Source: Lama glama (taxonomy: Eukaryota). Taken from it: DNA of 64,000 nucleotides. The notes under the pieces were generated by a model. That model was given only the letters and a program-made list of their open reading frames with translations, was not told the origin of the DNA and did no database searches. Location: assembly GCA_028534125.1 (NCBI GenBank), contig CM052816.1:41728001-41792000 (forward strand). The letters run 5' to 3'. Made by a program: the position numbers and the translations under genes. This document shows positions 1 to 64,000 of the stretch, piece after piece (the first letter of the stretch is position 1; each line of letters begins with the position of its first letter).

Positions 1-49
1 TTCAATAGAATTAAAAACTTAGTGAACACAATGAATGTACCTTAACACA

Positions 50-285
50 CATATATTTATATTTTTGTAATGCATTTGATACAGTATCTCAATAAATCTT
101 ATTTGCCAACCTAATTAGCATTGGCTTTGCTATGTGCTCTGTCACATGGACTGAGAACTGGCTGGAGGACAAACCCTAATGACTTAGGGCAATGTGTTGA
201 CTATAGGGTCAGTGAGAGGTCTGGTTTTGCTTAATGTCTTTATTAATGATCTGGAAGAAAGAGTAAATAATTCTTGAATGAAATA
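50..285 (+). mobile_element. CR1/L3 LINE fossil, reverse-transcriptase fragment
   Basis: Translates as IYLYFCNAFDTVSQ*ILFANLISIGFAMCSVTWTENWLEDK and then GLVLLNVFINDLEERVNNS*MK. These match the CR1 RT motifs IYLDFSKAFDTVSH...W..NWL and GPVLFNIFINDL. Confidence 0.85.
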
Positions 286-344
286 ATAATTTAATGACAG
301 GCACATGGGCTAACTAGATAACATAAGAAGTAAGCACCAGCTGC

Positions 345-455
345 AGGCTTGCTACTGATTTGAAGGAGGCCAGTCACTTGATCTTTCTGAGTCTGTTTCA
401 CCATGTGGAAAATGGAGATAATGGCTTGTGAGAAAGCAAAGATAAGATTACATGA
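345..455 (+). mobile_element. MIR SINE fragment
   Basis: MIR core-like agtcacttgatctttctgagtctgtttcaccatgtggaaaatggagataat. Confidence 0.6.
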
Positions 456-1186
456 TTTCAAATACAAAGTATGATAATACTCCCTCTGATAGTATTTGGT
501 GCTTATCTACTGCTTATAACACTTGGTAGGAGTCACCTGAATATGGCAGAACATGGGGTAGGGCCAGTATCAGAGAGGAAGAGAACAACTCTGTCAAGGG
601 ACAACATGTTTGGAGGACAAATGGCTAAAATGCCCTAAAAAGGGCATTGTAAATGGGTGGAGGAAACTCAGGGAGAATAGGAAGCTGAAGAAGCAACACA
701 ACCCTTTGTGGGGAAACAGGGAGACCCGCCCCGTGCTGCCCACTTTTTATTCTTCTGGTTGTGCACACGGTACTTTCTGGTACAGTGTGCAAAGAGGATG
801 TGTTTACCCTTAAGTACTCCTTAATTCCTGTTCAGTTTGTATATAAAATATGTGAGATATTTAAATGCAACGTAGAAGTCAGTAAACTGTTTCAGGTAAA
901 ACCTCACCAGTGATTATCTTGGTAGAGTTGCTTCTAGTCTGATGTAGTGTTAGGAACAGTTTTCTTGGTTTATACAAGGCAGTTTGCTAGAGGGAGGTAG
1001 CCTGGGGGTGGTGGCAGTGCTCATTTACATAAATGATGAAGCTAAAAAGATTTTTTCTCCACTGAAATATGATTATCAAACAGACCAGAATTCTTGTGAC
1101 AGCTGAAGAGTATTGTTTTTTTTTTTTATAGCAAAGAATCTCAGGAACCAAATTAACATTAGATCACTAGTTCTCTCACTAGTAAA

Positions 1187-1292
1187 GCAGGTTTGCCCAA
1201 ACTAGCCTGATCCTAAGTATTTTCCAGGAGGGCTTCTTAAAAACCTAGATCTCTGTATCTCACTCCAGACTCACCAAAGCAGAATCCCCAAA
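1187..1292. mobile_element. MER5-type hAT-Charlie fragment
   Basis: gagggcttcttaaaaacctagatctctg...ctccagactcaccaaagcagaatc resembles MER5A/B. Confidence 0.5.
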
Positions 1293-3004
1293 GTAGCCAG
1301 AGTAACTGTTATAATTATACAAGTGTGAGAAACCTCAAGGTTGGGTAAAGGGAACTGGATTGTTCCAAACAGTTGTCTAATCAATCTGTGATATGCTGAT
1401 GAAATGCTATCTACTGAAGTATGGTCCTTCCAAGCTGACCCAATATTTATATTGACTTATTAGGGCTTTTTTTTTTCCCTGCATAGAACCAAAGATTGCA
1501 TAGAAAATAGAATAGTTTATTGTTTGTTCAGTTTTCCATCACAATTAGCAAAACCTAAGTTACTACTTGAGAATCTCCTTTTATAATTTTTTCTAAGTGT
1601 AGTTTATTTTTCATGAGTTACTTATTTTTTAATTCATTTACAATTTATATCCCGCCTGTTTCCAAAAAAAAGTTTGAGGACTATATCTCAAACTGTGTTT
1701 TCAACAGAGGTTGAGGAAAAAAACTTTGGAGTCCTTGATGTGACTGGGGTGGGGGTCTCATCAGCAACATTCTTAGGGCACTGAGACTGAAATTCATGCC
1801 TCCCTCCCTTAAAACAGCATTCTTTATGCTAAGCCACAGATTTTAATTTACTTGGGAGACAAAGCAATACAAAACAAGGCAAAAATACAATGAAACATTA
1901 GCTGTGTGCTCTGGTAGAACTGTAAAAATGGCAAAAAGTTAGAGGGAGACTAAGCAGGCACTCCCAAACAGCACATTAGGGTCCTCTTTACATAAGAATC
2001 CTTTTCTGGTGCTATCTGGGCTGGTGAGAGCCAAGCTCATCTCTGATACAGGACCCTTGGGCCCCTATCCACACCATTTCCAGAAGTAAAGATTTCAAGA
2101 TTAATCTGATGCTTAGAAAATCTAAGACACAACCAAAATTAGCATTAAGTGGGAGGGTGGTTTGGAGGAGAAGACCCCAGAAAAAATATTCAGGAATAAA
2201 ACCCTAACTCACTGAGGAAAGAAACAAGTTATTCTATGAAATAACATGGAAAAGACTCAGGAGTTAAAAAAAAAAATAAGATCCTTGGAGACCACTGTTA
2301 AATAGGTTATAAAATGATACAAAAAACCTTCTTTGAAAATGTAAATCTACCATAAATGATCATTTGCGGCCACACTTTACTTTGACTAAATATCATCATT
2401 GTTCTAAAAGATTTTTTGGTGTATATTTTGTGTCTGAGGTAAGTTTTGTCTGTTTAATGTATTTTCTGTAAGGATAGCTAACATTTCACTGTCTTTCTTT
2501 CCTGACAGGCTGTGGCTTGTATATCTTGATTAATCTTTTTTCCTTTTAATAGCAAAAATTTTCCCTCAAAGAGAATTCAGCTTGTGTTGCATATTAGTAC
2601 TGGGTAAATTCTGCCCCATTGACACCGGCAGAAGCATGGCACTGCAACTCGATTAGGTTCAGGTTACACGTATCCGAAACCATTCAGCTGACGTCTCTCA
2701 GTAGCTCTGTCTTCACCTCCTTTCTCCCCCACGAATTATCTCACATGAATTCTGCACTCACACATCTTTATGTTTCAGGGGATCCTCAGAGAAGGAAACA
2801 ATCCCTTTCCGACCAGGACCTACCACTTTGCCAGGGAAGCTATCAGCTCATACAGTCCTTCTGTGTGGAAGGGGCTATCAGAGTGGAGTTTATTTTTTCA
2901 TAATATAAGGTCTTGTTTCCACTTTTTAAAATAGAAACCATACTGCATTTTCTTGCTTTTCAGTTTTAGCTCTTCTGCCTCCTAGCAGTGTGAAGAGCTG
3001 GTAG

Positions 3005-3147
3005 CTTCTGAGTCCTAATTTCCTCATCTTTTAAATGAGGACGTTACCCAGGTTTGCTATGAAAGGAGGAGCTGGTGAACCCAATACATCCAGCACAGTG
3101 CCAGGCACACGGTTGGTGTCTGATAAGTGGGAACTACTATCATTATG
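3005..3147 (+). mobile_element. MIR SINE
   Basis: tttcctcatcttttaaatgagg...cagcacagtgccaggcacac...ctactatcattat (MIR core and tail). Confidence 0.75.
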
Positions 3148-3989
3148 ACAGAAATATTCCATTCTTATTAATTAAATATTTAGCTTTTCTTTCCCCCATG
3201 GTCATAGGTTTTATTCTATGTTCCTCTCAAGTTCTAAAAAAGTTTTGATTTTTTAATATTGGTGATTCACAACCACATTTAAGCTCTTTTTGTGTTTAAG
3301 TTCTTATGGTTATTTAATTAGGTTATAAAATATTTTATTAATTTCCTTTAAAATCACATTTTCCATTTATTATTCTACGTTTCATTTCCCTTCATTTACT
3401 CTTCTGTTAATGTATATATGAATGTGTGTGTGAATTTACTTATTTATTTCATGGTTTTTATAATCAAGGCTCATATGAAAGCAAGGCAACAGAAGTGGAA
3501 ACAGCTTTATCTTATCATGAAGGGTTGGTGGGAGCCTTTCCTCCAGCCATGCCTCAACCATGTTTAACAGAGCTCCTAGCATGTGTAAGGAAAGAAGCAA
3601 AATCTTGAGAGGCTTAGGACAGCTCTGACTTAACTCTCCCCATGTTAAAATTTACTAATACATATGGAACACTTATTTTTACCACAGCACCATAGTCTCA
3701 TGACATTCATTAATTACACCAGTATTTTTACTTTCTAATGTTGTTCTTACTGTTATTAATGTCATTTCTTGGCAACACCAGTAATTAAAAACATATTTAG
3801 AGAAACAGTGCAAATAATTCATTTATACTTTCTCATTTGCTTATTAAAAATGAGTGTCCCTTTCATTAATTTATCTATCCAATAAATAAAATACTGAATA
3901 CTTTGTTGAAGGGACAGTTTTTGGGCCAGTTTGTCACCATTTAGTTGTGTAGTTCTGCAGTTACCTAAACGTAGCTGTTAGTTATATAC

Positions 3990-4306
3990 AGTGAATTGAG
4001 CACTTGAAATGTGGCTAGCGTGACTGAATTTAAATTTTATTTAATTTTAACTACTTTAAATTTCAATTTTAATACTAAAGCAATGTAAAATAATTTCCCA
4101 TGAAACACAATTTTATTGTATGTACAATATCTCATTAATAATTTTTATATTGATTACATGTTGAAATGGCAATTTTTAAGATATATTAGGTTTAATTAAA
4201 TACATTATTAAAATTAACTTTACCTATTTCTTTTGACCTCTTCTTAGTGTGGCTACTAAAACATTATACATATGGCTTGCATTATATTTCAGTTAGCTAG
4301 GGCTGC
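3990..4306. mobile_element. MER33/MER3-like hAT-Charlie DNA transposon
   Basis: gagcacttgaaatgtggctag...gattacatgttgaaatg...gtggctactaaa...cattatatttc. Confidence 0.75.
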
Positions 4307-4654
4307 CAATCCTACATCCATCAAACAAGAAGCAAATACGAAGTAGAATCAAAATGACATGTAGAAAAAGAATCACTGGTTGGTAGACATTTTAGGAACT
4401 TATAAAAAGAAAATTTAATCATGATTCACAAAGAGTTAGAAATGAATCACCTAAAGACACCTCTTCATTTGAGTCTGAAAAGTTGGCGAGTGTCCACAAG
4501 GGCGGGAGCAAGCAATGACCAAAGTCCTAGACATGATAGAAAAAAAAAAGCCTGACCTAGTTGAGAGGAGTTAGCAGTGAGAATTGATATTATAACATAT
4601 AGGAGTTGGAAGGAGTTAAAAATTATTGTCTAAACTCCCACTCTGTGCAAAAAG

Positions 4655-5215
4655 TTCTTTATTCAGTCAGCCGTCAACAAGTACTTACGGTATACGTACA
4701 GCGTGTTAGGCACTGTTCTACTCTAGATGTTGAAGACACAGCAGCAAATGAAACAGACAAAAACTTTTGCTACAATCTTGTTCAGAGAGATAATAGACCA
4801 TTTATAAATGAATGGACAAGAGAAAGGACAGTTTCAGACTTTGATAGTACTAGGGAGAAAATAAAATGGTGACTGGTACAGAGAGATGGAGAATAAAGGA
4901 AGGTACCCTCAGCTAGTTTAGATGGAGCACTTGATCACGGAGGAAATGACACAGAAGCTGAAAGTTGGAAAACAAAAAACTGCCGACTGAACCAAGGTGG
5001 AGTCAGCAGATGAACCTACAAAACAGAAAGGTCTGAGGATCAATAACATGGTATGTTCCAGAAACAGATCACTGTGTTGGTACCACGGGGAGCATGAACC
5101 TGGAGACACGAGCAGAAGCCAGATCACATCTGACCTGAGAAGCCAATATAACGACACTGGATGTACAATGAAAAACTGTTAAAGAATTTTGATAAGAAGT
5201 GCAATATAAACTGAT
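4655..5215 (-). mobile_element. L2 LINE 3' region
   Basis: Reverse L2 tail tcaacaagtactta...aggcactgttcta...acagcagcaaatgaaacagacaaaa followed by purine-rich L2 body. Confidence 0.75.
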
Positions 5216-5384
5216 TTCCTGCTGGTTGGTGGAGAATGGGTTATGGAGGAAAAGAGAATATTCTTCCAACATCCAGGAACTGGAAGTCATGCCTCCCTCT
5301 TTTGCATTCCTATACAAGGTTATTAGTACATCTCCTAGGGCACTTTCCCCTCCTTACCTTGTTTTCTGATTATTCAGGTCTTAG

Positions 5385-5495
5385 ATCCACTATCTGGGAA
5401 AAACTCAGTCTGATTCATCTTTATCTCTCCCATAGTCTCAGCACAGTGCATTGAACATAATGAGCCTTCCATGAATATTTATTAAATGAATGAAT
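5385..5495 (+). mobile_element. L2 LINE 3' end
   Basis: cagcacagtgcattgaacataatgag...atatttattaaatgaatgaat terminus. Confidence 0.7.
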
Positions 5496-5869
5496 CATGG
5501 AGTGGATGATAATTTAAACACTGCTTGAATACTTTCAACGACAAAAAGGGCATTAGCTTCATAAAGCAACCCATTCCACTGTTACAAGGTTCTTATAAAA
5601 TCTTTTTTTTTAAGTTTAAAAAATGGATACAAAATGGATATTTCTTTTATTTTTACTTATTCATCTTTACTCTTTCATTTGTCTGTGGAAGAGCAGAGAA
5701 GAACTACATTTCATCTCAAAAAGATCATCCTTTAACTTACTACTGACAGTGGCTGTTTTCACAAATGTTTTATCTTTGTCACTCCCAATCTTTTCAGTAC
5801 TTTTAGATGAATGTTTTTATTTACTTTCTCTCCTTCATCACTTTCCTCAATTTACACTTTAGTTTATCA

Positions 5870-6035
5870 TAACCTCTTTAAAATAGGATGCCTAAATTTG
5901 AATACGATATGCAACATGAATCTGAAAAGTTAGAGCATACTGAGGCTATTACTAACTTTGATGGAGGTTCATCCATGAATGCACGCTAAACATTTTTAAT
6001 AGCTTCACCAAAATACTAGTTCATATTGAAATGCA
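5870..6035 (-). mobile_element. CR1/L3 LINE fragment
   Basis: tttaaaataggatgcctaaatttgaatacgatatgcaacatgaatctga resembles antisense L3 RT C-terminal sequence (ggtgcccagaactgaacacaatactccagatgtggtctga). Confidence 0.5.
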
Positions 6036-7899
6036 TAATGAAATTATTAAGATGTCTCAACTGGTTGTATGTGATGAGTGGCCTGGGCTTGCTGATGGTT
6101 CATTGAAGCAACTGAAATAGGTAGGCTAGAGTCAGGGAACATCTCACAGAGCCTTCTCATGGTGTGATTTGAGATAATATTAATAAATGAGTGTTCAATT
6201 GGTAATGGGTATTATCTTTCTAAATCACAGATACGCACTTTATATGCATTTGGCAGGGATCTTAACTCTCTTAATCCCCTATTTCTCAATTTCGGCTTTG
6301 TGAACCACTAAATATGAGATGGCTTGCACATATAATGTAGTTCAAATCTGAGGAGAAGGAAATTTTGGAGTAGAAAAAATCTATTTGAAACAGAAAGTTC
6401 TTCTTTATAGCAGGTCTCATAGGTACGTCTTAACTGCATTTGCCTTCAGAGTTACAGAACCACAAAGTTGGAGGTAAGCATAAAGACAACCTCCCAATCT
6501 ATTTAGTAACCTCCTTTTTCAAACTCTTGGTAATGAACTTTAAGCGTTACATTTACTTCCACTGATTGGTTCAACGATAACTTAAAAGATGAAGAGAAAA
6601 ATTAGTAAAATCTACATGTTATTTATCTGAATGAAGCATGATGATAATACATTGCATGGCTTTCTTGTTTTGTCCCTTGTAACATACATTCATCTAATTA
6701 TCTTCTTCTTATTTTTTTTCTTTGCCCTGGTATCTTCTGCCCTTTTAAAATGCACTTTTAATTTCTGTTTATGTAAGTCATTTAAAATCTTTTGTGGAAC
6801 AAGGTATAAGTCCATCCGTCTTGAGGCTCAAGGTTAAACTTAAGCTTTTATTTTTTCTGGATAGAAAAGAAAATGCATGAAGCAGTGGTCCATTAACCTA
6901 GAAACATCTAGTGGTCTAGAATCATGCTATTTCTTTTGCCTGTTCTGAGAGGAATAGCTCATATTACTGATTCAGAAATAAGAATTATCAGCAGTTTGCT
7001 CATTTTGTCTCAATTCTATCTTGAGTGACAATACATCTGTCATTGTGCCGAATCTTTTTTTTTGAATGTGGCATGTTTTCATTATGAATTAGTTATATCT
7101 CATTATAGTTTCATTGACTAGATTCTTAAATATTCTCAAAAATGCATCTCCTAAGTCAATCTTTACCCACATTATATAAAAATAGGTTCCCATGTAAAAA
7201 TAAGGTAAAATTTTGACAATAAAGTTAATATTCTCAGATAATTTCTAGTTCTTTTGGTCCACTCAGAATTAAAGATACAATCTATTATTGAGAAAACATG
7301 TCAATGAAAAATAAAACATTCTGAACAGAAAACTTGTTTTGATTCCCTTGTGCCTAGAAATAAACTGAGGGTATACTTTTTTCCACCAAGAATCTTAAAA
7401 AAATTATTCTCTCAGTGAAAGTGGGGACCCAAAACTGTCCTTAAATAATGAAACAAATAAAATTAAAAGCTTCTTGGTAGAATGAAGTGGTTGTGTCCAA
7501 GAAAAACTAGATGAAATATAAAAATAATCTATTAAAGGCATCTGAGAACTGCTGAAACAACAATAAGAACTGCAAGAGTCACTAATCCAGAGAAGGGATA
7601 CTCAGCAGCGAGGTATATACGTTAACTCTTGGTGCACACGGAAGATGTGTACACTGGTTATGTACCACACAGAAAAGCCAGCAGAGCTTCTGGAAGACTT
7701 GAAAATGGTGTGCTAAAATTATAGACTAAAGGAATTTCAAACATAGGGCTGCTTCACTCTCAAGTTATTTACCAAATTTTGAAGCTAAACAAGGATAGAG
7801 GCTAAAAACACAAGCAAAAAAATGCTGAAAAATAGAGCAGAATTGTGTTTGTCTTTACTTCCAAGGAGGCAATCAATGATTACAGTTTGAGACTTTCAG

Positions 7900-8750
7900 G
7901 GGGAGATAATAGATGGATTTGGTGGCAGATTTAAAGAGTAGAAGATAAGATTAAGGAGCTAAAAGACAGGTAATTAGAAAATGTATAAAATAAAACAAAC
8001 AAAAAACACTAAAGTAGATTACAAATGAGCATTAGATCCATGTGGACCACAGTGGAAAGTTCTACAATACATGTAATTGGAGTACCAAAGAAAAGAGAAA
8101 GACAGAAACAATATTAAAAAAGATAGTGACAAATAATTTTTCTAAAATTGATGAAAAATATCAACCCAAAGATTCCAGGTTTGTGAACCCCAAACAGGAT
8201 TAAAACATTAACTAGATACACAGTAATGAAACTGCTTAAAACCAAAGAAAAGAAGAAATTCGCCTGAGAAAAAGACGCCCTACCTTCAGAGGAGCAACAG
8301 CAACAACAGAAACAGGAGACAATGGAGTGACAACTTTAAAGTGCTGGGGAAAAAAAAAAAAACCACACAGAAAACTTTCAACCTAGAATCCTATCCTAGG
8401 GAAATATCCTTAAAAATGTTTTTTACAAAACATGACTTGAGAAAATTAATCATCAGAAGCCACGTCTTAAGAGAAATATTAACAGAAGTTCTTTATATAG
8501 AAAGAAAACGATCTCAGATGGAAACAGGGAAATAGAAAGTATAAATAAACAGGAGAGGATGAACAGATGGATAAATATAACTGAATATTGGTTGTTCAAA
8601 AGATATTTAAAAATTATATACAACTGAAATGCATGAGAGTAATAACACAAAAGATGGGAAGAGTAACTATAATTAAAGCATTTAAGATAACAGCATTATG
8701 AGAAAAGAGGAAGAAGAAAGTTTTAACAACCTTTGTGAAACTGATCTTGA
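7900..8750 (+). mobile_element. Ancient L1 (L1M/HAL1-type) ORF1-region remnant
   Basis: atacatgtaattggagtacca...aatttttctaaaattgatgaaaaatatcaaccc...caacctagaatcctatcc are degenerate ORF1 motifs. May extend upstream to about 7480. Confidence 0.7.
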
Positions 8751-9981
8751 TTTTTTCCATGTTAATTACTTGGATAAACTTGGATAAATGCGAGTTTTTC
8801 CAGTACACCATCACAAATATTTGGGTACTAATATTGTAATACCAAACACTGCACAAAGTGGTTATCATGATTTATGCTTGGTTATGCTGTCATACATGTT
8901 CCACCAAGATTCTAAAATGGAAAAAAGCCTGGAAACAATTTCAGAATAAACTATATATTATGAATGTCATTAAAAATGGTGACAATGCAAAACTAACTGA
9001 GTTGAGAAGACTCGGTTCTTTCCTTTTATGGTCAACGTGTAAAACTTTGTGGTGCTTCACCAGATGAACATTAATCCCATAATTACACACATTAGAGATC
9101 AGAAATTTTCTGCCAGCAATTAAGAACCTGCAAGGGCACGGCAAACAAAGCGTGTTATTTATCAGTGGGAGACCCTCTCTTCACAGACAGCTGCCTGACA
9201 CACGGCCCAAAATGTGGTTCCCTTGTGTTTTGAAAAAGAAGGCATCTCCACTGGAAGGACAGGCATACAATAATGGGAATTTTGGCTTGCGTTTGCTCTG
9301 GCTGAATGACAGATCTTCACTGGTGAAAAATGGATTACATAACCTGCTCTGTATCACACACTCAGAAAACTGTTTGAGATGTGTAGGTTGACAGGCTGCC
9401 TAGTTCTTATTTCAGTTACAATGGAAAACATGACACTCAAGGAAGTTCTGTTTTGACCAAATTGAGATTTTTCCATTCCGCTATCCTCTCTTTCCTCCCT
9501 GTTTCCTTCCAAGGATAAATTTGCTTCCTTTCTTGGTGATTTATATTGCTACATGGTCTACAGTACAGCTTTACAGAGATATTTCTGTGTATGTAAAGTT
9601 TTATTTTGACTATCTCGAGATGATAAATTGGCTCTCATGGAACTGAGGGGATTTAATTTAATATCCAGAAAGACCTAGTCAAGTTGAGATAATTTCATGG
9701 ATAAGAGTTTCAAAACCTTTTAATCTGGTGCATTGAGATCTTTTTTGAAGAAGCATTAAAGTGTAAAGCTTTATTCACCATACTAATTTTGTTCATGATT
9801 TCTGATGTCTACATTAAAAAGTATGGAGAGGGTGTCCTCTATTAAAAGACATATGATACAAGCTAACTTTTTTAAAATAGACTTCTAGACGTTTTCCTCA
9901 AACTTTCAATAATTGCTAGAATTTATGAATGCAATATATACCTACCAATCTCTAAAGCTTAAGTTACATGTATTGTGACTC

Positions 9982-10102
9982 TAGGATTGTTAAAAAATAT
10001 AGAACACCCAGTTAAATTTGCATTTCAGGTAAATAATGAATATTTTTTGTTATAAGTATGTCCCAAATATTGTATTTTTATCTGTGAAGTCTAGCAACTC
10101 TA
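9982..10102 (+). mobile_element. MER53 palindromic DNA transposon, internally deleted
   Basis: tagg...cccagttaaatttgcatttcag...tataagtatgtcccaaatattg joined directly to tatttttatctg...tagcaactcta. Most of the second palindromic arm is missing. Confidence 0.75.
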
Positions 10103-10529
10103 TTCTCTGACACAGTTTTCAACAAAAGGTAGTTTAGGTGTCAATGGTTCAAGGATTATTAACTACAAGTTAAAAATGAGAAGATTTTGTGTGTGTGTGA
10201 TAAGACCTACCTAGTTTGCTTTTGGACACACAAAACGCTGCAGTTATGTATGTATATGGAAAGAAACTTTAAAACTTTGGTCAGGTCTTTCATTTTGTTT
10301 GTCTTGCTCTTTACTGCTTCAAATCTACATTTTCCCCCAGCATTCCATGGTCGTAGTTTATGGGGCCATCATAGAGAAAAATAGACAAGGCTGTTTACAG
10401 GCAATTTGGTGCAAGAGCCAACATATATGCATGCATACAGCCACATAATTTATGAAGTCCCCTCCCATGTTAGCAGATACCTTGTCCTTTCACACATTAA
10501 TGATAATGTTATTATTATCAAGAAGATAA

Positions 10530-10755
10530 TCTAGAACACAGATTTTAGAACCAGTGAATTTAGGCTTAACCCCAACTCTAACATATTGTAACAGTATAGC
10601 TTCAGAGGAGTTACTTAACCTCTCTATGCTTTGGTTTCCCCCTGTTAAACGGAGGTAATAATGGTACCCACTTTTGTAAGTTTGTTGTGCGGCTTTAATG
10701 TGCTAATGTATACAAAGCTCATACACAAGTGTTCAGCTCACAGTCAGTGCTATGT
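10530..10755 (+). mobile_element. MIR SINE, near full length
   Basis: agttacttaacctctctatgctttggtttccccctgttaaacggaggtaataatggtacc. Confidence 0.8.
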
Positions 10756-10960
10756 GTTTCTTGTGGTTGATACTTGTTTGTTTCCTAGGTGCAGTTAATA
10801 TGTCAAAGTTTTTGCACATATTACATTTAATCTTCATAACAATCACCTGAAATTAATTTTATTAATATATTTAATAATGTTCTATAATTTGACTACTTAG
10901 AAGAGTCAGGATTCAAGCCCAATGCTTTTAATCATAATGTTACCCTGTAATGTGTTCATT

Positions 10961-10993
10961 ACACACCCACATGCACACACACACACACACACA
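10961..10993. repeat. (CA)n microsatellite
   Basis: Direct reading. Confidence 0.9.
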
Positions 10994-12289
10994 TTCTCCC
11001 AGGATGAGGGGTTTTTTTGAGATATAGGTACTCGTGGCTTAAACCTGTATAACAAAGCCCATTTAATAGGGAATAGTGTTCACTGATTCTGCTTCCTTTT
11101 TCTTCCTTTTGCCAAGGTTAGGTTCATGAAATTCTAGGACTCCACAATCAATCTTTTACTTGGTTCGTTGCTTTTGTTTGTTGTATTAATCAGGTAATCC
11201 CAGTTGCAACTGTGTTAAAAAGTGCTGAGACTTTTCTGGATTATGAATGATCCTTAATAGTTCTTCATGTTTGACTGGGGCCTCCTGTGGCTGTGTGCTG
11301 ATCTACTTTCCCATCCTCCGGTACTCACAAGCATGAATGCACAAATGTGCACACACATGTGTATATTAAACTTGCTCAGCTTATTGAGAAACTGATTACA
11401 AACTATCCGATGATATCCTAGATTTCAAGATGATGACAAAAGAGGATTGTTCGTTCACATGTTGGATGGTGAAGGGACGACAAATACAGAGAAAACATTT
11501 GAGGAAATACTGTGAACATAGATAGCCAATTGAGGGGAGCTGCTTATCAGTCAAATGAAAATAAGGGAAGTTATTAAAACTATGCAACCACATTGAAACC
11601 TAGTATTGAAGGGCATTTTGGTCAAAGAAACACATTGCAACAACAGGGAGATGTGAAAAAATATGTTTTTTAAAACTCGAGTTCCTCAATATACCAAGAG
11701 GAAGACACATAATATTACTGATTTTTCTTGAAGAATCATTTCTTCTTATCTCCACTCCCTTAACCTCTTATAGATGTTTCCATTCTTCTCTCTCCCTGAA
11801 ATCTAAAAGACTCTCTCCTCCTTGCTCTGGGTAAAAACTCCCCTCTCAGCCGTCTCTTTGGCCTATTAAGTCTTCTCCTCCTCTCCCTTTTCTGTATCCT
11901 CCAGTCTTCTGTCTCTCCACACCCCTTTTCAACAGGATGCATCATCAGCAGTAATCTCCACCACCTCCAGTCCTCAGAGGACAGAAGAGGGTGAGAAACT
12001 GTGCAGACAAAAAGAGGACCCTCTTGGACAAGGGGAGGAAACAGAGGCCAGGATCATTCAATACTCATTCTTTCTCTCTTCTCCCTCTTTTCCCCTCTCG
12101 TCTCCTCTCCTTCCCTTGTGCTACCACTTTTGAAACACTTTGAAGACGCATATGAGACAAAATTATTTCAAGCGTTATTGCAGAAAGGAAGTAAATACAA
12201 TTTGTATCTACCCATTCTGCTAACTGACTTGTTTGTTGAAACTACCAAAGTATGAGATATTTATGACACTGATTCTTTTTCTTAGAGGC

Positions 12290-12398
12290 TCTGTCTGTCT
12301 TCCTCTTCCCTCTCATCTCTTTCTCGTTGTCTCTCTCTGACTCTGTCTCTGTCTCTGTGTGTGTCTCTCTCTCACACAAACACACACACATACACACA
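12290..12398. repeat. Compound (CT)n/(GT)n/(CA)n low-complexity tract
   Basis: Direct reading. Confidence 0.8.
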
Positions 12399-12787
12399 GT
12401 TCCCTGGTTTACATCCGAAGCTACCCATCACAACCAATTCATTTTGCTCTGTGGATCACAGACAAGTGATCTCCCAACCAGTTCTAATTTTTCATTCATA
12501 GGCATATTGTCTGCAAAATAGAGTCAAATTACTACGTGTAACTGAGAGATGTGGCAAGAGGGGCAAATAGGTGATTTATAAAAGTGTATTCTTTTACAGT
12601 TTAATATTTAGTGATACCTTGCAATAAAGATATACAAAATACTCAGGAATATGATCTCTATACTCCTGTGGTATACAAAAGCTTGATATTAGTAAAGTAA
12701 ATTAAGGATTTAATGTTTGTAATGTGGGAAACAAGGAAAGCAAGTGGAGAGAGATTTTAATGGACCAAGGGGATTATAAAATATATT

Positions 12788-13022
12788 AACAATAATAGCT
12801 ACCATTCATTGAGTACTGACTTTCTATGAGAAACTGAAAATCTTTAAGCATACATTATCTAATTTAACCCTTGGATCAATACTGACAGAGGTACTGCTAT
12901 CTCTGTTTTTGGAGGAAGGATCTGAAGTTTCCATAGATAAGTAACTGCCTATCATCTACCATAGGGCTTGTAAGTTGCAAAGCTGGGATTCAAAGTCATC
13001 TCTACCTGATCTAATGTGCTTT
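12788..13022 (-). mobile_element. MIR SINE
   Basis: aataatagctaccattcattgagtact...taagtaactgcc...agctgggattcaaa. Confidence 0.8.
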
Positions 13023-14752
13023 AAACTTTGTGATAAATGTGTGTGTGTGAGATACATGTACACATAATTATGTATAAACAGATATACATAGTAGTTGCCT
13101 CTACAGGCAGTTTATGATTTCAGATAGAAGACGTTTAGGAGGTAGGGACAACTTTCTCAGGATTTATAGTATGGGACAAATGGTCATAGTACAACCGGTC
13201 ACATAACTGTGTTTGTAGACTGGAGGATTCACGAGTAGAAGGCAACTGCACGTCAGGTGTAGTGGTTCATCATTACCTTTGCTGTTCTCTCCCTGGTGTC
13301 TTTTCTCTCAGTTTCATCTAATTATTTCCTGGGAGTGTATTATTTTCCTTTTCAGCAATTCATACTTGAGTTGAATTTTCTTGCTTCAGGATTATTTACT
13401 CTCTTTTCTCTGTTTGCCCCTCTTGACATCTGCCCTCAGTGTTGAGTGTCCTCGTTAACTACTGTGTCTGGCCATCAGTGAATTGTACTTCAACAGAAGG
13501 GCATGTGCAGGGAAGTGACATTGTTTCACAGGTGGTCTCAGGGAAGGGTTTGTGCAGAGTATCACAAAAGTTCCCAGCAGTCAGGACTGGTGCCTGCAGC
13601 TTATGGTCAGCCTAAGAGACTCTTGTTCCTGAGAGAACAGAGTAGGGAAGCAGCCTGGTCATGCTTTAACACAAACCTTGTTTAACACCACTTGGTACTA
13701 TGAATAGTATCTGACTTTAGTTAGTCTCGGACGCCTCTTACATGAACATCAAATAGCTGAATGTGTCCCTAAACTTCTGACATGAGGCTGGGGTTATAAT
13801 TCTATATTCCACATTCTCTTCAGTTGGTGGAAAGTCCAGAGGTCAAAGCACTGCATGGAATGTCAGGCACATTGGTTCAGGTTTCCAGCTGAGCACACTA
13901 GTAAATGATGGGGTGTGGAATTGCTCAGAGCTCTGACTTCCTACTGATAATAGGAAAGCATTAGTATTATAGCATCTCACATGTGTTGATTTCCCAGAAG
14001 TTATCTAGTTCTTTGCTTCATGAGGCTGACTTGACAAAAAAAAAAGAAAAAAAAAAAAGGTCTGTCTATCCTGTAGAATATTTCTTTTCTTCTGGATTCA
14101 TTTTGCATCCTTGTGGAGAGACCTGATTAGATCACAGTAAATATTTAGTGGGGTACAAATTAGCTGCACTCCGTACTGCATTACATCAGGGGACAGATAA
14201 TATCTGGATTTCCCATCATTTGCATTGCTTTGACTATGTATGTTAATGCCTTCCTGATCATCCTCTATGGTATTGCATTTTCTTCCTGCTGCCAGAAAAT
14301 AATCTGTGTGCTGTTACTTTGGCACTACACAAATGTCTGATCCCTCCATATATTTATCTCACAGTTTTAATATCACTTGATAATTCTTGCCTAAATTAGT
14401 AATTTCATTAAAGTTTACAAAGTGATAGTTAATTCTATCAGTCCTTCTACATATATTATCTGACATTCTTTTTACAACTAGCGCTTTTGCTTACAGCTGA
14501 GGGTATTTAATCACCTTAAGAAGTGTTTTCTACTGGAAAGCTCAAATCTTTCCCATAATTTACCAATATTTAAAGTGAGTGAGTAATTGATTTAATAAAA
14601 TATCTCAAATGTTGACAAGTCAGATATTCTAGCTTTCTCTGTATAAGCTTCATTAAGGATATGTTGATGTTCACAGATTAAATGTGATTCCAGTACCAAC
14701 AATTATTCCGAAAATGTGTTCACACCAGAGTAAGCTGTCAAGACACAATGAG

Positions 14753-16450
14753 TTTACTGCCCAAGACAATCTACAGATTTAATGTGATCCCTATCAAATT
14801 ACTCATGGCATTTTTCACAGAACTAGAACAAACAATCCTAAAATTTATATAGAATCACAAAAGACCCCAAATTGCCAAAGCAATACTGAAGAAAAAAGAG
14901 TGAAGGTGGAAGAATAACCCTCCCAGACTTCACACAATACTGCAGAGCTACAGTAATTAAAACAGCATGGTATTGGCATAAAAACAGACATATAGATCAG
15001 TGGAACAGAACAGAGAGCCCGGAAATAAACCCACAAACCTACGGTCAATTAATCTTCAACAAAGGAGGCAAGAATATACAATGGAGAAAAGATAGTCTCT
15101 TTAGCAAGTGGTGTTGGGAAAACTTGACAGCAGCATGTAAATCAATGAAGTTAGAACACTCCTTCACACTATACACAAAAATAAACTCAAAATGGCTTAA
15201 AGACCTTAATATAAGACATGACACGATAAATCTCCTAGAGGAAAACATAGCAAAACACTCTCTGACATAAATCTCAGCAATGTTCTTTATTTCTACCCAA
15301 GCAATAGAAATAAAAGCAAAAATAAACAAATGGGACCTAATTAAACTTATAAGCTTCTGCACAGCAAAGGAAATCATAAGTAAAACAAAATGACAACGTA
15401 TGGAATGGGAGAAAATATTTGCAAATGATGCAACTGACAATGGCTTAATTTCCAAAATATACAAACAGTTCATACATCTTAATAACAAAAAAACAAACAA
15501 CCCAATCCAAAAATGAGTAGAAGGCCTAAACAAACAATACTCCACTGAAGACATGCAAATGGCCAATAGGCACATGAAAAAAAAGCTCAATATCACTAAT
15601 ATCAGAGGAATGTAAATCAAAACTACAATGAGGTATCACCTCACACCAGTCAGAATGGCCATCATTAAAAAGTCCACGAATGATAAATGCTGGAGAGAGT
15701 GTGGAGAAAAGGGAACCCTCCTACACTGCTGGTAGGAATGTAGTTTGGTGCAGCCATTATGGAAAATAGTATGGAGATTCCTCAAAAAACTAAAAATAGC
15801 CTTACCATATGATCCAGCAATCCTGGGCATATATCTGGAGGGAACTCTAATTCAAAAAGACACCCCAATGTTCATAGCAGTGCTAGTTACAATAGCCAAG
15901 ACATGGAAGCAACCTAAATATCCATCAACAGATGACTGGATAAAGAAGTTGTGGTATATTTATACAATGGAATACTACTCAGCCATAAAAATAATAAAAT
16001 AATGCCATTTGCAGCAACACTGATGGACCTAGAGATCGTCATTCTAAGTGAAGTAAGCCAGAAAGAGAAAGAAAAATACCATACGCTATCACTCATAAGT
16101 AGAATCTAAAAAAAAAAGAATAAGAAGGACACTGATGAACTCAGCTACAAAACAGAAACAGACATGTAGAATTAGTAAACAATCTTATGCTTACCAGGGA
16201 AAGAGGGTGGAAGGGATAAATTTGGGAGTTTGAGATTTTCAAATGTTAGCCACCAATTATAAAATAGATTTAAAAAAAACAAATTTCTTCTGTATAGCAC
16301 AGGGAACTATACTCAATATCTTATAACAACCTTTAATGAAAAAGACTATTAAAACGAATGTGTATATATATATGTGTGACTGGGACATTGTGCTTTACAC
16401 CAGAAACTGACACATTGTAACTGACTGTACTTCAATTAAAAAAAAAAAAA
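14753..16450 (+). mobile_element. 5'-truncated lineage-specific L1 (ORF2 C-terminus, 3'UTR, poly(A)) with 13-bp TSD
   Basis: Starts in ORF2 ([24 protein letters not shown]). ORF 15745-16002 is the ORF2 C-terminus ([11 protein letters not shown]...YTMEYYSAIK). Poly(A) is present. TSD aagacacaatgag at 14740-14752 and 16451-16463. Contains stops and frameshifts. Confidence 0.97.
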
Positions 16451-19412
16451 AAGACACAATGAGCTGAAGACCAAAAGGACAACTCTTTACAATAGGAAAC
16501 AGGTGACTATGCAGCCAAGAAAACTCAGGGCCTCAGATTTTCTTATTAGCCATTTCTGGGCAAAGCATTCAAGGAAGATGCACCCAACCAGTGAAGTACT
16601 GACAAGAGAGAAGACACATACCATTTGCTTTGTGAGGTATTCATTCCAACATGGCTTAATCCAAATTGAGAAATCATGGCCACTAATTTTTATTAATAGA
16701 AACAGTTTAAAAAAAGTCAGGGTAATAAGAAAACTTTAAGGAGGATGTAATCTTTGCAGTGTGTTTGGTTTGAGCCTATTTTGGGAATGGTTATGGTGGA
16801 AGAAATGCTGTTCTTTATTGTATTTATAACCATGCTGAGCTTGCAAAGGGAAAACAGACTAAAGTCATTAGATGCATGCAGTAAGGCAGTTAAATGTAAA
16901 CATAAGGGGAATGATTTATGTGGTGGTCTTCAGCATTTTTTCTATCTCCTGGAGTTTATTTGAAAAACAACAATAACAATAACCAAAAAAATTTAATACT
17001 GAAAAATAAGCAACCATTTCCTGTTATCTCAGGTTGAAGTAAAAGTTATGTATCAGATTATTTTGGTGAGGCTGCTGGTGATAGTAACAGACATAGGTTT
17101 TGACTATATAGGTTTAAGTAGTTTGAACTTCTAGCAGATGTTTTAGAATCATCTCTCTTGGATGCTGTCACCCTTTCCTTTTGCTCAGGTCTCAGCTAAA
17201 GGGACATGAAATATCTTTCATTTCTGTGCTCTGTCTGGAGAAAGTTAGCATGATAGATTTGTTGATGTAAAGACAGTCCTCCTCTTCCCTCCCCTCTCTG
17301 TTGGAGAGCCAGGTGTTATTTCTTGGAAAGCCACATAGAGCTCTGGACTGGTGAGCTTTCAACAGCATATGCCATTAGCTTGCATCACAGGCACCTTTCC
17401 TAGGATCTGTGACCCTGGACTTCTCCTGCTGGGTTGACCTTAAACCCAAGCCATGCTGACATCTTTCATTTCTCAACATTCTCATGTCCATTCTCTAGTT
17501 CTGAAACGAGTTACTAGTTTTCCAGAAATCTGTGCAAAAGGAACATCCTGAGAATTTTCCATGTTGAACTTTCTGGACACATAAGGTTGTCCTTGTGTGG
17601 AAAGTTGTCAGTGTGTCAAAGTTGACAAAACATGGTATCTTTCAGAAGATTAGTAAAGATAACATTATTTCTTATTCCAGAAACATTTGATGAATATTTA
17701 CTATGTATCATGAAGGAGTATCTCTCTTAAAACATTAAACATGGTATTTACTCTCTACTAATTGTCTTATTCAGAGATCATGATTCTTCAAAGCAATTAA
17801 GTCTATAATTAAAGAGTGAAGAATGTTTTTGCCCTTGTAAGTGGCAAATTCAATTTAACCTTTAACACATTCAAACAATAAGACGGCAGAGGATCCAAAA
17901 TGCTAAGTCTCAGCCTTTGGCCAGTTTTATAGACCTTTTGAATGTTTGTTTTATTTATACTTTAATGCTTGTTTATTTATAACAATGAGCTTATCATAGT
18001 GCATAATTTCATAACAATTATCCATTGATTCATGTAGTTCCTTGATAAGTTCAGTTCTAGGTGTATACTTTATTTCCATCCAATACCTCTGAGATAATTT
18101 ATCTTTGGTTTAAAGACAAGAGAAAAAGAAGAGACACTTTATACCTTTGTGGGTCTTTTGGGTATAATAAACATTGTAATTAAATCAGCAATTACAGGAA
18201 CCCTGGAGTTATTTTAAGAACAATTTTTTTCTCAGGTCTATAAAAATATGAGAATAAAAATGTCATCCCTTGTAAGGCTTCTGAAATCAATTAGTTGTAT
18301 CTTATAGCCAATGAAGTCTTTCATTGGAGGTTTTGCTATGTGAGTTATGTCGACTTCAAAACGAAATGTCTATACTGTGGAATGAAATATAATTTTAAGA
18401 ATTTTAATTCTGTTACAATTCAGAGCCAGAGGCAATTGTACTTAATATTCTGTGCACTGGCAAAAGTCTTTGGATTCAGATAGCCATGACTGTTAAAAAT
18501 GAGAAAGTTTAATTGAGAGTTGGAATTGTATAGAGTTTCAGCAAAAGTTATGATCTTCCTGAATTCTTGTTCCTTCATTAACAAAAGGTAAAGTTTTAAT
18601 ATTTTCTAAACCTAAAACAATAAACTATAAATAAAACCATCATTTTGTTATATTTGTACAGAAAATTTGAGATCATTTGCAAAGTACTAGATATGGGGAG
18701 GAATTACTCATAAAATCTTTCAGACACTTCCAGGGATTTCATAGGACTTTAAGTGTCTCCTGTGAAGGTCAGCTCATCCTACTGCAGAGATAAGAAAATG
18801 TAGTGGTGTCTGCCACAAAGGGCAATCTTGCTTTCCCAGATGCCTTGCTTATGACTCTCCCAAAGACTGACTCTGGCTCCTGACTTTGTTCGTTCCCTAG
18901 GACCTGGACCACTGCAGGATATTTATTCTCTCAGTCTCCAACCTTTTGTCTAATCCAAGGGGAACATGCTCAGTGTCCCTTATCTAGAAACAGATGATGC
19001 TATGCCCTAGATCTGCTGAAGCACAGCTTAGAGCATCCAGCTGAAGAAGACTTTATGGCCTCAGGACATAAGCCCAGCCCAAGTTGGAATTATGCCTGAG
19101 AATCACAGATTTCCAGACCTAGGAAGGTCACTTAAGTTAAGGAATTTACCTCCTCCCCCATATTGCTTTCCCCCTGTGTTTGTGCAGTCCACTTGAGTTC
19201 ACATATCTGTTACATTTTTGAAGCCACTGTGAGAAAATCTCTGTATCTCTATTTAGTCTCTCCCTGTTGCTCCTACTTGGAGAATTTGATGATTCTGAAG
19301 ATGCTTATCGACTCTGATAGTTTATGTACAAATAATGCTGAAGGCCTTAAATCAGTCATGTCTCTCTTCAAGCCAGATTGGGTCAGTGAGACTCCATGGT
19401 CTTGAGACATAG

Positions 19413-20270
19413 TCACTCATTCAACAGACGTTTATAGAATGCCTAGTAGGTACCAGACACTGTTTTAGGTTCCAGAGACAGAAGTATACAGAAAAAAAAA
19501 AAACAGAAAAAAACCTCCCTGCTTTCATAGAGTTCATATTGTTCTTGGAGAGCAGAAGACATTTGAAAAGCAAAAAAGATTTTTTTTTAGAAGTATGGTC
19601 TGTTAGATGGTAATAAGTGCTATGGGGAAAAAAAAAGAAAAAAAAAAGCTCAGTACAGGTTGCAACTAAAAATCAAGCGGTCAGGAAAGCCTCACTGAGA
19701 TGGTGACTTTGAATAATGATCTGAAGGAGGTAGATGTGAGTTGAGCTGAACAGTTTTCAGGAAAGAGCATGCCAAGTAGATTGTGCAGCAAATGCAAAAG
19801 CCACCCAGCTGGCAGATTTGGTAATGGTGAGGAGGTGGGAAATAGCAGCCTGACAGGCAGAGTCTTGTATAGACAACTGTAATTATGATGTTGGCTTTTA
19901 TCCATATTGAACTAGGAAGTCACTGGATACTTTTGAATGGAGAAGAGATATGTGTGAATTTACAGTTTCAAGCAGGAGCCTGGCTGCTGTGTCTCACGTA
20001 GACCAGCAGGGGCCATGGGCAGAAGCTGGGAGGGCAGTGGAGGAAGCTACATAATAACACAGATGGGATGGGCCGGGGTTTAAAGCAGGCTGGAAACAGC
20101 AGAGGTAGTGAGAACTATTCTGATTCTGAATACATTTTGAAAGTAGAACAAATATAGTCTGCTAAAGGATCAGATGTAGGGATGAGAGAAAAAGAGGACT
20201 CAAAGGTGACTTCAAAGGGTTTTGGCCTAAGCAGCTGGAAGGATGTAATTGTGGCTAACTGAAGTGGAGA
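19413..20270 (-). mobile_element. L2 LINE (L2a-like)
   Basis: tcattcaacagacgtttatagaatgcctag...cagacactgttttagg, extending to ggttttggcctaagcagctggaaggatg. Confidence 0.9.
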
Positions 20271-20488
20271 CCTGGATCAGAATCCTGGTCTGTCAGTTAT
20301 CCAGGCTGTGACTTTGGGTACGCAGCTTAACCACTCCATGCCCCAACCCCTTGGTTCCACTTAAAATATGGGATAACCTTATCTACTTTGAGGTTGGCAT
20401 AAGAATTAGAGATAATGTGTGAAAAGTTCTTGCATGGTGCCCGATACTGGTGGGTACTCACTAGTAACTGGCACTCTTATCATTATCA
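20268..20488 (+). mobile_element. MIR SINE
   Basis: gctgtgactttgggtacgcagcttaacc...aagaattagagataatgtgtgaaaag. Confidence 0.8.
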
Positions 20489-20499
20489 CTCCCTGGGAA

Positions 20500-20640
20500 C
20501 AAAAGAACAAGTCTGGGTTTCCCTCTGTGATAGGCCTTCAGGTATTTTGAAGTAACTCACATGTTTCCTCTGAGTCTTCTCAAAATGAATTCCATAGTCT
20601 CTCCTTGTGAGGGCTGCCTGGTTTCTCTGACTCTCCTTGG
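20500..20640 (-). mobile_element. CR1/L3 LINE fragment
   Basis: gaacaagtct...ccttcaggtattttgaag...gagtcttctc resembles antisense L3 3' ORF2. Confidence 0.55.
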
Positions 20641-21524
20641 TGCAGGTAGGTTTGAACCACTCTCCTGGTTTAAAAAAGGAATGAGGACGGGTTAGAAAAG
20701 GACTTTATACGTCTTTCGGTAGTGAGCTAAACAATTAAAAATCCACACGTGAGCAGCTTGCATTCCCCGCCATGACAATTACGAATGGAGAAGCTTTATT
20801 TTGGATGCAGTTGATACAAACATGAGTCAGGAGAATGGGAGTCATAATTTACATGTAGTTTCTTTTTGTCAGTAAAGCTTCATTATATCCCAGGCTCATA
20901 ATGCAATTTTTGTGCAACTAAACATAACACCTCCAAGTTATAAAATCATACCATTTGGCCACAATTATAATTACTTATGGTTCTGAGCATGCCTCAGTGG
21001 CTATCATTTACAGAAAGACTGGGTGGCTGATCTGGTCCCTCAGTCCTGTGAGCTGGCTCCATGGGAAAAAAGTTCGAGAAAGGATGAAAACATTAGATGA
21101 CCTCTATTTGACTAAGAACTGTGTGTCAAAAGCCAGATGGTTGGAGCAAAAACTTGAATATAAAAGGAAATATGGGAGAACATTCAAAATCAGACTATGT
21201 CTTTGGTCCTCATTCTTTTTTTTTTTTTTTGGAAATTCCTGCCTTTTCTGTTGTTGGTCTCCAGGCCAAAAGGTGTGGCCCCTTATCAGCCCAAAGATTC
21301 CAGCTTTTCATTCTCTGCCCAGGGATCCCTGCTGCTCACAGGATGTGTGGTTTCCTTCATTTGGCCTGTGCCCCTCCTTTCTGCCCAATTCCTGCCATTT
21401 GGTCTGTGTCCCCCTTTCTCTGCTCATACCAGCTATCTGCCTGCTCTAACAGATTCCCCAAGTGGCTGACCAACTCACACACCTGCCAGCAGTGATTTAT
21501 TAGTTCTTCTTCCCCAACCCTTGT

Positions 21525-21727
21525 CATTATTACTTTTTTAAGTTTAAGCCAAAATGATCAATATGTAGTGATTTTAATTCCAATTTCCCTAATGACTAAT
21601 GAGGTTGAATATCTTTTCATATGATTATAAATATCTATATACTTTTCAGAATTGCATATTCAAGTTTTGTGTTCTATTAAGATGTCTGTCTTTTTCTGAC
21701 TAACTTAGAGCTGTGCTTTATCTATTC
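21525..21727 (-). mobile_element. Old L1 (L1M) fragment
   Basis: ttttaattccaatttccctaatgactaatgaggttgaatatcttttcatatg. Confidence 0.75.
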
Positions 21728-22640
21728 TTTTTTTTTAACATTTTTTATTGATTTATAATCATTTTACAATGTTGTGTCAAATTCCAGTGTTCAGCACAAT
21801 TTTTCAGTCATTCATGGACATATACACACTCATTGTCACATTTTCTCCTCTGTGATTTATCATAACATTTTGTGTATATTTCCCTGTGCTATACAGTGTA
21901 ATCTTGTTTATCTATTCTACAATTTTGAAATCCCAGTCTATCCCTTCCCACCCTCTACCCCCCTGGTAACCACAAGTCTGTATTCTCTGTCCATGAGTCT
22001 ATNNNNNNNNNNNNNNNNNNNNNNNNNNNNNNNNNNNNNNNNNNNNNNNNNNNNNNNNNNNNNNNNNNNNNNNNNNNNNNNNNNNNNNNNNNNNNNNNNN
22101 NNNNNNNNNNNNNNNNNNNNNNNNNNNNNNNNNNNNNNNNNNNNNNNNNNNNNNNNNNNNNNNNNNNNNNNNNNNNNNNNNNNNNNNNNNNNNNNNNNNN
22201 NNNNNNNNNNNNNNNNNNNNNNNNNNNNNNNNNNNNNNNNNNNNNNNNNNNNNNNNNNNNNNNNNNNNNNNNNNNNNNNNNNNNNNNNNNNNNNNNNNNN
22301 NNNNNNNNNNNNNNNNNNNNNNNNNNNNNNNNNNNNNNNNNNNNNNNNNNNNNNNNNNNNNNNNNNNNNNNNNNNNNNNNNNNNNNNNNNNNNNNNNNNN
22401 NNNNNNNNNNNNNNNNNNNNNNNNNNNNNNNNNNNNNNNNNNNNNNNNNNNNNNNNNNNNNNNNNNNNNNNNNNNNNNNNNNNNNNNNNNNNNNNNNNNN
22501 NNTCTGGGAGAGTTATTCCTCCAGCCTCTTTCTTTCTCTTCAGTAATGCTTTAGCAATTCTAGGTCTTTGATGGTTCCATATAAATTTTATTATGATTTG
22601 TTCTAGTTCTGTGAAATATGTCCTGGGTAATTGGATAGGA
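21728..22640 (-). mobile_element. Young camelid-type L1 (3'UTR left of the gap, ORF2 piece right of the gap)
   Basis: Poly(T), then aacattttttattgatttataatcattttacaatgttgtgtcaaattcc (L1 3'UTR). After the gap, antisense ORF2 matching the 14790-14927 segment of the other L1. Confidence 0.92.
22003..22502. other. Assembly gap, exactly 500 N
   Basis: Direct reading. Confidence 1.
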
Positions 22641-23680
22641 AAGACTTTTTAAAATGCATAAAATTCAGAACACAGAAAAAAATACTGATAAATTATATCA
22701 TATATAAATAAAAATGTTATATGGCAAAAACATCAAATTCAAAATGCAAATAACAAAAATAAGAAATTATTTGTTAGTCATAACACCAGAAAAAGGATTA
22801 ATTCCCTTAATATCAAAAACCAGTGGAAATAAAGATAAGAAAAAAATCAGCCACACAATAACCAAATGAGCAAAGGATATGCATTGATAGTTCACAGCAA
22901 AAAAGAAATACAAATGTTTCTTAAAAATCTGAAAAAGAGAATTCTACCTCACTTCTAATATGTTAAAGGCAATTAAGAAGACTAACATCTGTTCACTTTT
23001 AAGGTAGGCAAAATCACAAAAATTTGATAACACACTGTGTTGTCAAGGGCATGTAAGAAACCAAACATTCTCAGTCATTGCTGTGATAAAACAAGACTGT
23101 ACAATTCCTAAAGAGAGAAATTTGGCATTTTTATCAAAATTGCTTGTTCTTATACCCTTTAACCTAGCTTTTCAACTTCTGGGAACTTACAGACATACTC
23201 ACATACACATGTGATGAAGTTGTACAAATTTATTCACTGTGATAATAAAATATTTCAAACAACATAATTGTCCACCAGTTTGGAACAGGTTTAAATAAAC
23301 AAATATAGGCTGGTTTAAATAAATTCTGCTATAGCCATGTACTGGAGTAATATGCAGCAGTAAAAAAAAAAGGGAAGACAACTCTTTATGTGCTACTATG
23401 AAAAGACCACCAAGATCTATTAAGCAAAAATATCAAAATGAAAAACAGTATTATAGTATATTACCACTTTGGTAATGGAAAGAAAGTGTATGTGTGTGTG
23501 TGCATGCATGCACATATATGCATATGATTGCTGAAAGAATATACCTAGTTAAAATCTAAATATATTGTTGCCTGTGAGGATGGGAGCTGAGTAGATTGGA
23601 AGTTAGAAAAAAAGATTCCATTTTATACTTTTAAAAGTTTGAATTGTAAAATACATTTCCTACTCAAAAAGTAAATTGAA
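22640..23680 (+). mobile_element. Old L1 (L1ME-like) 3' region
   Basis: aaatgagcaaaggatatg...cattctcagtcattgctg...atacccttt aacctagc...ctgtgaggatgggagctgag. Confidence 0.8.
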
Positions 23681-24074
23681 CACACACACATACCACATGT
23701 ACATTCCCAGAAATAGAAACAGTACATTCAAGTTTTAAAACTCATACTTTGATTTTAGTTCCTTGTTTGTAACATGTTTGTAACAAGTAAGTCTTAGTTT
23801 TAAGATGAGTATGAGGTTTAGAAAATCATGCAAAGGTAGTTAATCCTTCAACAAAAATAAACCTTTATACATTCTTATATATGCTGAAACAGTCCTAATC
23901 AATACTATTTCAGTTAGTTAACCCAAAATTTTAAGCTGGATAATCATTACTGAGAGAAAGCTAAGGAATATTTAAGAAAGGAATAGGAGCAAGGAGCTGG
24001 AAGATGTGATCTAAGATGGTATTTGGAGGAGGATTATATGATCAGTATATGCCAGACCCTAAATGAATGAGGCA

Positions 24075-24235
24075 AATTAGGGTTCAGAAAATGAGAATTC
24101 CATCTTTGACTTTGTTTTTAAGTGACTATATAATTTTGGGCATTTCATTTCACCTCTGTGGACCTCACCTAAGAAAGGATTATGGGAGATGATCTTGAAA
24201 ATTCTCTCAAGAATTTAATATTATTTTATTCTGAT
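24075..24235 (+). mobile_element. MIR/MIR3 SINE
   Basis: ttttgggcatttcatttcacctctgtggacctca...gagatgatcttgaaa. Confidence 0.6.
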
Positions 24236-24579
24236 CTCAATAATCAGTAGTTTTATCACTTCATACAATCTAAATATTCCGATTCAAGCATCTTTATATT
24301 GTGATAAACTGTACAAGACATTGTAAACAATGTAAAAATTGATCCATCCATTAAGATGTATCATATAATTAATGCTAGTGACAGCCTAGTAGTGATACAA
24401 GTTTTTTACATTGAAACATAGCACTTCACATGTTTAGCATGTAAATGCTATGTGTGACCTTGTATTTAGCATATGTAGTGTGTTCTATAGGTTATAAAGG
24501 CCATGAATGTTGGTTGTTTCATTTTCTGAGAGAGGCTTACATCTTATCTTCCAGGATTTGCTAAAGAGGGCAGCAGAGA

Positions 24580-25005
24580 AATTGTGACACTTGTATGAAT
24601 TTTGAAGTATCTATAGATGCCTCCAAAAGGAATTTTTCAGGAAGAATTATGGCCAAGTGTTGGGTAGTCATAGCCAGCAATTTTAAGAGGCATGAGAGAT
24701 GATCAAATATGTGGGGACTTGCGGATAATTTGGAATTTATGAAATATTAAGTGTGACCAAGGAATGGTAGATGAAGCTGAGGAGTTAGGTAAAGGAAGAG
24801 AATATAGAACGTGGCATTGCATTCTAAAGGTCTTGACAATGAAAGTCATTGAACTTTTAAAAACTGGTAATATGAATTTTAGATAAACCATCTGAATAGT
24901 ATAGAGATGGATTCAGAAAAAGAGAGGCTGGAAGCAGCTAGACTGATTAGGAAATTTTATAATAGCAGGTAGACAAAAGGATGACAGATGCATGAACTAT
25001 GATAG
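24580..25005 (-). mobile_element. L2 LINE fragment
   Basis: gagaggctggaagcagctagactgattaggaa...ggatgacagatgcatgaacta. Confidence 0.6.
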
Positions 25006-26659
25006 GATTAGACTCCTGCAATTGCAGTCCAAGGTGTCTGTTCACTGATGGTGTTAGCTTATTTCAATTAAATCTTAAGGATTAGTGAGAATCCAGTGAC
25101 ATCTCAGAACAGTAGCTTTTTATTTTATTCTTTCTCTTTCTGACTCTACCAAAAGCTAAACAACTTACACAGGTATTCCTTTCAGATTTTGTGATCTACT
25201 TCAAATTTTTGTCAGTATGTTTGTCTATGTTATTTGATTATTTTAATTTTATTTTCTGCTAACTATCTGATAGAGACATATAATAGTTAATAATTACTAT
25301 ACTCTCTAAAACTAGTTATACAGAATATTTTCCTTAACATACATAGTTGAAAAAAAGAAACATTGAGAGCAGGAGCAGGCTGAAGATATGGCCATGGAGA
25401 CTAGGGACTATGATTAACTAAATGATAAGTTCATTCAGCCCATTCTGCTGACCCGAACACCAGCATTGCTCTCCCGACTTTTTCTTGCCTGTCCTGATGG
25501 CATACATGCTTTAGACAAACTGCTTCAGAAGAAAGAAAAAGAGTACTTCTGATCTAAATTAAAAGGATACATCTTATGTAATATTTTGAATTCTTATTTA
25601 TAACTTTATTTGAAAGGCTTTCTTTTTAAAATAAAGTCCCTATTTTAAAAAAACTCTACAGATATCCAGGCAGGCAGAGTGTTAAATGAGTTATTTGCCT
25701 AGACCTCTCAGACCTATACAACAAACTGTGTTGAAAACATTTTTCCAATTAGAAGCTAGCTCTTTAGCTTGATTTTAATTCATCACAGTATTTCTTTTTA
25801 AGGGAGTTACTGAATCAGGTTATGAATCTGAACTTTAGCTAAAATTTTTTTTTCACTTGATGCCAAAAAAAAGTGTTTTAGAATCTTTTTTCCTTTGTGC
25901 TCATTCCAGCTACTCGTAAAGGTTCACTGTGTTTCTGAGTTGAATATTTCCTTCTCAACATTGATGGTTTCCTAAGTAAGAGAAAGAACAACAATATTTG
26001 AACATCAGAGACAGTTTTGCTTCCTGTTTCCCACCCTCTATCCCCATCTGTGCAATGTTGTTCTTTTTGCTTGATTGACATTAAAATAAAACACATACAC
26101 ATAAAATTAAAGATTCTTTCTCTGTTGCTTACCCTTTGATATTTTAGCTTGGACCAATCAAGTCATTCAGCAGCAAGCAGCATGGTCCCAGTGAATGAGG
26201 GTGGCTTTTTTACCCATGAGGGTCTTTGACCCACTGACACCATCCGGGCTAAACATTTGTTTAGAATATCAAGTATTACTTTCTTTCAATACCAACTACG
26301 TCCTCAGTTAAAAATTAAGTTACTGAACCTATGGGTTAAAAAATAGAGTCCAATAAAATTACACTCTACAAAAAATTAATTTGTCTTTATTATTTCAGGA
26401 TCACTGTGGATATTGTTGTTTACACTGTGGCTAGGTGGGTGAGGAAAGACAACATTGAATCTCTGCTTAGCCTGTAAGAAAACCATATTGCTCCTTATGT
26501 CCACTATGGTTGGTATATGATTTATATATTTGAGGTTGAAAGTAAATGAACACTGCAACTCAAAATGCTTGAAAAAGACTTTTCCCCCATTTAACTGGAA
26601 CTTCGGAAGTTGGGAAGACTCTAGACATGATGTGGTTAGAAGTTAAATTATGTCATTTC

Positions 26660-26920
26660 ACGTATCTAGGTTGATCTTCTTCCTCTAATCTGTCACCCCC
26701 AGGATCAACTTCATATTAGGGTGTATTCCCCTCCTTTTGATTGCAAGAAAGCTACCAGTGGCAACTGAGTCTAGATGCTTATAATTAATATCCAGCAAGA
26801 GACAGTAGCTTCTCTTTCCTAGAATATCTGTGAAATCCTCTTTATGCATGCCATTGGCCCAAATTGGTTTAGGACTATTCATCTCTGAGTCAGCAGAATG
26901 GATGCTGGTAAGTCCCATTG
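26660..26920 (-). mobile_element. Old MaLR LTR fragment (MLT1K/L-like)
   Basis: cattggcccaaattggt...catctctgagtca motif. Confidence 0.45.
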
Positions 26921-27308
26921 TTTACTATAGTGGAAGAGTCTTCACATAGGAAAGTGGCTGGAACATTGAATTAGGAGCTAACTAAAAATGTAGGAATAAC
27001 AAAGGAAATCACATATACTAAATTGGATATATGATATTAGCTTTATAATTTGCTTTAATTATCTATAGCTTAAAGTACCTGGAAAGATTCTTCCCTGAAT
27101 GGATCTCGCTTCTGCCATCATATACAAGGAAATCTGTACATTGTGAATAAAATCAAACCCATACCCTTTGGGGTTGGAGTAAGTAATTTCAGCAGACCAG
27201 CAGTTTGTATTGTAAACCCTAGCTTTCCCTCTTCATGCAACATAGGATTTGATTTTATTAAGGGAACCAGCAAGTATCTTTCAAAGCACAGGAATGTCTG
27301 GACACTAG

Positions 27309-27390
27309 TGTGTGTGTAACTATGTGTGTGTGGTGTGTGTATGTGTGTGTGTAAGTGTGCATGCACAGAGAAAGAATTGAGAGAGAGATA
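27309..27390. repeat. Imperfect (TG)n/(AG)n tract
   Basis: Direct reading. Confidence 0.8.
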
Positions 27391-27974
27391 GGGAAGTCAT
27401 TGGCATCCTGCCATTTGTCATTTGTCACACTGACATTGAAATGTATATTTTGGGTGTCACATAGTCTCATTTCATAACTCTGAAAAATATCTAGATATAT
27501 TGGAGACATAATTTATGGTTCCAAAGAATTTTATCACAATACATAACCCATAGTAAATTGATTACATGTAATATTTTTCCACTGGATGGAAATCTGAGAT
27601 TGGATCATAGCTGTGAAACGCTGCATTTGTTTTATACAAATGAACATGCAGTACTTTAGGTCCAATGAAACAGGGTCCTGTAAGAAAAAACAAATGACTC
27701 AATGGTAAAGCCACATAAAAATCTGACAAAATAGCTTTAGTCCTTAGGGAACTTTAATGCATGAATATACTTATTAGGCTAGTGCTAGTCCTATTTAAAC
27801 AATTATTATCCAAATAAAAATAAAAATTTTATCAATTGTAATTGCTTTTAGAAATACAGAAATATCAAGTCAAAAAAACTAGCCACTCATAGTCATAGGC
27901 CATTCACACACTCAAAATATCACAGTAAATATGAATGCTTTGTTTGACTCCTTGACAGTACTCCCCTTTATCTC

Positions 27975-28224
27975 TGTCTTAGTTCATTTGAGCCTCTATA
28001 GCAAAATACCACAGATTGAATGGCTTTATTAACAAAATTAATTTATTTCTCATGGTTCTGGGGGCTGGGAAGTCCAAGATCAAGGCCCTGGCAGATTCAG
28101 TGTCTGATGAGGACCTTCTTCCTGATTCACAGAAGGTACCATTTCTCTGTCCTCTTGTGGAGGAAGGAGCTAGAGAGTTCTGTGGGACTCTCTTTTATAA
28201 AAGCAATAATCTCATTTATGAGGA
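27975..28224 (-). mobile_element. MaLR LTR (MLT1A-like), partial
   Basis: tgtcttagttcattt...aaaataccacaga...ggctgggaagtccaagatcaaggccctggcagattcagtgtctgatgagg. Confidence 0.88.
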
Positions 28225-28434
28225 CACAACATTCATATCGTACCACTGTCTCACCTTTTTTATGAAGTCCCCTGGAATTGATCCATTCCAGCAGTCACAG
28301 AAAAACAAAATAAAAGCTTAGAAATATTCTTCTGGAGAGCTATATATGGCATAAATGAAGAAACATCAGTAAAATAATTTTGGTAATTATGATTGAGTAA
28401 ATTCTTTTCAAAAGAGTCACATAGATCACAAGTT

Positions 28435-28730
28435 TTATTCAGTTAATAAAAAATACTTAATGAATATTTACAACATGCCAGGCATTATTTTTGGCCTGAA
28501 TGATGGGGCAGATATGTCTTCTCATGGAGGTAAAATTGTAGTTTCAGGAGGGAGACAAAGATAATGAAAACTGTTCGTTAAACAGCCAAGATAATTTCAT
28601 AGAGTGCAATGAAAGGAATAAAACAATGTGATCAAAGAGAGCAATGGGGAGAGGCTGGCCAATCAGACCAGGGCTTCACTGAAGAACTGGTGCTGGTGCG
28701 GAGGCTGAGACACAGAAAACTCAGTAGTAA
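28435..28730 (-). mobile_element. L2 LINE 3' region
   Basis: aaatacttaatgaatatttacaacatgccaggcattatt...ctcatggag. Confidence 0.65.
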
Positions 28731-29389
28731 AGAGCAAAGAGGCTGACCAGGCATTTCCAACATCTAGTAAACAGATCAATGGCAAAATATGAAATTTCAC
28801 TAATATTCAAAGAAATATAAATAAAAATGCAGGGATTTTATCTTGTCAATCAGGGACAAACAAGTAATAAAATATATTCTGTACAGTTAAGGTTAGAGTG
28901 AAATTAATGCTGTCATTCACAGCAGGGATCAAGAACAAAAACACCGAGATTTTTTTATCCATTAGTTTCTCTATGTGTACTCATATTGAAGAATAAATAT
29001 AAAATAAGGGGAAATATTTCAGCAGGCAGATGTTTTAGTTTATTACTTATATTTGTGAAAATTTAATCATTCAATTTTAGTGGATTGTCAAGTAAATTTT
29101 GAAGGATCCAATGTCATATGCATCACTAGAATTACTGTAAAGGTTATGTAAAAACACTGAACAACAGTGAAAAAAAATGAAATAAAAATGCAGATGACAA
29201 ATTATTCAAGCTAAAAGTGTACATAACAAGTATGAATTTGTATGTCTTCATTTTCTATTACTTGACTCAATTTATAATAGTGGGCATCAAAAATTCCCCA
29301 GTTTTCTGTCCTAGAACCTAATTTAGTTGATAGTAAATCAAGTTGCATATTACATGGATAATTTTTGATGTTCTATCTTTCTGTATCTC

Positions 29390-29972
29390 TGCAGTAATAG
29401 AATTTTTTACCTCCCCCACCTAGTTTTATTCCTGTGATTATATTATGTTACATGGTAAAGGGGGCTTTGCAGATATAATTAAGATTATGAATCAGCTGAA
29501 CTTAAAATAGAGAAATTATCCTGGACCATCTGTATCCCATAAAACCCTTTAAAATCCATGCTCATTAAAAGCAGAAGAGGAAGGCAGAGAGATTCAGAGC
29601 ATAAGGAAGATTCCACACACTTGCTGGCTTTGAAGATGGAGGGGCCACAAGTCAAAAAGTGGGCAACATTTAGAGGCTGGAACAACTCCCAGCTGACAAG
29701 CCAGCAAAGAAGCATAGCCTTCTGCCCTAACATTGCACAAAATTGAATTCTGCCAACAACTTGAGTGAGTCTGGAAGCTTATTCGTCCCCAGAGCTTCCA
29801 TACAAGCCCAGCCTGGCTTGACACTTTGACTTTGGCCTTGTGAGGCCCTAAATAGAGAACCCAGTTAAGGCACACTGGGCTCAGAATTCTAACCTAAGGA
29901 AACTGTTAGACTGTAAGTAGGTTTTGTTTTAAGCTGTTGTGTTTGTGGTAATTTGCTATGACAGTGATAGAG
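29390..29972 (+). mobile_element. MaLR solo LTR (MLT1D/E-like)
   Basis: tatgttacatggtaaagggggctttgcagatataattaag...gctggctttgaagatggagggg...gaattctgccaacaac...gtttgtggtaatttgctatgacag. Confidence 0.9.
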
Positions 29973-31109
29973 TCTCCTTCAATACCACTGATATAGATGC
30001 TTTCCACCTCCTGATCAGCCAGCTATAGGGAGGAGCTTCTGTCTCGATCTTTACTTAGTAAGATATTCTACTCACATCTAAGTTATCCAACTACTAATTA
30101 TCCACATTGCCACAGCCATAATGTTGATAGACGTCGCTTCACAAAAATATTCTCTAATAAGCCAAACACTTGAAAACTTAACCATCTTTCTCCACAGAAC
30201 ACTATCTAGCATCTAGCACTGGCCAGCACCAGTCCATCTATTCTTGATACCTGTTAAAATAATACAAATGTAGGACAAAGTCCCCAATAAAATGGCAAAT
30301 CTTACAAAAGACATAAAATTTCGTAAAGCTGTTAAAAGTGATATTGAGACTTCTCACATGACAATCTTGCAGAATTAGACCATTTAATAATGGAGGAAGA
30401 AGTTAGCAAGGATAAGGGTAGGACTGGATATTCACTCTAAGTGACATGTTTTTCCTTGGTACTAATGGTATATTATGTGTATTTAACCAGCTCTTTCTGT
30501 GGTGTGTCCAGTTCCCCTGGATTCAGTTTTTGACTTGTGCCCTATCCAATCATTATCCTGCTTTCCTGGGTGCAGAATTCTGTCTGTCAAACTTGGTCCC
30601 TTAAATGGATTCCTACTACCATCTTGGCTCCAAATTGTCTCCACTACTACATTCTACCAGTTACTACTGTGCTTCAGCTGCTAAATTGGGTCTCCTCATA
30701 GCTAGATCATCTGAATCTGGCATGATCTTACTGTACCCTTTAGACACTGCTGCAGACTCCACTGGCTCTTTTTGTCAGGTTAGCTTCCATTGCTGGAATA
30801 ATTACACATATTCTCTCCCCAGTGAGCCCTGGGCAGCAGAGTTCTGCTGAGTTCTAGCTTCCCCTTACTTTCCCCAGCTATCCCTAAGTTACCGTGGTCC
30901 CAGAATGTCTTACATAGGAGCTGAGTTATTACCAATGTGATCTTTTGGAAATGCTTTTATTTTTCCAAGCTTACATTCCCTTGTAGTTAATTTTTGTTTT
31001 GATGTACTTACCAGTGCTTTCTAAGGATACAAGCAATTCCTGTTATTGCAAAGACTGAGTTGTGCCTTATTTGTTTTTCCCTTCTCCCCATGAAATAGGG
31101 CTATCCCAC

Positions 31110-31495
31110 CTTAAGTAGTTTTTGGGCACATGGTCACCCAGAAGATGAATGGCTAGCCTTGCTTGTAACTTGGGATGATTTGAGTAAAGCCTGGCCAATG
31201 GGAAATAACCTGTTTAATTTTCAGTATTCTTAACAGTGTGGGGACACGTCTCTCGCTCCTTTCTCTCCTTCTCATTGAGTGGAGTATGGACATAATGTTG
31301 AAACTTGATCAATCTTGGACTACAAGATACAAACAACAGTGCAGAAGGAGTCTGGAGTTCCTATGGTTTTGGAACTGTAAATCTAGCCCTGGACTTCCTC
31401 AATTTTCATAAGACAAATAAGTTTCCATCTTGCTTACCATGGATATTTTGGGTTTTCTGTCAGTCATAGCTAAATCTAATCACAAGTTAATATAC
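31110..31495 (+). mobile_element. MaLR LTR (MLT1J-like)
   Basis: ggccaatgg...atcttggactacaag...agccctggacttcct...ttttgggttttctgtc...taatatac. Confidence 0.6.
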
Positions 31496-33013
31496 TTCAT
31501 TGTTCACTAGTCTAAGGTCTAAATGACCCTGAATTGAGTTAACAAATAAGATATAGTACCTCTGTATTTTAAGAGGAAAATACTCCCCAAACCTGTCATT
31601 CTGACCCCTCTATTTGGTGCTATTGTTTTATTACTCAGGTGTGTATATTTCTTGGATTTATGTGCCTTCTAGCTTCGTAGCTAGAATGGCTGTTGTGCAT
31701 TGTTCTGTAACTGATTTAGAGCTTCTAATTTCTAATATCTTTTCAATTTACCGATGCATTCCTTCCTTCCTTCCTTTGATGCTGCTGCTGTGTTTTCCTC
31801 CTCTTTCTCCCCTTTTTCCTTCTCCACTTCCTCTTCTTCTTTCTCCTCCTCCATATATCAGAGGAACGTCTTTTTGCCCCTTTGAAGAGAATCTCTTAAA
31901 AAACAGAAAAACAAACCAGTTTGTGGGTCAATACCTGTGTGACTGCCATTTCAGCATTCTCATACATCATTTGAGGACTCTTGCTCTGCACTGGCAGAGA
32001 TCCTGGTGATAAGCATACAAAACCAGGCTATTTAGAAGTGAATGGTTGTTGTTATCCATTCATCTCTATTTTGAAGGATTAAGTGATGAGTACCTTAATG
32101 GATACCCCCAATGAGTGTAAATGTTTTGTTTAGTGAGCACTTTCATTTATTTCAGCAATATTAGATGAACCTTGAAGAAGGGTCTCTACCATTTATGTTT
32201 CTGAATACCTCAAAGAATAGTTTATTTGTTCAAGAACACATAGGCCAAGAGAAGTAGCCTCTGAGCATGGGCCAAACTCTGCACTGTTCTATTCCTCAAA
32301 CTTCAGCTGCCAAGGCCAAGGAAGGATGGTTTCACATGGTAGACGGTGTGCTTGGGTCACTTTTAGCACCTTGTCTGGGACTTTAGGAAAAGCCAAGAAC
32401 AGCATGATTAGTCCCTCTCTTGGGAACAGTAAATTACTCAGTGTGTCCACATGTGTGACTTTGTATTAAGAACACTGATTAATACAATGGACAACGGTTT
32501 TCAACAGTACTTTGTAGAAATCATAAAATGTTATTCATTTGAATGGTTATTTCTGATATCAACATTTGATAAAAAATGAAGACATAACATTAAAATGTAA
32601 TCAAAGAAAGAATTTCTCAACTAACTTTGTGAGATATAAGCTTATAACTTTCTGGTCATCTACCTTGACCCAGGAAAAAAATTAGAATACCTTGTACAGC
32701 TGTGGATTCTGTGTCCTACACTATTTCACTCTCACTTATCTTTGCTAGGCATAGCAGGATAAGTTAATGCTCAGGTGAAGTCATGAAGCACAAGTATTTT
32801 GTGTAGCTTTACGGCTTGATTGCCAGAGAAAAGACTGAAAACATGTAACAGAATGAGGACATTGTTCAATGGGAATAAAAAAGTTGCTTTCACAAAGGAA
32901 AGGAAAAGAAACTCAGATTCAGTGTCTGCTGGTCTGCCCCCACATTCATCCCTAGTTTCTAGTAGAGGGAGTAGAATAAATGAAGTGAGACTAGTGACTC
33001 TGGTTAATCTTTT

Positions 33014-33614
33014 TTTTTTTTAATCAAGTAAGTTTTCTTTTATTTATCCATTCTTTTATCCATTCACCCCTTTTATTTTTTTCATTTTTATTTTGCTTAA
33101 CATGAGATCTAACCTAACAAATTTTTAAGTGTGTATACAGTATTGTTAACTATAAATACAGTGTTGCAAACATATTTCAAAAACTTATCCATCTTGCATA
33201 ACTAGAACTAGACACCCATAGTGTATAGCTATGTAGTTGCATACTATATAGTAACTCCCTATTTCCCCTCATCCAGCTCTGGCAACCACCATTCTACTCT
33301 CTGTTTCTATGAATTTGACTATTTCAGATACCTCATATAAGTGGAATTATGCAACATTTGTCCTTCTGTGACTAGCTTATTTTACTTTGCATAATGTCCT
33401 TTGGGTCCATTCATGTTGCCACAAATGACAGTATTTCCTTTTTGAAGGCTGAATAATAGTCCATTGTATGCATACACCATATTTTCTTTATCTGTTCATG
33501 TATTGTTGAACATTTAGGGTGTTTCTATATCTTGGCTTTTGGGATACTGCTACAGTGAACATGGGGGTGCAGATAGCTCTTTGAGATTCTGATTTCAGTT
33601 CTTTTGGTTATATA
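33014..33614 (-). mobile_element. L1MB1/2-like 3' end, 5'-truncated, with TSD and an extra 3' segment
   Basis: cttaacatgagatcta...acagtattgttaactata...ggcaaccaccattctactctctgtttctatgaatttgac. TSD tggttaatctttt at 33001-33013 and 33615-33627. Confidence 0.88.
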
Positions 33615-34187
33615 TGGTTAATCTTTTGTTTCTCAAATTCTACTGTTATGTTACTCATCAGATAAAACTACACCAAGTGTCTTATTTTCTTCTGCTTTTC
33701 TGTAGTTAGCAACTGGGGTAGGAAGGGACAGTTGCAGTTCTTTTTCTCACTTTTCTTCAGTCTCACATTTACCCTGGCCTGAGATGCCTTATTGCTGTTT
33801 CTTAACCCTACTGGTATCATTCTCTGGGAGAGAAATGATGCTAAATATACCTTGAGAAAAGATTTAACAATCCTTAGATTTCTCAGATGAGGAAAGAAAA
33901 TATTGTGTCTATGCTTTCCTCAGGGAACTTGGCTAAATAAGATTTTTCAGAAATAAAGATTCTCAGTTCTACATGGCAGCTTTCATCAAGACATGGTCAT
34001 CTACATGTTTGAATAAGTAAACACCAGACATACTCCAAGTGAGAAAAATATTTCTGTGTTTCATTTCCCACTTTGAAGGATATTTGATAGTTCTGTGGCT
34101 CCAGAGGGACCTCTCAGTTGTGATTTCAGTGCTGACTGTGGTGGTGTGCATGGGCCGGGGCCACACATTCTGGGAGAATTGTCCTAA

Positions 34188-34330
34188 TAATGTGTTTATT
34201 TAACTGATGTTCACCCTCCCCAGTAACTGTAAGCTCCCTGAATCAGAGATTGTGTCTGCCTTTTTCACATTGTTACCAGCAGTGCCTACCTAGCACTGTC
34301 TTGCCACATAGGAGGTATTGAATCAATTTG
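34188..34330 (+). mobile_element. L2 LINE 3' end
   Basis: actgtaagctccctgaatcagagattgtgtc...tagcactgtcttgccacataggagg. Confidence 0.8.
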
Positions 34331-36726
34331 GGGGGGGGGATGAGTAATTTTTATAGCAAGTTGTAGGAAGGCTCTTGACCTCTCCAGAATAGCCATTTCT
34401 AATGTAGCTTCAGACAGGAATGTCAGAATGAAGTACAACTGTAGCATATAGTGTACTTTGTCATAAAAAGTGTTTTTTCACTTTAGTTTACGTATAAATT
34501 AGATTTTTTCCTTTCAGAAATGATCAACCAGGGAAGTCAAATTAGCAACATTTGGAATACAGCATACTAGACATACTTGGATTCTTTTTAATTTTTTGTA
34601 TTAAACTCAATCAAACATTTGGTTAGGATGTGTCACCATAAAACATTCTTAGAATAACCAAAAGCTTGTTTACTTGCAAGCTGCTATTCCTTTTCATAAC
34701 CCCCACACAAAGCATCAAAATTTTATGGAACTTATAGTCATTCTAAGTGCTATCATAAGGTTTTAGCTACTACACATGTTTGCTATGCTAATCTTTTTTA
34801 AACTGATAAAGGAAACAAAATAAGACAAAACAAAGCAAAATCTGCCTTTCCTGGCAGGTTCATCTGAAACTCCAAGCTACAGTGATCACCTAGCAACAGT
34901 GCCTATAAAACAGCAATTCTGATTTTGAAAATCCCTTTGCTGAAAAATGTCTTATTATCTTTTCATTTCTCATAGTTTGCCTGACTTAAGAAGTAATTTT
35001 GCCTATGATATCAAGATCACTGACTTAAAAAAATTCTATGACTGTCAAAAATTAATATGGTCAGTGCTCAGTTTATTATCCAAAAGTGAGAAATTTTCCC
35101 CCCTTTTAATCCTTTTTTCACTTTTGTTCACATGTGATATAAATAAACACTCAGAAAATTAAAAATAAAACTTTTTTAAAAATAGCTGCACTGTAGTTTT
35201 CTTCAATGTGTGATTAAATGAGAATTGATATTGGAATACTGGGATGAGAACAAGACAAATGCTTCCTACAATAGAGTGACAAGCAATCACTAAAGAATTG
35301 AGCATGAAAAAGGGTGAAACCCAGAATATCTCTAGAGATGTTTCCTTTTATGATGAGTACTACTTCCTCTCCTCCATTGTAATTTTATCCATTTAGGCTA
35401 AACTTAATAAGGCCTTAATGTTACATGTGAGAGATGAAATTACCTAAGTACCTTTGTTAGGCCAAATTCTCAAGCCTTTCAGCTGAGAAATGAGAGGCAC
35501 ACACTCTCTTTGTCCTTAATGCTGATGGCAAATACTAACCAAAATTAAGAGTGGCAACGTGTAGTTTGCAGGATTTCTTTTTTAAGTGGATGGCAGAAAT
35601 AAAATATTTTATAACTCATAAAAATTTAATTGAGCTAGTTTTGAGGTAAAAAACAGTGTAAGAAAAAAAAATCAGGAGAGGGAAAAAAACAGCTACCATA
35701 TTTGTCTTTGGATGCTTGCTGAGAATCTACCATCCTTTGTGTGGAGTTTCTGAAGGAGTCACTAACAAGCTGATCAGGACATCAAGTCCTGGCATAACGA
35801 CAGGGCCTTGTCACAGGTTCCTGACACGTGTGTGATCTTGGCCCTTATTCCCAAGTTGCCCTGGAGCTCAGCTACTGCTGAGATGTGCAAAAGCAAATTT
35901 GCCTGGCATATTAAAAATATTTTAAGGTGTCACCTAATTTATGGAAAAAAATCATCTAAATTCTGATGGTTAGCTGTGAGTAATTTATAGGGTTTATTTA
36001 TTCAGTGCATTCATTCATTGCTTTCACATGTTAATAGCTATCCACCCACTGTTCCCTCTGAATTGCATTTTAACAAGATTATGATCCTTCTATTGAACTA
36101 GCATGGAATAGATTTATATAAAAATTAGCTGCTTAAATACTTCCTTGATGAAAAACATAGCTGTTATAATTTTATTATGAATTTTAATCAGGAAAAAAAT
36201 GACCTTTGAAATTTTCTTCTACCTCATTTTATATGTGTGTGTGTGTGTATGTATGTGTATGCTTCTCTCTTTATATGATTAGAAATCTCTGTGATTTAAT
36301 TAAGTTTTATATAGAAAACATGTGACTGGACAGTAAAAGTTTGTTCTGAAAGAAAAATCTTAAGAAAACAGTTAATAAATTAATATGACTAACAGAAGAC
36401 CTGTTTTCTCTGAAAAACACTAATTCTTCTAGCATAGTACAACTATTTCACAATAAAATGCGTTCTGGTTTGTGTTTGGTTTAGAAAAAAAATCCTCTGA
36501 AGTGAATCCAAAAATGCCCTGCACTTCGTTTGTGTGTGTGTGCGCAAAATTCCAAGCCTTTTGAAGAGCCACTGTATTTGTTGCCAGTCTAACAAGCACT
36601 TCTTCATACCATACCCCAAAGCCCAACTCATGGAGATGGTTCTCTGATAAGAGGAACCAAATTTTTGACTTCAGGGTGTTTGAAGATAATAAAAACCTGT
36701 GTGCTAGAAGGAAGGTTTTAATGAAC

Positions 36727-37412
36727 CAGTGGTCTGCAAACTTTAATGTATGAGTGTATGGAAGGTAGAAAGTTTTGCTTGGTTCTATTAGGGTCCCTAA
36801 CTGGATCTGAAAATTAAGTTGACAAAGGCAGATAAACAGGAGAAAAGGATACAAATGTATTTAGTGTAAGTTTTACGTGACATGGGACTCTTCATAAGTA
36901 AATGAAGACTGAAGAAATGGTTAAATCTAAGTATTTTTATGCTAGATTTGATGAACAGTGGACATTTGTGAGAAATATGGTGGAGCAAAGGGTATGAGGC
37001 AAGTGTAGTAAACTGGGGGAAACTTAGCAAGGTCTGAAGTTCATTCAGATGCTTCTTTATATCCCTCCACCTTGGAGATAAGAATGTTCCTTTCCTTTGG
37101 GTATAGGGAGGGCATCTTTCGCATGAGGGTCTTATGACCTGCTTCAAGGAAAGGGCAAGAGTCCTTCCTGTACCTGCCATTTTCTCAAACTCCTTCAGCT
37201 TCAAATAGTCAAAATGTGGAGGTGCCATATTTTTGGGATGGCATGTCCTGAACCCTATCAAAAGTATCCATGTACAGATAGTGTTAAATGTGTACTTTCA
37301 AGCCACACCCCCTACAATGCTGATCCAGTAGAGGTAGATAAAGGTTTGGGAGTAAGTTATGATGAGTAGCCCCAGGTGATCATGCTGGCTGTCTCAGGAA
37401 CCTCACTGAGAA
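36727..37412. mobile_element. MER5-type hAT element split by an LTR
   Basis: cagtggtctgcaaacttta at 36727. The element resumes after 37260 (tgatccagtag...ccccaggtgat...ctgagaa). Confidence 0.6.
36755..37260 (-). mobile_element. ERV1 solo LTR (MER34-family-like)
   Basis: Minus strand begins TGatagggttcaggacatgccatcccaaaaatatggcacc, contains aagctgaaggagtttgagaaaatggcagg and gcaggtcataagaccctcatg, and ends in ...taCA. Confidence 0.85.
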
Positions 37413-38019
37413 TGTAGAGAATGCTAATCAAATTATTAATGAAATTCATTTTAACACCAAGATTTACCAGCTAAAGTCATGCGTACTTTAAAAAGGAAAT
37501 GTTCAGTATAGTATGCTTGGTTGTGATTTTTCCCACTTACTACTGACACAGTTTGCAGTTAAAAGATAAGGAAGATAGGAAATATAGAGGGGGTAGTGTT
37601 AAAATGCAGATGCTTCTGTAAAAACAAAAATCTACCAATGAAAATTTCCTTTGGCATCATCAGTACTCATTAATCAAAACAACACTTTTTTTGTTCCTAT
37701 GTTTGATGTATCAAAATAGTTAATATTAGACAGATTATGTTTGAGAATTAAAGAGATTTATTGGTTGTATTTTCTAATTTGTACTACTTCATTTTGCAGT
37801 TATTTCCCCCAACAGTAACTTCCTTTTCTACTGTTTTCACTTTCAGTGTTTTTTTCAATGCCTGCTGGGCATACTACAACCAAGGGTGGAATCACAAGTT
37901 GTTTTTTTTTTCCCCCTCAAAAGAAAGAATCATTGAACTTTGGAAGGAAAATGAAACTGAGAGCACTTAGTTCAGTGGTGCTTTTTTGTTGAACGTAAGA
38001 ATCCGATTCATGGAGTGCC

Positions 38020-38500
38020 TAAGTGTCTTTCTAACTTCCCTGGAAAGCAGATCCTGCGGCAAATGTTTCTATGATACTAATTTACTGGGGAGTTCAGTCC
38101 CAGGAAAGCAGGATGTGGGAGAAGGGAAGAGAAGGAGAGAATGTGTTACCCAGCTAGCCACTTCTTGTTACCAAGTTAAACTGTTTACTTGATTTTGCAG
38201 GACCATATTTTGAGAGAACATATGAACAAGTGTTTCTCAAAACAGTCTGCCCAGGGATAGGAGAAGAGAGAAAATTTTCCATTGGCTCCTACCTCCCTTG
38301 GTCAAAATTTCACCCCATGGGTGTCCATTCCCTTGTCTTTCCAATTGCATACTTCATCAGCAACAAAGAAGTTCTAGGGTGAAGTCAGAGTCTCATGGTA
38401 CAGGCAGGAGACCAGCAACTTTGTGCCCTATGAGGGTAGTAGCTGAGTGGAGCTGGGTGGAGTTCATGAAGAGTTTGTTGCCATGACAGTGCTTAGAGAA
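38020..38500 (-). mobile_element. ERVL LTR (LTR16-like)
   Basis: aagcagatcctgcggcaa...taatttactggggagttcagtcccaggaaagcagg. Confidence 0.5.
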
Positions 38501-38879
38501 AACAAATACCAAGGGCCTTAGAGACAAGTGACATAAAAGGACACTTGAGGGATACAGAAGAATTTGATCCAGGACTTTCTCTCTAGTTATTATAGAATCA
38601 AGATTAGAACTTACTTATATGAGATCAGTTTGTTAAAAGAAAAAAAATCTGATTGTACTTTTTTAGCCATGGTAAATTAAGGTAAAGCAGGTGACCTATG
38701 TATTGATATTTCTTTTCCAGAAAAGTTGATTTTATGTTCTTAAAAAAGAAAAAAAAAAGGCATATATTTCTGACAACATGGAGATCAAATTATTTAAAAA
38801 TCCTTCTGATACAAAATGGGAGATAAAAAGATAGCAAACATACCTTTACATACACTGACAAACAAGTGAGAAAGTAATG

Positions 38880-40200
38880 ACACAGTGAGTTACATAAAGA
38901 AGAGGAACTTCTGTTTATCAGAAGGTATCATTAAGAGATTGAAAAGGCAAGACAAAGGAGGGGAGAAAATATTTTACAACCTAAATAATTTTAAAAAGTG
39001 TTAATGTCCAGAATATAAGGAAGTGTCCTACAAAATCATACAAGATTCAAGAAAAAAAAAAAGGATAGATGAACCAATAATAAAATGAGTAAGAGGCTTG
39101 ATTTTTTTTCCCCAAAGATAATGTCTGAAAATCCAATGAGAATTTTAAAATGTGCTCTATATTAACAGGGATATGTAAGTTAAAAAAAAATCTATACAAA
39201 AGAATTTACTGACCCTGAGCATATGTATATTCTGTGATCCAGAAATTCCATTTCTTGGATATAATCAAAGAAATGCATACATATAAGCATGAGAAAACAC
39301 ACAAAAGAACATTCAGAACAACTTTATTCATTAAAATAGAATGGATAAATAAATTTTGCTATAATATTGTCAGGGAGGAAAACTTTTCTTCTATCCTCTT
39401 AGGTCAATACTTGGGGGGCCTGTGAATTAAACTGACAATAGGCAGATAAGCAACAGAAAAGACAGATTTTTTTTTTCACATATGTAAGTGGGAGTTCAGG
39501 GGAAAATGTGACACAAAGAGATAGGTTAGAATTTGGGGCATAAATATTTTCTCAATAGGGGAAATGGAAGGAGAGAAAGGGCACTTACGAGAAAACAAAT
39601 GGCTTTTTGGAAAGATAAATGAGCCCTTAAGAGACAGATAGATACAATAGTTTTGTGACCATGTCTCTTCAGGTGATTTCTTATCCCTATTTGTCTTTGG
39701 TGATAGGAGTCAATCTTCCCTGGTTGTGAGACTCTCAAGGAGAGGATTAATGAAAGCTGAATTATTTTAGGAGACTGCTTTTAGGCAGATAAGGCAGGTA
39801 AGAAAAAGAAGAACTGTTCACAGTGGTCTGCTAGGAATCCCTTTAGTATTCGTACAATTAAAACGAATAAACTACTCCTACCCACAACAGCATAGTTAAA
39901 TCTTACAAATAAGATGTTGAGTTAGGGATGCAATATAAAAATGAATCTATATAATATGAATATATATTGTATAAAGTTCAAAAACAGACAAAATAAGTTA
40001 TGGTGTTAGAAGTCAATATAACAGTGGTTTCCCTTTGGGAGCTTAGTGATAGGGAGGAACAAGTAGGGGTTCTTCTGGGGTAGGAGTATTACTCTTTATC
40101 TTGGTCTGGGTACTGGTTATATGCAGGTGTTCATTTTGAGAAGTTCATTGAGCTATACACATAATTTATGCACTCTTCTGTCTGTACAGTATGGTGTAAA
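38880..40200 (+). mobile_element. Old L1 (L1ME-like) 3' region, interrupted by an LTR
   Basis: tgtgatccagaaattccatttcttgg...agaatggataaataaatt, then tattcgtacaa...tggtgttagaagtca...ttcattgagctatacac. Confidence 0.8.
39368..39845 (-). mobile_element. ERV1-type solo LTR inserted in L1ME
   Basis: tgtcagggaggaaaacttttcttctatcctcttagg...aaactgacaataggcagataagc is the same terminal architecture as the LTR at 36755. L1 sequence resumes immediately after. Confidence 0.75.
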
Positions 40201-40479
40201 AATGATTCCCCAAAATAAGTAGTTAAAACTATTCATTTGTTACTTATGATAATACTATTTTTGGCATTTAAGAGATGTTTGGGTTTTTTAGAGTAGCTAA
40301 CTTACGTTTTTAAGGATGAGGTGTCAAGATGTCTTTATTATTTTAACATGCACAGTATAAAAGCAACAATGTATATTTTAAAAAGTTATGAGTAAGGATT
40401 CAGTACTTAACTTCAATGAAAAAGAAAAAAAGGGAAAACTAATAATAATTTTATGTAATATATTTGAAAATTTTTACAG

Positions 40480-41410
40480 AATGGGCATTGTCTACCAAAA
40501 TAGTAGATACCAAACTGACTGAAGAGGAAATAAAAGATTGAATAATCCTATAATTATTAAATAAATTTAATCAGTAAATATAAATCTACTAAGAAAAAAC
40601 TCACTAAACATGAGATTATTTTAAGGAAGAGTTTTATTAATGACTCAAAGAACAGATAATTCTAATCTTATACAAACCCTTCCAGAGAATAAAGCAAGGA
40701 AATATTTTTGGAATCATTTTATCAGGCTAGTATAATTTTGATACCAAAACCAGGTAAAGGAATTAAAAATAAAAAAATATAGGAAATATGAAGATGGAGA
40801 AAAACCCTGAAAAAAATTAGTTGACAGAATCTAGAGATATCTACCCATATGTACATACATACATACATACATCAAGACCAAGTCAGATGTATCCAAGAAA
40901 TTGAAGCAGGTTTAACAAAGTATTGTTTAACATAGTACTCTTCATAGAAGCATTCAATAAAATGTAATACCCATTTATACTTAAAAACAGATTAAACAAT
41001 AACAAATTTTTATAGTATACCAGAAATAGAAGGGAAACATCTTAACTTGATCATGGTTATCAAGGTTATCTACCAAAACCTACAGCAACACACATAATTG
41101 ACAATGAAATGATAGAGTCACTTTTTATAAATCAGAAATGAAGCTATGGTGCATGTTATTGCTGCTTCCATTCATTTTTGGAGGTCCTAGTCATCACATG
41201 ACGACAGGAAAAATGTATAAAAAGTATAGAATTAAAACAGAAATAAAACTGTTACTGTAAATGGAAGATACTGTTTACATAGAAAACTCAAGAAACTCTA
41301 CCAAATATTAAAGTTGGTAAGATAATTCACCAGAGTTGTTGGTTTTAGGACTGATACACAAAAAACAATACATATCTAAATCCAGCAGCAAATATTTGAA
41401 AACATATTAA
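40480..41410 (+). mobile_element. Highly degraded old L1 ORF2 (RT region)
   Basis: atacaaacccttccagagaata...ttgataccaaaacc...aaaacctacagcaa...ttacatagaaaactcaagaaactctac. Confidence 0.75.
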
Positions 41411-41421
41411 AATATAGGTAA

Positions 41422-43890
41422 TATACTAGGTCACAAAACACCTCAAGACAAATGAAATAAAAACAAAACTTTCTAAAATTTATGGAATTTGGCAAAAGCA
41501 GTTCTAAGAGGTAAGTTCATAGCAATAGAAATTTTCCTTAAGAAACAAGAAAAATCTCAAATAAACAACCTAACCTACCACCTAGAATATTTAGAAAAAG
41601 AACAAACAAAGCCCAAAGTCAGAAGAAGGAAGGAAATAATAAAGATCAAATAGGAAACAAATAAAATAGAGATTAAAAGATTGAAAACATCAATGAAATC
41701 AAAAGCCGTTTTTTTTAAGATAAACAAAGCTGACAAACCTTTAGTCAGTCTCACCAAGAAGAAAAGAGAAGACTCAAATAAACAAAGTAAGAAATGAAAT
41801 GAGAATAAATAACAACCAATACCACAGAAATCAAAAACTTATAAGAGAACACTGTGAAGTTATATGCCAACAAATTGGACAACCTAAAAGAGATGGACAA
41901 ACTTCTAGAAACATACAGCCTGCCAAGACTGAGTCAAGAAGAAATAGTTTGAACAGACTGATTACTACAAATGAAATAGTATCTGTAAAAAAAAAAAAAG
42001 AAAGAAAGAAAAACAAAAACAAAACCAATCTGCAAACAGAAGTCCAGAACCAGACAGCTTCACTAGGGAATTCTGCTAAACACATACAGAAGAGGTTATT
42101 CCTATCCTTCTCAAACTATTCCAAAAAACTGAAGAGGAGGGAATACTCCCAAATTCATTCTGTGTGGCCACCATTACCCTGATACCAAAACCAAAAACAC
42201 TACAAAAAAAGAAATTTGAAGGCCAGTATCTTTGATGCAAATAGATGCAAAAATCCTCAACAAATTATTAGCAAATCAAACCCAATAATACATAAAAAGG
42301 TTATACACCATGATCAAGTTGGATTTATTCCAGGGCCACAAGGATGATTCAACATACACAAATCAATCAATGTAATATACCACAATAACAAAAGTAAAGA
42401 AAAACACACATGATCATCTCAATAAATGCAGAAAAAGCATTTGACAAAATTCAACATCCATTCATGATAAAAGCTCTCATCAAAGGGTGTATAGAGGGAA
42501 CATACCTCAACATAATAAAGGCCGTTTATGGCAAACCACAGCCAACGTAATACTCGATGGTGAAAGGTGAAAGCCTTCCTGCTAAATTCAAGAACAAGAT
42601 AAGGATGCCCACCCTCATTGCTCCTACTTAACGTAGTTTTGGAAGTCCCATCTATACCAATCAGAAAATAAAAAGAAACAAAGTGCACCCAAAGTGGAAG
42701 GGGAAGAGGTAAAACTATCAGTATTTGCAGATGACATTATACTCTATATAGAGAACCCAAAAATCTCCACCTAAAAACTATTAGAACTAATAAATAGATT
42801 CAGCAAGGTTGCAGAATAAAAGAAAAATGTACAGAAATATGTTGTGTTTCTATACACTAAAAATTAAATATCAAAAAGAGAAAAAAAACCTCACTGAAAA
42901 TTGCATCAAAAAGTAAAATATCCAGGAATAAACTTAACCAAGGAGGTTGAAAGGCCTATATTCTGAAAACTATAAAACATTGATGAAGGAAACCGAAGAT
43001 GATTCAAAGACATGGAAAGATATCCAATGCTCTTGGATTGGAAGAATTGTCACAAGAACACAGACACATAGATCAATGAAACAGAATAGAGAGTCCAGAA
43101 ATAAAACCATGCACCTACAGTCAATTAATCTACAATAAAGGAGGCAAGAATATACAGTGAAAAAGACAGTTTCTTCACCAAGTGCTGTTGGGAATGCTGG
43201 ACAGCCACATAAAAAACAATGAAATTAAAACATTCCTCACATCATTTACAAAAATCAACTCAAACTGATTTAAAAAGCTTCATGTAAGACATGACACCAT
43301 AAAACTCCTAGAGGAGAACACAGGCAAAACATTCTATGACGTAAATCATAGCAATATTTTCTTAGATCAGTCTCCTAAGGCAAAAGAAATAAAAGCAAAA
43401 ATAAACAAATGAGTCCTAATCAAACCTAAAAGCTTTTGCACAGCAAAAGAAACCATCAACAATACAAAAAGAGAGCCTACAGAATGGGAAAAAATATTCG
43501 CGAATTATGCAACCAACAAAGGATTATTATCCCAAATATAGAAACAGCTCATACAACTCAATATCAAAAAACAAACAGTCCAATCAAAAAATGGGCAGAA
43601 AACCTAAATAGACATTTTTCCAAAGAAGACATACAGGTGGCCAACAGGCACATGAAAAGATGCTCAGCATTGCTGATTATTAGAGAAATGCAAATCAAAA
43701 CCACAATGAGATATCACCTCACATAGGGCAGAATGGCTATTGCCAAAAAGTCTACAAATAATAAACACCAGAGAGGATGTGGAGAAAAGGTAACCTTCGT
43801 ACACTGTAAGAGGGAATGTAAACTGGTGCAGCCACTGGAGAACAGAATGGAGGTTACTTAAAAACTAAAACTAGACTTAACAAATGATTG
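41422..43890 (+). mobile_element. Younger L1 ORF2 fragment (end of EN domain through RT to C-terminal domain), with internal deletions and no 3'UTR
   Basis: Motifs [28 protein letters not shown] and LSVFADDIILYIENPK (about 42715-42760). ORF 43436-43726 ends ...[18 protein letters not shown]...[12 protein letters not shown]. Many stops. Confidence 0.95.
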
Positions 43891-44424
43891 CAACTAGTGG
43901 AGAAAGAATAAATTATTCAATAAATGAATACTCATATTAGAAAAATTATTTTATTATCTCACATGACATATAAATACCAATTCCAAGTACATTAAATTTG
44001 AAATGTAAAGAATAATACTTTATGCAGTTGCTACTTTGAAAGAACATAAGTGATAGAATGCTCTCATAAAGCAATTTTATTTTTCCTTAAAGCTGTCACT
44101 CCAGACATACTTCATAGGCTGTATGATATTACTGATTACTTTTCAAAAGAGGAATAAACTCTGTTTAGTCATATATGCATATAGAATATCTACACATACA
44201 TATATAATACATATATACACACAGAACAGACTCTGTTTAGTCATATATATTTGTGTATATATGTTATATGTTTATGTATATATGTATATATATTCCTATG
44301 ATGGCGGTAATAATAAGACCTAATATTATTTAGAGTTAAAGATTCTTTTTTCTCCAGGTTTACCCAAACTGAGGGAAAAGACTTTAAGGAAAATGAACAT
44401 GATTGGTTTCCTTTCTCCTAACTC

Positions 44425-44510
44425 AGGTACCATCCATACCAATTTATCTGGGATGGTTTCTGAGGGAGTTCCTGGAACAAGGGGGTTTTAGTTTTAAAAT
44501 GAGTCACCCT
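44425..44510. mobile_element. MER81/MER94-like hAT-Blackjack fragment
   Basis: tgagggagttcctggaacaagggggttttagttttaaaa...gtcaccct. Confidence 0.55.
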
Positions 44511-44979
44511 GTCTTCCACCTGCCTCTCTCCTTACTTGCTGTGTCTTCTGACTCTTCAGAGTACAATTTGGGAGTTGGGAGAAATGGTAAAGATTAGAAT
44601 GAGAGGGAAGGTCTTAACTTGACTGTTTAATACTGATACTGTGTTTCCAGTGGCCATGACATGTATTTAAAGACAACTCTTACTTCTCATAGTTGCTTAG
44701 AGATTTCTTTAGTAAAATGAGATTCCCATTCCACCTTGCTAGAAATTTGTTATCTGCTTATTCTGTTATAAGTGATCATTTATGTCTTGCAAATTATCCT
44801 TCAGTTCCTTGTGATTTAAATTCACTTAGATTTTTTGTTGAAGTCTCATTTTCTCCTCAGATTGCTCCTTTTGGTAAAATCCCTTCAAATCAGCTTTGTG
44901 TTTTGCCTACTGTGGTGGTTTCTAGTTATAACTAGCCTCTCTCTTTTTGGTAGTAATATTTTAAAAAACTGTCACAATT

Positions 44980-46192
44980 GTTTTTATTGAACTATATTTG
45001 ATTTACAATGTTGTGTTACTTTCAGATGTACAGCAAAGTGATTTAGTGGTACATATACATATATATATATTCTTTTTCAAATTCTTTCCATTATAGGTTA
45101 TTACAAGATGTTGAATATAGTTCCCTGTGCTATATAGTAGGTCCTTATCATTTATCTGTTTTATATATAATAGTGTGTATATGTTAATCCAAAACTCCTA
45201 ACCCCTCCTGACACCTCTTTCTCCTTTGGTAACCATAGTTTGTTTTCTGCGTTTGTGAGTCTATTTCTGGTTCATAAATAAGTTAATTTGTATCTTTTTT
45301 TTTTTTAGATTCTACATACAGGTGATATCATATGATATTTGTCTTTCTCTGAATTACTTCACTCAGTATGATAATCTCTAGATCTATCCATGTTGTTGCA
45401 AATGGCATTATTTCATTTTTTATGGCTGAGTAATGTACCACATCTTCTTTATCCATTCGGCTGTTGATGGACATTTAGGTTGTTTTCATGTCTTGACTGT
45501 TGTAAATAGTGCTGCTATGAGCATTGGGGTACATGTATCTTTTCAAGTTAGAGTTTTCTCTGCATATATGCCCAGGAGTGGAATTGCTGAATCATATGGT
45601 AAGTCTATTTTTAGTTGTTTAAGGAACCTCATACTGTTCTCCATAGGGGCTGCACCAACTTACATTCCCATCAACAGTGTAGGAGGGTTCCTTTTTCTTC
45701 AGAGCCTCTCCAGCATTTATTATATGAAGTCTTTTTAATGATGAGCGTTCTGACTGGTATGAGGTGATACCTCATTGTAGTTTTGATTTGCATTTCTGTA
45801 ATAATAAGGGATATTGAGCGTATTTTCATGTGCTGTTGGCCATTTGTATGTCTTCTTTGGAGAAATGTCTATTTAGGTCTTCTGCCCGTTTTTCGTTTTT
45901 GATATTGACCTGTATGAGCTGTTTGTATATTTTGGAAATTAATCCCTTGTTAGTCTCATCATTTGCAAATATTTTCTCCCATCGCGTAGGTTGTCTTTTT
46001 GTTTTGTTTCTGGTTTCCTTTGCCTGCAAAGGCTTTTAAGTTTAATTAAGTTCCATTTGCTTATTTTTGCTTTTATTTCCATTACTCTAAGAGATAGATC
46101 AAAAAAATATTGCTGCAATTTATGTCAAAGAGTATTCTGCTTATGTTTTCCTCTACAACTTTTATAGTATATAGTCTTATATTTAGGTCTTA
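44980..46192 (-). mobile_element. 5'-truncated cetartiodactyl-type L1 (3'UTR and ORF2 C-terminus)
   Basis: ttttattgaactatatttgatttacaatgttgtg...gtacagcaaagtgatt...atagttccctgtgctata. ORF 45826-46029(-) [22 protein letters not shown] is L1 ORF2. Confidence 0.95.
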
Positions 46193-46387
46193 AATGAGAT
46201 AATATATAAAGTGTTTAGAACAATGAGTGGGACATAAGTATTTAATAAATTGTGAACATTAATTTTAATAATTAAGCATATGACCCCTTTTAAAGACAAA
46301 TATGCACAATGATTTCCTAAAAATTATTATTTAATGAATATTGTCACTATTTCCAACGAGACCGAAGAGAATCTTATTTTAGGTGTT

Positions 46388-46810
46388 TGTATCAGTTATG
46401 ATAAACTAGCTTATGCTGCTGTAAAAACAACCCCAAATTTCTTCAAAACAACAGCTTCAAACAGTAAAGGTTTATTTCTTACTCACACTAAATGTCTATT
46501 GCATGTCAATAATGGGGGTGCAATGGGAAGTTCTATTTTATATCATCCTCTCTGTGTGACTAAAAAAACTGATGGAGACTTCACCATTGGGAAGGCTGTG
46601 GGTCACAGTGGCCAGAGGAACAGTGGTTTAGGTAAGCACTGTCAAATGTCTTCACCAGGCAAAGATAGTTGTTACCTTTCTCATATTCCATTCCATGGGT
46701 TAAAGAAACTCACATGGCCCTGCCACAGTATCTCTTGGAAGTGTAATCCTTCCATGTGTCTAGGGGTAGAGCAGAACCAAACATTGGTAAGGAGTGAGTG
46801 TCTACCACAG
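46388..46810 (-). mobile_element. Old MaLR LTR (MLT1I/J/K-like)
   Basis: tgtatcagtta...tatgctgctgtaaaaacaaccccaaa...aaaggtttatttcttactcac...ctaccaca. Confidence 0.7.
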
Positions 46811-47118
46811 TAGGGTAAGGCAAAAAGGTTGTGAGATAAAATGGGCCTCTGAAATCTTTAACTGTAAAGATTGCACTTACTGAAACAAGCAAACCAATGA
46901 TAAATCAAGCATTTCATTTATATGGAATGGCTTTCTTATCATTTTATGTAATGGAATCAATTTCATCTTTTATTAAGTCTTAAAACACGTTAATGATCCT
47001 TGAGTATAGCAGAGTGATGGTCCAACTGAAATAGTTAAAATTTGCATATTCTCTTAATTCTGTTTTTAGTTCATTTCCCCTTAGTTTCCATTGAAATTGT
47101 CTGTATATTTATTTTATA

Positions 47119-47770
47119 CAGTTGGTTGTCATTATTCGCAGATTCTGTACTTCACCTATTCACTAAAATGTATTTGTAACCCCCAAACCAATACTCAATT
47201 CTCAACACTTTCAGTGCTTTTGCAGTCATTTGCAGATGTGTGCAAAGCAGCAAAAAATTTTGAGTCCCCATTGTGCACGTTCCCAGCATAGGTTAAAGAA
47301 GGCAGTGCTCTGCCTCCTTGTTTCAGCTCTCATAATATAAACAAGTTTCTTTTTTCTGTGGTCTGTTTAGTGTTACCTTTGCATTCTGTACTTTTTGTTG
47401 GTGATTTCTCTGAAGTAGTGCGTGGTGCTGAAATGCTGTCTAATGCTCCTAAACAAGAAAACCGTGATGTGCCTTATGGAGAAAATACATGTTAGATGAG
47501 CTGCATTTAGGCATGAATTATAGTGTGTTTGATGTTAACAGATCAACAATATATATTAAACAGGGGGTTTTTACACAGAAACACATAGGGTTATGTATTA
47601 ATCATAACCATGCTTTATGTGTGTTTCTGTTTAAAGATGAGATGTTGGCAAACATGATGTGACTAGAGGCCCACAGGAACTTAATCTTGTATTTCTGTGA
47701 GGAGCCACAGTTCAGTGTTCACTAATTCAGTTTGTGGAGACCTTCTAGAACTACCATAAGAAATGAGACT
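47119..47770. mobile_element. MER82 (Tigger-type) DNA transposon
   Basis: TA, then cagttggttgtcattattcgcagattc...tttgtaacccccaaa...cacgttcccagc...ttcagtgttcactaattcag. Confidence 0.85.
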
Positions 47771-49309
47771 TGAGATTTAAACAGAAAGCTTAAAACAGAA
47801 CAGAATTTTCTGGCACCTGAAACAGAACAAGTTGAACATCTGAAGACCCATGGGAAATTTGTCATCATTTTGAAGAAGAGAAAAGAGCAATAATTGTTAA
47901 CCTGACTTGCAAAGTCTCCATTCTCTATAGGTGCTGTATTCTGTAGGTGAAGTGTTATGAAGAGTTACCCTGTACAGTGTTAAAATCAAAATTGCTGTGT
48001 TCATAATTTTGTTTTCTTAAAGCTAGATACTATTGAGAAAAAAATGTGTGGACTTTCTGCTTTTTAAGCTTAGGTTACAGTGTATGGTTCTTCACCATCT
48101 CAAATAAACTAACTGTGAGCTTTTGTACTCCACCAAGGAAGATAATTTTTTCATACCATTTCCTTAAATAAATTGTTTTTTAAGGAAGAGGCCTTGTTAC
48201 ACTGTCAGTGTATTTCTTTATGAGCCATGGTTTTCTTTTTTAGATTTTTACATAGAATATCCTTATTCCTTCCACTTATACTTGTTCAATTAACTAAAAC
48301 TTTAAATGTAGTGGAAACACCAATTTATATGACAAAAGGCTACTGTCTTAGAAATGACTGTCTTTGAATTCTTTATAACCAGCTAGGCAGCGTGATGTGT
48401 TCTCAGACAAATTAATTCAGGTGTTTGTGGTGCTTTAAAAGTTGATGACTAACCATCTTCCGTGGTTATTTGTGGAAAGGTATTAGGGAGTCCAGCTGGT
48501 TCTGATTTACCAACAGGATTACACAGTCCTCAGTTTATCTCCATTTCATACTCAGAGAAGAACATTTCCATTCCTTTCATGTTTAATGGATCATTTCCAC
48601 ACTTTCTCCCTTTCTAGTCTCTATCTCTAACCAAGGAAAGATTAGTGATGTGACATGCCAGTTGTTTGTGACAGAAAGATATGGAATCTCTCTGTCTGTC
48701 TGTCTGTCTATCTATCTCATTATTTTATAGACAAGTGCCTTAAAGGAACCACTTGATCATTATTTCAGGTTACAAAATGAGAAATGATCTCCCTTTGTCA
48801 TGCAAATTATAATGCACACCTCTTCTCTATTAAATTACTCTCAGACAATAATTTAGAGAGAAATTGGCCCAAATTTTACAAATGGTTTTCCATTTTCAAC
48901 TATAACCTGTTCTGTCTGTGTGAACTCCTGGCACTGAGAACCTGGTAGACTTTGTGCTCCTCAGTCTTTGGCTCTTATTGGACTTGTGCTGTGTTGGTAG
49001 TCAGGTGATAAGTGTCTGCACAGGGGTAGAGTGCAGAGATAATCAGATCTGAGGGATGAGCACACTAGCTGCCTCTGTGTCACAATCACATAGCAAGAGA
49101 AAGGAAATGGACCACTGGTTATGATCTGGGATACCAGTTGCTGATTTGTGAATTTGATGATACCTCCCTATTTATCACTTAAAATATAGTAATGCTTGAG
49201 TTTAATGTTAATTGTTAGGGTGTTATGCTTTTTGTTTTCATTAGAAATGTCATTTACAAATTGCTACATAGATTTGTACCATTGAGGTTTTAACTCAATT
49301 ATGTTCAAC

Positions 49310-49403
49310 AATCAGAGGTGTAATTCAGAATCTTCTGGAGGAGCAACCAGGCATTTGAATTTTGATTCTGGAAATTCTGATGTACCAAAGGCTGAGAACA
49401 TCT
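49310..49403. mobile_element. MER5-type fragment
   Basis: ttcagaatcttctgg...ccaggcatttgaatttt...ttctgatgtaccaaaggctgagaac. Confidence 0.5.
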
Positions 49404-51834
49404 ATGACTTGGCAAGATTTTCTTAGACCTGGGCCATACCCTGCTGTGGCAATACTGGCTGTTGGGAGGCCTTTGGGATGCTGCAGTAGGTCAGAGGGAG
49501 CCCTCTTATGCCCGTGTGCATGGCTGGTCTGCAGTCCTGGAAGTAGAAGGGAAACCTAGGCTCTTCCCTCTACAAAATAGACCCCTCAGATGCAGAATAA
49601 TACTGCTCCTCAGATGTCTATTTTCTAAAAGTTTTTTCTACTACATACCTTAAAGTTGTATCTTCTGTAAAACTGTTGTTGCATGTTAAAAAGCACGTGA
49701 TTAAGTGTGATTTTTCCCCTTTTTTTACTCCAGACCTCTATAGTCTGGGGTCCCAATATGTAATCGCTCAGTACTTTATTAAGCCAGTTCAGCAGAGTAA
49801 CTGAATCTAAATTTTCTAAAAATAGGCTCTTAGAAGTTAATGACTTTCCTCTATCAAAGGCATTGGATGTTACATAATTCATGACGATGAGTGATGGTTT
49901 ATGTCCTCGTTTACAAATGCCAACATAACTACCCATCCTCCAAAAGCTTTCATCTCCTTTACCTAGACAGAAATAAATTAAGATTGCTACAGTGGCAGAG
50001 TGAATAGAAAGGAAGGATGGATTCATGACCTATTTAGAGAGTAGAATTGACAGGAATTGACATGATGGGGGAGTGGGTATTGAGGTTAACATTTAAGCTT
50101 CAAGATGAGTCCATAAGTTGGATTTAGTGGCTACAAACTGTGATGTAATTTTCGAGTATATCCTTGAATTCCCACCTGCCTACTCAAATCTCCTTCCATC
50201 CTCACTGATGATGCAGTATATGCAAAAAAAAAAAAAAGGACAAAGATTCTTTCACAGATCAGTATTGCCTTCCCAGCTCTACCTGGTTGGGCACTGTAAT
50301 CTTGAAAATGAAGGACCGTTGTGGTCATATACTTCAAGGAGTCAGGAAGATGAAATAGTTAAATTCCATCAATTTGGCCCCACTAGTAAGGGTAATCATA
50401 AAACTTTAAAGACACAGTCAAGCTATCTGTTTCCAATGCTCAATTTTATTGTAAGGAAAAAGTTATTACTATTCATAGGTGTTGGAAAGTCTTGCCATAT
50501 TTATGTTAGATGCATGTTCTCAGACAGTTTTCTGTTAAGGAAAGCTAACTTATAAATTCTGTATCTTTGTACTGACCCTAACTTAACTAAACAGTAAAAT
50601 GCACATGACCTTTATTCCTACTCTGTTATTGTAGCAAAAAACAAAAAAACAAAACCAAAAAAAAAAAAAACCATGCAATTTTTAGAAACAAGCACAGCCA
50701 TGAAATCTGGAAATTTAGCAAATATTTTCAGAACTTGGTAGTAAAAACTTTTCCAGACTGTGTAAATAATAACATACTCTGCCAAATCTCTGCCCTTTAT
50801 ACCTTTCCTTTAAGTTATTTATTCCTGGGAATAGAACACTTGGAAGGTCAGAATACATGCAAATTTACTTACTGAATGCATCTTCGAGGTTGCTATAGTG
50901 CCTCCTTTTGTCTCTAACAAATGCTAATGGTATTGACATTCAATTGGCATGACGTTCCTTTTCTTAGTGTTATCTTCTTCCTTAGGCAGTTTACTGTACC
51001 ATCTCATTATATTCATGACTTGAAAAAGGAACCTAGTTCTAAAGCTTGAAGTGATTTATCGATCTTAAAAGATGAGATAATTCACTGACAAAATTCAAAC
51101 CTCCAAAGAACAAAATTCTCAACTATGATTTCCTAATGAAACAATCTGAAATGGAAGTATCAAAATTATGTTCTTTGCTTAGGATCTTCAAAATAATTTG
51201 TTTAGTTCAAAATTCAATCCTTAAAATTCATTTTGAATCATTCTTATCACATATCAGCAGTAAGATTCTTCCATTTGTATAACATTGATAATTATAGCTA
51301 ATTGTCCTAATAATATGATCTAAATCTGGTTCATTCCCATCTTTGTAACACTGACCATGTGATTAGTGTCAGGAGTTGGGTATTCTGTGTATGTTAAATA
51401 TCTTCTTAGAGGTTATACCCTGGAAATGTGAGGGAAAGCTTTGTAGCAATGAAATACTACTTAAGAACAGGATTAACACAGAGTAACAAAATAGTAAAAA
51501 AAATAGTAAAATAAAATAAAATAAAATAAAACTAAACTTGTACCTATTCTAAATGACTTGGAATGAACCAAATTATCACTTTATGTCAGGAACTTGAGGA
51601 TGAATATTTATGCTGAGGCCGGCAGCTCTCGAATGGAATGTTGAATCTCTTTATTAATCCTATTGGGAGGAGGTCATCAGAAAAGTGATTAATTTTTCTC
51701 TATGTAATCTCAGGCTTCAGATATTTTCTCCACAAATAGTGTTTTGAGTAGCAAGAGTTGTGGGCTGCAGGAGTAAAACTAGTTTACTGCCTACCAGTCA
51801 CCCTTTTAGGTAATTTATAAGCACTATCTAATTT

Positions 51835-52003
51835 TATTCTTATAGAAGCTAATATTTATTATCCTCATTTTTGTTAAGAAAACTGACAAAGAGAGATTAA
51901 GCAACTTCCCTAACATCTTAAAGGTATGAAGTGACAAAAACAGAGAGATGGACTTAACAGCAGTATGGATCCAACAATCTTTCTTGATAACTACATTATA
52001 TTG
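51835..52003 (-). mobile_element. MIR SINE
   Basis: ttattatcctcattttt...gaaaactgac...agattaagcaacttcc. Confidence 0.7.
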
Positions 52004-53799
52004 ACTCATCTTACGCTAACATCTAATTGGAAACAAGCACGGAAATGTTCATGAAAAAAGCTTGTTTGGTTTATAAGTAAGGATGAGTAAGATTCTGACA
52101 GGAGGTTGTGGCAGGATAAAAGAAAGATGCGTTTTGAGCTAATGAAACAGCACTGGAAAATACAAGACAATGGGAAACTATGGAGCACATTCAGGAAACG
52201 TTGAAAAGTTTATCTAGACTTGTGTGTGTGTGTGTGTGTATGCATGACATGGGTTTTTTGGTTTTAACTGAGAGATAACATCAGATCTTAAGTGTATGAT
52301 CCTGTTCAAATTCTTGTGTTTGTAATCTTGCCCCCCCCCCAGCATTTGGTCTCTTGTTTATTGTTCTGACCAAACACTCTAAGCCCGCTGAAATACATTT
52401 TTCCTTCCAAGAGAGGATGCTTAAATGAGTAAGTCAGTGCCTTTCTCTACTCATACTAGCAGATGTTAGAAAGTAGCTCAAGCCTGGAGAAAGAACCCAT
52501 AACCAGCTATTTCATAGCTGTAATTACAACCATAATAATGAATCATTTCCTTTGGCTGGCACTTGTTGGGTTCTGAGCATAACATTCTGTGGGTTAGCCA
52601 TTCTGGAAGCATTTCTCTGTCTGCTGATGCATTTTAACAAGGAGGTTTGAGGAATCAGGCCTATAAGAAAAATGTTCCTGACTGTATATAAATGCAAGTT
52701 TAGTGATAGGTAGTGAGCTCATATGAGAAAGAAGTCATCAAGTCCTGGGTAATGGAATTGTCTTGACTTATTAGGTTGTAGCTTAGAATATAAAAATCAA
52801 ACTATAAAATATAATCTGCTGTACAGTGTGCTAATTAACTAGCTGGGCCAGCTTTTACAGACTTAATTTTACAGATTTCCCTGAGGACCTAATCTAGTTT
52901 GGTGACTCAGAGCTGTATCTCCCTCCTGCTTGGTCTTAATAGTCATGGCTCCTGGCTTTTTTTTTTTTTTTCTTCCTATGATGTCAAAGACCTTATCTTT
53001 GTCTCTTTTGTTAGATAATATCCTTTCTACGTAGAAATCCCCTTGAGATCATCAATATAAGACACTGCATTGTAAGTCCAGATTTTCCTACTTCTACCTG
53101 CATAGTTTTTTTCTTTGTTGTAAGTAATGCTCGTATTTCAGAATAATAAGTCATATTTCAGAACAACCACCACAAGGTGAAATAGAGGAGACAGACACAG
53201 GTAGCAACAAGGGCTGGATTGAAGATAAGAATGTCGATTTGGTAGAAAGGCGAAGATTAAGTGGGAAATCAATTACCTGTAAGCTTTTTCACAGTTATAG
53301 CAGCGGGAGATGTAGAAATGGGAAATGAACAACAAAAAATCAATTCTTTTACCAGCTTTAAGTTTACAAACCAATCCAGCTAGGGAGACAAGTAGAATAA
53401 TAGAAATAAAAGTCCTTAAAATAGCTTTTTTATTGATGATAAAGATAATATGTGCTTGATGTAGGGTATTTATAAGCTCAAAAGAAAATAAAAAAACCTA
53501 GAGATCACCATTGTGAATATTTCAATGTATTTCCTTATAACTTTTATCTACTCAGAAAATTTTCCCATTAACTTGCTGTCATTCTCTGTGTGTAACTTTT
53601 ATTCTTCTTTTTTAGCATTATACCATAAACAGTTTGTCAATATGAATCTTCTAAAACAACTAAAACATTTTTTCATGTTTTTCGATCAGCAGAATGTACA
53701 CTTATAGAAAAATTTAGAGAATAAAATCAATAAAAGCTATTAATGCTATTGGTAGTGTGTGTATATTATGAGTGTATATACATCTACAGTAGTTCTATA

Positions 53800-54430
53800 A
53801 TCTGTTTATGTATAGCAGGTATGTGATCACATTATGGTTATTTTGAAACATACTTTTTATTACTTAGCAATGTATTATGAATATCTTTCCATGCATATAT
53901 ATATATATATACACACACATACATCTATGTATATAGACATTATTTTAATAAATATATAATATTCCATTATGTGGGTATTCTATAATTGAATGAACCAATC
54001 CTCTAGAGTCAGACTTTCATATTGCTTCCAAATGTTTACCTTTACATATAATGCTATAATGAAAATACCTATGAATATTTTGTCATTCCTTATTTTTAAA
54101 AAATACATTTTAAGAATCCAGCAGTTCATACCAATTAACAGAATTCATGTCAATCTCATGTTGAGGTTGATAGTAATGGGATGACTTCTTAAATAATACC
54201 TAATTCAATAGGCAGAGCTCCGTTCAATAGCTCAGCTGGTAGAGCGGAGGACTGTAATTCAATAGGCAGATGTTATCTCCTTGTTTTAGTTTATACTCCT
54301 TTTATATTAATAAGAATTGATTTCTTTCATGTAGTTATTATGTATTTATATATTAGCATTTTTTGTAAATGATCTATTTTCATTTTTATTTTAGTGGATA
54401 TCACTTTTTAAATTAATTCTCATGAATTTT
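53800..54430 (-). mobile_element. Old L1 (L1ME-like) 3' region, host of the tRNA-derived insert
   Basis: ttacttagcaatgtattatgaatatctttccatg...tattccattatgtgg...aaccaatcc...ataatgctataatgaa. Confidence 0.7.
54217..54256 (+). pseudogene. Tailless retropseudogene: 5' half of tRNA-Tyr(GTA)
   Basis: ccgttcaatagctcagctggtagagcggaggactgta versus mammalian tRNA-Tyr CCTTCGATAGCTCAGCTGGTAGAGCGGAGGACTGTA. Box A at 54228-54239. Perfect TSD taattcaataggcaga at 54201-54216 and 54255-54270. No 3' half, B box or poly(A). Confidence 0.93.
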
Positions 54431-55019
54431 AAATTAAGTTAATTAAATTTAAAATTTAAAATTATTATTTTATTGGCTACATGATATAGACATATTTAGC
54501 ATAATGCAGAAGAGGACTTTTCTTGTTGCCTTCAAATTTCGATTATACCCTCAAAGCTGAGTATGATGGGGAAAGTACCACCAGGTTTTTAACAGAGAAA
54601 CTAGACACACCCTATACACCCTTCAGGGTCTGAGTTTTTTAGAGATTCATCACCACTAATAGTAGCCAGAGGTTAATTTTTGATTTATTAGGAGAGAATA
54701 TTTTGAAAGGGATTTGCAAGGAGTAGAGAGAACTATGTTGTTTCTCCTCCCTCTTCCAATCTTCAAGCTGAACGAACACCATACCAAGAGGGCTTGACTC
54801 ACCCTTGGAGTTTGTGGGGCAGATAATGGAAAAGGCTGGAGGCCAGAGGCTAGGTGGAGCAGACCACAAAGGCAGCGCCAGTAGAGAGGGCAGTGGGAGA
54901 GTATGGCTAGTAATCCTGAGTTTGGCAAGCTGATATGGGATGTTTCCCTAGAGCCAAATGGTAGCTGACTACAAATCATCTTGTGAGGATCTCCCCACGT
55001 CATCAATTCTGTTTTCCAG

Positions 55020-55832
55020 GTGTGCAGGTACCAAATCTTGGAGTCATTGTTGACTCCTTTCTCTGTTTTATAAACTAAAACCAATTAGCAAAACCTGTCA
55101 GCTCCGGAACCTAACCACCTCCTTCACGGTTACTCACCTCCAGTTCTAAGTGGATTCCTATTGTATGTTTACCTCCCCACCTCCTCTCAATTAATTTCAA
55201 CATAGCACCCAGATTGATTATTTTAATATTTAAATTGATAATGTTATGGCTTTTTTCAAAACCTTATTTCCAGGCTTCATATCTTAACTCAAAGTAAAAG
55301 CTGAAGTCTTAAACATGGCCTATAAAATCCTGTCATCTGGCTCTCCCATTCATTCCTTTCTGAGCTCATTTCCTACCACTTTTCCTGTTCTCATTGTGTT
55401 ACATATATGGGACTTTCTACTATACTTTTAGCTGATAAAATGTATGCATACCCCAGGGCCTTTGCACTTATACTGTTCCCTCTGCCTGGGGCATGTGTCT
55501 CCAAATATGCATATACTTCCTTCCTTGTTTTATTTTGGTGGCATCTCTGAGGTCACCTTTTCAGAAAGACTCTCCCTGGTCATCTTTTATATACTAACAT
55601 CCTCTTCAATCACCTCATATTTCTGAATTCCATTTTATTTTCTTTTAGGTACTTATCATTATGTGACATTTTTATGTGCTTATTTCTTTATTGATATTGT
55701 CCACCGTTAGAATGTAAGCCCTTGGAGAACAGGGAGTTTCTTTTGTTTTCTGTTCTATCACCATAGGCTGCTATAGATCATGATACAGGGAAGGCACTCA
55801 ATAAGTATGTGTTGAATAAATGATGAATGAAC
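55020..55832 (+). mobile_element. L2 LINE (L2a-like) 3' region
   Basis: aaatcttggagtcattgttgactcc...cagggcctttgcactta...tagaatgtaagcc...aggcactcaataagtatgtgttgaataaatgatgaatgaa. Confidence 0.9.
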
Positions 55833-56113
55833 TCAGAAGCAATGTTTGTTTAATTCAAAGATGGTCTTTCCTTTTCTTGTTGTATTACTTTTTAGTCATT
55901 TTAAGATGAATACATTTCCATTCTCAAGAGACCTATAAATAATAAGTAGGTATTCTCATGGTTAGAATAACTGGTATATGTGTAACATTTGACTATATGG
56001 CAGCTGTATTTATTAACCTCAACTTAATGCTTTAGTTATCATTTACCATGTAACATGATTTTGTACCCTGCTACAGTGTATTATTGCAATTTGATAAAAA
56101 TTGCTTGTAAAGA

Positions 56114-56576
56114 GGTATCACTTTTCTATTTCTGCTGTAACAAATTATCATAAATGTACTGGCTTTAAAGAATACAAATTGATTGTCTTACAGTTTTGGA
56201 GGCCAGATATCTGACACAGGTCTCACCAGGCTAAGATCATGGAGTTAGAGGGCTGGTTCCTTCTGGAGACTCTAGAGTAGAATCTGTTTCCTTGCCTTTC
56301 CAGCTTCTAGTGACTGCCTGCCTTCCTTGGTCCATAATGCCATTTCACCATCTTCAAATCCAGTGAAGGCATGTCTGATCCAGCCAGGAAAAATTCTTCA
56401 CTTTTAAAGATCATTGTGATTAGATTAGGTCCACCCAGATAATCTCCCCAGTCTCCAGCTCCATAGCCTTAATCACATCTGCAAAGTCTCTTTTGCCATA
56501 TAAGGTAACAGATTCACAACTTAGGGTGTGGGTATCTTGAGGAGTAGAGGCCTCATCCATTCTCATCATTTCCACA
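56114..56576 (-). mobile_element. MaLR solo LTR (MLT1C/D-like)
   Basis: ctgctgtaacaaattatcataaa...cttacagttttggaggccaga...ccttgcctttccagcttctag...taatcacatctgcaaagtc...ccaca. Confidence 0.9.
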
Positions 56577-57459
56577 GAAGGAAAGAAAACACTTATCTTT
56601 CATGCTTGTCCCTGCTGACCTCTAAGACTAACGTCTTGTTTCTCTCCTTTCAAAACAACTTTCTTAAAAGTATGATCGCTATCTGTTCCTTCCACTTTTC
56701 ATTTTACCCCTACTCTTTGATCTCTTGTAATTAATATAAATTCAGATTCCACCAACATACTGAAAATGTTCTCTCCAAGCCCAACATGGACCACCTAATC
56801 ACCAAACTTGTTGATCTTTTTGCTTTGTGTGTCAGAATGTGCCTGAAAACCTAGTAGGAAGATACGTAGTTCCCACAACAATCAGGAAGGATAGAGGCAT
56901 ATGGCCTAAGTCAGAATATAGACCCCAGCTGCTACTCCTTGTCAGATATAATTTGCCTCCTGGCCTCATAATGACCTACTCTCCCTCTCATGTAAAATGT
57001 GGCTTACTTTCCTGTCATTCATTCACTCCTTTTCCCAGGATTTGGAATTCTCCAGCTTCACAATCTTCCTCCTGAAATTTGTCTTTTCTTGCACCACGTT
57101 TTCTCTGTTGACAGGCACCCATCTTTCTAACTGCTTTAATATAAAAACCTCAGCCCCCTGGTCTTCCTGTTTTAGGCTCCTAAACCAGGTGCCCTTTTTC
57201 TGTGGTGAATGATTCTGAGGACAACAGCTTTTCCTAAAGTTACTTAAATGCCCCCCTTGTTAGCTGATCACTCTCTTCATTCACTCTTACCATCGCTGAG
57301 TGCCTTGAACAAAACCATAGCTGTGAGGCACTGCTCTGAAGAGACTTGCTCCTACTGGACAGTTTTGGATGCTGGCCCAGCTCTGAGTAAGGGTGACCTC
57401 TGGTGGACGCGACTCATTCTTTTCTTTTGTAAACATTATTGTAGTTTTTGCTGTGTGTA

Positions 57460-58196
57460 TTTTAATTGTGGTAAAGTATACATAACAAAATTTACCTTCT
57501 TAACCATTTTTAAGAGTATTGTTCAGTAGTGTTAAATACATTTACATTGTTGAGCAACCAATCTCCAGAACTCTTTTCATCATGTAAATTGAAACTCTAT
57601 ACCCATTAAATAGAAACTCTCCATTCTCCTCTCCCTCCAGCTCCTGGAAACTGCCATTCTACTTTCTGTCTCGATGAATTTGACTATTCTAGGTACCTCA
57701 TATATGCTGAATCCTGCAGTATTTGTCTTTTTGTGTGTGTGATTGGCTTATTTCACTTAGCATGATGTTCTAAATTTTTTTTTATGTTGTAGCATGTGTC
57801 AGAATTTCTTTTCTTTTTAAGGCTAAATAGTAGTCAGTGATATGTGTATATCACATTTTCTTTATCTCTTCACCTGTTGATAGACATTTGGGTTGCTTCT
57901 ACCTTTTGGATATTGTGAATAATGCTTCTGTGAACGTGGAGTACATATATCTCTTTGAGACCCTGCTTTCAATTCTTTTGTGTATATACCTAGAAGTGGA
58001 ATTGTTCAATCATATGGTTATTCTGTTTTTAATTTTTTGAGGAACTGCCACACTATATTCCATAATGGCAGCACCATTTTACATTCCCACTAACAGTGCA
58101 CAGGGGTCCCAATTTCTCCACATCCTCACCAACATTGACTATTTTCGATAGTAGTCTTTTTAATAAATGTAAGGTGATACCTCATTGTGGTTTTGT
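57460..58196 (-). mobile_element. L1MB3/4-like 3' end
   Basis: tttaattgtggtaaagtatacataacaaaatttaccttcttaaccatttttaag...gaggaactgccac...ctcattgtggttttg. Confidence 0.92.
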
Positions 58197-58224
58197 TGTT
58201 GCTCTGTTTTTCACTGTGTTGCCA

Positions 58225-58445
58225 TTGTTTATTGATCACTGACCATGCGATAGGTACTGTGTAAGGTGCTTTACCTAAACTGGCTTATTTACTCCTCACT
58301 ACAATCCTATGACTGAGGTACTGTTTACCCCAGCTTTCTGTTGAGGAAATGGAGGCTCAGAGCATTTAAATGATTTTCCTGGGATATGAGGTGGTAGAAC
58401 AGGGATTTGAACCTGGGTCTGTTTGTCTGAGGAGCATACTTTGAA
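58225..58445 (-). mobile_element. MIR SINE
   Basis: tttattgatcactgacc...tgaggaaatggaggctcagag...gggatttgaacctgggtctg. Confidence 0.85.
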
Positions 58446-58919
58446 TGGTGATGCTCCCTTAGGTCTGTGTACCTGGTTTGTTTTAGGTTTCTTTTGCATT
58501 CTGTTTTAAAGTTATTGAAATCATCCCTACTTTTTATTCCTGTCACTAGGAACTCTGTTCATTGATCCTAAAACTAACACACTGATGATAAGGGGGCAAA
58601 TTCCCAGAATTTTGTGGACCAACACCTTTGTGTTCTGTTGCTCCTCATCACTCATTGAACACATACGCCTGTACGATGTGCTAGTTCTGGTGCTGAGAAC
58701 ACAGCAGAATAGACAGAATAGCTAATTGCTTTCATGAACTTTTCCTTCCCAACTTTATTGAGATATGTTAACAAATAAAGATTGTATATATTTAGGGCGT
58801 ACAACGTGATGTTTTGATATTGACTACCCTTTAAAATTAGTTGACAAATCTATCCCTAACTGCCTAAGTTTAGAGTCAGTCTAAGTCTGAACTGTTGGAA
58901 CACACATTACATGTATTAT

Positions 58920-59050
58920 ATTATTGCTTTGCTATTTCATCTATTAGGGGCTATAAGTACCTTGAAGGCAAGGGGTTTGCTTAGACTTCTTCCTATCTCC
59001 TGTAACATCAAGAAGAGGCTGTTATTAATAATAGGTAATCAGTGAATATT
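58920..59050 (+). mobile_element. L2 3' end fragment
   Basis: ctataagtaccttgaaggcaagggg...ataggtaatcagtgaatattt. Confidence 0.6.
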
Positions 59051-60079
59051 TAAATTACAAATAACAATATGATCTACTGGTATTATTAAATCTGCATATA
59101 AAAAATAATTTTAGATCAGTGGACTTGACTTTCCCCAATACTGATTTGCATTACAAAATAATCATGTATTAATTACAAGTATAAATTTTTAATTATAAAT
59201 ATTATTAAAATATATATTTATATATTTTACTTATTTAACATAAAAACATTATTTAAAAAATTGAGCAACATTGAGATTTTTTATATTTGCTTTGGAATAT
59301 ATGTGTTTTGAGAAAGAGAAAAAGAGGATTTTCTTTTAGTTAATCTACCTATGTGCATTTTTATTACATATATATCAAAAACTTTAGGAGATAAAAACCT
59401 CATTTTATTGGCTGAAAAAACTTTTACATTGAGTTTGGTTAGCAGAAATAAATATGCAAAGTTTACAAACTTTTTAGACAATTTCTCCAAGAAAACTTAC
59501 CATGCTTTGATACTTCAACCTGATTGATTAAAAACATGTATTTTTAAAGTTTTTTTTTTTTATCACAGTCTTTACTACTTTCAGCTTAATCTTAGCAGTT
59601 TGGGTATATAAAAATGGGTTTCCTTTCCTCTTAGGCATAGAACTCTAAATACAATTGCCTTCAAGGCAATTCCCTTTTCTTTAAAGAGTAAATACCACCT
59701 CTACTATCGAACAGACTGAAGTGTGAAATGTAATCATCAACAAGCCTCATTTCGTATTCCCATGCCTTTGAATCTATAAGAATATTACCTTACATCTGTT
59801 ACCAGTGTGCCACAGAGGATGTACTTTTATTAGCATTCCTTGTTCCGAAGAAGACTTTCACTGTGGTCTGAGCATGTTTTTTCTAAATTGTCCTTGGGTC
59901 TGTGAATCTCAGCATGGATGTAGAATTGAGCCTCCTTTATAGTATGAGAGGCAGTTCAGCTGAGTGCTCTGCAATTCTGACTGCCGTCCAGATGAGAAGA
60001 GGCTTTGTGTTCATGATTTTAAGGTGCCAAGGGCTGAAAGGGGATGATGCCAGCAATGCACCTTACCTGACTTGCACAT

Positions 60080-60385
60080 TTAGAGGTGTTCAGAGCCAGG
60101 GCATGGAGGAAGCACCATTGGTCTTTGTTGATAAATCAGTCCTGAATTCGATTGGGTGTTTTTGCTGGTTTTCAGAATAGATTTTACAACATGCTCTTTT
60201 CGGTCAGAGAGTGAAGAGACTGCCTGTTGTTTGTTGCCACGAGATGCTGAAGGAACAGGCAATCTCCAGGATAACTGGACGCAACGCAGCACACTCACTC
60301 TGCTCTCTTCATCATGGTGTGCTTGCAGAAGCCCAGTGCACCGGTTATTGCTTCCAAGACCTCCTTCCCTCTCTTTATTGATTAT
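60080..60385 (-). CDS. Candidate spliced exon with a 101-codon open frame, product not identified (could be non-coding)
   Basis: Pyrimidine-rich acceptor tttattctcttatttgttcattatatgtttcatag. Phase-0 frame IINKEREGG...VKSILKTS...PPCPGSEHL* is open while the other two frames stop at once. Donors AGA|gtgagt (after 60299) and CAG|gtaagg (after 60067). No repeat similarity recognised. Confidence 0.35.
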   Translation of the reverse strand: MINKEREGGLGSNNRCTGLLQAHHDEESRVSVLRCVQLSWRLPVPSASRGNKQQAVSSLSDRKEHVVKSILKTSKNTQSNSGLIYQQRPMVLPPCPGSEHL

Positions 60386-60744
60386 CTATGAAACATATAA
60401 TGAACAAATAAGAGAATAAACACATGGGTATAAAGAAATATTTGTTTCATAATCAAATAGTTTGTGCAAGATTGAATCACTGACCTTTTGACCACCACAT
60501 TAAACAACTTGTAGTACAAGCAATTGGAGGGACATTTTCATGTTGAAGGTGAATTTTTAAGAATAGAGGGAAAAGAACAGGTATCAGTGAAGCACAAAGG
60601 GTGTTCTTAGTGTTACTTAATCTTAACAGGGATCAAGATCTGAGAAAAGTCTAACAAAATTGTTCAGTGTTGTAGGGGGCATCATAGACGTCCAATCTTG
60701 TGATTCTCAAGCTTGATTGCACATTTAAAATTATGTAGGCATTT

Positions 60745-61400
60745 TTCATTTTAATTTTTTATTGAAATGCAGTGAATAATAAGTCATTTTGAAGTATAAG
60801 GTACAAACCATGAGTGTTCAGCACAATTACTTTTCTCAGGGTGAATATACCCATGGCACATGGTAACCAATAACATATTGAGAAATGAAACATTCTTAGC
60901 TATCAGAAGCCCACATGTTCTTAGTCATTACGTCCCTGTAGAAGGGAACCCTGTCCTGACTTTGAATACTGTAAAATCTTTTTCCTTATTTTTTTTTAAT
61001 TTACATCCATGGAGTAATAGTGTATTATACTCTTCCTTGTCTGTCTTTTTTTTTCCCTTTATTATTCTGCTCAGCACTGTTTGTGAGAGTCTGCAAGTAG
61101 CAGCAATGTATTTGCACTTGTTGTTGCCTAATGCTCCATTTGTGAATATGCCACAATTTATTCTACTATTGATGGACATTTGGATTGGTTACAGTTTTTG
61201 GCTAGTGCAGATAGTGTAGCCATAAATATGGCTTTAAGAATATTTGGGGGAATACATGTAAATATTTTGTTGGGTGTGTACCCCAAAAGGGAATTGCTGG
61301 ACCATGGTATATGTTTGGTTTAGCATATACAACCACTTATTTTCCTAAATAGTTCTACCAATCTATACTCAGCTTCTATTTGCTCCACATTCTTACCCAT
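60745..61400 (-). mobile_element. Old L1 (L1MC/ME-like) 3' end nested in a MER5A-type element (about 60700-60745 and 61410-61555)
   Basis: ttttattgaaatg...ccattt gtgaatatgccacaatttatt...gatggacatttgg...ggaattgctgg. Flanks tgattctcaagcttgattgcacatt and aaatcagag...tgtatttttaaaaatctccccagatg are MER5A halves. Confidence 0.8.
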
Positions 61401-61564
61401 CTAGGAACTTAAAAAAAAAAAAATGTCAATACCCAAAGGTCCACCTGGGTTCCACCAAGAAGAATTAAATCAGAGTTCCTGGGGCTAAGACCCAAGAACT
61501 TGTATTTTTAAAAATCTCCCCAGATGGCACTAGTGTGCATCAGAAAAGAGACCAAAAATCAGCA

Positions 61565-61680
61565 CTATTTAGATGGGGTAACTGGGGTATGAAGGGATGA
61601 AATGCTTTGGCCCAGGTCACCAGTGAGAGGCCCAGGGCTAGATGCCAAGTCTGCTGCCTCCTGTTCCAGACTTTCTCCTC
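61565..61680 (-). mobile_element. MIR fragment
   Basis: tttagatggggtaactgggg...ttggcccaggtcacc. Confidence 0.6.
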
Positions 61681-61779
61681 ACAAACAGTCTCATTTGGAG
61701 GTACTTCCTCACTATTTCAATCTCATACTGTGAAAGTGAAGCAGTTTTTCAGGTTTTGTGAGATAGGTAAAGCAGATAT

Positions 61780-61948
61780 GTGGGATTGGCTACATAATTT
61801 ATGGAATCCAGTGCAAAGTGAAAATGCAAGACTACTTGTTTAAAAATAATTAAGAATTTCAAGACCATGACAGCAGAGCATTCAACCAAGCATGTGGCCC
61901 TACTGAGAGTGGGGCCTGTGCGATTGCACACCCATGAAGCTGGCCCTG
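61780..61948 (-). mobile_element. MER45A (hAT-Tip100) DNA transposon
   Basis: Minus strand cagggccagcttcatggg...aatgctctgctgtc...tcttgaaattcttaat...cattttcactttgcactgg...aaattatgtagcc. Confidence 0.88.
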
Positions 61949-63030
61949 CAGATGTTATCATTTGCAAGTTAAAGATTAAAAGCAACTTAATAAGGGGTCA
62001 AATTAAGAGTAGAGACTGATCTGATGATGCCTGCTTTGCCTTTCTGGCCTAGAGGGTGGGCATATCCCTTTTCTGTAGAATTTTCTAAGATAAAGTGAGT
62101 AAAAGTGATATAGACCACTACAAAAAACTTACAGAGGGAGCACATTTTTAAAAATATGGTATCATTTTGCAAAAGGAATAAAGAATATATTTTGGGAAAA
62201 CAAAATCCAATTAATTGCCTTTAAAGCTGCCACCTGGGCTCCTTGCCTTCACTCTTTGTGGACATCCCTGCTCTATTTTCTGAGACATTTGGCTAAGAAT
62301 TTCTATCCTGATGTTTGGAACCTCCCAATAGATACCTTCATAAGCTGTGTGTTGGGGGTGGTAGAAGAAATAGATGGAAATGTCTACTCTTCTTATTGCG
62401 GTAAAATCTTCTAGTAACAAATGGAACTGTGACAGATATCAAATGAGCATAGAGTTGGAAAAATATTGTAAAAAGGACTAATTCTCAACTCTAGGTGTTG
62501 TATGACAAAGTAAGGATAATTAAAAACCTACCCCCACCATCTCCAGGTAATCTGTAACCCCTGCCTTCTCCCCAAATTATTCTCATAGGTTATTCCATGA
62601 CCAGCTTCAAAAGTAGAGACTACAGTTGTAATCCATGAGCTTCATTATCAGATATCTAGTTATATGGGTGTAATTTCTGTTCAGTTCTGGTCCTAATGAA
62701 GTTTCTCTTTGCCTCTTTTTAGTTGTTTAGGGATGTTTGTGGAGTAGCAAGGAGTAATATGTAACTGATACCTTTTTCCTTAAAGTGTTCTATGTTTTTA
62801 TGAATGGCTTTGGCTGAATTAGTCTGCCTCCTGAAGACAGGCAAGACCATTTCTGACTTGTGCTCCTCTCCCACACCCAGACCGTTGTAGCGTTTCCATT
62901 CCACAAGAGTGAGAACTCGGGGGTCGGAACTCAGAACTGAAGCCCAAGTCACCAGACAATTGAGTTAAAGTGCCTATTGCCTTAAAAAAAATCTTTTATC
63001 CTCCTTTACCTCTTCACAGTTAAATGGTGA

Positions 63031-64000
63031 TGTTATGATCTGAATTGTGCCCACCCTCATCCCAAGTGCCTACATTGAGGTCCTAACCCCTAGCACCTCA
63101 GAAGGTAACTAGAGTCGTCTTTCCTTATCCCCAGTTTCTCTTACAGGGTTTCAGTTAGCCACTGTCAACTGGGGTCTGAAAATATTCAATGGAAAATTCC
63201 AGAAATAAACAGTTAATATGTTTTAAATTGTGCAAAGTTCTGAGTAGCCGGATGAAGTCTCATGCAGTCTCACTCTGTCCCTCAGGGATGTGAATCACTT
63301 GTCCAGCATGTCCTGCATCTCCTGTTAGTCACTTAGCTGCAGTCTTGGTTATCAGATGACCACTGTGTATCACAGCACTTGTGTTCAAGAAACCCTTATT
63401 TTACTTACAGTGGCCCCAAAGCACAAGAGTAGTGATGCTGGCAATTTGGATATGTCAAAAAGAAGCCATAAATGCTTCCCGAAGTGGAAAACGTGAAAGT
63501 ATTTGAGTTAAAAGAAGGAAAAAAAATTGCTGAGGTTGCTAAGCTCTATGGTAAGGACCAATATTCTTTCTATGAAATTATGAAGAAAGAAAAAGGAAAT
63601 CATGCTTGTTTTGCTGTCACACCTCAAACTGCAAGAGTTATGACCATTTATAAGTGCTTAGTTAAGATGGAAAAGGCGTTAAGTTTAAATTTGTACAATA
63701 AGATATTTTGAGAGAGAGAACACATTCACATAAGTTTTATTATAGTACATTTTATAATTGTTCTATTTTATTATTAGTTGCTGTTAATCTCTTACTGTGC
63801 GTAATTAGTAAATTAAACTTTATCACGGGTGTGTGTGTATAGGAAAAGACACAGCATATATAGCATTTGGTATCTGTGATTTTGGGCAATCCACTGGGGG
63901 TCTTGGAATGTTTCACCTACTGTTAAGAGGGAATTATTATATATTTGGCAATTGGGCCTTTAAAGAGATAATTCAGATGAAGTGAGGGCATTAGAGTGGG
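63031..64000 (+). mobile_element. MLT1B-like MaLR LTR (63031-63111, resuming about 63940 to the window end)
   Basis: tgttatgatctgaattgtgccc...ttgaggtcctaaccc...ctcagaaggtaacta, then tatttggcaattgggcctttaaagagataatt. Confidence 0.85.
63112..63939 (+). mobile_element. MER44/Tigger7-derived DNA transposon with transposase N-terminal remnant
   Basis: Terminal inverted repeat (TIR)-like ends flanked by TA; ggtctgaaaatattcaatggaaaattccagaaataaac. ORF 63472-63711 (KKIAEVAKLYGK...LVKMEKAL) resembles the CENP-B-type HTH of pogo/Tigger transposases. Confidence 0.9.

Follow-up and report, generated by a model that had tools for sequence, protein, structure and literature searches.

Structure of the locus

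The window (the whole stretch of DNA analysed, 64 kb, G000:C1:41728001-41792000) belongs to a 2.35-Gb Lama glama assembly and contains a 38-nt insert, at positions 54217-54254, that corresponds to the leader and 5' part of a tRNA-Tyr gene and is bracketed by two identical 16-nt repeats. The features at the locus, all on the forward strand, are as follows.

54201..54216 (+): left copy of the target site duplication (TSD), taattcaataggcaga, an exact repeat of 54255-54270
54217..54220 (+): pre-tRNA 5' leader gctc, identical to -4 to -1 of the tRNA-Tyr gene on C28
54221..54254 (+): tRNA-Tyr(GUA) positions 1-34 (5' strand of the acceptor stem, D arm, 5' strand of the anticodon stem and loop to G34), matching exon 1 of this genome's tRNA-Tyr genes at 32/34 positions
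54228..54239 (+): tRNA positions 8-19, the box A part of the internal Pol III promoter, as read from the sequence
54255..54270 (+): right copy of the TSD, an exact repeat of 54201-54216, whose first two bases, TA, equal U35-A36 of the anticodon (putative priming microhomology)

The two copies of taattcaataggcaga agree at 16/16 positions, and since the bases just outside the repeats are unlike (c/g before, g/t after), the TSD is exactly 16 nt long. Only two places in the 64 kb match the 16-mer with ≤2 mismatches, and these are the TSD pair itself (mean of 0.10 in shuffled sequence). There is no A-run ahead of the second repeat, which follows directly after G34. The locus is thus a TSD-flanked, tail-less retrocopy of the 5' part of tRNA-Tyr, as the original prediction had it, and the 2-nt microhomology that it described is likewise present: TA at 54255-54256 equals U35-A36, an overlap of 2 nt that becomes 3 nt when a G:T wobble is counted.

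Aligned without gaps, the insert consists of the 4-nt leader gctc and tRNA-Tyr positions 1-34, with two substitutions in the tRNA part (C2>G at 54222 and G6>A at 54226). We rejected a gapped alignment with three extra 5' bases and a 1-nt insertion, because the ungapped one requires only the two substitutions and yields an exact match to the leader. The 3' exon is missing from the copy, which has no box B, body or tail. From general knowledge of tRNA genes we take 54228-54239 to be box A and place box B in the missing 3' exon, so the copy keeps box A only, as had been proposed. ARAGORN called no tRNA in the window, and an Rfam search of 53700-54800 returned no tRNA match at E≤10; both results are expected for half a molecule.

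Source gene and retained leader

The best BLAST match of the insert in the 2.35-Gb genome is C28:14406251-14406290 (95% identity over 40 nt, E = 1.8e-7), in the intron-bearing tRNA-Tyr gene that served as source. The intact tRNA-Tyr genes of this genome all carry an intron of 16-21 nt behind G37, followed by a normal 3' exon. The bases gctc occur exactly at -4 to -1 of the C28 gene (the second gene of locus L007), while the next best gene matches at only 2 nt; the extra 5' bases of the insert are therefore leader. The original prediction had suggested searching the genome's tRNA-Tyr genes for one with such a leader, and the C28 gene provides it. Its reading of the extra bases as 5' leader holds, but its count of three (gct) does not, as there are four.

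RNase P trims the 5' leader during tRNA processing. Because the leader is kept in the copy, the template was a 5'-unprocessed pre-tRNA-Tyr that RNase P had not trimmed. The start of the leader is probably the Pol III start site. The C2>G difference may have arisen by later mutation, by an error of reverse transcription or from a source allele since lost, and we count it against the explanation preferred below. A G at tRNA position 2 (window position 54222) is also found in two old intron-containing copies, L039 (C5:38975890) and L043 (C9:57243376), a hint that all three may go back to a source allele since lost and did not change independently.

tRNA-Tyr sequences across the genome

Two motifs from the 5' exon were searched genome-wide with ≤3 mismatches: positions 10-34 occur at 42 places and positions 1-22 at 63 places, 23 of them new, giving a union of 65 places. 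Of these, 14 are intact genes with an intron, 1 is a variant gene (L042), 4 are chance matches and 46 are retrocopy places. The chance matches (L074, L077, L078 and L080) are unrelated and were left out of the tally. Groups of five, four and two places were each treated as the same locus on redundant contigs, which reduces the 46 places to 38 independent loci; for the group of four (unplaced contigs that share the 22-mer variant of L081), assignment to one locus is an assumption for three of the contigs.

A 33-mer search for the 3' exon with ≤3 mismatches found exactly 14 places, namely the intron-bearing genes, and a 27-mer across the spliced junction has 0 matches genome-wide. Both the 3' exon and the spliced junction are missing from all 38 retrocopy loci, and no copy in the genome comes from a spliced or 5'-processed tRNA-Tyr. 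Leaders can be matched to genes at several other loci: L046 agrees at 7/7 positions with the C3 gene, L048 at 6/6 with a C8 gene, and L056 and L070 each at 5/5 with the variant gene L042. For L040, L051 and L053 the match is 5 nt long, again to the C3 gene, and a further 1-4 leader bases are unmatched.

One tRNA-Tyr retrocopy locus recurs on five short unplaced contigs (C127153, C208707, C229194, C680179 and C1051257), where its flanks are identical, and another locus was found twice on one contig in inverted orientation (C84621:64081 and C84621:1249864). This repetition suggests assembly redundancy or segmental duplication.

Breakpoints and predicted precursor folding

The 38 loci were tabulated by the position of their 3' end, and the ends are not random across the genome, in agreement with what the original prediction expected of such a survey. 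The end lies at G34, with the TSD directly after it, in 8/38 loci (the window copy, L006, L002, L012, L046, L048, L053 and L059). Seven of these eight TSDs begin with TA, matching U35-A36, and the eighth begins with CAG, where wobble pairing is still possible. L040 (1/38) is ambiguous between a G34-type end and an end in the intron, so the anticodon-ending loci number eight, perhaps nine; L062 (1/38) ends in the D arm. A further 18/38 loci end 6-12 nt past G34 and 7/38 end 13-19 nt past it, so that 25/38 extend 6-19 nt beyond G34 into intron or intron-like sequence. The remaining three loci (L039, L013 and L073) have no convincing TSD, and the TSDs counted for L054 and L079 are only 8 nt long. 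In the 6-12-nt class the sources, L042 and its apparent forerunners, read (T/C)AGAGGT(A/G)AT after G34, and the copies end within the UAAU stretch.

The downstream junction of L040 (C5:54036383) looks like a mosaic of target and source-intron sequence over about 12 nt. Such a mosaic would be expected if a long imperfect duplex between primer and RNA had been resolved base by base.

Six precursors were folded, each beginning with its leader and ending at the first T4 run; the probabilities of being unpaired, P(unpaired), are predictions. For the source of the window copy, predicted P(unpaired) is 0.99 at A36, 0.73 at G37, about 0.74 at the first intron bases and 0.35 at U35. The window copy is truncated in an anticodon loop that is predicted to be partly unpaired in its source precursor; U35 is predicted to be mostly paired there, which we count against the preferred explanation. 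The UAA of L042 has a predicted P(unpaired) of 0.97-1.00, and the AUCAAA of the C3 gene, where L051 ends, has a value above 0.9. The ends of the copies therefore appear to coincide with A/U-rich loops that are single-stranded in these predicted folds.

A variant gene and its probable copies

L042 (C8:61302251) is a tRNA-Tyr-like gene that keeps box A and box B and lacks part of the anticodon arm. It reads CTGCAGAGGTAATTT where the anticodon loop, the intron and the 3' strand of the anticodon stem would be. Copies of the L042 type are L045, L052, L056, L058, L063-L066, L068-L070, L075, L076 and L081. At least a dozen tail-less copies seem to go back to L042 or its forerunners; nearly all of them end in UAAU, and they make up a small family with a common end that resembles the ‘tailless SINEs’ of Noll 2015 (PMC5322556), as characterised in the available text of that paper. 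The window copy differs from such SINEs in that it derives from an ordinary tRNA-Tyr gene and not from the prolific L042.

Age and genomic context

The window copy differs from its source at 2 of 38 nt, and the members of the TSD pair differ at 0 positions. The source has two CpGs in the copied part, of which C25G26 is kept and C5G6 has decayed to CA, while the CpG at 54221-54222 is new. The original prediction had read retained CpGs as a sign of recent insertion; this holds for one of the two inherited CpGs and not for the other. With two substitutions, one of them at a decayed CpG, the insertion is unlikely to be very recent. Exon differences from the best source are ≤2 in 8 of the first 23 loci, the window copy included, which places it among the younger copies, though it is not demonstrably recent. 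A genome-wide BLAST found no second contig matching the flanks, so the assembly contains no alternative, empty-site haplotype. The surrounding 2 kb is present in 19 public read runs of five organisms, a result that is uninformative on the insert.

The insertion had been thought to lie inside a very old L1, and this found no support: a Pfam search of 28 ORF pieces (50.1-58.0 kb) gave no L1 domain and the flanks have no second copy in the genome, although a very old L1 would escape both searches. Nor did Pfam find an L1 domain in 10 long ORFs of the window. Within the flanks, only a (TA)n(CA)n microsatellite at 53868-53944 has matches elsewhere in the genome; it also gives weak, below-threshold Rfam matches to miRNA precursor families (mir-297, 30 bits, gathering score 90). 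At 57023-57259 on the reverse strand there is a weak Pfam match to Glyco_transf_49 (E = 0.0057, 16.5 bits, cut-off 27), which could be an exon remnant or a chance match.

Nature of the template and route of insertion

The staggered TSD, the 5'-complete copy and the bases common to target and RNA make up the anatomy of target-primed reverse transcription by L1 in the absence of a poly(A) tail. Alongside the directly observed anatomy, source gene, retained leader and 38 like loci, we infer the involvement of L1 and the pairing step. L1 is plentiful in the genome: a search for the L1 ORF1 domain gave 11,355 first-look candidates, and 150/150 of those scored passed the cut-off, most of them without stops. 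This shows that L1 was available; its role in this particular insertion is presumed.

Our preferred explanation, with a probability of roughly 0.6, is that L1 copied an unspliced, leader-bearing pre-tRNA-Tyr from the C28 gene, with priming inside the RNA at the anticodon. The template would be the Pol III primary transcript of that gene with the 4-nt leader still on, and the L1 enzymes would copy it by target-primed reverse transcription. The endonuclease would nick the bottom strand where the 16-nt site begins (cc/TAATTC or cct/AATTC as read on the top strand), and the freed DNA end would pair with U35-A36 in the anticodon loop/5'-splice-site bulge, possibly also with G37 by G:T wobble, this pairing standing in for the usual annealing to a poly(A) tail. 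Reverse transcriptase would proceed to the 5' end of the RNA and a staggered second nick would give rise to the 16-nt duplication, the product being a dead 38-nt ‘tailless retropseudogene’ with box A only.

The main competing explanation has as its template a free leader-5'-exon fragment (LE-tRF, or 5' pre-tRF-Tyr), released by a splicing cut before removal of the leader and likewise mobilised by L1. RNAs of this kind that keep the leader exist, and in the available text of the reports (PMC8488643, PMC12239594) their 3' ends are -TGTA, -GTAG and -TAGA, which is the range hidden in the TA overlap. Eight, perhaps nine, of the 38 loci end exactly at the anticodon, and in 5/8 anticodon-ending loci the target complementarity extends no further than G37 when G:T wobble is allowed. 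The window copy has the leader and is compatible with an RNA 3' end at A36-A38; it fits an uncut precursor and a leader-5'-exon fragment alike, with no base that distinguishes the two. The other loci speak for the uncut precursor. With 25/38 containing sequence past the 5' splice site, unspliced precursors did serve as templates and cutting is unnecessary, and the copies of L042 cluster at its UAAU loop instead. At L048, target and source share 7 nt, 4 nt of which reach into the intron, a weak hint of an uncut template. Truncated-RNA intermediates of 5S and U2 were looked for and none was found, according to the available part of Noll 2015 (PMC5322556). Given unspliced templates, ends in unpaired A/U-rich loops and microhomology, internal priming explains the ends, which follow whichever A/U-rich loop each source offers and not the splice site. 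The free 5' exon that the original prediction envisaged as template is therefore not needed, and we regard it as a serious but clearly less probable source of the window copy; between an uncut, unspliced precursor and one on which the cut at the 5' splice site had already been made, we favour the former at about 60:40.

Two further explanations are very improbable. If the template had been a stress-type 5' half of mature tRNA-Tyr, cut in the anticodon loop, the copy would end at the anticodon, as it does, but RNase P had not acted on the template, whose 4-nt leader equals the upstream bases of the gene, and the spliced junction occurs at 0 places genome-wide; the leader excludes the anticodon-cleaved mature half that had also been proposed. 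tRNA-like SINE heads are common in mammals and the insert does contain a box A, yet to read it as the head of a tRNA-derived SINE, or else as a decayed or partly deleted tRNA-Tyr gene, is hardly more credible. The motif is found at just 65 places in the genome, which rules out the SINE head that the original prediction had raised against itself; moreover, the 38-nt insert has no body or tail, its flanks are unique, and an exact 16-nt TSD brackets precisely the leader and the exon part.

Relationship to known retrocopies and significance

Tailless retropseudogenes are a by-product class of L1 activity, and copies of exactly this kind are described in the available text of Noll 2015 (PMC5322556), which attributes the first description of the class to Schmitz et al. 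2004. There, truncation falls in a loop or single-stranded region, the target shows complementarity to the RNA over its terminal 2-18 nt, and the target consensus is TT/WAAAAWW. The same text takes unprocessed tRNAs as templates to imply loading in the nucleus, and weighs ‘breakpoints or internal priming’, favouring internal priming.

The window copy shows the features of the class: it comes from a small RNA that is complete at the 5' end and truncated at the 3' end, has no oligo(A), is flanked by a TSD, ends in a predicted loop and shows target complementarity. With the tRNA cases in the available text of Noll 2015 (PMC5322556) it also shares an unprocessed precursor as template and last RNA bases in common with the target. 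Its microhomology of 2 nt equals the published minimum. It departs from these published cases in no essential respect: its target, cc/TAATTCAA, fits the consensus weakly (4/9 positions), and its source bears an intron, so that the end of the copy coincides with the 5' splice site. The minimal microhomology and the weak fit of the target both weigh against the preferred explanation. As far as the available text of the LE-tRF reports goes (PMC8488643, PMC12239594), the window copy resembles those fragments in comprising leader and 5' exon, with 3' ends around A36-A38; but LE-tRFs are cellular RNAs whereas the window copy is DNA, and its sibling loci are evidence that uncut precursors served as templates as well. 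A narrow literature search found no paper linking tail-less copies to the tRNA-Tyr leader-exon fragment. The window copy is a real, well-formed, ordinary and inert member of a class described since 2004.

Because the intron lies right after the anticodon, tail-less copies of tRNA-Tyr are a natural test of cut RNAs against internal priming. In this genome there are no spliced or 5'-processed copies, most copies contain intron sequence, and the ends lie at A/U-rich loops predicted to be unpaired, which favours internal priming on nuclear precursors. A defined subset, the loci that end at the anticodon, could nevertheless stem from the known leader-exon fragment. That the window copy and the 7-8 others are retrocopies of free leader-5'-exon fragments is a tentative proposal, which we think rather unlikely. 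If it were true, the germline genome would keep a fossil record of a tRNA splicing intermediate, one that accumulates in CLP1/TSEN defects, and counts of such fossils across mammals would report the abundance of that fragment in germ cells over evolutionary time.
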